From Bacteroidales bacterium (lineage in GTDB: Bacteria > Bacteroidota > Bacteroidia > Bacteroidales > UBA12077), in the NCBI GenBank assembly GCA_028282585.1, contig JANQHR010000125.1, positions 1-38,501 of the forward strand: DNA of 38,501 nt, read 5' to 3'. Under the pieces are notes generated by a model. The model was given only the letters and a program-made list of their open reading frames with translations, did no database searches and had not been told where the DNA came from. A program made the translations under genes and the position numbers. Below, piece after piece: positions 1 through 38,501 of this stretch. Every line of letters begins with the position of its first letter. Positions within the stretch are counted from its first letter, which is position 1.

Positions 1-92
1 ATTTTTTATCAATTTCATCTTAATACCATACTTTTTTTATCAAAAAGACAATAACCAAAACTTATTTGAAACCAAATATAAAAAAGCGGCAT

Positions 93-123
93 AAAAAAGA
101 GACTGCCTTTTTGGACAGCCTCT
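93..123 (-). terminator. Intrinsic terminator after the M57 protease gene
   Basis: Minus strand reads GAGGCTGTC-CAAAAA-GGCAGTCTC then a T-run; 9-bp stem with G:U pairs, about 30 nt past the stop. Confidence 0.7.
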
Positions 124-151
124 CTCTCATTTATTAGTACATTTTTAAATA

Positions 152-970
152 TTAATATAAATATTCTAAAGCTACTTCGTCATAATAGCCAAATTCTCCG
201 TCTTCGCTCCCGTTAAAGCAAGCTTTCATTAGAGATGAAGCATCATAACCTGTTGGAGTACCCGGAATATGCACTGCGCCATAAGGGTTTGCATCTTCAC
301 CAGAACCACCACAACTTGCTCTTGTAGCCCAATCAGTATGGCGTAAACCAACACAATGACCTATTTCATGCGTAATTACATGTTCAACTACATTTGTATC
401 ATAACTTTCTAAACCAGAGAAAATTTGAACCCACTTGTAAGGAGCCCCCCCACTTGGGAAACCAGCCATACCACCAGCTGCACCACTAACTTGATACACT
501 ACTATATCTTTTGATTGATAGTCTGTACCAAAAGTTAAATTAAAATACAATCCCAGGTCTAACCTATTATAGTTATCAATAGCCCATCGTAAAGCGGTTT
601 GCATTTTTGATGAAAGAGCATTGCCGCTTCCCGTATAACCAATAACATCAATTGTTTGGTTGTTTGTAACTAAATTATACGTTCGATACTGTTTTTCCCT
701 AATATCCAGAATTTTCATTGCTTCTAACTGTTCTGCAGTCATAGCAATATCGCCTTCAATAATATAAGCATTAAATTCCGATCCATCTGGTAATTCAACA
801 GTACCAAACTTTACATCATCAGTGTTAAAATGCAAAGATTCGATCTTTTCTAAAACTTCTTGAGAAATTTCTTCTGTTTCTTGTAATTCAACTTCCTCTT
901 TTTGACATGCGTAAAAAATTGTTCCTATTGCAAGAAAAATTATAGGAATAAAAAATCTTAAGGTTTTCAT
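152..970 (-). CDS. M57-family (dual-action HEIGH) zinc metalloprotease, probable lipoprotein
   Basis: HEIGHCVGLRH zincin motif; IEGDI and QYRT(Y)NLV N-terminal motifs; signal peptide with lipobox-like FYAC. Confidence 0.85.
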   Translation of the reverse strand: MKTLRFFIPIIFLAIGTIFYACQKEEVELQETEEISQEVLEKIESLHFNTDDVKFGTVELPDGSEFNAYIIEGDIAMTAEQLEAMKILDIREKQYRTYNLVTNNQTIDVIGYTGSGNALSSKMQTALRWAIDNYNRLDLGLYFNLTFGTDYQSKDIVVYQVSGAAGGMAGFPSGGAPYKWVQIFSGLESYDTNVVEHVITHEIGHCVGLRHTDWATRASCGGSGEDANPYGAVHIPGTPTGYDASSLMKACFNGSEDGEFGYYDEVALEYLY

Positions 971-1293
971 TGTAAAATAATTAAGTTAATAAATTAGTTA
1001 TAGAATGTTGAGTACTAATAAATGCGCTTAGGTTAAATTGCGTCAACTAATATAATATTTTATAAAGTTTTTATAAACCAGTATCGACAAATAACCTATT
1101 GTAACCCCCAAAAGGTTATCTTCAACTGATTAAATGATAAAAAATCAAATTTGGTCAATCATATCATCTTTAAAATATAATATCAGATTCTTAAGAATAA
1201 AGGTGGAAGTGTTTAACATTATAAATGTTGTATTATAGATGTTATTTCTACTATTTAATTAATAATTATCTTTAACATTAAAAAACTTAGCAA

Positions 1294-2409
1294 ATGAATG
1301 CAATCTTCATTATAGGAAGTGTACAGGCTTTCTTTTTTTCTGTTCTAATATTCACAAAAACACAGAAAAAACTTCATGATAAAATTTTAGGATTATGGTT
1401 GTTTTTCATGGGATTGCAGCTTTTAATGAAATATATAATTTTTAATGAGTTGTATGTTTACATTCCTTGGATTCTTGGATTTAATGGTGGGCTTCCATTA
1501 GTACATGGTCCTTTTTTATTTTTATACATAAATGCACTAACTGAAAACTATAACAAACTTAGAAGTATTGATTTACTGCACCTTCTTCCTTTTATAATTT
1601 TTTATACTTATTTGTCTCCGGTTTTATTTTTAAGCCCTGAAGATAAAATTCAAATTTTTATTCATGGTGGAAGTTTTGATATGAAATATCTACCACTTTT
1701 CTTGATGATTTTGATTTCAGGTCCTATTTATATCATTTGGTCTTTTTTTTCTCTTAAAAAACATCAGGAAAATATCCTAAAGTTTTTTTCTTTCAACGAA
1801 AGAGTTGGATTAAAGTGGCTTTATTATTTAACTCTTGGATTAATGGTTATATGGGTAGCTATATTTATGTCTTATTTATTTGAGCAAGTTTTTCGAATTA
1901 TTAATTCGACCGAACGTGATTTTATAATCTATATAGTTTTTGTAATTTATGTTTTTGTAGTAGGATTTAAAGGTTTTAAGCAGGGAAGTATATTTTTTAA
2001 TTTACATTTATTATCAATTAATCAAGATAAATCCTCAAAACCAAAAGAAAAATCCCAAATAAAGAATAGTGATGAAACCTTGATAAGAATTCAAGATTAT
2101 ATGGAAACCGAAAAACCGTTTTTAGAAGAAAAACTTTCCATTGTTCAATTATCAGAAAGTCTGGATATTCCTTATTATATACTTTCACAGATTATTAATG
2201 AAAAACTAAATCAAAATTTCTTTGATTTTGTTAACACATATAGAGTTAACGAAGCAAAAGAAAAATTAATTGATCCTAAATTTGATCATTACACGATCCT
2301 GGGAATTGCAATGGAATGCGGTTTTAATTCAAAGGCTTCTTTTAACAGGATTTTCAAGTTAAAAACATCTGAAACGCCCACTCAGTTTAGAAATTCACAA
2401 AAAGAATAA
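1294..2409 (+). CDS. Membrane-anchored AraC-family transcriptional regulator
   Basis: About 7 hydrophobic N-terminal helices; C-terminal AraC HTH (NFFDFVNTYRVNEAK...IAMECGFNSKASFNRIFK...TPTQFR). Confidence 0.9.
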   Translation: MNAIFIIGSVQAFFFSVLIFTKTQKKLHDKILGLWLFFMGLQLLMKYIIFNELYVYIPWILGFNGGLPLVHGPFLFLYINALTENYNKLRSIDLLHLLPFIIFYTYLSPVLFLSPEDKIQIFIHGGSFDMKYLPLFLMILISGPIYIIWSFFSLKKHQENILKFFSFNERVGLKWLYYLTLGLMVIWVAIFMSYLFEQVFRIINSTERDFIIYIVFVIYVFVVGFKGFKQGSIFFNLHLLSINQDKSSKPKEKSQIKNSDETLIRIQDYMETEKPFLEEKLSIVQLSESLDIPYYILSQIINEKLNQNFFDFVNTYRVNEAKEKLIDPKFDHYTILGIAMECGFNSKASFNRIFKLKTSETPTQFRNSQKE

Positions 2410-2440
2410 AAAAATTAATTTAATAAACTTATCTGACTAA

Positions 2441-3229
2441 TTACAGTAAAAATCTATCTTTTAGGTTCTTTCGGCCACTTTTACTAATTCGGTATCTATT
2501 ATTATTTTTCAAGATGACAATATGCTCATCGACCGTATACTTCTCTATTGATTGAATATAATCAATGTTAATAATTGTGCTTCGATGAATTCTCACGAAC
2601 TGGTTATTATCCAATTTTTCTTGGATTGAGTTTAACGATTTACGCATTATGTGTTCATCAATTGATGTAATTATTTTTAAATAGTAATCGGAAGCCTCAA
2701 TAGCTATAACATCTTTAACATCGATAAAAGTTACTCCTCCTTCCCGCTTTACCAATATTCGATTCGTAAATTCTTCGACCGGTTCTTCAGTCTTTTCAAC
2801 TGGTTTTGTAAACTGTTTTACCAAATCTTCGATGTTTTGAGAATATTTGCCCGATTTGATCATTGATATTTGCTTTTTAGTTCTTTTTAGTACGTCAAAA
2901 AACCGATCATCTTCAAAAGGTTTCAGAAGGTAGTCAAAGGCACTTGCCTCAAATGCCTTTATTGCATATTGGTCGAATGCCGTTATAAAAATAATTAAGG
3001 GACTTACAGTATTGGGTAGTTTATTTAATACTTCAAATCCATTCATATCAGGCATCTGTATGTCGAGAAATACTGCATCGGGTTCATAATGCATAATACT
3101 TTCAACTGCTTGTTTACCATTTGCACATATATCTAGCACCTCAAATTCAGAATCTTTTGAAAGCAACATGGAAACTCCTTCTCTTGCAACTTTCTCATCA
3201 TCAACAATTATGGTTCTTATTTTAATCAT
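2441..3229 (-). CDS. LytTR-family response regulator
   Basis: Receiver motifs IVDDE, FLDIQMP, FITAFD, DYLLKP and LytTR motif FVRIHRS; start moved to ATG 3229 (MIKIRT), which overlaps the kinase stop. Confidence 0.92.
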   Translation of the reverse strand: MIKIRTIIVDDEKVAREGVSMLLSKDSEFEVLDICANGKQAVESIMHYEPDAVFLDIQMPDMNGFEVLNKLPNTVSPLIIFITAFDQYAIKAFEASAFDYLLKPFEDDRFFDVLKRTKKQISMIKSGKYSQNIEDLVKQFTKPVEKTEEPVEEFTNRILVKREGGVTFIDVKDVIAIEASDYYLKIITSIDEHIMRKSLNSIQEKLDNNQFVRIHRSTIINIDYIQSIEKYTVDEHIVILKNNNRYRISKSGRKNLKDRFLL

Positions 3230-4316
3230 CCTTATTTTCAATTAAAGGAAACGTAAAGATAGCAGTTGTTCCTTTTCCGGGTTTACTCATAATCTCAACC
3301 TGGTTTTTACCAAATATCTTTTCACATCTTTCCAATGTGTTTTTTAAACCTATACCATTATTTAAGAAACCCTCATCAGATATATCAAATCCTTTTCCAT
3401 TATCTTTCGCTTCAATTTTTAACCTTTCATTCTCGATAAATGATTTTATTTCAATATGCATAACTCCGTTAAGGCTTTTCATACCATGTTTAATACTATT
3501 TTCAACTATAGGTTGTAAAATCATATCCGGAACCCGGCAGTTTAATGTATTCTTATCGAGTTTAAATTCGTAAGTTAATGATTCTTCAAATCGTATCGAT
3601 TCTATGCTCAGATACTTACCTATTAATTGTAATTCCTGTTCTACCGTAACCAACTGGTCATCTTTTGATAATAAAACCTGACGTAACATATCCCCCAATC
3701 GACTAATTACCTTGTTTGCATTGTCCTTTTTATCCATTCGCACCAACATGCTTATAGTATTTAAAGTATTAAACAGAAAATGTGGGTGAAGCTGCATCTT
3801 TAACGAGCTCAACTGCGACTCAACCAAAAGCTTTTGCAATTCAATATTTCTTGCCTCTTTATCCTTGTATTTCTTGTAATAATTGATCGTTAGCAAAAAC
3901 AAAAGCATGGCTGTATACATAATATACTGGTATATGAACCATGCTAACGAAAAGTCTTTAGTATATTCAATTAATGTAACCCGTCCTAGTCCATAGTACA
4001 ACCAACGCCCCGTTCCTATAACAATTAAACTTATCATTCCGAGCACCGTTGCTACACCAATGTGATTCAATAAATCAAGGCTCTTGTTTTTGGAGTTCAT
4101 TATAGGATATTTATCCAAAATTCTTAAAACGATCGGTGAAAAAAAGGCCCATATCAAAAAGGTTGGTACGTGCTCTAATATAGTTCCCCAAAATCTGCAT
4201 CTTTCGCCGTCTAATGCATAACTGATATAACTTTGCCCTCCATATAAAAGCGCTATTATGGTCCAAAACACAATAATGTATATAGGCTTTATATTAGACT
4301 TACTTTCCTTTTTCAT
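3222..4316 (-). CDS. LytS/YehU-type sensor histidine kinase
   Basis: Membrane N-terminus; LKMQLHPHFLFNTLN H-box; LQPIVENSIKHG, DNGKG and GIGLKN ATPase boxes. Confidence 0.92.
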   Translation of the reverse strand: MKKESKSNIKPIYIIVFWTIIALLYGGQSYISYALDGERCRFWGTILEHVPTFLIWAFFSPIVLRILDKYPIMNSKNKSLDLLNHIGVATVLGMISLIVIGTGRWLYYGLGRVTLIEYTKDFSLAWFIYQYIMYTAMLLFLLTINYYKKYKDKEARNIELQKLLVESQLSSLKMQLHPHFLFNTLNTISMLVRMDKKDNANKVISRLGDMLRQVLLSKDDQLVTVEQELQLIGKYLSIESIRFEESLTYEFKLDKNTLNCRVPDMILQPIVENSIKHGMKSLNGVMHIEIKSFIENERLKIEAKDNGKGFDISDEGFLNNGIGLKNTLERCEKIFGKNQVEIMSKPGKGTTAIFTFPLIENKDD

Positions 4317-4399
4317 TTCTTACAATTCTACAGCTCAAAAATACAAACCAATATTCATAAATGAAACTAATTGAATAACAAGTTTATAAACCCTTAAGT

Positions 4400-4432
4400 C
4401 GTTTACTGCAACTATATAGACATTCACTGCAA
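4400..4432 (+). promoter_or_regulatory. Putative LytTR-binding direct repeat upstream of the DUF5916 gene
   Basis: CGTTTACTGCAA (4400-4411) and CATTCACTGCAA (4421-4432), 21-bp period, in the divergent intergenic region next to the LytTR system. Confidence 0.65.
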
Positions 4433-4485
4433 ATCAATTTCACTAAGTAATTTTTATAGGGTTCTTTGTTGGAAAAACATAGAAT

Positions 4486-6588
4486 ATGAAAAATTTGAGA
4501 TTTGTTTTTATGGTACTAATTTTTGTTACATCGTTTAATAGCTTTGCTCAAAAAATTAAGATTGATGGCAACATCGATGAAACGCTTTGGAACGATGCCT
4601 TCGAATTTAACCAGTTTAAAACCTTTAAGCCTAATATTGGCCTCAATGCTTCAGAAAATACCAGGGTTTTAATCACCAATGATAGTATAAATTTGTATTT
4701 GGCAGTTATAGCTTCCGATAGCGACCCATCCAAAATTATGGCCAATCTTACCAGCCGTGATAACTTAAAAAATGACGATGTATTTACCATAGAAATTGAT
4801 GTGAATAGAAGCTCAAACTCAAACATTTTCTTTAGAGTAAATCCATTGGGAATTCAAGAAGACGGAGTTATAACCCAGGATGAAGATGAAGACCTTAATC
4901 CTGATAAAGTATGGTATAGCAAAGGAATGATAACTGATTTCGGTTACCAAGTTGAGATTGCCATTCCATTTCAGACCTTGCGATTTAAATGGAAACCAGA
5001 AGTAGAAATAAAAATGGGATTTATGCGTAAGCTTTATCGAAAATCAGAGATAGTGGTTTACCCTGAATACAAACCCGACTTAAGCAATCGCTTAATGCAA
5101 AGAGATGTACTTACTTTTACCAACATTAAAAAACAAAGAGTATTAGAAATTATACCTTCTGTTACTTACACTTATGATGATGTGTTGGAAGATGGAATAT
5201 GGGAAAACAAGCAAAACAAAGTAGAAACAGGAATTACAGGTAAATTTGGTTTAACCTCCGACCTGGTTCTTGATTTAACCTATAACCCTGATTTTTCACA
5301 GGTAGAAAGCGACGCAGGAAAAATAGACATCAATTTAAGAAACCCACTATACTTTCCTGAGAAACGTCCATTTTTTCAGGAAGGCATAGAACTCTTTAAT
5401 TTCGGAGGAAATAGCCTTTATTCTATGCCATTAAAGTATGTCGTGCATACCAGAAATATCGTTGACCCCGTGTATGGGGTAAAATTAACAGGTAATATGG
5501 GAGAAAAATATTCCATTGCATCCATTGTTTCTACCGACGACAATCCCGGAAATAATGATCATTACCAGATTTTCAGAATGCAAAGGAAATTAAAAGATGA
5601 TAATTTTATTGGAGTAACTTATACAGGTAAGGAAACTCCTATTGGTTATAATCGGATTGGAGGTTTAGATGGTAGAATAAGGATCAACGGCAAAAATAGT
5701 ATCGAATACAACTTTTTTAGATCATTTTCCGATGATACCATACAGTTTAAAGCAGGTAATAGTTTTGGTGGGCATTATAATTACAAGGGACGTTTCAGTA
5801 ATTTTGCCATAGGATACTATCAATACGATCAGGATTTTAATACCGAAACAGGCTTTATAACCAGAACCGGATTACAAGTTTTTCCAGTACGCTTTAATGC
5901 TAATATTCCCTTAAAATCGGAGTTTGTTAATAAAATGGGCATTTGGATTAATTCCAGACCAAGAATAGATATGGAGAGTGACAAATTCGAACAATGGACC
6001 TATACAGGCCTTGAGTTTTATTTCAAGAATGATAGCTGGATCTGGTTTGGACGAGGATTTGCTTCTGAAATTTTTCAGAATGAATCTTTCGATGTGAGTG
6101 ATTACGGTGGAGGTTATTATCTTCAGTTAAATAAATATATTTACCTGGAAGGATATATTAGTTGGGGTAATAGAATCTATTACGATCAAATTAATCCTTA
6201 TCAGGGTTACGGTTGGGTTATGGATCACGCTTTGCAGTTAGCTCCTACAAATCAATTAAAATTTAAATTTTCAGGCGACTACGCTAATTTTTACAGAAAA
6301 TCAGATAAAAAATTTATTTATGATTATACTATTACCAGGTTGCATGCAACGTATCAATTAAATAAATATCTGTTTTTTAGAGTATTTGGAGAATACAACT
6401 TTTATAAAGATAGTATGGGGACCGAATTACTAGTTTCATTCACTTATATTCCCGGTACGGTAATTCAATTAGGTTATACTCTAAATGCGGAGAGAAAACT
6501 ATTAGATAAAAATATGATTCCAAACCAAGATTTAATAATAAATAAGAACCTGATATTCTTTAAAGCATCTTATCTATTTAAACGATAA
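4486..6588 (+). CDS. Secreted/outer-membrane protein with CBM9-like N-terminus and DUF5916-type domain
   Basis: Signal peptide; IKIDGNIDETLW; LTYNPDFSQVESD...FPEKRPFFQEG signature; beta-barrel-like C-terminus (FFKASYLF). Confidence 0.8.
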   Translation: MKNLRFVFMVLIFVTSFNSFAQKIKIDGNIDETLWNDAFEFNQFKTFKPNIGLNASENTRVLITNDSINLYLAVIASDSDPSKIMANLTSRDNLKNDDVFTIEIDVNRSSNSNIFFRVNPLGIQEDGVITQDEDEDLNPDKVWYSKGMITDFGYQVEIAIPFQTLRFKWKPEVEIKMGFMRKLYRKSEIVVYPEYKPDLSNRLMQRDVLTFTNIKKQRVLEIIPSVTYTYDDVLEDGIWENKQNKVETGITGKFGLTSDLVLDLTYNPDFSQVESDAGKIDINLRNPLYFPEKRPFFQEGIELFNFGGNSLYSMPLKYVVHTRNIVDPVYGVKLTGNMGEKYSIASIVSTDDNPGNNDHYQIFRMQRKLKDDNFIGVTYTGKETPIGYNRIGGLDGRIRINGKNSIEYNFFRSFSDDTIQFKAGNSFGGHYNYKGRFSNFAIGYYQYDQDFNTETGFITRTGLQVFPVRFNANIPLKSEFVNKMGIWINSRPRIDMESDKFEQWTYTGLEFYFKNDSWIWFGRGFASEIFQNESFDVSDYGGGYYLQLNKYIYLEGYISWGNRIYYDQINPYQGYGWVMDHALQLAPTNQLKFKFSGDYANFYRKSDKKFIYDYTITRLHATYQLNKYLFFRVFGEYNFYKDSMGTELLVSFTYIPGTVIQLGYTLNAERKLLDKNMIPNQDLIINKNLIFFKASYLFKR

Positions 6589-6617
6589 ACTAAATTTTAA
6601 TTTTAAAACATATTATT

Positions 6618-7067
6618 ATGAAACGTATTTTTTTTGCTTTTGCAGGATTATTTTTAATCGCTTGTATATCTGAACATCCTGAGACAACAGTTGTAGAATA
6701 TTCAAAGGAAGAAAAAGAAAGGCTTCGATATTTAAAAAAAGTTGAATGGCCAAAGGCTTATCGCGAACAAGACACCGTTTTACTTGATAGGATTCTTGCT
6801 AATGAATTCCAGTTTATACAGGCCGATGGCTTTTATTCAAATAAAGAAATTGAAATAGAATGGATTAAAAACAATGAGTATAGCTACGATTCTTTTTATT
6901 TTGAAATAAAAAGATTTGAATTCTTTGAAAATGGAACTGCTATAGTTTCCGGAACAGGTCATATTTTTATAGATACAACTGAAATTACTTATCAGTCAAG
7001 TAATGTATTAATTATGCGAAACAATGAGTGGAAAGCTATATCTTCTCATGTTTCAGGTGTTAAATAG
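6618..7067 (+). CDS. NTF2-like (DUF4440-type) lipoprotein
   Basis: Lipobox LIAC; pattern AYREQDTVLLDRILANEF...TAIVSG...WKAISSHVS. Confidence 0.75.
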   Translation: MKRIFFAFAGLFLIACISEHPETTVVEYSKEEKERLRYLKKVEWPKAYREQDTVLLDRILANEFQFIQADGFYSNKEIEIEWIKNNEYSYDSFYFEIKRFEFFENGTAIVSGTGHIFIDTTEITYQSSNVLIMRNNEWKAISSHVSGVK

Positions 7068-7144
7068 CCGATTATTTAATATTTATTTTTCTTCAAGTAG
7101 TTTTACTTATATTTATTTGTTACAAAATATTTTAGATGTGATTT

Positions 7145-7196
7145 GTCTCAAATTAGAAATATGAGACGATAAGATTTTTAACTACGCGTATGTTTG
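7145..7196 (+). promoter_or_regulatory. Inverted repeat GTCTCA-N11-TGAGAC (putative activator site) plus TAtgTTTG -7 promoter element
   Basis: IR at 7145-7167 and Bacteroidota -7 consensus at 7189-7196, upstream of the hydrolase. Confidence 0.55.
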
Positions 7197-7225
7197 TGGC
7201 ATAAAACTTAACTTGGTAAAAAATA

Positions 7226-8758
7226 ATGAAGAAAACAACTGTATTACTATTACTTTTAGTTAATTGTGGAATTTTAAATGCTAAAAAAGATTTATACCCA
7301 AAAATTGAAAATATAAACTCTTACAAGGCTGGAGAAATTATTACTCAAGAAGGAATTTCTAAGAACAAGCGCTATAAAAATTATCCGAAAAGAGTTGCAA
7401 CCACATTTGGAACGTTAATAGTTCAAGAAAATAGAAATAATCCAAATTCAAGGTTAATAAACCTTAATGTAAAAAAACTACATTCATTTAGTGAAAATCC
7501 TAAAGAACCAATATTCCTTCTATATGGAGGTCCTGGATCAAGTAATATAAAAGAAGCACCGTTATTATGGTTACTTGAGAATCACGATATTGTTATGGTT
7601 GGATATCGTGGTATTGACGGACCAATTACTTTGCAAAGTCACGAGATTCCGGAAGCTATGATAACAGATGACAATCCATTAGGTGAAAAAAACATTAAAC
7701 GATTAGCCGAAGCATCTTTAAAGACATATAACCGATTTAAAAATGAAGGAATTGACATAGATTCTTATAATATAATAGAAGTTATTGATGATTTTGAAGA
7801 TGCAAGAAAAGCTTTAGAATACAATAAAATAAACCTTTGGGGATTCAGCTATGGAACTCGCGTATCTTATCTTTATGCATTAAGATATCCTAAAAGTATT
7901 AACAGAACTATTATGGAAGGTGTTAATCCACCCGGGCATTTTGTTTGGGAGCCGGATGATATTGATACGTTATATACTTATTTAGGAGAACAATGGAAAA
8001 AAAATCCGGAATGTATTGCCAAAAGTCCGGATATTTTAAAAACTATAGAAAACGTATTAGCTGGTTTACCTAGGAAATGGAAAAAAATAAACATAAATCC
8101 TGATAAAGTTAAAATGATGATGTTTATGATGGCATACAACAGAATTGGTATTGTCCAAACCTTTGATGCATTTGTAGCTGCAGAACAAGGAGATTATAGT
8201 GGAATTGCTTTTCTATCAATGGCCTATGATCAGTTACCAAACATGCCAGGAATGTATTGGGGAGAGAATTTTGCGAAAGCTTTTAGTGCTGATTTTGATC
8301 CAAAAAGAGATTATATAAATGATATGGATCCGGAAGGATCTCTTATAGGGTCACCCATGTCAAAGCTTTTTGCAGTGGGAACTTTTGGTGGTTGGCCTAT
8401 GAAATCAATCCCTGAAGAATATAAAAAAATGCAAACATCCAATGTTACAACTCTTATGATAAGCGGATCAATTGACATTAGTACACCACTACAATATGGT
8501 ACCGAACTTTTGAGTTACTTGCCAAATGGACATCAAATTATTCTATTGGATAGAGGACATCAAGATACAGGAGTTTTACAAAAAGATTCCTATCATAAGT
8601 TAGTTTTAAACTTCTTTTCTGATGGAAGCATATATTCGGATTTTACTGATGTTCCTATAGATTTTACGACTCCTAAACAAACATTTCAAAAAATGGGAAA
8701 ACTTTTCTATAAGTTAAACAGACTAAAATTAACCGGTCTGGTAATGAAATTAATGTAA
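7226..8758 (+). CDS. Secreted alpha/beta hydrolase (TAP-like peptidase/esterase)
   Basis: Signal peptide; YGGPG oxyanion motif; GFSYG nucleophile elbow; SGSIDISTP and GH catalytic motifs. Confidence 0.85.
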   Translation: MKKTTVLLLLLVNCGILNAKKDLYPKIENINSYKAGEIITQEGISKNKRYKNYPKRVATTFGTLIVQENRNNPNSRLINLNVKKLHSFSENPKEPIFLLYGGPGSSNIKEAPLLWLLENHDIVMVGYRGIDGPITLQSHEIPEAMITDDNPLGEKNIKRLAEASLKTYNRFKNEGIDIDSYNIIEVIDDFEDARKALEYNKINLWGFSYGTRVSYLYALRYPKSINRTIMEGVNPPGHFVWEPDDIDTLYTYLGEQWKKNPECIAKSPDILKTIENVLAGLPRKWKKININPDKVKMMMFMMAYNRIGIVQTFDAFVAAEQGDYSGIAFLSMAYDQLPNMPGMYWGENFAKAFSADFDPKRDYINDMDPEGSLIGSPMSKLFAVGTFGGWPMKSIPEEYKKMQTSNVTTLMISGSIDISTPLQYGTELLSYLPNGHQIILLDRGHQDTGVLQKDSYHKLVLNFFSDGSIYSDFTDVPIDFTTPKQTFQKMGKLFYKLNRLKLTGLVMKLM

Positions 8759-8823
8759 TTAGGATTGTTAAAAATATGTTAATAGATAATTATTATTTCT
8801 ATTTTTTGTAATCAAAGTTTATT

Positions 8824-8831
8824 TATCTTTG
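8824..8831 (+). promoter_or_regulatory. Bacteroidota sigma70 -7 element (TAtcTTTG) for the eamA-yigZ-pyrBI leader
   Basis: Exact TAnnTTTG match followed by C. Confidence 0.55.
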
Positions 8832-8860
8832 CCAAGAATTATGATTTTTAGGATAAAATA

Positions 8861-8923
8861 ATGACATTAAAAATTTTTAAAGACAAAATACAGTCAACGG
8901 GAAAAAATATAAGGGTCAAATGA
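8861..8923 (+). other. Possible 20-aa leader peptide MTLKIFKDKIQSTGKNIRVK
   Basis: ATG..TGA after an A-rich stretch, ending about 10 nt before the terminator stem; translation unproven. Confidence 0.3.
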
Positions 8924-8928
8924 CTCCG

Positions 8929-8964
8929 AAAAACAGGTTTCTTTTCAAGAAGCCTGTTTTTTTT
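8929..8964 (+). terminator. Intrinsic terminator/attenuator directly upstream of eamA
   Basis: ACAGGTTTCTT-TTC-AAGAAGCCTGT 11-bp stem followed by a T-run to 8964; 18 nt before the eamA ATG. Confidence 0.75.
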
Positions 8965-8982
8965 GTGTAATAACGAAAAGGA

Positions 8983-9885
8983 ATGATTTTTTTAATATTT
9001 AGTATTCTTTCATCAGCTGCGATTTATGTAATCTTCAAATTTCTTGACAGGTTAAAAATCAAGACTTTCAACGTAATTATTATAAATTATATTACCGCAA
9101 CCGTTCTTGGAATACTTTTAACCAAATCTCAAGCTGATATTTACCCGATTTACAAAAATGCTTGGTTCCCCTACTCGATTTTGATTGGTATTATGTTTAT
9201 CATAATGTTTGTGGTAATTGCTAAATCGTCGCAGGTTGTTGGAATTGCTATTACTACTATATCAAACAAAATGTCAGTTATAATTCCAATAGCAGTTTCC
9301 ATTGTTATAGACCCTCTCGATGTATTAACGAACTTAAAAGCAACAGGAATAATATTAGCAATTCTTGCGGTTTTCTTATCCATTTATCAAAAACCTGCAG
9401 GAAGAAAGAAAGGAAAAAAAGTAGAATTCGATCCAAGGTATATTTACCTGCCTATTATCCTTTTTTTGGGAATGGGATTAGTCGATTCATTCGTAAAGTA
9501 TGCACAGCAATACTATGTTGCCAATGATGTATTGCCTATTTTTACTGTTATTTTATTTGCAATGTCTGCAATAGCCGGATTGATTATAAAGGCATTAAGA
9601 AGAACTCCTTTTAAAGAATTAATCCTTAAGAAAAACCTTCTATGGGGAATTGGATTAGGAATTAGTAATTACGGTTCATTATATTTTTTAATCAAAGCAC
9701 TTAACTATAAATCTCAAACCGGAGAAACCATAGATGGCTCCATTGTGTTTGGAATCAATAATTTAGGAATAATAACATTATCAGTAATGATAGGATTAAT
9801 AGTATTTAAAGAGCGGTTTTTAAAGATTAATTGGGTAGGAATAATTTTATCATTAATTGCAATTTATATATTATCAATTACTTAG
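8983..9885 (+). CDS. EamA/DMT-family transporter
   Basis: About 10 hydrophobic helices in two repeats; FKER...NWVGIILS ending. Confidence 0.85.
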   Translation: MIFLIFSILSSAAIYVIFKFLDRLKIKTFNVIIINYITATVLGILLTKSQADIYPIYKNAWFPYSILIGIMFIIMFVVIAKSSQVVGIAITTISNKMSVIIPIAVSIVIDPLDVLTNLKATGIILAILAVFLSIYQKPAGRKKGKKVEFDPRYIYLPIILFLGMGLVDSFVKYAQQYYVANDVLPIFTVILFAMSAIAGLIIKALRRTPFKELILKKNLLWGIGLGISNYGSLYFLIKALNYKSQTGETIDGSIVFGINNLGIITLSVMIGLIVFKERFLKINWVGIILSLIAIYILSIT

Positions 9886-10503
9886 ATGACAGATTTTGTA
9901 GATGAATATTTAACAATAAGTAGCCCAAGTGAAGGTTTTTTCAAAGACAGGGGAAGCAAGTTCCTTGCTTTTGCATACCCTGTTTCCTCAGAAGAAGAAA
10001 TAAAAACTGTTCAGGAACAATTAAGAAGCGATTACCATGACGCAAGACACCATTGTTATGCATATATGTTAGGCAAAGACAAAAATGTATTTCGTGCTAA
10101 CGATGATGGTGAACCTTCGAGTACCGCCGGAAAACCGATTTTGGGCCAAATAAAGTCATTTGATTTAACAAACGTTCTGATTGTTGTCATCAGGTATTTT
10201 GGAGGGACAAAGTTAGGTGTAAGTGGTTTAATTAATGCATACAAAACTGCTGCTGAGGAAGCTATTAAAAATGCTAAAGTCGTAAAAAAAGTTTTGCACG
10301 ATATATATGAACTCAGGTTTGAGTATTCTGAAATGAACGAGGTAATGAGAATTATGAAAGAAGAACAAATAGAACAAGTCGACCAAAATTTTGAACTCAA
10401 TTGTTCGATAACATTAGCGTTAAGAAAAGCTGATGTGGATAAAGTATTAAGCAAATTCGTTAGAGTGGAAAAATTGAAAATTGAATACATAGAAACAAGA
10501 TAA
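9886..10503 (+). CDS. yigZ: YigZ/IMPACT family protein
   Basis: KDRGSKFLAFA, HHCYAY, DDGEPSSTAGKP and VIRYFGGTKLG motifs. Confidence 0.92.
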   Translation: MTDFVDEYLTISSPSEGFFKDRGSKFLAFAYPVSSEEEIKTVQEQLRSDYHDARHHCYAYMLGKDKNVFRANDDGEPSSTAGKPILGQIKSFDLTNVLIVVIRYFGGTKLGVSGLINAYKTAAEEAIKNAKVVKKVLHDIYELRFEYSEMNEVMRIMKEEQIEQVDQNFELNCSITLALRKADVDKVLSKFVRVEKLKIEYIETR

Positions 10504-10537
10504 ATTTTAATTAAGTACCACTAATAAATCTGTATTA

Positions 10538-11446
10538 ATGGAAAACAAACATTTAATTTCAATTACGGATTACACAAAAGAAGAAATCTTTAAGATACTG
10601 GATCTGGCGGAAGATTTCGAAAAAAATCCGAATCAAAACCTTTTAAATAATAAGGTAGTAGCAACTCTGTTTTTTGAACCTTCAACACGTACCCGGTTAA
10701 GTTTCGAAAGTGCCATCAGCAGGCTTGGAGGAAAATACATTGGTTTTACCGATGCAAGTTCGTCAAGCGTATCTAAAGGGGAATCTGTAAAAGATACTAT
10801 TATGACTGTTGCAAACTATAGTGATTTAATAGTTATGCGTCATCCGATTGAAGGAAGTGCACGTTGGGCAAGTGAAGTTTCTCGTGTGCCAATTGTAAAT
10901 GCCGGTGATGGAGCAAACCAGCATCCAACTCAAACCATGTTGGATTTATATTCGATTAGAAAAACGCAAGGAACATTAGATAATTTAAACGTCTGTTTTG
11001 TAGGTGACCTAAAATATGGAAGAACTGTTCACTCTTTACTACAGGCAATGGCTATGTTTAATACCACATACAACTTTGTGTCGCCTAAAGAATTAAGAAT
11101 CCCTGATGAATATAAACTTTATTTAGATAAAAAAGGGTTAGAATATCAAGAACACCGCGAGTTAGATGAAGTAATTAAAAGTGCTGATATTATTTATATG
11201 ACACGAATACAACGTGAACGATTTTCGGACCCTATGGAGTATGAAAAAACTAAAAATGCCTATGTGCTTAAAAATAATATGCTCGAAGAAACAAAAGAAA
11301 ATATGAAGGTTCTTCATCCGCTTCCACGAGTAAACGAAATTGACACGGACGTAGACGAAAACACTAAGGCTTACTATTTTACTCAGGCACTTAACGGTGT
11401 TTATACCCGCCAGGCAATAATTACTTATATTCTAGGACTTAAATAA
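10538..11446 (+). CDS. pyrB: Aspartate carbamoyltransferase catalytic subunit
   Basis: [27 protein letters not shown] and HPLPR motifs. Confidence 0.98.
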
Positions 11447-11454
11447 TTTGAATT

Positions 11455-11916
11455 ATGGAAATGAACGATAATAAACTTCAAGTAAGCGCCATTAAAGATG
11501 GTACTGTAATTGATCATATACCAGCAAGTAGTCTATTTAAAGTTATCAAAATTCTTAATTTAAATAAGGTTGAAACTCAAATGACTTTTGGTTCTAATTT
11601 TGAGAGCAAGAAACTGGGATCAAAGGCTATAATTAAGCTCTCTGATGTATTTTTCGCTGATAATGATATTAACAAAATCGCTCTTGTAGCACCTGAGGCA
11701 AAACTGAATATTATTAGGGATTATAAAGTAGTTGAAAAGAAAATTGTTGAGGTTCCGGACAGCATTAAAGGTATTGCTACATGTATGAATCCTAAATGCA
11801 TAACGAACCACGAAGGAATTGTAACAAAGTTTACCGTTATATCAAAAAAAGAAGTTGCTATAAAATGCCATTACTGTGAAAAGATAACAGATGCAGAACA
11901 TATGGAGATTTCATAA
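11455..11916 (+). CDS. pyrI: Aspartate carbamoyltransferase regulatory subunit
   Basis: VSAIKDGTVIDHI; zinc ligands CMNPKC and CHYC; follows pyrB. Confidence 0.97.
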   Translation: MEMNDNKLQVSAIKDGTVIDHIPASSLFKVIKILNLNKVETQMTFGSNFESKKLGSKAIIKLSDVFFADNDINKIALVAPEAKLNIIRDYKVVEKKIVEVPDSIKGIATCMNPKCITNHEGIVTKFTVISKKEVAIKCHYCEKITDAEHMEIS

Positions 11917-11933
11917 AAATATTACCTAAATAG

Positions 11934-11969
11934 AAAAGTTCTCTCTAAAATATTATTGAGAACTTTTTT
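11934..11969. terminator. Bidirectional terminator between pyrI and the convergent TPR kinase
   Basis: AAAAGTTCTC...GAGAACTTTT inverted repeat with flanking A and T tracts. Confidence 0.65.
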
Positions 11970-11975
11970 ATTTTT

Positions 11976-14216
11976 TTATGATTTAGAAGAAGGTAAACAT
12001 ATCCAAAAAGTTGTTCCCACTCCTACCTCACTTTCAACAACAAGCCGGCCTTTGTTTTTTTTAACAAACTCTTTACAAAGCTTTAACCCTAACCCAGAAC
12101 CTTTTTCATTTTTAGTACCTAAAGAAGTATACGAAGAATCCAAATCAAACAGACTATCCAATACTTCTGGTTTAATACCTACACCATTATCAACAATACC
12201 TATCATAATATCATCCTCAATTCCGGTTTTGGAAATTATTTCAATTTTACCTTCATTCTGTGTAAATTTTATAGCATTTGATATCAAATTTCTAACAACC
12301 GTATTAATCATTTCATAATCAGCAAATATGGCAATATTCTTATCTAATAAATTCTTGATACTTATATTTTTTGATTCAGCCATGGTCATAAAAATGTCAC
12401 AATTATCATCAACTAAATCATTTATAATGAATTCTTTTGGTTTATAAGTAATATTTCCAGAATTAGAACTTGCCCATTTAAGAAGATTATCAACTAAATT
12501 AAATGTTTGTTTTGCATTATTTGTAATCGTCTCCAATAATCTTTTTCGTTCCAGATCCTCAAACTCATCATGAGAGGTCCATAAATATTCACCTAAATTA
12601 TATAAGCCACCTAGCGGTCCCCTTAAATCATGAGCAATAATTGAAAAAAACTTATTTTTTGTATTGTTCAATTCAATAAGTGACTTATTGTCTTCTTTTA
12701 TTTTTTGTTTTTGATAGGTAAGTATTTTATTCATTTTTCGCTTTTGAAAAAAATAATATAAAATTACCATTGCAAGTAGTGCCATTAAAACGAAACCAAA
12801 TATGAAAGAGTAACTCACAACCTTATGTCTTTTAACCTCTTCTTCATAAATAGCATCTTTTCGTTTTTGCATTAATTCAAAAGCTTGTTTTTCCTTTTCA
12901 TATTCATATTGATATTGAAGTTGTGCAGCCTTCTTAATACTTTCTTCGTTATAAACACTATCACTTAAATTTTTATAAAGCACATGATTTGCAAATGCAT
13001 TTTTATAATCCCCTATTTTCTCATAAATTTCGGATAGATTCTCATAAACAACAATTTGTTCTTTCAACAAACCTATATCCATTGCAATTGATAATGCCTT
13101 ATTAAAATGATATTTAGCTTTTTTATCATTTTTTAAGGCTAAGTATATTCGCCCATATAAAATATGGCTGGTACAAATTCCTTGCTTATTATTTAATTTA
13201 GTTCTTATTGCAAAAACAGTATCATTATATGAAAGGGCCTTTTCATAATTTCTTAAATTCAGATAAATGTGAGAAATGTTTTCACAGGCATAAGCAATAC
13301 CAACTCTATAATCTAGTTTATAATGAATAGATAAACTCTTTTGTGCATAAAACAATGCTTTTTTATTATCCCCTAAATTATTATAGATGACTGAGATATT
13401 AGAATATGTAGTTGCCATCCCATCCTCATTATTTAATCTAATTTCAATTTCTAAACATTTATTATAATACTCCAATGCTTTTTCATATTCATTTAATTGT
13501 TCATGTATTAAGCCAATATTATTATAAGACATAGATGCACCTTCGGTATCCTCAATCGCCTCATACAATTTTAATCCGTCATAAAACAATACTAAAGCTT
13601 TTTGATGATTTCCTAAATTCCAATATACTAATCCTTTATTATTGTTAAGGTTTGCAAGTAACATGCTATCTTTTATTTCCAGTGCATGTATCAAACTTTT
13701 ATCCATATATGAAAGTGCCTTTGAGTATTCGGAAATGTTCCATAATAATATACCGAGATCAGAATAAATATTAGCTAAACCTAATTTATTATTTAGTTTT
13801 AAATATAACTTCTCCGCTTTATGATAGAACTCCTCCGAGACGCTATATTCTCCTTTATACTCATATTGTATTGCAATTTTTCTAAGAACATTAGCATAAT
13901 TCAGTGAATCTTTTAACTTTAAATAAATATCGGACGAAAGTTTGAAGCTAACAATTGCCGAATCATATAGGTCATTGTCATAGTAATATTGCCCCAGCAA
14001 TTTTAAACTTTGAGCTTTTAATTTATTATTATAACCAGAAATTAATTTAGTTGCTTTCCACAGGCTATCAAAGTTTTCAGCGTGAGAATCAAGCAATAAT
14101 TCAACTTCGTTAAATATCTTACTTGTATCAACTAATTCATTAGAATATACTGAAAAATTAACTAGATTAAGATATAAGAAAACTCCTAAACCAATAAGGA
14201 TATTAATCTTTTTCAT
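11976..14216 (-). CDS. TPR-repeat sensor histidine kinase (no adjacent response regulator)
   Basis: Signal/TM segment, many TPR repeats, second TM; FFSIIAHDLRGP H-box; RNLISNAIKF, DNGVG and GSGLGL boxes. Confidence 0.92.
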   Translation of the reverse strand: MKKINILIGLGVFLYLNLVNFSVYSNELVDTSKIFNEVELLLDSHAENFDSLWKATKLISGYNNKLKAQSLKLLGQYYYDNDLYDSAIVSFKLSSDIYLKLKDSLNYANVLRKIAIQYEYKGEYSVSEEFYHKAEKLYLKLNNKLGLANIYSDLGILLWNISEYSKALSYMDKSLIHALEIKDSMLLANLNNNKGLVYWNLGNHQKALVLFYDGLKLYEAIEDTEGASMSYNNIGLIHEQLNEYEKALEYYNKCLEIEIRLNNEDGMATTYSNISVIYNNLGDNKKALFYAQKSLSIHYKLDYRVGIAYACENISHIYLNLRNYEKALSYNDTVFAIRTKLNNKQGICTSHILYGRIYLALKNDKKAKYHFNKALSIAMDIGLLKEQIVVYENLSEIYEKIGDYKNAFANHVLYKNLSDSVYNEESIKKAAQLQYQYEYEKEKQAFELMQKRKDAIYEEEVKRHKVVSYSFIFGFVLMALLAMVILYYFFQKRKMNKILTYQKQKIKEDNKSLIELNNTKNKFFSIIAHDLRGPLGGLYNLGEYLWTSHDEFEDLERKRLLETITNNAKQTFNLVDNLLKWASSNSGNITYKPKEFIINDLVDDNCDIFMTMAESKNISIKNLLDKNIAIFADYEMINTVVRNLISNAIKFTQNEGKIEIISKTGIEDDIMIGIVDNGVGIKPEVLDSLFDLDSSYTSLGTKNEKGSGLGLKLCKEFVKKNKGRLVVESEVGVGTTFWICLPSSKS

Positions 14217-14254
14217 TCTCCAAAAATACTAATTTGCTTAATGATAGTAAAACG

Positions 14255-14286
14255 AAAAAGGGTTACGAAAATTCATAACCCTTTTT
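14255..14286 (-). terminator. Intrinsic terminator after the DUF4293 gene
   Basis: AAAAAGGGTTACGAA-AA-TTCATAACCCTTTTT inverted repeat. Confidence 0.7.
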
Positions 14287-14307
14287 GAAATATAATTTTT
14301 ATACATA

Positions 14308-14766
14308 CTATCTTATTCTATCCATACTTCTGATCAATGCTTCGTCTTTACCTATTGCTCTTATTGCTAAATAAGTAAGAATTGCGGAAATTATTGGAAA
14401 TATTGCGGTAACATTATAACTAACTATTCCATCCAATTGTTTAGAAAAATTTTGAATATAGTAATAGTTCAATCCCAGGTACCCTAACATTAACATTAAG
14501 TTAATAAAATTAAATCGCATTTGAAGTACTCTTTTTTTGTATAAAAAGATACTTAAAAAAGAAATGGATACGATTATGATCAATAATATCATTGGAGGAA
14601 CTGTTAATAAATACATTCCCTCTTCATTTTCAATAGAAAGTCCGTTGAAATTAATTATAAATAATTGACCACTAGCTCCTAATAATTCAGCGAAAGGATA
14701 TATAAATATAGATCCCATTAGAAGCGAAACTATTAATAAATATATAGATTGTATCCTTTGAATCAT
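14308..14766 (-). CDS. DUF4293 family membrane protein
   Basis: MIQRIQSIYL start, IFLYKKRVLQ, and AIGKDEALIRSMDRIR end are characteristic. Confidence 0.88.
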   Translation of the reverse strand: MIQRIQSIYLLIVSLLMGSIFIYPFAELLGASGQLFIINFNGLSIENEEGMYLLTVPPMILLIIIVSISFLSIFLYKKRVLQMRFNFINLMLMLGYLGLNYYYIQNFSKQLDGIVSYNVTAIFPIISAILTYLAIRAIGKDEALIRSMDRIR

Positions 14767-14855
14767 AATGCCTAATTAAATAAATTGATTTGAACTGGTT
14801 TAGCAAATGCAAAAGTATGCCTTTTTAACTATTTAACAACAGAAAACCACAGGAA

Positions 14856-15401
14856 TTATAACATAATTTCATCCAATGGTCTTCTTAAACTCTTTTTTAA
14901 TTCTCTTTCTTTTAATTCTTCAGGAAATAAATCAATGTCTCCTTTGTAACCAATTGCCATTGCTGCCATAGGTTCAAACTCATCGCTAATATTAAACAAT
15001 TCTTTTACCATTTCAACACGATAGCCTCCCATTTGATGCACATAAAGCCCCAGAGACGTTGCTTGAGCAAGTAAGTTACCAACCGCCATTCCGGTATCGT
15101 ATTGTGCAAAACGGTTAGGGCGGTTTTTGACAGATGAGTTTTTTTTTGCTAAACTTAATGCTAAAACCGGAGCATATTTAGCCCAGTTTTGATTTGCTTC
15201 CATTAAACTATCTAGCAACTTTTGATAGTTTTCATTTTTATCTTTAATGCCTATTATAAACCTCCATGGTTGCTCATTAAAGCTTGATGGCGCCCAACGG
15301 GCTGCTTCAAATAACGTAAGTAATGTTTCTTCGTCAATTTGTTTTGATGAAAAAATTACAGGACTATACCTTTCTCTGATTACTGAATGTATTTTACTCA
15401 T
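14856..15401 (-). CDS. Nitroreductase family protein
   Basis: RYSP...FEAARWAPSSFNEQPWRF; YDTGMA; HQMGG. Confidence 0.93.
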   Translation of the reverse strand: MSKIHSVIRERYSPVIFSSKQIDEETLLTLFEAARWAPSSFNEQPWRFIIGIKDKNENYQKLLDSLMEANQNWAKYAPVLALSLAKKNSSVKNRPNRFAQYDTGMAVGNLLAQATSLGLYVHQMGGYRVEMVKELFNISDEFEPMAAMAIGYKGDIDLFPEELKERELKKSLRRPLDEIML

Positions 15402-15604
15402 ATCTGTTTATCTTTTAATTTAAATGTATAAACATCAAGTTATAAAAAGTGTTCAACACGTAAAAATCTATTCACCCTTAAACATCAATTTATGTTATAT
15501 AATATTTTATTAAATAGTAAAATCATTAATTTAAGTTTGATAATCAAGAAAGGATTTCTTAGCATTGTAGGCTGAAAAAAACAGATAATTAATATAAATA
15601 ACAA

Positions 15605-15624
15605 CCTACCTGTCGTCAGACAGG
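15605..15624. repeat. REP-like palindrome CCTACCTGTCGTCAGACAGG
   Basis: CCTGTC-GTCA-GACAGG hairpin; resembles the CCTGCCTGCCGGCAGGCAGG-type Bacteroidota repeat (recalled, not searched). Confidence 0.45.
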
Positions 15625-15640
15625 TTTAAAAATCAAAGCT

Positions 15641-16861
15641 ATGACAAAAATGACAAGTCAGGATTATATCCAAAGAGAAGATAAATATGGTGCACATAAT
15701 TATCATCCACTTCCTGTTGTTCTTGAAAGAGGTGAAGGTGTTCACGTATGGGACGTAGAAGGAAAACAATATTATGATTTTTTGTCTGCATATTCTGCAG
15801 TTAACCAAGGACATTGCCACCCACGTATTGTAAATGCAATGACCGAGCAAGCTAAAAAGCTTACTTTAACTTCCCGTGCATTTTACAATAGTGTATTAGG
15901 CGAATATGAAGAATATGTAACCAAATATTTTGGTTTTGATAAAATATTACCAATGAATACTGGTGCTGAAGCTGATGAAACTGCAATTAAATTAGCACGT
16001 AAGTGGGGATACCAGAAAAAAGGAATTGCTGAAAACCAAGCTAAAATAGTTGTTTGTAATGAAAACTTCCATGGCAGAACTATTACAATAATTTCAATGT
16101 CGACTGACCCTGATGCTTACAAAGAGTATGGCCCTTATACTCCAGGTTTTGTAAAAATACCTTATAACGATCTTGAAGCATTAGAAAACGAATTAAAAGA
16201 CGAAAATGTAGCAGCATTCTTGGTTGAACCTATCCAAGGCGAAGCTGGTGTTTATGTTCCAGAAGATGGATATTTAAAAGCTGCATCAGAACTTTGTAAA
16301 AAATATAATGTACTTTTCATAGCTGATGAGGTGCAAACAGGTATTGCACGTACAGGCAAATTATTAGCTTGTGATCACGAAGGTGTTAAACCAGACGTTT
16401 TGATTTTAGGTAAAGCTATTTCAGGTGGAGTATTCCCGGTATCTGCAGTTTTAGCAAATGATGATATCATGCTTTGCATTAAGCCTGGTGAACATGGTTC
16501 TACTTTCGGTGGTAATCCAATTGCAGGCAAAGTTGCAATTGAGGCGTTAGAAGTTGTTAAAGATGAAAACTTAGCAGAAAATGCTGAACGTTTAGGCAAA
16601 ATCTTCCGTGATGAATTTAATAGCATCAAATCAGATATGATTGAATTAGTTCGAGGTAAGGGATTATTAAACGCTGTTGTTATTAAAAACAAAGAAGGAA
16701 AAACAGCTTGGGATGTTTGCGTTGCAATGGCTGAAGCCGGTGTTTTAGCTAAACCTACTCATGGTAATATCATACGTTTTGCTCCACCTCTAGTAATTAA
16801 CGAAGAGCAATTACGTGACGCTATGAATCGCATTAAAGAAGTATTTAAAAAATTCGAATAA
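15641..16861 (+). CDS. rocD: Ornithine--oxo-acid aminotransferase
   Basis: [47 protein letters not shown] (PLP Lys), HGSTFGGNP. Confidence 0.96.
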
Positions 16862-16913
16862 TTATTATAGATAACTTTGCTTGCCAGCGAGCAGGTGTTA
16901 GATCTTTTTAAAT

Positions 16914-16951
16914 AAAAGCTGTCTCAATCATTAAATTGAACAGCTTTTTTT
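16914..16951 (+). terminator. Intrinsic terminator after rocD
   Basis: AAAAGCTGT(C)TCAAT...ATTGAACAGC followed by a T-run. Confidence 0.7.
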
Positions 16952-16995
16952 ATATTTGCCTATTTATCTAATTATTTTAACAAAAACTCGAAATA

Positions 16996-19041
16996 ATGAA
17001 ATTTAAGTTAACCGTACAATTCGCTTTAATAGCAGTGTTTGCTATGACACTAATTAACTCATGTACTCAACAAAAAGTTGAAAAAAAAATCACTTTAGAT
17101 GTAAGTTTAATTGATACTACTTTCGATCCTGCAGAAGATTTTTATCACTATGCAAATAATGGCTGGATGCAAAAATATCCATTACCAGATGATGAAAGCC
17201 GTTATGGTTCATTTGACCAACTTGGAAAAGAAACAAGTAAGAAAGTAAGATCATTATTAGAAGAACTAGCGCAAGGAAGCTACGAACAAGGAACTATTGA
17301 GCAAAAAATAGGCGATTTCTATGCCATGGGAATGGATTCTGCCAAAATCGAAGAACAAGGGTTAGAACCGTTAAAACCAGAATTTGAAAAAATTGCTGCC
17401 ATTGAAACAATGGAAGATGTTCAGGCTCAAATTGCTCATTTCCATGTTTATGGTGTAGGTTCAGTTTTTGGCTTCTTTGGATCAATTGATATTAAAAACA
17501 GTGGTATGAACATTGCACACCTTAATCAAGGTGGTATTGGAATGACCGACAGAGATTATTACGTAAATGATGACGAACGCTCAATAGAGATTCGTCAAGC
17601 TTATCAAGAACATCTTGTGAAGATGTTAGTTCTTAGTGGAATTTCTGAGGATGAAGCAAAGGAAATGACAAAAGCTATTATGAAAATTGAAACAAGATTA
17701 GCTGCAGCTTCATTTACTCGTTTAGAAAACAGAAATCCACATGCAACTTATAACAAAATGCCACAAGAAGAAGTTGCTAAGTTATATCCAAACTTTGACT
17801 GGAAAGCCTATATGACTGCAATTGGCGTTGATTATGATGGAGACATTAACGTACGTCAAATTAAGTTTTTCGAAGAGCTTAATAATATGATGACTGAGAT
17901 TAAAGTTGAAGAATGGAAAGATTATTTTTACTGGAACTTTTTAAATGCAACTGCAAACTATTTAAATCATGCAATTCAAGAACAAAATTTTGATTTTTAT
18001 GGCCGTACAATGTCTGGTAGTCAGCAAATGCGTCCACGTTGGAGAAGAGTTCTTGGTTCAACAAATGGTGCTTTAGGCGATGCAATTGGTCAGAAATTTT
18101 GTGAAATTTATTTCCCAGCTGAAGCCAAAGAAAGAATGGTAATTTTAGTAGAAAACTTAAGGGTAGCATATGGGCAAAGAATTGATAAGCTTGAGTGGAT
18201 GAGCGATGAAACAAAGGTAAAAGCTCATGACAAATTAGCTTCTATGAGAGTTAAGATTGGTTATCCTGATGAATGGAGAGATTTTTCAGAATTAGAAGTT
18301 GGACGCGAAGCATTTATACTTAATGTTTTAGCTGCAAATAAATTCGGTAGAGATTATAATAACAGCAAAATAGGAAAGCCTGTAAATAAAGAAGAATGGT
18401 TCTTCCCTGCTCATACCGTTAATGCTTATTATGCTCCACCATTGAATGAAATTTGCTTCCCAGCAGGTATATTACAACCTCCTTTCTTTTATCCGGATGG
18501 AGACAATGCGATTAATTATGCGGCAATTGGTGCTGTTATTGGTCATGAAATGTCACATGGTTTCGATGATCAAGGAAGAAAATATGATAAAGAAGGTAAC
18601 TTAACTGATTGGTGGACCGAAGAAGATTCTGAGAAGTTTAACGCACGAGCGCAAGTATTAGTTGAACAATTCAATAATATTGTAATTATTGATGATCTCT
18701 ATGCTAATGGTGAGTTATCGCTTGGAGAAAATATTGCCGATTTGGGTGGATTAAGCATTGCATATACTGCTTTCCAAAACGCTCAAAAAGAGAATCCACA
18801 AGCCGAAATGATTGACGGATTCGCTCCCGACCAAAGATTTTTCTTAAGTTGGGCAAGAGTTTGGGCTCAAAATATTCGCGAAAAAGATATGATTCGTAGA
18901 ACTCAGGAAGGCGTTCATTCATTAGGAATCAATAGAGTTCACGGTCCATTAGCAAATATGCCTGAGTTCCATGCTGCTTTTGGAGTTAAAGAAGGAAATG
19001 CTTTATACATACCTGAAGAAAAACGAGCTTCTATTTGGTAA
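16996..19041 (+). CDS. M13-family (neprilysin/PepO-like) metalloendopeptidase, lipoprotein
   Basis: Lipobox INSC; VNAYY, PAGILQPPFF, HEMSH zinc motif and GENIAD; TAtaTTTG promoter at 16951-16958. Confidence 0.95.
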   Translation: MKFKLTVQFALIAVFAMTLINSCTQQKVEKKITLDVSLIDTTFDPAEDFYHYANNGWMQKYPLPDDESRYGSFDQLGKETSKKVRSLLEELAQGSYEQGTIEQKIGDFYAMGMDSAKIEEQGLEPLKPEFEKIAAIETMEDVQAQIAHFHVYGVGSVFGFFGSIDIKNSGMNIAHLNQGGIGMTDRDYYVNDDERSIEIRQAYQEHLVKMLVLSGISEDEAKEMTKAIMKIETRLAAASFTRLENRNPHATYNKMPQEEVAKLYPNFDWKAYMTAIGVDYDGDINVRQIKFFEELNNMMTEIKVEEWKDYFYWNFLNATANYLNHAIQEQNFDFYGRTMSGSQQMRPRWRRVLGSTNGALGDAIGQKFCEIYFPAEAKERMVILVENLRVAYGQRIDKLEWMSDETKVKAHDKLASMRVKIGYPDEWRDFSELEVGREAFILNVLAANKFGRDYNNSKIGKPVNKEEWFFPAHTVNAYYAPPLNEICFPAGILQPPFFYPDGDNAINYAAIGAVIGHEMSHGFDDQGRKYDKEGNLTDWWTEEDSEKFNARAQVLVEQFNNIVIIDDLYANGELSLGENIADLGGLSIAYTAFQNAQKENPQAEMIDGFAPDQRFFLSWARVWAQNIREKDMIRRTQEGVHSLGINRVHGPLANMPEFHAAFGVKEGNALYIPEEKRASIW

Positions 19042-19063
19042 TTAGATATATCAAATTTAACCT

Positions 19064-19090
19064 AAGCCGTACAAAACGTACGGCTTTTTT
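19064..19090 (+). terminator. Intrinsic terminator after the M13 peptidase
   Basis: AAGCCGTAC-AAAAC-GTACGGCTT perfect stem plus T-run. Confidence 0.85.
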
Positions 19091-19112
19091 ATTATCTTAT
19101 AAATTAATTGAA

Positions 19113-19219
19113 TGTAGTAAAAACCAACAATAGTGTTGCAAAAACCAACACTCAAAAGTTACAATAAATATAATATTTAATTGATATAATGAACCTTAAC
19201 ATAACGGCATAACATTTGG
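19113..19219 (+). promoter_or_regulatory. Putative sigma54 promoter with tandem enhancer sites for permease 1
   Basis: Two TGT-N11-ACA sites (19113-19129, 19134-19150) sharing AAAAACCAACA; CGGCATAACATTTGG -24/-12-like element at 19205-19219. Confidence 0.6.
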
Positions 19220-19243
19220 CTTTAATATGAAAACTTAAAAACT

Positions 19244-21652
19244 ATGTTTCAGAACTATATCACTATAGCTATAAGAAATGCCATTAGAAATAAAACGTTC
19301 ACATTGATTAATATTCTCGGTTTATCAATTGGAATTGCTTGTAGCCTTTATATTACTTATTGGGTAAGAGACGAACTAAGCTACGATAAGTTTCATGATA
19401 ATTCGGATCGTATTTACAGAATTTACTGGCAATCAGAAAATTCTCAAACACGTACTCCACATCCAATGGCGCAAGCTCTGGCTTATGATTTTCCGGAAGT
19501 AGAGAATGCAGTAAGTTTATCTCCTATTTGGGGGCCAGGGTTAACTATCCCTACGATAACTGTAGAGTATGGCGACAAAAAATTTGATGAGAAGGGCTTT
19601 TATTCTGCAGATACAACTTTCTTTAAAGTATTCTCTTTTAAACTTTTAAAAGGAAATCCTGAAACTGCTCTTAAAGAGCCAGGGGGGATAATTATATCAG
19701 AGAGAATGTCAAAAAAATATTTTGGAAATGAAGATCCTATGGATAAAATGGTAACATTTATTCATGGTGATAAAATAAACTTAAAAGTTACCGGAGTAAT
19801 TGAGAATGTTCCCTCTAATTCCCATTTTAAATTTGATTTTTTAGTATCATATGTTACTCTAAAAATGGGAGAAACAGGAGAATATTATACATGGGAAGAT
19901 TTTGGACATTTTAACTATATTCTTTTAAAGGATAAAGCTGCTGTTAGAAAAGTTGAAGAATCTCTTTTTGAATGGTCCAAAAAATTTATTCAATGGCCAG
20001 ACCAAATGCTAGGTGAACTGGAGATTGGTACAATTGGATTTAAGCTTCAGTCATTAACAGATATCCATTTACATTCACATCTAAAATGGGAACTTGAACA
20101 AAATGGCGATTTTAGTTATATTTGGATACTTTCTTCTTTAGCCATTCTAATAATATTAATAGCTTGTATCAATTTTATGAACTTATCAACGGCTAAATCA
20201 TCAAAAAGAACAAAAGAAATTGGTATAAGAAAGGTATCTGGAGCCAGCAAACTCCAAGTAGTCGTTCAATTTATTGGCGAATCATTCATAACGGTTATTA
20301 TCTCCCTTATAGTTGCAATAATTTTATTCGAAATTTTTAGACCTGCATTTAATGGCCTAACGCTAAAGCAAATAACTATAAATTATACCCAGACACGTTT
20401 TTTTGTTGATCTATTAATATTACTAATAGTAATAACTATTTTAGCCGGTGTTTATCCTGCATTCTTTATGTCAAAGTTCAAACCTAATGATATATTTAAA
20501 GGAAAAGTTATATCAAATATTAAAGGCATAACATTTAGAAGGTTAATGGTAATCTTTCAGTTCAGCATTTCTACCTTACTTATAATATGTACACTTATCA
20601 TCTCAAATCAAATCAAATTTCTAAATCAGAAAAAGCTAGGACTAGATTCAAGTCAAATAATTGTGGTACCAATAAAAGACAGAAGTTTGCTTAATAATCT
20701 TGAAACATTTCAGAAAGAACTTCTTAAGAGCAACTATATCCAAAAAGTTGCCGCAACCTCAAATATTCCTGGGCGGCAATTTAACCAAAACCCTTTGCAT
20801 TGGGCAAAAACTGGTCAAACTATTGACGTTTCTGAGTTACACATTGATTATAATTTCTTGAGTATTCTTGATCTTAAGATGAAAGAAGGGCGCAAATTCT
20901 CACCTGATTTCAGAACCGATTCTTTGGATGCTTTTATATTAAACGAAACCGCTGCAAGCCTTTTTGATTGGAAAAATCCAATTAATGAAATAGTAACTTG
21001 GGAAGATAATGAAATCGATCGTAGAGGAAGAGTTATTGGTATTATTGAAAATTTTCATTTTCAATCTCTTCATAAAAACATTGCTCCTTTGTTAATTAGA
21101 ATAACTCCTCGTGCTTTAAATTATCTGTTACTAAAAATTGATGTCAATAACCTTGATAAAGTAAATAATTACGTTCGCTCAAAAATAGAAGAAATGAACT
21201 ATAACTTTGATTATGATTATTTCTTTCTAGATCAAGATATTTCCACCCTTTACAAAAGTGAAAATCAAATGCAAAAACTATTTTTTTACTTTACCGTATT
21301 TGCAATTTTTATTTCGTGTCTAGGACTTTTTGGTTTGGCATTGTTTATGACAGAACAAAGAACTAAAGAAATAGGTATTCGCAGAGTGCATGGAGCATCA
21401 ATATCCAAGATTATGGTAATTCTTTCTGCTCAATTCCTAAAATGGGTGCTAGTTGCAATTGTTATTGCAGTACCTTTGGCTTATTATGCAATGAACAATT
21501 GGCTACAAGGTTTTGCTTACAGAACAGACATCAAATTTTGGGCTTTTATCGTGGCTACGTTTATATCTTTCACAATTGCCCTAATAACAATTAGTTTTCA
21601 AACCTATAAAACGGCAATTAAAAATCCGGCAGAAAGTTTAAGATATGAATAA
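19244..21652 (+). CDS. MacB/FtsX-type ABC transporter permease
   Basis: NILGLSIGIAC, IACINFMNLSTA..KRTKEIGIRKV duplicated FtsX motifs; ends KNPAESLRYE. Confidence 0.93.
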   Translation: MFQNYITIAIRNAIRNKTFTLINILGLSIGIACSLYITYWVRDELSYDKFHDNSDRIYRIYWQSENSQTRTPHPMAQALAYDFPEVENAVSLSPIWGPGLTIPTITVEYGDKKFDEKGFYSADTTFFKVFSFKLLKGNPETALKEPGGIIISERMSKKYFGNEDPMDKMVTFIHGDKINLKVTGVIENVPSNSHFKFDFLVSYVTLKMGETGEYYTWEDFGHFNYILLKDKAAVRKVEESLFEWSKKFIQWPDQMLGELEIGTIGFKLQSLTDIHLHSHLKWELEQNGDFSYIWILSSLAILIILIACINFMNLSTAKSSKRTKEIGIRKVSGASKLQVVVQFIGESFITVIISLIVAIILFEIFRPAFNGLTLKQITINYTQTRFFVDLLILLIVITILAGVYPAFFMSKFKPNDIFKGKVISNIKGITFRRLMVIFQFSISTLLIICTLIISNQIKFLNQKKLGLDSSQIIVVPIKDRSLLNNLETFQKELLKSNYIQKVAATSNIPGRQFNQNPLHWAKTGQTIDVSELHIDYNFLSILDLKMKEGRKFSPDFRTDSLDAFILNETAASLFDWKNPINEIVTWEDNEIDRRGRVIGIIENFHFQSLHKNIAPLLIRITPRALNYLLLKIDVNNLDKVNNYVRSKIEEMNYNFDYDYFFLDQDISTLYKSENQMQKLFFYFTVFAIFISCLGLFGLALFMTEQRTKEIGIRRVHGASISKIMVILSAQFLKWVLVAIVIAVPLAYYAMNNWLQGFAYRTDIKFWAFIVATFISFTIALITISFQTYKTAIKNPAESLRYE

Positions 21653-21677
21653 CCTAAAACTCTTAGTAAAGTTTTTA

Positions 21678-23012
21678 TCATAGTGTTATTTTAAATGTTG
21701 TTCCCTTATTTTTTTCAGAACCTACTGATACCGAACCTTTATGTAAGCTAATTATTTGCCTAACAAGACTTAATCCTATGCCGGAACCACTTTCTTTACT
21801 TGTATAAAATGGAACAAAAATATCATCTAATTTTTCAATTTCGATTCCAATACCATTATCTATAATGAAAACTTGCAATTGATTTTCAACTAGTTCGGCT
21901 TTTATGTTAATTTGAGGATTTTTAGTTTCGCCTAAAGCTTCTATTGCATTTTTTATCAAATTTATAAAAGCTTGTTCTAAAAGCTTTGAGTCGCCTTCAA
22001 TAACAATTTTTTCATTAATAATTATATTTAGTTCAATATTTAAATTATTGATCTCTTTTTTAAAAATATTGGCAGAGTTTTCAATTAACTGCTTTACATC
22101 AACCTTCCCAAAAGATACTTTGCCTAGTTTAGTAAGCTTCCTGTAATTCTCTACAAATTGCATCAAGTTATTGCTTCGGCTTTCAATAATATTAGTATCC
22201 TCGATAGCTTCCATTATTACTTCCTTTTGCACATTTTTTGTCTCAACATTTTCATTTAACGATCTTCGAATAGAATAAGTTAAGTTTGTAATGGGAGCTA
22301 TAGAATTCATTATTTCGTGCGTTAAAACCCTTATTAGCTTTTGCCATGATTCCATCTCCTTTTGATCAAGTTCAGCACTTATATTTTGAATAGATATAAG
22401 GTTTATAAACTCATTATTAAACTTGAATTGTTTCTTCTGTACTAGAAATTGTTGAATACTGCCATTAATTTTTAATTTTTGCTGAAATAAATCCTCAGGT
22501 TTACTTTTCAATAATTTTTCATAAAAACTACTATCAATATCTTTGATTTCCGAAAGTTCCTTGGTCCATTTTAAATTTATAAGGTCCGAAAAAGTTCTAT
22601 TTGTAAACTGTACTTTACCATCATTATTATAAGCCATTAATCCTATATTAATTTGCTCAATAACAAATTGAAGGAAATGATATTGCTTTTCTTTTTCTAT
22701 TCTTGTATTTTCGAGTAAATCAGCTGTATTATTCAAAATTTTTGCTAATTCTGTAAAGTTTCCATTCAAATCGGATGAAAACCTGTATGCCCCTTCGTCG
22801 GTTTTCAGCAGTTTTAGAAACCTTATAATTTCCTTATTGATTTTATTAAAATACTTAACAAAAAAAACGGATTGGATTATAATTAGGGTTAGAATAAAAA
22901 ATTTAGTATAAACTTTTTGAGGGCTATCGATTTCTAAAGTAAACCAAACTGAAGTCGAAATAATCAATATTAATCTTGTTATAATGCTTAAATTGAAATT
23001 CCTATAAACCAT
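21678..23012 (-). CDS. NtrY-like sensor histidine kinase with PAS-like region
   Basis: SWQKLIRVLTHEIMNS H-box; NLIKNAIEA, DNGIG, FVPFYTSK, GSGIGL. Confidence 0.92.
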   Translation of the reverse strand: MVYRNFNLSIITRLILIISTSVWFTLEIDSPQKVYTKFFILTLIIIQSVFFVKYFNKINKEIIRFLKLLKTDEGAYRFSSDLNGNFTELAKILNNTADLLENTRIEKEKQYHFLQFVIEQINIGLMAYNNDGKVQFTNRTFSDLINLKWTKELSEIKDIDSSFYEKLLKSKPEDLFQQKLKINGSIQQFLVQKKQFKFNNEFINLISIQNISAELDQKEMESWQKLIRVLTHEIMNSIAPITNLTYSIRRSLNENVETKNVQKEVIMEAIEDTNIIESRSNNLMQFVENYRKLTKLGKVSFGKVDVKQLIENSANIFKKEINNLNIELNIIINEKIVIEGDSKLLEQAFINLIKNAIEALGETKNPQINIKAELVENQLQVFIIDNGIGIEIEKLDDIFVPFYTSKESGSGIGLSLVRQIISLHKGSVSVGSEKNKGTTFKITL

Positions 23013-24369
23013 GTTTTGTCAGTTTTGAATATAATGATGTCCTGGATATCCCAAGCAATTTTGAAGCTTTTGAAATATTTCCTTTACAATCTTTTAATGC
23101 TTTTTCTATTGCACTCTTCTCAAGTGTATCAAGATGTAAGATTGATATTACATTTTTAGTTTCATAATATTGGCCACTAAATAAATCTTCAGGTTTAATA
23201 ACTAAATCCTCATTTAATATTACAGCTTTTTCTATTGTATGGCTCAACTCGCGAATATTTCCGGGCCAATTATAATTTATTAATGCTTCCAATGCCTTCG
23301 CATTTAGTTTCAAACCAGGTTTGTTATATTTGGTTGAAAATTTGTTAAGAAAATGTTCTGTTAATAAATTAACATCTTCTCCTCTATCCCTTAACGGGGG
23401 TGATAAAATCTCAATGGTATTGATTCTAAAATATAGGTCCTCCCTAAATAATTGCTCCTGAACCATCTGTTTTAAATCTTTATTTGTTGCACAAACAACC
23501 CTGGCATCGAAAGTTTTAGGCTTTGAATCCCCAACTGGCGTGAATTCACGGGTTTGCAGAGCTGTTAAGAGTTTAGCCTGAAGATTAATAGATAAGTTGG
23601 CAATTTCATCAAGAAACAACGTACCTCCGGAAGCAGCTTCAAATTTTCCAATTTTATCTTCTTTTGCATCAGTGAAAGCACCTTTGACATGTCCAAATAA
23701 TTCACTTTCAAAAATGCCTTCATTTAACGTACTTAGGTCAACATGTAAGAACACTTCATTATTACGTTTTGATTTCCTATGTAATTCATTGGCTATTAAT
23801 TCCTTTCCAGTTCCATTTTCACCAAGAATTAGAACATTAGCATCTGTTGATGCTACTTTTTCAACCGTTTTTAAAAGATTTCTTATAACTGTTGACCGCC
23901 CAATAATAGGACTTATTTTGCTAATAACATCCTCTTTATAATATTTACTTTTTCTTTTTAACTGGTTAATTTCTCTATTTGACTTACTAATTTCTATAGC
24001 ATTCTGAATTGTAACAATTAACTTCTGAGGTTCCCATGGTTTTGTTATAAAATTGGTTGCACCCTTTTGTATCGCTTTAACAGCAATATCTATATCTCCA
24101 TAAGCTGTAATTAAAATTACTACCAATTCCGCATCAATTTCTTTAATTCTTTTTAACCATTTAAAACCATCTCTGCCTGAGTTATCGCCCTCTGTAAAGT
24201 TCATATCCAGTAAAGTCACGTCATAATCTTTACTTTTAAGTTGTAGGAGTATTTTATTGGGGTTACTTAAAGTATCAATTTCTTCAAAATCAAATTTCAA
24301 TAATCTTTTGAGCGATTTTAGCAAGTCCAGGTTATCATCAACTACAAGAATTTTACCTTCTTTTTGCAT
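23002..24369 (-). CDS. Sigma54-dependent (NtrC-family) response regulator
   Basis: Receiver (VVDD, LLDMNF); AAA+ GENGTGKE, ESELFGH, GAFTDA, FLDEI; Fis HTH. Start moved to ATG 24369 because a TAtcTTTG promoter (24397-24404, minus strand) overlaps the longer TTG start. Confidence 0.93.
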   Translation of the reverse strand: MQKEGKILVVDDNLDLLKSLKRLLKFDFEEIDTLSNPNKILLQLKSKDYDVTLLDMNFTEGDNSGRDGFKWLKRIKEIDAELVVILITAYGDIDIAVKAIQKGATNFITKPWEPQKLIVTIQNAIEISKSNREINQLKRKSKYYKEDVISKISPIIGRSTVIRNLLKTVEKVASTDANVLILGENGTGKELIANELHRKSKRNNEVFLHVDLSTLNEGIFESELFGHVKGAFTDAKEDKIGKFEAASGGTLFLDEIANLSINLQAKLLTALQTREFTPVGDSKPKTFDARVVCATNKDLKQMVQEQLFREDLYFRINTIEILSPPLRDRGEDVNLLTEHFLNKFSTKYNKPGLKLNAKALEALINYNWPGNIRELSHTIEKAVILNEDLVIKPEDLFSGQYYETKNVISILHLDTLEKSAIEKALKDCKGNISKASKLLGISRTSLYSKLTKHGL

Positions 24370-24412
24370 ATTTCCTATAAAATTGAATATATTAACCAAA
24401 GATAAGTAAAAG

Positions 24413-24529
24413 TGTTAGCAAAACGTCAGTTTAGTGTCGGATTCTTAACACTTTTTATTAGTACATAAAATTTCAATCACTATTACTAATTGATTTACTT
24501 GCACTTATATGATGTGGCACAAATTTAGG
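24413..24529 (+). promoter_or_regulatory. Putative sigma54 promoter with tandem enhancer sites for permease 2
   Basis: TGT-N10-TCA (24413-24428) and TGT-N10-ACA (24435-24450); TGGCACAAATTTAGG at 24515-24529. Confidence 0.6.
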
Positions 24530-24557
24530 ACTTTACTGACAAATTAAAAAAGAAAAT

Positions 24558-26909
24558 ATGTTAGTAAATTATATCAAAACAGCTTATCGCAACATGATGC
24601 GAAATTTTAGCCAAAGTTTAATAAATGTATTAGGCTTAGCCATAGGAATGACATGTGCCCTATTGATCTTTTTATGGGTTCAAAATCAACTTAATTATGA
24701 CCAATGGCAAGAAAAGAAAGAAAACATTTATCGTTTGGAATACAATACCTGGGTTATTATGCCACCTTATATAGGTGATGTTGTAAATAAACTTCCAGAA
24801 GTCGAAGATATGGTTAGGCTATATTTTTGGGAACAACCGACATTAACTTACAAAGAAACGGCTTATAATATAGATCATTTTGCATGGGCAGATAGTTCTA
24901 TTTTTAACGTTTTCACTTTTAACTTCCTGCATGGGAAACCTATAGATGCATTAGCCAATCCACACTCTATAGTTTTAACCAAATCGTATTCTGAAAGATT
25001 TTTTGGTAATGAAAACCCAATAGGTAAAACGCTTTTAATGGATAATGAGTTAGAATATACAGTAACAGGAGTAATAGAAGACGTTAAAAATCTACATTTA
25101 GAAATAAATGGAATTGCTGCTGCACAAGATCTTGCCATACATTATGGTGATAACCGAGTTTTAGAAGCCCGAAATCACAATTGGTTGATTTATTTATTAG
25201 TAAACAGAAATGCTGATATAAACAAACTTGAAGAAAAAATTAACAGAACGGTATCAGATTTTAATAATGAAGACGAAGATGAAGATGGAAGCGTATTTTT
25301 ATTACTAAGACCTTTCGAAGAAATATATTTTGAGCGAGGTTTGCCACATGAAACTTTTGTTAAACATGGTAACTTTAACCTGGTTTTAATATTTAGTGCA
25401 ATTTCAATTCTTATATTAGTTATTGCATGTATCAATTTTATAAACATAACTACAGCAAAGGCCAATTTGCGAGAAAAAGAAATTGGAGTCCGTAAAATTA
25501 TTGGTGCCAATAAAGGCAAAATTGCCAAACAATTCTTAGGCGAAACTTTTTTTATGGTTATTGTAGCGCATGTAATTAGCATTGTATTACTCGAACTTAT
25601 ACTACCAAAATTTAATTTAATAACCAATGAGTTTATTTCATTTAATTACCTTTCATCTCAGTTCTTATTTATGATTTTTACAATAATTTTAATAACAACT
25701 ATACTATCCGGATTATATCCATCATTTTATTTATCTTCATTAAAACCTGTATTGATGTTGAAAGGAAAGTCAGGACAAAAATCTAAAGGTAATTTAAGAA
25801 AGATTCTGATGATAACTCAATTTGTGATTTCTATATTTTTAATTATATCGACAATATTAATTCTAAAACAGCTGAATTTTGTTCTTAAAAAAGATCTGGG
25901 ATGGAACCAGGAAAACATCATAACGTTTGAGTTAAAAGGTGATAAATTCTCTGGAGATAAAGAAAATTATATAAATAACAAAAATGCTTTTAATAATGAA
26001 CTATTTAAAAACCCGGAAATCAAAAGCTTAACGTATTTAAATCAATATCCTGGCAAGGTAACAAATACCTCTTCGTTAGAATTTGAAGGAGAAGAATATT
26101 CTCTTCGCTTTATTAATGCAGATCCCGATTTTGTAAAAACTTTAAATGTTGAAATAACTAAAGGAAGAAATTTTTCTTATGACCATCCTGGTGATTTAGA
26201 TAACGCAATAATACTAAATGAAGCTGCGGTAGATTTTCTAGGTTTAGAAGATCCAATAACAACTATAACATCATATGGCAGAGAAATACCAATTATTGGC
26301 GTTGTAAAAGATTTTAATTTCAACTCTTTACATTCTGAAATAATTCCAATGGCAATTACCTGGGATTATTGGACACGAAGAGTTTGTGTAAAGGTATCTG
26401 GGAATAACATTCCAAATACTATAAAATATATAAAATCTTTATACAATGAATTCTGTCCAAAATATCCTTTTGATTATGGCTTTATGGACGAACAATTTGC
26501 TAGACAATACGATAGTGAAATTAAGCAGTCCAAAATACTGGTATTTTTTGCAGGCATTGCAATTTTTATAGCAGGTCTCGGATTATTTGGAATGGCTTCA
26601 TTTATTAGTGCTACAAGAATAAAAGAAATAGGAATCAGAAAAGCTTTAGGCTCATCAACCCGTGAAATTATGGTTTTATTTTCATCAAGTTTTATGCAAT
26701 GGATAATTATTGCATTTATAATTGCTGCACCAATCGCTTACTATTTAGTTAATAAGTGGTTAATGCAATATCCATACAAAACCAGCATTAGTTGGTGGGT
26801 ATTTTTAGTTGCATTGTTAATTTCAATCGTGATAGCATTAATTACAATCGGTTTTCAGATTATTAAATCGGCCAGAACAAACCCTGCAGAATGTCTACGT
26901 TATGAGTAG
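24558..26909 (+). CDS. MacB/FtsX-type ABC transporter permease (paralog of 19244-21652)
   Basis: NVLGLAIGM, IACINFINITTA..REKEIGVRK, second RIKEIGIRK motif; ends NPAECLRYE. Confidence 0.93.
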   Translation: MLVNYIKTAYRNMMRNFSQSLINVLGLAIGMTCALLIFLWVQNQLNYDQWQEKKENIYRLEYNTWVIMPPYIGDVVNKLPEVEDMVRLYFWEQPTLTYKETAYNIDHFAWADSSIFNVFTFNFLHGKPIDALANPHSIVLTKSYSERFFGNENPIGKTLLMDNELEYTVTGVIEDVKNLHLEINGIAAAQDLAIHYGDNRVLEARNHNWLIYLLVNRNADINKLEEKINRTVSDFNNEDEDEDGSVFLLLRPFEEIYFERGLPHETFVKHGNFNLVLIFSAISILILVIACINFINITTAKANLREKEIGVRKIIGANKGKIAKQFLGETFFMVIVAHVISIVLLELILPKFNLITNEFISFNYLSSQFLFMIFTIILITTILSGLYPSFYLSSLKPVLMLKGKSGQKSKGNLRKILMITQFVISIFLIISTILILKQLNFVLKKDLGWNQENIITFELKGDKFSGDKENYINNKNAFNNELFKNPEIKSLTYLNQYPGKVTNTSSLEFEGEEYSLRFINADPDFVKTLNVEITKGRNFSYDHPGDLDNAIILNEAAVDFLGLEDPITTITSYGREIPIIGVVKDFNFNSLHSEIIPMAITWDYWTRRVCVKVSGNNIPNTIKYIKSLYNEFCPKYPFDYGFMDEQFARQYDSEIKQSKILVFFAGIAIFIAGLGLFGMASFISATRIKEIGIRKALGSSTREIMVLFSSSFMQWIIIAFIIAAPIAYYLVNKWLMQYPYKTSISWWVFLVALLISIVIALITIGFQIIKSARTNPAECLRYE

Positions 26910-27176
26910 TAAAACCTTTTTACTTTTGATTTCGCTGAAAGCAGTTTAAAATCAAAGTACGAAAATTAAGTATTATTTGATCATAAATATTATCACATTT
27001 TTGATCTTAAAGATATCTGTAAGTTAATATTTTACATACATTTTGTGAAATAATCACATTTTATTGTTATTTCAAGGGTCACCTTTTACACAATTTAGGA
27101 ATATATATATAGAAGCCGGCTCCAAAACCGGCAGGAGGAACTATGTTTTATTGTTAAATTTTAAATGTTTGTAACT

Positions 27177-27551
27177 ATGGAAAAACTTACGATTGATCAA
27201 GAGACTAATGCTGTAAAAGCCATTTTTGACAACTTTATTAAAGATGAAGATTTTAAACAATTCGCTCAACAAATACTAGACAGAGTAAAAGTGAGTGGCA
27301 AAAAAAAGTTATTATATGATACGCGAGGTTTGAAAGTAATGTCTAAAGAGGTTCAGGATTGGATTAACGAAGTATGGTTTTCTGAGGCTAATAAAATAGG
27401 AATTACACATATGGCCTTTATTATCCCGGAAAATATTTTTGGAAAAATTTCAATGGAACAAACCAATAGCAAGGGAGAAAAAGTGGGCAACATAAATATT
27501 GAATATTTTATGGGAATGACTGCTGCTAAAGAATGGCTAAATAAAAACTAG
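27177..27551 (+). CDS. Small STAS/SEC14 (SpoIIAA-like) domain protein
   Basis: Pattern KLLYDTR...QDWINEVWF...GITHMAFIIP..IFGK...F....AAKEWL; ATG 27177 preferred over 27165. Confidence 0.7.
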   Translation: MEKLTIDQETNAVKAIFDNFIKDEDFKQFAQQILDRVKVSGKKKLLYDTRGLKVMSKEVQDWINEVWFSEANKIGITHMAFIIPENIFGKISMEQTNSKGEKVGNINIEYFMGMTAAKEWLNKN

Positions 27552-27576
27552 GAGTATAAATAAAGCTGGCTCAAAT

Positions 27577-27586
27577 TAAGTTTAGC
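27577..27586 (+). promoter_or_regulatory. Possible -7 promoter variant TAagTTTAGC, inside a weak hairpin (27563-27588) after the STAS gene
   Basis: One mismatch to TAnnTTTG; would start transcription at about 27590, where the structured element begins. Confidence 0.35.
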
Positions 27587-27590
27587 TTAA

Positions 27591-27729
27591 GCGTGTCTTA
27601 TGCTGACAGGTGGAGAGCGCATGCTCCATATACGACCAATACAATTTTGCTTTTGCGCTCCCACTCTACAAAACATTGTTTTATAGACCTGACAGGCTAT
27701 ATAGTCTATATATATGTTTATGAGACAGC
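27591..27729 (+). ncRNA. Candidate structured cis-regulatory leader RNA (SAM-I-like architecture); alternatively a small MITE
   Basis: Closing helix UGUCUUAUG/UAUGAGACA; internal helices GGUGG(A)GAGCGCA/UGCGCUCCCACU, GAGC/GCUC, ACAAU/AUUGU and UAUAGAC/GUCUAUA; locally GC-richer than its flanks. Confidence 0.4.
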
Positions 27730-27738
27730 GAATTAAAG

Positions 27739-27756
27739 TTACAAATTAATTTGTAA
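27739..27756. promoter_or_regulatory. Perfect 18-bp palindrome TTACAAATTAATTTGTAA (putative operator)
   Basis: Self-reverse-complementary; 26 nt upstream of the radical SAM ATG. Confidence 0.5.
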
Positions 27757-27782
27757 AACACAAAAACACATAAATCATAAAC

Positions 27783-28931
27783 ATGGAAATATTAGAGAAA
27801 AAAGACAAAAAAGATATAGATCAGATTATAAATCATTTCGCAGAAAATGAAGAAGATATAGAAATCATCAAGCAAGTTAAAAAAGTTTATCCAGTAAAAT
27901 ACACATCATTTTTAGCAGAATTATTTTTAAAATCTGAAGCTATCAGAAAACAATTTTTACCCTCTCCACTTGAGCTTAAAACCAATGGTACACCTACCCC
28001 GTTTGAAGAAGGCAAGAAAGCATCAAAAACTTATGGGTTAGAAAGATTATATCGCGATAGAGTATTAATTACACCACATTTTGACTGTCCTGCATATTGC
28101 CGTTTTTGCTATAAAAAAAGCAGAGTAATGCGTAATAAACCTTCAATGACCTTTGAAGAAATTAATGCTGTAGTAAGCGAAGTTAGCAAAATGAAAGAAG
28201 TTAGAGGAGCACTAATAACCGGAGGTGAGCCATTTCTCGACCAAGATAAGTTATTTTATCTACTTGATAAATTAATTGAGTTAAACAATATTAAAGAGAT
28301 AAGAATTGGTACCAGGACACTTCTTACGATGCCGGAAATATATACAGAAGATTTATGTTTTAAGCTTTCTACGTATAATCAAATTAATTCTTCTGATCCT
28401 GAAAAAAGTAAATATTTAGCCATTAATGTTCATTTTAATCATCCCGATGAACTGGTACCGGAAGTAATACAAGCTTGTAACAAACTTACCTCAAGAGGAA
28501 TCATATTACGCAATCAGACTGTACTTTTAAAAGGAATAAACGATAATATAGCAACCATGTCGCGGCTGTTTCAATTATTAATCAGAAATAATATTATTCC
28601 TTACTATATGAATCATTGTATGCCAGTTGAAGGAAGTGACCATCTTAGAACATCAGTACAAAAAGGGTTAGATATTTATAAGTTTTTATGTACCGAATCC
28701 TCAACTGCGATCCCTCATTATGTTTATGCACCTAGTGGAGGAAAGGTTCATGTTGGACCTGATACGAAATTTGAATACGTTCATGACAAGCATATTCGAT
28801 ACATAAAAGTAAAAACATTATATAAAGCTGAGGAATTCAAGAAAATTGCTAAAAAAGAACTTCCTCCGATGCATGAAGTAACAGAAGACGGCTATATTCA
28901 AGGATTATACATCGATGGAAAAGACGAATAA
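27783..28931 (+). CDS. KamA-family PLP-dependent radical SAM enzyme (divergent 2,3-aminomutase-like; substrate probably not lysine)
   Basis: C102xxxC106xxC109; IRKQFLP, Y.DRVL, ITGGEP, IRIGTR, HFNHPDE, NQTVLLKGINDN, PYY; GGK321 PLP lysine. Confidence 0.9.
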   Translation: MEILEKKDKKDIDQIINHFAENEEDIEIIKQVKKVYPVKYTSFLAELFLKSEAIRKQFLPSPLELKTNGTPTPFEEGKKASKTYGLERLYRDRVLITPHFDCPAYCRFCYKKSRVMRNKPSMTFEEINAVVSEVSKMKEVRGALITGGEPFLDQDKLFYLLDKLIELNNIKEIRIGTRTLLTMPEIYTEDLCFKLSTYNQINSSDPEKSKYLAINVHFNHPDELVPEVIQACNKLTSRGIILRNQTVLLKGINDNIATMSRLFQLLIRNNIIPYYMNHCMPVEGSDHLRTSVQKGLDIYKFLCTESSTAIPHYVYAPSGGKVHVGPDTKFEYVHDKHIRYIKVKTLYKAEEFKKIAKKELPPMHEVTEDGYIQGLYIDGKDE

Positions 28932-28968
28932 ACTAATAAATTGAACTAAACCACACCATATATTTTGC

Positions 28969-29006
28969 AAGTACAGGACAAGTATTGTTCTGTACTTACT
29001 TTTTTT
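28969..29006 (+). terminator. Intercistronic hairpin/terminator between the radical SAM and LLM genes
   Basis: AAGTACAGGACAA-GTA-TTGTTCTGTACTT 13-bp stem, then AC and T7. Confidence 0.65.
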
Positions 29007-29025
29007 AAGATGACATTCATTACCT

Positions 29026-30039
29026 ATGCATTCTAACAGAAAATTTTACGTTGCACTACAAGGAAATTATTCTCCTCGTTCTTACATCAAACTAGCAAAA
29101 TACATTGAGCAACTAGGTTTTGACCGAATATACATTTATGATGACCTGTTTTATTATCCCTCTATTCCAATATTAACTCTAATTGCCGAACATACAAACA
29201 AAATTGAATTAGGCCCCTGTTTACTTAATGGATTTTACAGGCACCCTGCCATTATTACAAGCAGTATTTTAGCTTTAAATGAACTTGCTTCTGATAGGGT
29301 AATATTAGGTTTGGGTAGAGGCGCATTTTACGATTTTCTAGGCTTGGATAGTTCTGAAGAGTCAACACGTATGGCTTTTAAAGAAAATATCCTTCTTATA
29401 AAACATTTTTTACAGAATAAAAGAAATTCTTTTAATGGAAAATATTTTAAAGCTAATGAAAACGCCTTCTTAAGAATTAAATCGGCAAACATTCCTTTAA
29501 TAGCCGGCACATGGAATGAGGATATGGCATATATAACCGGACAATTTTGTAATGAAATTCAAATCGCAGATGTATGGGATACTGAATACTTAAATCGTTT
29601 ACAAAACAGTTTTTTAATTGGAAATTGTGAAACGAATTTAATTGATGAGCCAAAATTCTCAATTGGTGGTATATGTTGTGTTTCCGAAAATGAAGAAAAA
29701 TGCTTAAAAAAAGTGACCGAAACTACAATCGTTTATCTGCCCTACCTGACACGAATTTTAGACAGATGCGGAGTAAATTATAGCAAGAAAGATATTCAAA
29801 CAATATCAAATTTATCCAAAGCCGGTAAAATCCAGGAAGCTTCTAAATATGTTACTGAAGAAATGATAAACACTTTAACCATTTGGGGGACACCGAAAAA
29901 TGTTGTTAAAAAAATAAATAATACCCTAAATAAAGTTGAAGCAGACTCTATTATGTTTTCTGTTCCATTTGGTATTGAAGATTCGGTTGAAAAAAACCTT
30001 CGGTTAATCAAAGAAAAAGTAATCCCTTATATTAAGTAA
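29026..30039 (+). CDS. LLM-class (luciferase-like/Mer-like) flavin- or F420-dependent oxidoreductase
   Basis: LAKYIEQLGFDRIYIYDD...IAEHTNKIELGP..N.FYRHPAII......L.EL...RVILGLGRG; C-terminal GTP..V motif. Confidence 0.85.
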   Translation: MHSNRKFYVALQGNYSPRSYIKLAKYIEQLGFDRIYIYDDLFYYPSIPILTLIAEHTNKIELGPCLLNGFYRHPAIITSSILALNELASDRVILGLGRGAFYDFLGLDSSEESTRMAFKENILLIKHFLQNKRNSFNGKYFKANENAFLRIKSANIPLIAGTWNEDMAYITGQFCNEIQIADVWDTEYLNRLQNSFLIGNCETNLIDEPKFSIGGICCVSENEEKCLKKVTETTIVYLPYLTRILDRCGVNYSKKDIQTISNLSKAGKIQEASKYVTEEMINTLTIWGTPKNVVKKINNTLNKVEADSIMFSVPFGIEDSVEKNLRLIKEKVIPYIK

Positions 30040-30057
30040 TAAGGGAGCTTAGTAATT

Positions 30058-31095
30058 TCATGTGGTTAACTTTTTCTTAATTAAATCCACAAACTTATGT
30101 ATATCCTCCTCTTGAGTATCAAATGATGTCATCCAACGTACTTCATTTTTTGACTCATCCCAATCATAAAAAAAATACTCCATCTTCAATTCTTCTATTA
30201 TTTCTCTTGAAGGAACAATTGCAAAAACACCATTCGCATCTACTTCCTGGGTTATTTTTATTTGAGGAATTTCTTTTATTTGGTCTGCTAATAATTGAGC
30301 CATTTTATTGGAATGTTTCGCATTTCTATACCATAGGTCATCACTAAGATATCGTTCAAATTGAGCCGAAATAAAACGCATTTTAGACGCTAATTGCATT
30401 CCTTGTTTGCGTACATATTTAAAGTTTTCTCCTAAATCCTTATTCAGAAATAAAATTGCTTCTCCATACATCATTCCGTTTTTAGTACCACCGAATGACA
30501 GAATATCTACACCAACATCTTTGGTAAATTCTTTGAAACCTAAGCCTAACTTTACGGCAGCATTAGCTATTCGAGCACCATCCATATGTACATACATATT
30601 GTTTTGGTGGGCAAAGTCAGATAGAGCTTTTATTTCATCAACAGTATAAACCGTTCCTAATTCCGTAGCTTGTGTTATAGAAATTACTTTGGGCTGCGAA
30701 TGATGCTCAAATCCAAAACCGTGCATATGTTTTTGAATTAATTCAACGCTTAATTTACCGTCCGGAGTTTCGACAGAAAGCAATTTAAAACCATTAAATT
30801 TTTCAGGCGCACCGCACTCATCCACATTAATATGAGAAGTTTCGGCACAAATTACAGAATTCCACGAACTGGTTGCAGCATTTAAACCTAAGACATTTGC
30901 AGCGGTTCCAATGAAAACAAAATAGATATCTATATCATCGCCAAAATGATCGTATAACTTTTGTTTTGCTCTTTCGGTATAAGCATCATCGCCATAAGCA
31001 ATAGTATGGCCTTCATTAGCGTCAATCATAGCTTTCATAATCTCAGGATGCACTCCCGAATTATTATCGCTTGCAAAACCTCTTTTATTTATCAT
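30058..31095 (-). CDS. ltaE: Low-specificity L-threonine aldolase
   Basis: FASDNNSGVHP, GTAAN, HINVDECGA, HMDGAR, FGGTKNG (PLP Lys). Confidence 0.9.
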   Translation of the reverse strand: MINKRGFASDNNSGVHPEIMKAMIDANEGHTIAYGDDAYTERAKQKLYDHFGDDIDIYFVFIGTAANVLGLNAATSSWNSVICAETSHINVDECGAPEKFNGFKLLSVETPDGKLSVELIQKHMHGFGFEHHSQPKVISITQATELGTVYTVDEIKALSDFAHQNNMYVHMDGARIANAAVKLGLGFKEFTKDVGVDILSFGGTKNGMMYGEAILFLNKDLGENFKYVRKQGMQLASKMRFISAQFERYLSDDLWYRNAKHSNKMAQLLADQIKEIPQIKITQEVDANGVFAIVPSREIIEELKMEYFFYDWDESKNEVRWMTSFDTQEEDIHKFVDLIKKKLTT

Positions 31096-31104
31096 AGAAA
31101 TTAA

Positions 31105-31130
31105 ATTTTAGATTTTAGATTTTAGATTTT
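31105..31130. repeat. Heptamer tandem repeat (ATTTTAG) x3.7
   Basis: Directly visible; degenerate complementary units (AAATCT-like) at 31181-31201. Confidence 0.75.
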
Positions 31131-31215
31131 ATTCGTTTTCTTTTACTTTTTGTTCAATAAATCTTCGAAAACAAACTTTTAAATCTTCAATCTACAAATC
31201 TTGATAAGATAGATT

Positions 31216-32847
31216 TTAAAATTTCTCGTCGTATTTTGTCCAAATAAAATCACCTAGTTTCCAAGCTTCATCAACAACTTTATTTCCCCACTCATTGGAA
31301 TATTTAGTAACATAATCAATTGTTTTTTGAGGATTTTTCTTGTCATAAAGTCTTAAGGCTTCTTCCTCGAATGACTTTTGTTTTTCGAATAATTCCTTTT
31401 GCATTGGATCCCAAACAGCATCAACATCATGCCTTATATCACCCCAACGTTGAGCAGCTAATGTTCCCATACGATTAAAAGCCCACCATGCCGATTCTCT
31501 TGTATATCCATTTATACGCCCCGGGATTTTATAAGACTCCGGCAGATCAGTTGTACTGCAATAGACAGGTATATAAATCGAAGTTGCAACGTTATCTTGA
31601 GCTAACCAAACCAAACCTCCGATTTCATCGGGTAACCAATCGCGGCATTGAATAATAGTAGCATACATAGTATACCAACGCGCTATGGTTCTTTCTCCAA
31701 GAAAATCAATGTGCCCGGTTTCTTCATCAACATGATACCAACCACCACTTACATTTGAAATTTCCAGTTGATCGTAAGGCATAAAAGGATTAGCTAATGG
31801 CGATACTATGGTTTTTCCATCTTTATCAGTCGCTTTTATGCTTCTTGTCATATCATATGGAGTTCCTTCATAATAATCTTTAAATACCATTACTAAATCT
31901 TCCAAAGAAACTTTTTTGTCTGGTTTAACCGAAAATGGGTAATTTTCATCATTTGGGTTTAATTTTAAAGATGGTGCTAATAAATCAAATACTCTCCATT
32001 CGCGTCTTCGAGCTGCTAATGATTTTCTACTTTCAGGTGCATATGCATAACAAAACCTGAAAGTTTCACCTTCTTTCCACCATCCGTTTTCTTTTGCAAC
32101 ATCATAAACATTTTCCGAAGCCATAAAATAATCTGGTCGAGAAAGGTCTATTTCTTTGATAGTACTTGCGTTTACACTAACAGAAATATGATCATCCGGA
32201 ACTCGCTGTGCTACCCAAACTCCGCCAACTTTTCCTTTTCCAGGTCCAACAATTTCAAGGTGCCAAACTTCCTTAGGATCAGCTATAGTTAAACATTCTC
32301 CATAATCGTTCCAACCATATTCTTTAATAAGTTCTCCTGCCATTTTTATTGCTTCGCGAGCTGTGGTGCATCGTTCAACCATTATTTTACATAATCTTTG
32401 ACAATCGATTAAGCCTTCATCAGACTGAAGCTCATCTCTCCCTCCAAATGTAGATTCTCCAATACCAAGCTGTTTTTCATTCATACAAGGATATGCAGTA
32501 TTAATAAATTGGTACGTATGTTCTACCTGTGGTATCTCACCAATTTTATCGTGCTTATATGCGGGCATAGCTTTTGTATTATCTGCGGTTCGTTTATACA
32601 TTGGAACCATATCTCCTACTTGGTGATCCATGGCTGGTTGAATATCCATCCAAGAACGGGTTCTATGACTATCATCTGTATGTGAGGTAATTACAGAACC
32701 ATCAACAGAAGCTAATTTACCTACTGTTATAGAAGTACAGCCTTCAGGAACTCCTCCCTCCCAGTCGCTTTTATCTTGTGCATTTAATGTGCTAACTAAT
32801 AAAATGGTTAAGCTTAGAGCCAAAAAATGACAAACTATTGTTTTCAT
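31216..32847 (-). CDS. C69-family dipeptidase (Ntn hydrolase), secreted
   Basis: Signal peptide then CTSITVGK..S.DGS nucleophile motif; MNEKQLGIGEST; TAREAI; IADPKEVW. Confidence 0.9.
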   Translation of the reverse strand: MKTIVCHFLALSLTILLVSTLNAQDKSDWEGGVPEGCTSITVGKLASVDGSVITSHTDDSHRTRSWMDIQPAMDHQVGDMVPMYKRTADNTKAMPAYKHDKIGEIPQVEHTYQFINTAYPCMNEKQLGIGESTFGGRDELQSDEGLIDCQRLCKIMVERCTTAREAIKMAGELIKEYGWNDYGECLTIADPKEVWHLEIVGPGKGKVGGVWVAQRVPDDHISVSVNASTIKEIDLSRPDYFMASENVYDVAKENGWWKEGETFRFCYAYAPESRKSLAARRREWRVFDLLAPSLKLNPNDENYPFSVKPDKKVSLEDLVMVFKDYYEGTPYDMTRSIKATDKDGKTIVSPLANPFMPYDQLEISNVSGGWYHVDEETGHIDFLGERTIARWYTMYATIIQCRDWLPDEIGGLVWLAQDNVATSIYIPVYCSTTDLPESYKIPGRINGYTRESAWWAFNRMGTLAAQRWGDIRHDVDAVWDPMQKELFEKQKSFEEEALRLYDKKNPQKTIDYVTKYSNEWGNKVVDEAWKLGDFIWTKYDEKF

Positions 32848-32892
32848 GATACGTTTTTTTTAATTAGTCTGCCAATTTAATAAAACTGTTTC

Positions 32893-33366
32893 CTATTTCA
32901 TAAGTTTTTTTCCAGTTTTGAGGTAATGGTTGATAGCATTTTTCCACCAGTTCATACTATCATTAAATGATTTGTCTAATTCGTTCTTTATCCAATGATT
33001 CCTTTCTTCGTTTAGTCCGGTATATTCGTAGGTAATATTAGAGGTTGTTGTATCTTTTTCATTTTCTTCTAAGAAAATTATAATTTTTACTACTTCCTGT
33101 TTAGGGGTTACTCTTAAGAATTCAACTTTGAAATTTTTAACATCATGTTCCGTTACATACCATATTGTTTCCTCATTTTCATGGTATGGTGTTGAGAATA
33201 CACAGCCTTTTTCAATTACGCCTGATTTCGAATAGATCATTTTATACTCCCAGCCATCAATCCAGTTTTTTTCCTTTACCGGACAAAGCAGAGGAAAAAC
33301 TTTTGCCGGTTTGGCATGATTAATTTGACTGTAAGTTTTTGTTACCTTGATTCCTTTAAATCCCAT
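32893..33366 (-). CDS. SRPBCC/START-like domain protein
   Basis: Pattern VFPLLCPVKE..W..GW, F.T, W.V, and W..AINHYL.TG. Confidence 0.6.
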   Translation of the reverse strand: MGFKGIKVTKTYSQINHAKPAKVFPLLCPVKEKNWIDGWEYKMIYSKSGVIEKGCVFSTPYHENEETIWYVTEHDVKNFKVEFLRVTPKQEVVKIIIFLEENEKDTTTSNITYEYTGLNEERNHWIKNELDKSFNDSMNWWKNAINHYLKTGKKLMK

Positions 33367-33809
33367 TATAGTTTATATTTTGGTTATAATTATTCCTATC
33401 TCAAGTTTTTACAGGATTACCTTTTGCTGCCTCCCTGGATATTAAATAAACAGTTATATTGAATAGTTTACAGGCCTGATAATGCAAAACGTAATTTTAA
33501 TATTTTAACTAAATTAAGAAATAGTCTTTTTATTAAACTTTGAAAAGTAAATTTTGAAATCATTTGCTTTTAGGTTTTATAATATTTTAAGGTAATTACA
33601 TGCTACTTTTAATGCATAAAAACTATAAAAACGTTAAACAAACGGTGCTAATGTATGAAAGTTGTTTGAAGTTTGTTAAAAAATGTTATAACAATATTCG
33701 AAACCGGGAATAAAGGGAGATGGAGATTTTGTCAATAGAATGACTTAGGGTGGATTCTAAACCAAACGAGAGCTGTTGTTGAGTAGCTTTTTTATAAGTT
33801 AGTGTAAAC

Positions 33810-34070
33810 ATGAAATTTGTTCTTTTGTTATATACTATATATTGAAAAAACATTTTCAAAAAGAAGAAAATAGCATACTTTCCATAATTGCCCACACTTG
33901 CAGTATTTCTATACTCTTATGAATCAAACAACATAATTCATCATGGTATTTTTGGCATGAACAACATACGACAAAATGGATACTCACAACTAAATGTAGA
34001 ATGGAATTTCTATTAGCATCAATATATTGAATTTGACAGCTTGGGAAATCTTGATACGATTTCTTTTATA
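33810..34070 (+). pseudogene. Possible decayed gene remnant
   Basis: Protein-like stretches (LPTLAVFLYSYESNN..., HQYIEFDSLGNLDTI) in one frame interrupted by stops; weak. Confidence 0.2.
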
Positions 34071-34499
34071 TCATTGACTCGCACTATGGATTTTGCTTCC
34101 CACATTAGCCGTAATAGAGTTTATTATTTCAGTTTTGTTTTTTTCAAGTTTTTCCAAGAATTCGGGGCTTACGTTTAGGCCATCCTTGTGCTTTGATGAC
34201 CATAATATAATCTCGACCAAGATTGGAATAAGATCCAGTCCTTTCTCTGTCATTGAATAAACTTTCTGAGTTCTCTGCTTTTCATAGACTTTTGATTCAA
34301 TTATTCCTAGATTTTCTAATCTTTTTAGTCGATCTGAGAGGATATTAGTTGCTATTCCCTCTTTCGAGATTAGAAACTCCTTATAAAATTTTTTCCCTTC
34401 AAAAACCAAATCCCGAATAACCAGCAAAGTCCACTTATCACCTAAGTATTCAAGCGCATAGTTTATGGGGCAATTAGATCGTAAATCATCTTTTTTCAT
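34071..34499 (-). CDS. HxlR-family winged-helix transcriptional regulator
   Basis: RSNCPI..ALEYLGDKWTLLVIRDL; GIATNILSDRLKRL; Y.MTEKG.DL.PIL; ATG 34499 preferred. Confidence 0.92.
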   Translation of the reverse strand: MKKDDLRSNCPINYALEYLGDKWTLLVIRDLVFEGKKFYKEFLISKEGIATNILSDRLKRLENLGIIESKVYEKQRTQKVYSMTEKGLDLIPILVEIILWSSKHKDGLNVSPEFLEKLEKNKTEIINSITANVGSKIHSASQ

Positions 34500-34505
34500 A
34501 TAATC

Positions 34506-34559
34506 ACTTGTTTTTTGCAAGTAAATACATTATGTTTGCATCACTTGCATTTTGCAAGT
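34506..34559. promoter_or_regulatory. Two HxlR-type operator palindromes flanking a TAtgTTTG promoter
   Basis: ACTTGTTTTTTGCAAGT (34506-34522), perfect-armed ACTTGCA-TTT-TGCAAGT (34543-34559), -7 element at 34531-34538. Confidence 0.75.
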
Positions 34560-34598
34560 TAGTGAAAATTTATTTAAAAACATCAAAAAATATAAAAA

Positions 34599-35078
34599 AT
34601 GGAAACATTAAAAGTAGATTTAGAAAAGCTTAAAAAACCGACATGGAGCGAGGAAGAATTAAAAAATGCAGAATTGGTAAGTGATTTCATTCAGCATTTA
34701 ATGAATGATCATGATTTTGAATACATCAAAGAAAAATTTGGGAACCACCCATACAAACAACACAATCAAAGTATGACAGATGGAATAACAGGAGTACTGC
34801 AAGTGATATCAAATTTTGCAAAAAGATTCCCTGACTACATGTATGATGTCAAACATTTCTATGTTGATGGGCCCTATGTAACTGTTCATTCACATGCAAC
34901 CAATAATAAAAAACACCGCGGAAATCCTCAAAAAGGTTTGAACATTATGGACATCTGGAAAGTTGAAAATGGTTTAATAACAGAGCATTGGGATGCTGTG
35001 CAACCTATTCATGGTTCTATGAGGTTTCTATTCTGGATGATTGGAGGAAAATTCAGAAATAAGAATACCTATTTCTAA
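34599..35078 (+). CDS. SnoaL-like/NTF2-family protein (polyketide/ester cyclase-like)
   Basis: YKQHN...DG..G; VDGPYVTVHSH; MDIWKVENGLITEHWD. Confidence 0.85.
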   Translation: METLKVDLEKLKKPTWSEEELKNAELVSDFIQHLMNDHDFEYIKEKFGNHPYKQHNQSMTDGITGVLQVISNFAKRFPDYMYDVKHFYVDGPYVTVHSHATNNKKHRGNPQKGLNIMDIWKVENGLITEHWDAVQPIHGSMRFLFWMIGGKFRNKNTYF

Positions 35079-35396
35079 GTAGCATACCAATGAGCTTAAT
35101 ATAGCTTATTGATGTACATTAATTAACTGGTTTGAGGTTGGTAATCGTGTAATTGTTATTAACAGCCCTGCGTTAGGTTAAGTACCCATATTTTAATTTT
35201 CAACACTTGTCCCAACACATGCATTACCATCTTTTTCCCATTCAACTACATCCCTTGAAAACCTTTTTAAGTTTTTATTAAAGCTATCTTCCTTGTTAAA
35301 GGAAGAAATTACAACTCAAAAAAAAAGGTTCTGGCAATCTGCTTAAAATGTTATAAAGAAAAAGTATATGGTATGAATTAAAGAGTTTTATTAAAA

Positions 35397-38321
35397 TTAC
35401 TTTAATGCATCATATAAAACCTCCACCGGGTGCAATGCTGTTTTTCCTGTCCCATCTTTAATCTGGTGGCGGCAACTGGTTCCCGGGGCAGCAATTAATA
35501 CATTATTTTTTGCTTCGCGCACTGCCGGAAATAATACCATCTCCCCAATTTTCATGGAAACATCATAGTGTTCCTTTTCATACCCAAATGAGCCTGCCAT
35601 TCCGCAACAACCGGATGAAATTTCTTCAACACTGTAATTTTCGGGAAATGACAATAGAAATTTGGTCGGATCTGTGGATGCTACTGCTTTTTGCTGGCAA
35701 TGACCATGCAGCTTAATTTTTCTCTCTTCGGTTTTGAAAGCTTCCCGGTCAATGTTTCCGGCTTCCATTTCCCGTTTAAGGAACTCATCAATCATTAAAG
35801 CATTTTTACCTAATTTAACCGTTGTTTCTTTTAATCCGCTTCCAACCAAATCAGGGTATTCATCGCGAAAAGTTAAGATAGCCGAAGGTTCTATTCCCAC
35901 CAAAGGTGATTTCTCTGAAATAATACCTTTCAAGAAATTCACATTTTTAATCGCAATCCTTTTGGCTTTTCTCACCAAGCCCTTTGAAAGATATGTTCTT
36001 CCGCTATCAATATGTTTTGGAATAACAACTTCATAGCCTAAACGAGTTAGTAACCGAACAGTTTTAATTCCAATATCTGTATCGTTATAATTGGTAAATT
36101 CGTCGTTAAATAAATAAACCTTTCCTATACTTTGTTGATTTTCCTTTAATTCAGCTAAATAACTTTTCATCCATTTAGTTAATGTTCGCTTACCCAGTAA
36201 AGGCATACTTCTTTGTGGAGCAAAACCAATTAATTTCATCATAAATGATGAAACAGATTTGTTTTTCATCAAAACATTATAAAACATTGGCCAAACAGAA
36301 GCTAATTTATTTATTTCTGTTATATAAGCAATTAATCTTGATCGTAATGGAATTCCATTTGAATCATAATAATGTTGCAAGAATTCTGCTTTTAATTTGG
36401 CAACATCAACGCTTGATGGACATTCAGATTTACAAGCTTTGCACGATAAACATAGATCCATTACTTCTTTAATTTCAGGATAGTCGAACGGATTTTTCTT
36501 TGATGAAATAGTTAAGAATTCTCTTAAAATATTTGCCCTTGCACGTGTTACATCATTTTCATTACGTGTAGCCATATAGCTTGGACACATAGTTCCTCCT
36601 ATCATCTCTGTTTTACGACAATCTCCACTCCCATTACATTTTTCTGTAGCCCTAACGATCCCTCCATCTTTAGAAAAATCGAATACAGTTTCAATTTCCG
36701 GTTCACTCCGATCTGTTTCATATCTTAAATTGGAAGTCATGGACGGAACGTTAACAATTTTACCAGGGTTAAAAATATTATTGGGATCCCAAACAGATTT
36801 AAGCTCTTGTAACAACTTGTAATTCCTTTCGCCAACCACAATTGGAATGAACTCTCCTCTTACCCGCCCGTCACCATGTTCACCGCTCATCGATCCCTTA
36901 TACTTCTTTACCAAATGAGCAATTTCAACACCAATGGTTCGGAACATTTCAACATCCTTTGAATCCTTTAAGTTCAGTATTGGGCGCAAATGCAATTCTC
37001 CGGAACCTATATGGGCATGATAAACACATTCCAATTGATGTTTCTCAAGAATTTTTTGGAAATCATCCATATAATCCGGTAAAACTTCAACGTTTACAGC
37101 TGTGTCTTCGATTATCGAAACTGGTTTTGCATCTCCTTCCATGTTGGATAAGACACCTAACCCTGATTTTCTCAGGGCCCATACCTTTTTTGTATCTTCA
37201 TTATAAATTATAGGAAAGTGATAACCAAACCCTGAACTTTTTAAATCCTTAATTAAGACGTTACATATTTGGTTTATTTCTTCAATTGTATTTCTGGCAA
37301 ATTCAATAATTAATACTGCTTCCGGATCTCCTTCCACAAAAAAGCGATTCTTTAATTGATCTCGGTTTCCTTTAGTTAAATTAAGAATGGTGTTATCCAT
37401 CATCTCAACGGCTCCAGGCATATGCTTTAATGCTATTAAGTTAGCTTTAAATGCCTCTTCTTTCGTTTTAAAGTGTGCCGCTACGACTGCCACTTCATTT
37501 GGTGGGATATCAACTAAATTCAGCTTTATTTCGGTAATTATCCCTAATGTTCCTTCCGATCCACAAATTAAATTGGAAAAGTTAAATTGCTTTTCAGAAT
37601 CTGTAAATGGTTCTGATTCCAATAACAAATCGATAGCATATCCGGTATTTCTTCTGTAAATAAATGGATCTGGATATTCTTTACGAATTTCTTGTTGATT
37701 TTCCGGATCGGATAATAATCCATTTACGTGCTTATAAATAGTATTTTCCAGTAGGTTCCCTTCAAGTTTACTTTCAAATTCATTTTTACTAATTGCAGCA
37801 AATTCAACTTCCCTTCCATCACTAAGAATAACTTTGGTTGCTAAAGTATGGTCTCTAGTTGTGCCATATATAATTGAGTGCGAACCACATGCATTATTTC
37901 CCACCATTCCTCCAATCATACACCGATTGGCAGTTGATGTTTCCGGGCCAAAAAATAAACCATGCGGTTTTAGAAATATGTTCAGTTCATCAAGAATTAC
38001 TCCTGGTTGAACTTTTATCCATCGCTCCTTTTTATTTAATTCCAATATTTCGGTAAAATACTTCGAAACATCCACAACAATTCCATCTCCAACAACCTGT
38101 CCTGCCAAAGAAGTTCCAGCCGTTCTTGGTATTAATGATGTTTTATGTTCGTTTGCAAAAGCAATTAATTTTTTTAAATCACTTTTGTCTTTCGGACGAG
38201 CAACTGCTATAGGTAATTCTCTATAGGCAGATGCATCGGTCGCATATAATATCTTTGTTTTTTGGTCAGTATATAAGTCACCCTTTAAATTTTTGGCTAA
38301 CTCCTTTAGTTTATTTAGCAT
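35397..38321 (-). CDS. FAD-binding and Fe-S-binding oxidoreductase (GlcD/YdiJ-like 2-hydroxyacid dehydrogenase)
   Basis: YATDASAY, RTAGTSLAGQ, GSEGTLG, GEHGDGR; Cys clusters CNGSGDC, CLSCKACKSECP, HGHC, CCGMAG. Confidence 0.92.
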   Translation of the reverse strand: MLNKLKELAKNLKGDLYTDQKTKILYATDASAYRELPIAVARPKDKSDLKKLIAFANEHKTSLIPRTAGTSLAGQVVGDGIVVDVSKYFTEILELNKKERWIKVQPGVILDELNIFLKPHGLFFGPETSTANRCMIGGMVGNNACGSHSIIYGTTRDHTLATKVILSDGREVEFAAISKNEFESKLEGNLLENTIYKHVNGLLSDPENQQEIRKEYPDPFIYRRNTGYAIDLLLESEPFTDSEKQFNFSNLICGSEGTLGIITEIKLNLVDIPPNEVAVVAAHFKTKEEAFKANLIALKHMPGAVEMMDNTILNLTKGNRDQLKNRFFVEGDPEAVLIIEFARNTIEEINQICNVLIKDLKSSGFGYHFPIIYNEDTKKVWALRKSGLGVLSNMEGDAKPVSIIEDTAVNVEVLPDYMDDFQKILEKHQLECVYHAHIGSGELHLRPILNLKDSKDVEMFRTIGVEIAHLVKKYKGSMSGEHGDGRVRGEFIPIVVGERNYKLLQELKSVWDPNNIFNPGKIVNVPSMTSNLRYETDRSEPEIETVFDFSKDGGIVRATEKCNGSGDCRKTEMIGGTMCPSYMATRNENDVTRARANILREFLTISSKKNPFDYPEIKEVMDLCLSCKACKSECPSSVDVAKLKAEFLQHYYDSNGIPLRSRLIAYITEINKLASVWPMFYNVLMKNKSVSSFMMKLIGFAPQRSMPLLGKRTLTKWMKSYLAELKENQQSIGKVYLFNDEFTNYNDTDIGIKTVRLLTRLGYEVVIPKHIDSGRTYLSKGLVRKAKRIAIKNVNFLKGIISEKSPLVGIEPSAILTFRDEYPDLVGSGLKETTVKLGKNALMIDEFLKREMEAGNIDREAFKTEERKIKLHGHCQQKAVASTDPTKFLLSFPENYSVEEISSGCCGMAGSFGYEKEHYDVSMKIGEMVLFPAVREAKNNVLIAAPGTSCRHQIKDGTGKTALHPVEVLYDALK

Positions 38322-38365
38322 TTCATTATTTGATTAAATTGCAGTAAAAATACTAACATAAAAAG

Positions 38366-38396
38366 AAAGCAGATGTTTTTACACCTGCTTTTTTTA
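38366..38396. terminator. Terminator-like hairpin next to the IS end
   Basis: AAAGCAG-A-TGT-TTTT-ACA-C-CTGCTTT followed by a T-run. Confidence 0.55.
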
Positions 38397-38404
38397 TTTT
38401 AAAT

Positions 38405-38501
38405 TGTCTCGTCCTGAAATAGCGTTACAAAAAAAGTAATGTTATGAAAGAAAAAAGTGAAAACAAGTATGTTAGGCGAACACAAAAGGACTATTCCTTG
38501 T
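38405..38501 (+). mobile_element. Left end of an IS3-family insertion sequence (truncated by the window edge)
   Basis: Begins 5'-TG (TGTCTCGTCCTGAAATAGCGTTACA), IRL-like; followed by an ORF resembling Bacteroidota IS3 OrfA. Confidence 0.7.
38444..38501 (+). CDS. IS3-family transposase OrfA, N-terminal fragment
   Basis: MKEKSENKYVRRTQKDYSL; the (K/R)RTQ(K/R)DYS motif is recalled from IS3 OrfA HTH proteins; runs off the window. Confidence 0.68.
   Translation, partial: MKEKSENKYVRRTQKDYSL

Follow-up and report, generated by a model that had tools for sequence, protein, structure and literature searches.

The window analysed here is a 38,501-nt stretch of DNA from a Bacteroidales bacterium (contig JANQHR010000125.1), in which three neighbouring genes and several non-coding features form the locus under study (Table 1). 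A preliminary description, made from the letters of this stretch, had presented the genes for a KamA-family radical SAM enzyme (KamAL) and for a luciferase-like oxidoreductase (LLM) as a self-contained two-gene unit with its own candidate promoter, structured 5' element, operator-like palindrome and intercistronic hairpin, and had proposed a pathway in which the two enzymes act in two steps on an unusual amino acid. Both open reading frames exist as claimed.

Table 1. Genes and non-coding features of the locus (positions in the window; "." stands for no strand)
Feature	Position	Strand	Length	Remarks
STAS-fold gene	27165..27551	+	128 aa	Belongs to the conserved cassette as its third gene
Structured intergenic element	27598..27700	+		Three-stem fold; closest relatives only
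Perfect palindrome	27739..27756	.	18 nt	27 nt upstream of the KamAL start codon
KamAL gene	27783..28931	+	382 aa	KamA-family radical SAM / PLP enzyme, predicted non-lysine type
Intercistronic hairpin	28969..29007	+		Terminator- or attenuator-like; 13-bp stem (28969-28997), then T-run
LLM gene	29026..30039	+	337 aa	Luciferase-like oxidoreductase, Mer-like in fold
Hairpin between the convergent LLM and threonine-aldolase-like genes	30023..30046	.	8 bp	Terminator-like on the - strand

KamAL, LLM and a STAS-fold protein form a rare accessory cassette

Among 33 related loci, an LLM gene was found in 30, immediately downstream of the KamAL gene in 29 of them, while a STAS-like relative adjoins KamAL in 25 and is absent from the other 8; only three gene families recur across the 33 loci. 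When 301 Bacteroidales genomes were searched, the KamAL ortholog and the LLM (E ≤ 1e-10) turned up in exactly the same 7 genomes, and the best STAS match adjoins the cassette in all 7. The pairwise identities of KamAL and of LLM are also correlated (r = 0.89 over 378 non-independent pairs). Co-occurrence of the closest homologs of the two genes, which the preliminary description had set as one of two checks on its proposal, was thus found in both surveys. Its pairing of KamAL with LLM holds, whereas its "self-contained two-gene unit" is incomplete, because the STAS-like gene upstream belongs to the conserved set.

The usual contexts of KamA enzymes had been described as absent, and indeed no kamDE, kdd, kce, epmA, GNAT/ablB or NRPS gene was detected by Pfam among the window's 29 non-overlapping ORFs of at least 110 aa. 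A literature search returned no paper pairing a KamA-family enzyme with an LLM. As to the suggestion that the genes were horizontally acquired, it is the patchy distribution of the cassette that speaks for it, whereas the GC content of the cassette shows no anomaly that would add to the argument. The cassette is a rare, probably horizontally spread three-gene accessory set in uncultured anaerobic bacteria.

An assignment to a defence system was considered and rejected, since all that PADLOC returned was a 67-bit match of the LLM to a generic "oxidoreductase" model and a match of the radical SAM core to viperin that was marginal. Prediction of a complex of KamAL, LLM and the STAS protein scored 0.00 in two runs without controls, a result that is uninformative either way.

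The leader structure and the palindrome are lineage-specific

The 228-nt spacer upstream of KamAL folds with a predicted energy of -47.9 kcal/mol, compared to -38.1 ± 4.6 kcal/mol for its shuffled versions (z = -2.14; 5 of 200 shuffles equal), and Alifold on four sequences (the window and L001-L003) supports 28 pairs in the core of the structured element, 5 of them compensatory. This core is missing from L004 and L023. The corresponding covariance model (R1) matched only the window and L001-L003: none of 32 other sources gave a match, and among 150 Bacteroidales genomes only two did, namely the window's own and that of a congener, G106, in which L003 lies. The element is present in a single copy in the genome, and Rfam 15 returned nothing at gathering threshold over the whole window and nothing at E ≤ 1 between positions 27400 and 29100. 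The palindrome is kept in the window and L001 only. Both features are specific to this lineage and do not belong to the system.

The candidate promoter found no support, since sigma-70-like sites are not above chance (14 found for 16.3 ± 3.5 expected). The single sequencing run listed as containing the locus is a DNA run, perhaps of the source sample, and no RNA run is among those listed. Taking the Bacteroidetes-type consensus to contain TAnnTTTG, we found no exact copy of this motif in the spacer (27552-27782), and the full pattern of that type occurs once in the window, outside the spacer, for 4.0 expected. The intercistronic hairpin could be upheld: its stem is kept in 6 of the 6 closest loci, with both arms changed, according to an alignment read by eye.

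KamAL keeps the aminomutase cofactor motifs and probably has a different substrate pocket

Pfam assigns KamAL to Radical_SAM (47.7 bits), with Fer4_12 as the only other family, and its best PDB match is the lysine 2,3-aminomutase (LAM) KamA of Clostridium subterminale (2A5H; E = 9e-43). Like KamA and AblA, it presents the CxxxCxxC, GG(E/D) and HFNH motifs and the PLP lysine in alignment: its CPAYCRFC coincides with the cluster motif of 2A5H, and its K321 with residue 337 of that chain, which we take to be the PLP-binding lysine of LAM. Across 27 KamAL-family sequences, C102, C106, C109, G147-G148, N219-H220 and K321 are invariant, and the family can be recognised by the signature CYKKSRV / NHCMP / YVYAPSGGK. 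Motifs for the iron-sulfur cluster, for SAM binding and for PLP are all retained. The radical 1,2-amino shift of KamA and AblA is the chemistry expected of such an enzyme.

KamAL nevertheless scores under every NCBIfam aminomutase cut-off, whether for glutamate 2,3-aminomutase (TIGR04368; 204.9 bits for a cut-off of 650), AblA (TIGR03820; 183.4 for 525.4), arginine 2,3-aminomutase (TIGR04468; 182 for 600), the KamA subfamily (TIGR00238; 169.9 for 199.2) or EpmB (TIGR03821; 122.4 for 369.3). Pfam returned no LAM_C match, so that the C-terminal part of LAM appears to have been lost. The protein is about 35-40 residues shorter than KamA/AblA, has no cysteine after residue 303, unlike LAM with its C-terminal zinc-binding cysteines, and ends in a conserved tail of its own (LPxxH...YxDGxD). 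ESM Atlas gave only generic KamA/radical SAM clusters for KamAL and STAS/SEC14 clusters for its upstream neighbour.

The source annotations call relatives of KamAL "lysine 2,3-aminomutase", and together with the match to 2A5H these names could suggest an ordinary KamA/AblA enzyme that makes beta-lysine beside an incidental LLM. That reading appears extremely improbable to us, considering the strict co-occurrence with the LLM, the scores far under the AblA and KamA cut-offs and the residues found where LAM presumably binds lysine, with Asp293 and Asp330 holding the epsilon-amine and Arg134 the carboxylate. A Lys occupies the Arg134 position in 30 of 31 readable KamAL loci, the Met of NHCMP occupies the Asp293 position in 33 of 33, and Asp330 is deleted in 32 of 32 readable ones; the lysine-binding positions are replaced in all 33 loci, whereas Arg, Asp and Asp are all kept in 45 of 45 loci of the clade next to KamAL. 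The non-lysine specificity put forward in the preliminary description agrees with these three positions holding other residues that are invariant, or nearly so, in KamAL. The side-chain pocket is predicted to be rebuilt, with Met in the place of Asp293 and with Asp330 deleted; the substrate should therefore not be lysine, and KamAL is, on the strength of its sequence, not an enzyme that makes beta-lysine. The probable substrate is a hydrophobic amino acid, which might be aromatic (tryptophan-like).

In this respect KamAL resembles the glutamate and arginine aminomutases, which are also non-lysine members of the KamA family with exchanged pocket residues and whose models are among its best NCBIfam scores. 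It differs from them in scoring less than a third of their cut-offs and in the hydrophobic signature of its pocket (a Met plus a deletion), where glutamate 2,3-aminomutase has a polar pair. To our knowledge, the characterised specificities of the KamA family are few, comprising the lysine, glutamate and arginine aminomutases plus EpmB.

The LLM is Mer-like in fold and probably works without F420

The LLM belongs to Bac_luciferase (PF00296; 112.6 bits for a threshold of 27.9), and its structure model (pLDDT 93.5) shows the TIM-barrel LLM fold, with Mer as the closest match (TM 0.82-0.86), followed by FGD2, Adf, FGD1 and PepI. The nearest PDB sequence is 8qq8 (3e-27). In sequence and in fold, all of its nearest relatives are F420 enzymes, and F420-dependent LLM oxidoreductases transfer a hydride to C=N+ or C=O centres.

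Mer being the best NCBIfam, PDB and fold match, the LLM might be taken for a genuine methylene-tetrahydromethanopterin (or folate) reductase that depends on F420, and the pair for a part of C1 metabolism. This we find barely credible, as the LLM reaches only 120.6 bits against F420_mer (TIGR03555; cut-off 348.7), CofD and CofE were not found in six host genomes (below), and its family does not keep two residues of Mer: the catalytic Glu (FGIE motif, 1ezw) aligns with an Ala that hardly varies in the family, and a deletion has removed the Asp-Lys pair that follows GPG, including Mer Asp96. The catalytic Glu is Glu6 of jMer, and the roles of this residue and of Asp96 are those given in PMC11094777. 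Lacking the catalytic Glu and Asp96, the LLM is, by its residues, not Mer. At another site of Mer, "position C", the residue is Gln178; residue 178 of the Mer chain reads Asn when counted along the HMMER alignment, and it is paired with different family residues in two alignments.

CofD (TIGR01819) and CofE (TIGR01916) were not found in any of the six cassette genomes searched, which are 90-100% complete and include the window's own genome (98.35% complete); the CofH-like matches in the hosts correspond to MqnC and MqnE. F420, which the preliminary description had offered beside flavin as a cofactor of the redox step, is therefore unlikely to be used, and the LLM is probably not F420-dependent, a conclusion drawn from the missing biosynthesis genes and not from features of the LLM.

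The family to which the LLM belongs is very small and stands well apart. In a search of 1.84 billion proteins, four full-length representatives scored above 480 bits and the next full-length matches at most 221 bits, a large gap to other LLMs; a metagenome scan with the LLM as a single-protein query gave 2 loci, and the window's genome contains this LLM as its sole LLM match. Three protein clusters carry the LLM in fusion with an FAD domain of the CrtI family.

Variant loci point to a small-molecule pathway

Several of the related loci depart from the basic arrangement. L030 is without an LLM and has a class-III aminotransferase gene directly 3' of KamAL; since the class-III family includes omega- and beta-amino-acid transaminases, an aminotransferase in the place of the LLM fits a beta-amine product. 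The KamAL of L029 is a fusion with a GNAT domain, and its neighbours are an A-T NRPS module, a DAHP synthase and a type II thioesterase (TEII). In L024-L026 the cassette also encodes a bona fide TrpB, additional to another TrpB that each host has. The LLM of L033 has SDR, MDR and AMP-ligase genes after it, and in L014 the cassette is followed by genes for a CoA-transferase and a thiolase. Proteins of the XylR_N/V4R/Roadblock type are found in L005, L006, L009, L090 and L091, and in the KSB1 and Calditrichota loci such a protein stands in place of the STAS-fold protein.

What these variant contexts suggest is small-molecule chemistry on an amino acid that is hydrophobic and may be aromatic. The proposed pathway of two steps, with an unusual amino acid as substrate, would fit them in so far as they bring in an aminotransferase, a GNAT fusion with NRPS genes, a second TrpB, and AMP-ligase, SDR and MDR genes. 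The aromatic hint comes from few independent lineages, namely one TrpB clade, one DAHP locus and one V4R clade. The CoA-transferase/thiolase and Aas-like neighbours were met once each and may be there by chance.

The STAS-fold protein is probably accessory

The STAS protein falls just under the cut-off of the Pfam SpoIIAA-like family (PF11964; 23 bits for a cut-off of 25). Its AlphaFold model (pLDDT 84.4) gave TM1081, RsbS and SpoIIAA as the best Foldseek matches, with a probability of 1.00 and a TM of about 0.6-0.66. We take the phosphorylatable Ser/Thr of the SpoIIAA/RsbV antagonists to lie at the start of helix 3; in the STAS alignment, read by eye, the position just ahead of the conserved (E/D)VQ helix varies and holds S, T, K, A, P or R, and no SpoIIAB-like kinase was seen among the neighbours shared by the 33 loci.

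The presence of this gene in 25 of 33 loci, its four tandem copies in L007, L021, G096 and G224 and the kinship of KamAL with EpmB (122 bits) raise the question of whether the cassette modifies a macromolecule, for example its own STAS protein or, in the manner of EpmA/EpmB, a translation factor, and makes no free metabolite. We consider this very unlikely. An EpmA-type ligase was seen neither among the window's ORFs by Pfam nor among the genes of the 33 loci, across which only three gene families recur. The STAS-like gene is absent from 8 of 33 loci and gives way to one for a sensor-type protein in KSB1 and Calditrichota. The STAS copies are moreover conserved over their full length, unlike peptide precursors, and what the variant loci add (NRPS A-T, AMP-ligase, aminotransferase, TrpB) argues for small-molecule chemistry.

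A tentative pathway for the cassette

We tentatively favour, while placing it somewhat short of probable, the reading that the three-gene cassette encodes a short small-molecule pathway, consisting of a non-lysine aminomutase, an LLM redox step and an accessory STAS protein. In a first step, KamAL, with its [4Fe-4S] cluster, SAM and PLP, would move the amino group of a free amino acid from the alpha to the beta carbon, which is suggested by its conserved cofactor motifs and by the chemistry of lysine 2,3-aminomutase. In a second step, suggested by the strict co-occurrence and by what replaces or joins the LLM elsewhere, the LLM would transfer a hydride on what KamAL yields, the likeliest site being the C-N or C=O centre newly formed at the beta position, so that a beta-amine would be oxidised towards a beta-keto acid or an imine/ketone reduced. 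In these hosts it would do so without F420, presumably using FMN or another hydride carrier. The STAS-fold protein, or its XylR_N/V4R/Roadblock substitute, probably binds a hydrophobic substrate or product, or regulates the pathway. The order from KamAL to LLM is assumed here, and the pathway may either make a metabolite or degrade an amino acid.

KamAL could instead catalyse another PLP-dependent radical reaction without a 1,2-amino shift, or the LLM could act first and prepare the substrate of KamAL, the whole still being a small-molecule pathway. The position of the KamAL family outside all curated aminomutase models, the loss of the LAM C-terminal part, the distinct conserved tail and the LLM-CrtI-like desaturase/isomerase fusions, which suggest redox chemistry beyond one step, all lean that way; every aminomutase cofactor motif is nonetheless retained, and the class-III aminotransferase of L030 suits a beta-amine product, so that we hold a different reaction or order to be unlikely, if worth keeping in mind.

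Discussion

Read as an aminomutase followed by a redox enzyme, the cassette would resemble the AblA-AblB and KamA-KamDE-Kdd-Kce systems in that KamAL would have a dedicated follow-up enzyme for its beta-amino product. In those systems the follow-up enzyme is a GNAT acetyltransferase (AblB) or, in lysine fermentation, a dehydrogenase giving a beta-keto acid that is then cleaved. The GNAT-KamAL fusion of L029 and the CoA-transferase and thiolase of L014 echo the two series. The difference is that the follow-up enzyme here has the LLM fold, with kam, kdd, kce and ablB absent from the window, and we know of no LLM-fold protein in the AblA-AblB or lysine-fermentation pathways.

A bolder version, which we regard as distinctly unlikely, is that KamAL would act on tryptophan or something very like it, and so be the first 2,3-aminomutase of the radical SAM/PLP kind with an aromatic substrate, paired with an LLM barrel re-tooled to work without F420. 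If its substrate is aromatic, the net conversion of an alpha- into a beta-aryl amino acid would be that of the MIO aminomutases PAM and TAM, whose fold and mechanism are unrelated, relying on the MIO electrophile with neither radical SAM chemistry nor PLP. We know of no radical SAM enzyme for aromatic 2,3-aminomutation, and a literature search on this amino-acid reaction returned none.

With its invariant hydrophobic pocket signature and its private redox partner, the KamAL clade offers concrete, clonable candidates that may have a new specificity and a new, oxygen-free way to make or break beta-amino acids. Clear experimental starting points are provided by the strictness of the pairing, the small size of the family and the fusions (GNAT-KamAL, LLM-CrtI). 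The conservation of an LLM barrel that is kin to F420 enzymes in hosts apparently unable to make F420 bears on how such barrels change cofactor, which is of interest to flavin/deazaflavin enzymology and biocatalysis. If the aromatic reading were true, the two enzymes would allow host-associated bacteria and those of anaerobic sediment to form a beta-aryl amino acid, or its beta-keto product, by a route that needs no oxygen.

The KamAL-LLM pair belongs to a conserved three-gene cassette

The preliminary description had proposed a self-contained two-gene unit made of a KamA-like radical SAM protein (hereafter KamAL) and a Mer-like luciferase-like oxidoreductase (LLM), and its observation turned out to be largely correct: both open reading frames (ORFs) are real, and they belong to a conserved three-gene cassette that encodes a KamA-family enzyme of non-lysine type, a dedicated Mer-like LLM probably working without F420 and a STAS-fold accessory protein. 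This cassette is apparently undescribed; no description of it was found in the literature searched, a body short on subscription journals.

Searching one genome for each prokaryotic species, we obtained 78 loci, 33 with a relative of KamAL at 51-90% identity (L001-L033) and 45 more distant ones at 34-38%. LLM was present in 30 of the 33: in 29 it sits directly downstream of KamAL in the same orientation (as a partial gene in L032), and in L025 it lies upstream on the opposite strand. It was absent from all 45 distant loci. Neither L027 nor L029, whose contigs both stop at or just past KamAL, showed it, nor did L030 despite 6 kb of flank. When all 495 ORFs of at least 80 aa from the 33 loci were clustered, only three families were common across them: KamAL (33 loci), LLM (30) and a STAS-like small protein (25), the next family reaching 6 loci and corresponding to an antisense ORF over the STAS-like gene. 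KamAL and LLM are thus a fixed pair, but the unit has a third member.

Of 301 evenly sampled Bacteroidales genomes, seven carried a KamAL ortholog (at least 63% identity, the next best match being at 41%), and LLM (E ≤ 1e-10) occurred in exactly the same seven, adjoining KamAL in six and 2.7 kb apart from it in G067, so that the closest homologs of the two genes do co-occur. Two of 401 Bacteroidota genomes, the window's own and G029, carried a KamAL ortholog. Across 28 loci, KamAL and LLM pairwise identities were correlated (r = 0.89 over 378 non-independent pairs), KamAL being more conserved (mean identity 67%) than LLM (49%). The window genome (98.35% complete) holds a single copy of each of the three cassette proteins, KamAL being its sole KamA-family gene and LLM its only LLM match. 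As described before, the usual KamA partners are missing from the window: no kamDE, kdd, kce, epmA, GNAT or NRPS gene was seen by Pfam among the 29 non-overlapping window ORFs of at least 110 aa.

Coordinates of the cassette and of related features (window positions unless a locus is named)
Feature	Position	Strand	Remarks
KamAL	27783-28931	+	382 aa; Pfam Radical_SAM + Fer4_12
LLM	29026-30039	+	337 aa; Pfam Bac_luciferase
STAS-like gene	27165-27551	+	128 aa; just under the SpoIIAA-like Pfam threshold; STAS-fold model
5' element core	27598-27700		upstream of KamAL; conserved in four close relatives
CTGACAGG copies	27602-27610; 27688-27696		within 5' element
Intercistronic hairpin + T-run	28969-28997		between KamAL and LLM
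Permease genes	19244-21652; 24558-26909		region 19244-26909
Histidine kinase and response regulator genes	21678-24399	-	between permeases
FAD-linked oxidase fusion	35397-38321	-	974 aa
Tandem STAS-like copies	L007:3490-5728
XylR_N + V4R + Roadblock/LC7 protein, then 148-151 aa protein	L005:9135-10172; 10538-10984
LLM-CrtI fusion	L090:3971-6574
Short KamA-like sister-group genes	L094:4958-6040; L095:4544-5644; L096:5027-6121	L095 -, L096 -

KamAL is predicted not to act on lysine

The NCBIfam models nearest to KamAL are the glutamate (205 versus a cut-off of 650), lysine (183 versus 525) and arginine (182 versus 600) 2,3-aminomutases, and KamAL falls under every curated cut-off, including that of the general KamA subfamily model (170 versus 199). 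It resembles lysine 2,3-aminomutase (LAM; PDB 2A5H, E = 9e-43) in that the cluster motif, GG(E/D), HFNH and the PLP lysine align, and these are invariant across 27 family members. In LAM, lysine is reportedly held at Arg134, Asp293 and Asp330; in KamAL, these positions are a Lys, a Met and a deletion, respectively. The Lys was found in 30 of 31 readable KamAL loci (L030 has Arg), the Met motif NHCMP in 33/33 and the deletion in 32/32 readable loci, whereas Arg, Asp and Asp were all retained in the distant loci (45/45). Since the two sets of loci differ at these positions, the lysine-holding roles attributed to them are supported. Judging from its sequence, KamAL is therefore not a lysine enzyme, which argues against the alternative that it simply makes beta-lysine.

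The Pfam LAM_C domain was undetected in KamAL, and the C-terminal cysteines of LAM are replaced by a conserved tail, LPxxH...YxDGxD. This tail and the Asp330 deletion are also common to a short KamA-like sister group (L094-L096, 28-36% identity), whose polysaccharide-type clusters also encode glycosyltransferases, polysaccharide deacetylases, GNAT proteins, a PaaK-like ligase and hexapeptide acyltransferases, a context that suggests beta-amino-acyl decoration of glycans.

LLM is Mer-like but probably does not use F420

F420-dependent Mer is the nearest NCBIfam model to LLM (120.6 versus a cut-off of 348.7), and the predicted LLM structure (pLDDT 93.5) superposes best on Mer (TM 0.82-0.86), followed by FGD2, Adf, FGD1 and PepI, each an F420 enzyme, with FMN monooxygenases ranking below them. 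One study (PMC11094777) gives mutational evidence for Asp96 and the catalytic Glu (jMer Glu6) of Mer. In a profile alignment with M. kandleri Mer, this Glu corresponds to a nearly invariant Ala10 in the LLM family, and the Mer Asp-Lys pair after GPG is deleted; LLM is thus Mer-like yet not Mer. Neither CofD nor CofE turned up in the window genome or five further cassette genomes (90-100% complete), making F420, which had been put forward as a possible redox cofactor, unlikely; two CofH-like genes exceed the MqnC and MqnE cut-offs (442 versus 428 and 466 versus 435). Our guess for the LLM cofactor would be FMN. LLM belongs to a small, isolated family: word-based matches drop from 40% identity (289 bits) to 26% (62 bits), bar three fragments, and a profile search of 1.84 billion representatives gave four full-length proteins above 480 bits, with every other full-length match at 221 bits or less.

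The STAS-fold protein and its substitutes

The STAS-like protein scores slightly below the Pfam SpoIIAA-like threshold (23 versus 25), and is modelled (pLDDT 84.4) with a STAS fold that resembles TM1081, RsbS and SpoIIAA (TM 0.6-0.66). The residue at the presumed antagonist phosphorylation site does not look conserved in the family, as read by eye from the alignment. The 25 loci hold 31 copies; L007 and L021 each have a tandem array of four. Relatives form a wider paralog family, found in 49/301 Bacteroidales genomes, a single genome holding as many as 13 copies; its strongest matches (E ≤ 1e-19) adjoin the cassette in 7/7 cassette genomes, and equally strong ones occur in three cassette-free genomes (G100, G085 and G205). 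STAS-fold paralogs of about 125-145 aa were observed in G060, G037, G085, G008 and other Bacteroidales.

In three KSB1/Calditrichota-type loci (L005, L006 and L009), a downstream XylR_N + V4R + Roadblock protein takes the place of the STAS-like gene, and metagenome loci L090 and L091 likewise encode one downstream. A conserved protein without Pfam match follows it in these loci.

Non-coding elements and mobility

Among the proposed non-coding elements, the intercistronic hairpin is real, and the six closest loci share its structure. The 5' element folds with modest stability (z = -2.14) and its core shows some compensatory change, but it is missing from the next relatives, all other cassette loci and 148/150 sampled genomes, and is therefore a lineage-specific, putative leader; it has no Rfam family. 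Its two CTGACAGG copies, 86 nt apart and conserved in four genomes, make up the outer stem of its predicted structure; alternatively, the pair could be protein-binding sites. The upstream palindrome is retained only in the window and L001, and the candidate promoter did not hold, promoter-like matches being not above chance.

The cassette is patchily distributed, its seven Bacteroidales genomes belonging to five families; congener G230 lacks it and retains the adjacent peptidase and aldolase gene pair, and flanking genes vary among the 33 loci. In the tree, KSB1/Calditrichota sequences lie inside a 28-row group otherwise made of Bacteroidota, at an unresolved fork, with Firmicutes, alphaproteobacterial and archaeal members outside that group. 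Patchiness, the G230 absence, differing flanks and branching point to horizontal spread, as had been proposed. Cassette GC (0.31-0.33) is not distinct from that of the window.

Immediately upstream of the cassette, genes for a histidine kinase and a sigma-54-dependent response regulator lie between two paralogous permease genes of MacB/FtsX type; at the corresponding place, L001 carries two permease copies in tandem. The window also encodes a protein in which an FAD-linked oxidase (FAD_binding_4 + FAD-oxidase_C) is fused to a 4Fe-4S dicluster domain.

Variant loci and the putative substrate

In L030 (Geoglobus), a class-III aminotransferase lies directly after KamAL, in the usual place of LLM, which suggests that the second step would act on the new amino group. 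In L029 (Lachnospiraceae), KamAL is fused to a GNAT domain, next to an adenylation-carrier protein, a type II thioesterase and a DAHP synthase (above its cut-off). A second bona fide TrpB (522-527 bits, cut-off 392) is encoded directly upstream of KamAL in L024-L026, between the STAS-like gene and KamAL in L025, and each host has another TrpB elsewhere (588-595 bits); since these loci form one clade, this counts as one event. SDR, MDR and AMP-ligase genes follow LLM in L033 (Alphaproteobacteria), while the CoA-transferase and thiolase genes after the cassette in L014, a single locus, may be there by chance. In three protein clusters and in L090 and L091, LLM and a CrtI-family FAD oxidoreductase (172 versus 238 for crtI_fam; 2e-21 against 4dgk) form one fused protein. 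This CrtI-type domain is C-terminal and about 480 aa long in whole proteins of 851-867 aa (L090, L091; P0232-P0235). L090 also has a divergent Methyltransf_2 O-methyltransferase gene upstream of KamAL.

Altogether, the pathway that the cassette would encode is inferred, as are its substrate and direction. The variant loci point to a free small-molecule substrate that would bear a carboxylate, and the second TrpB, the DAHP synthase, the V4R sensors, the Met-lined pocket and the STAS/SEC14-type binding proteins point to a side chain that may be hydrophobic or aromatic.
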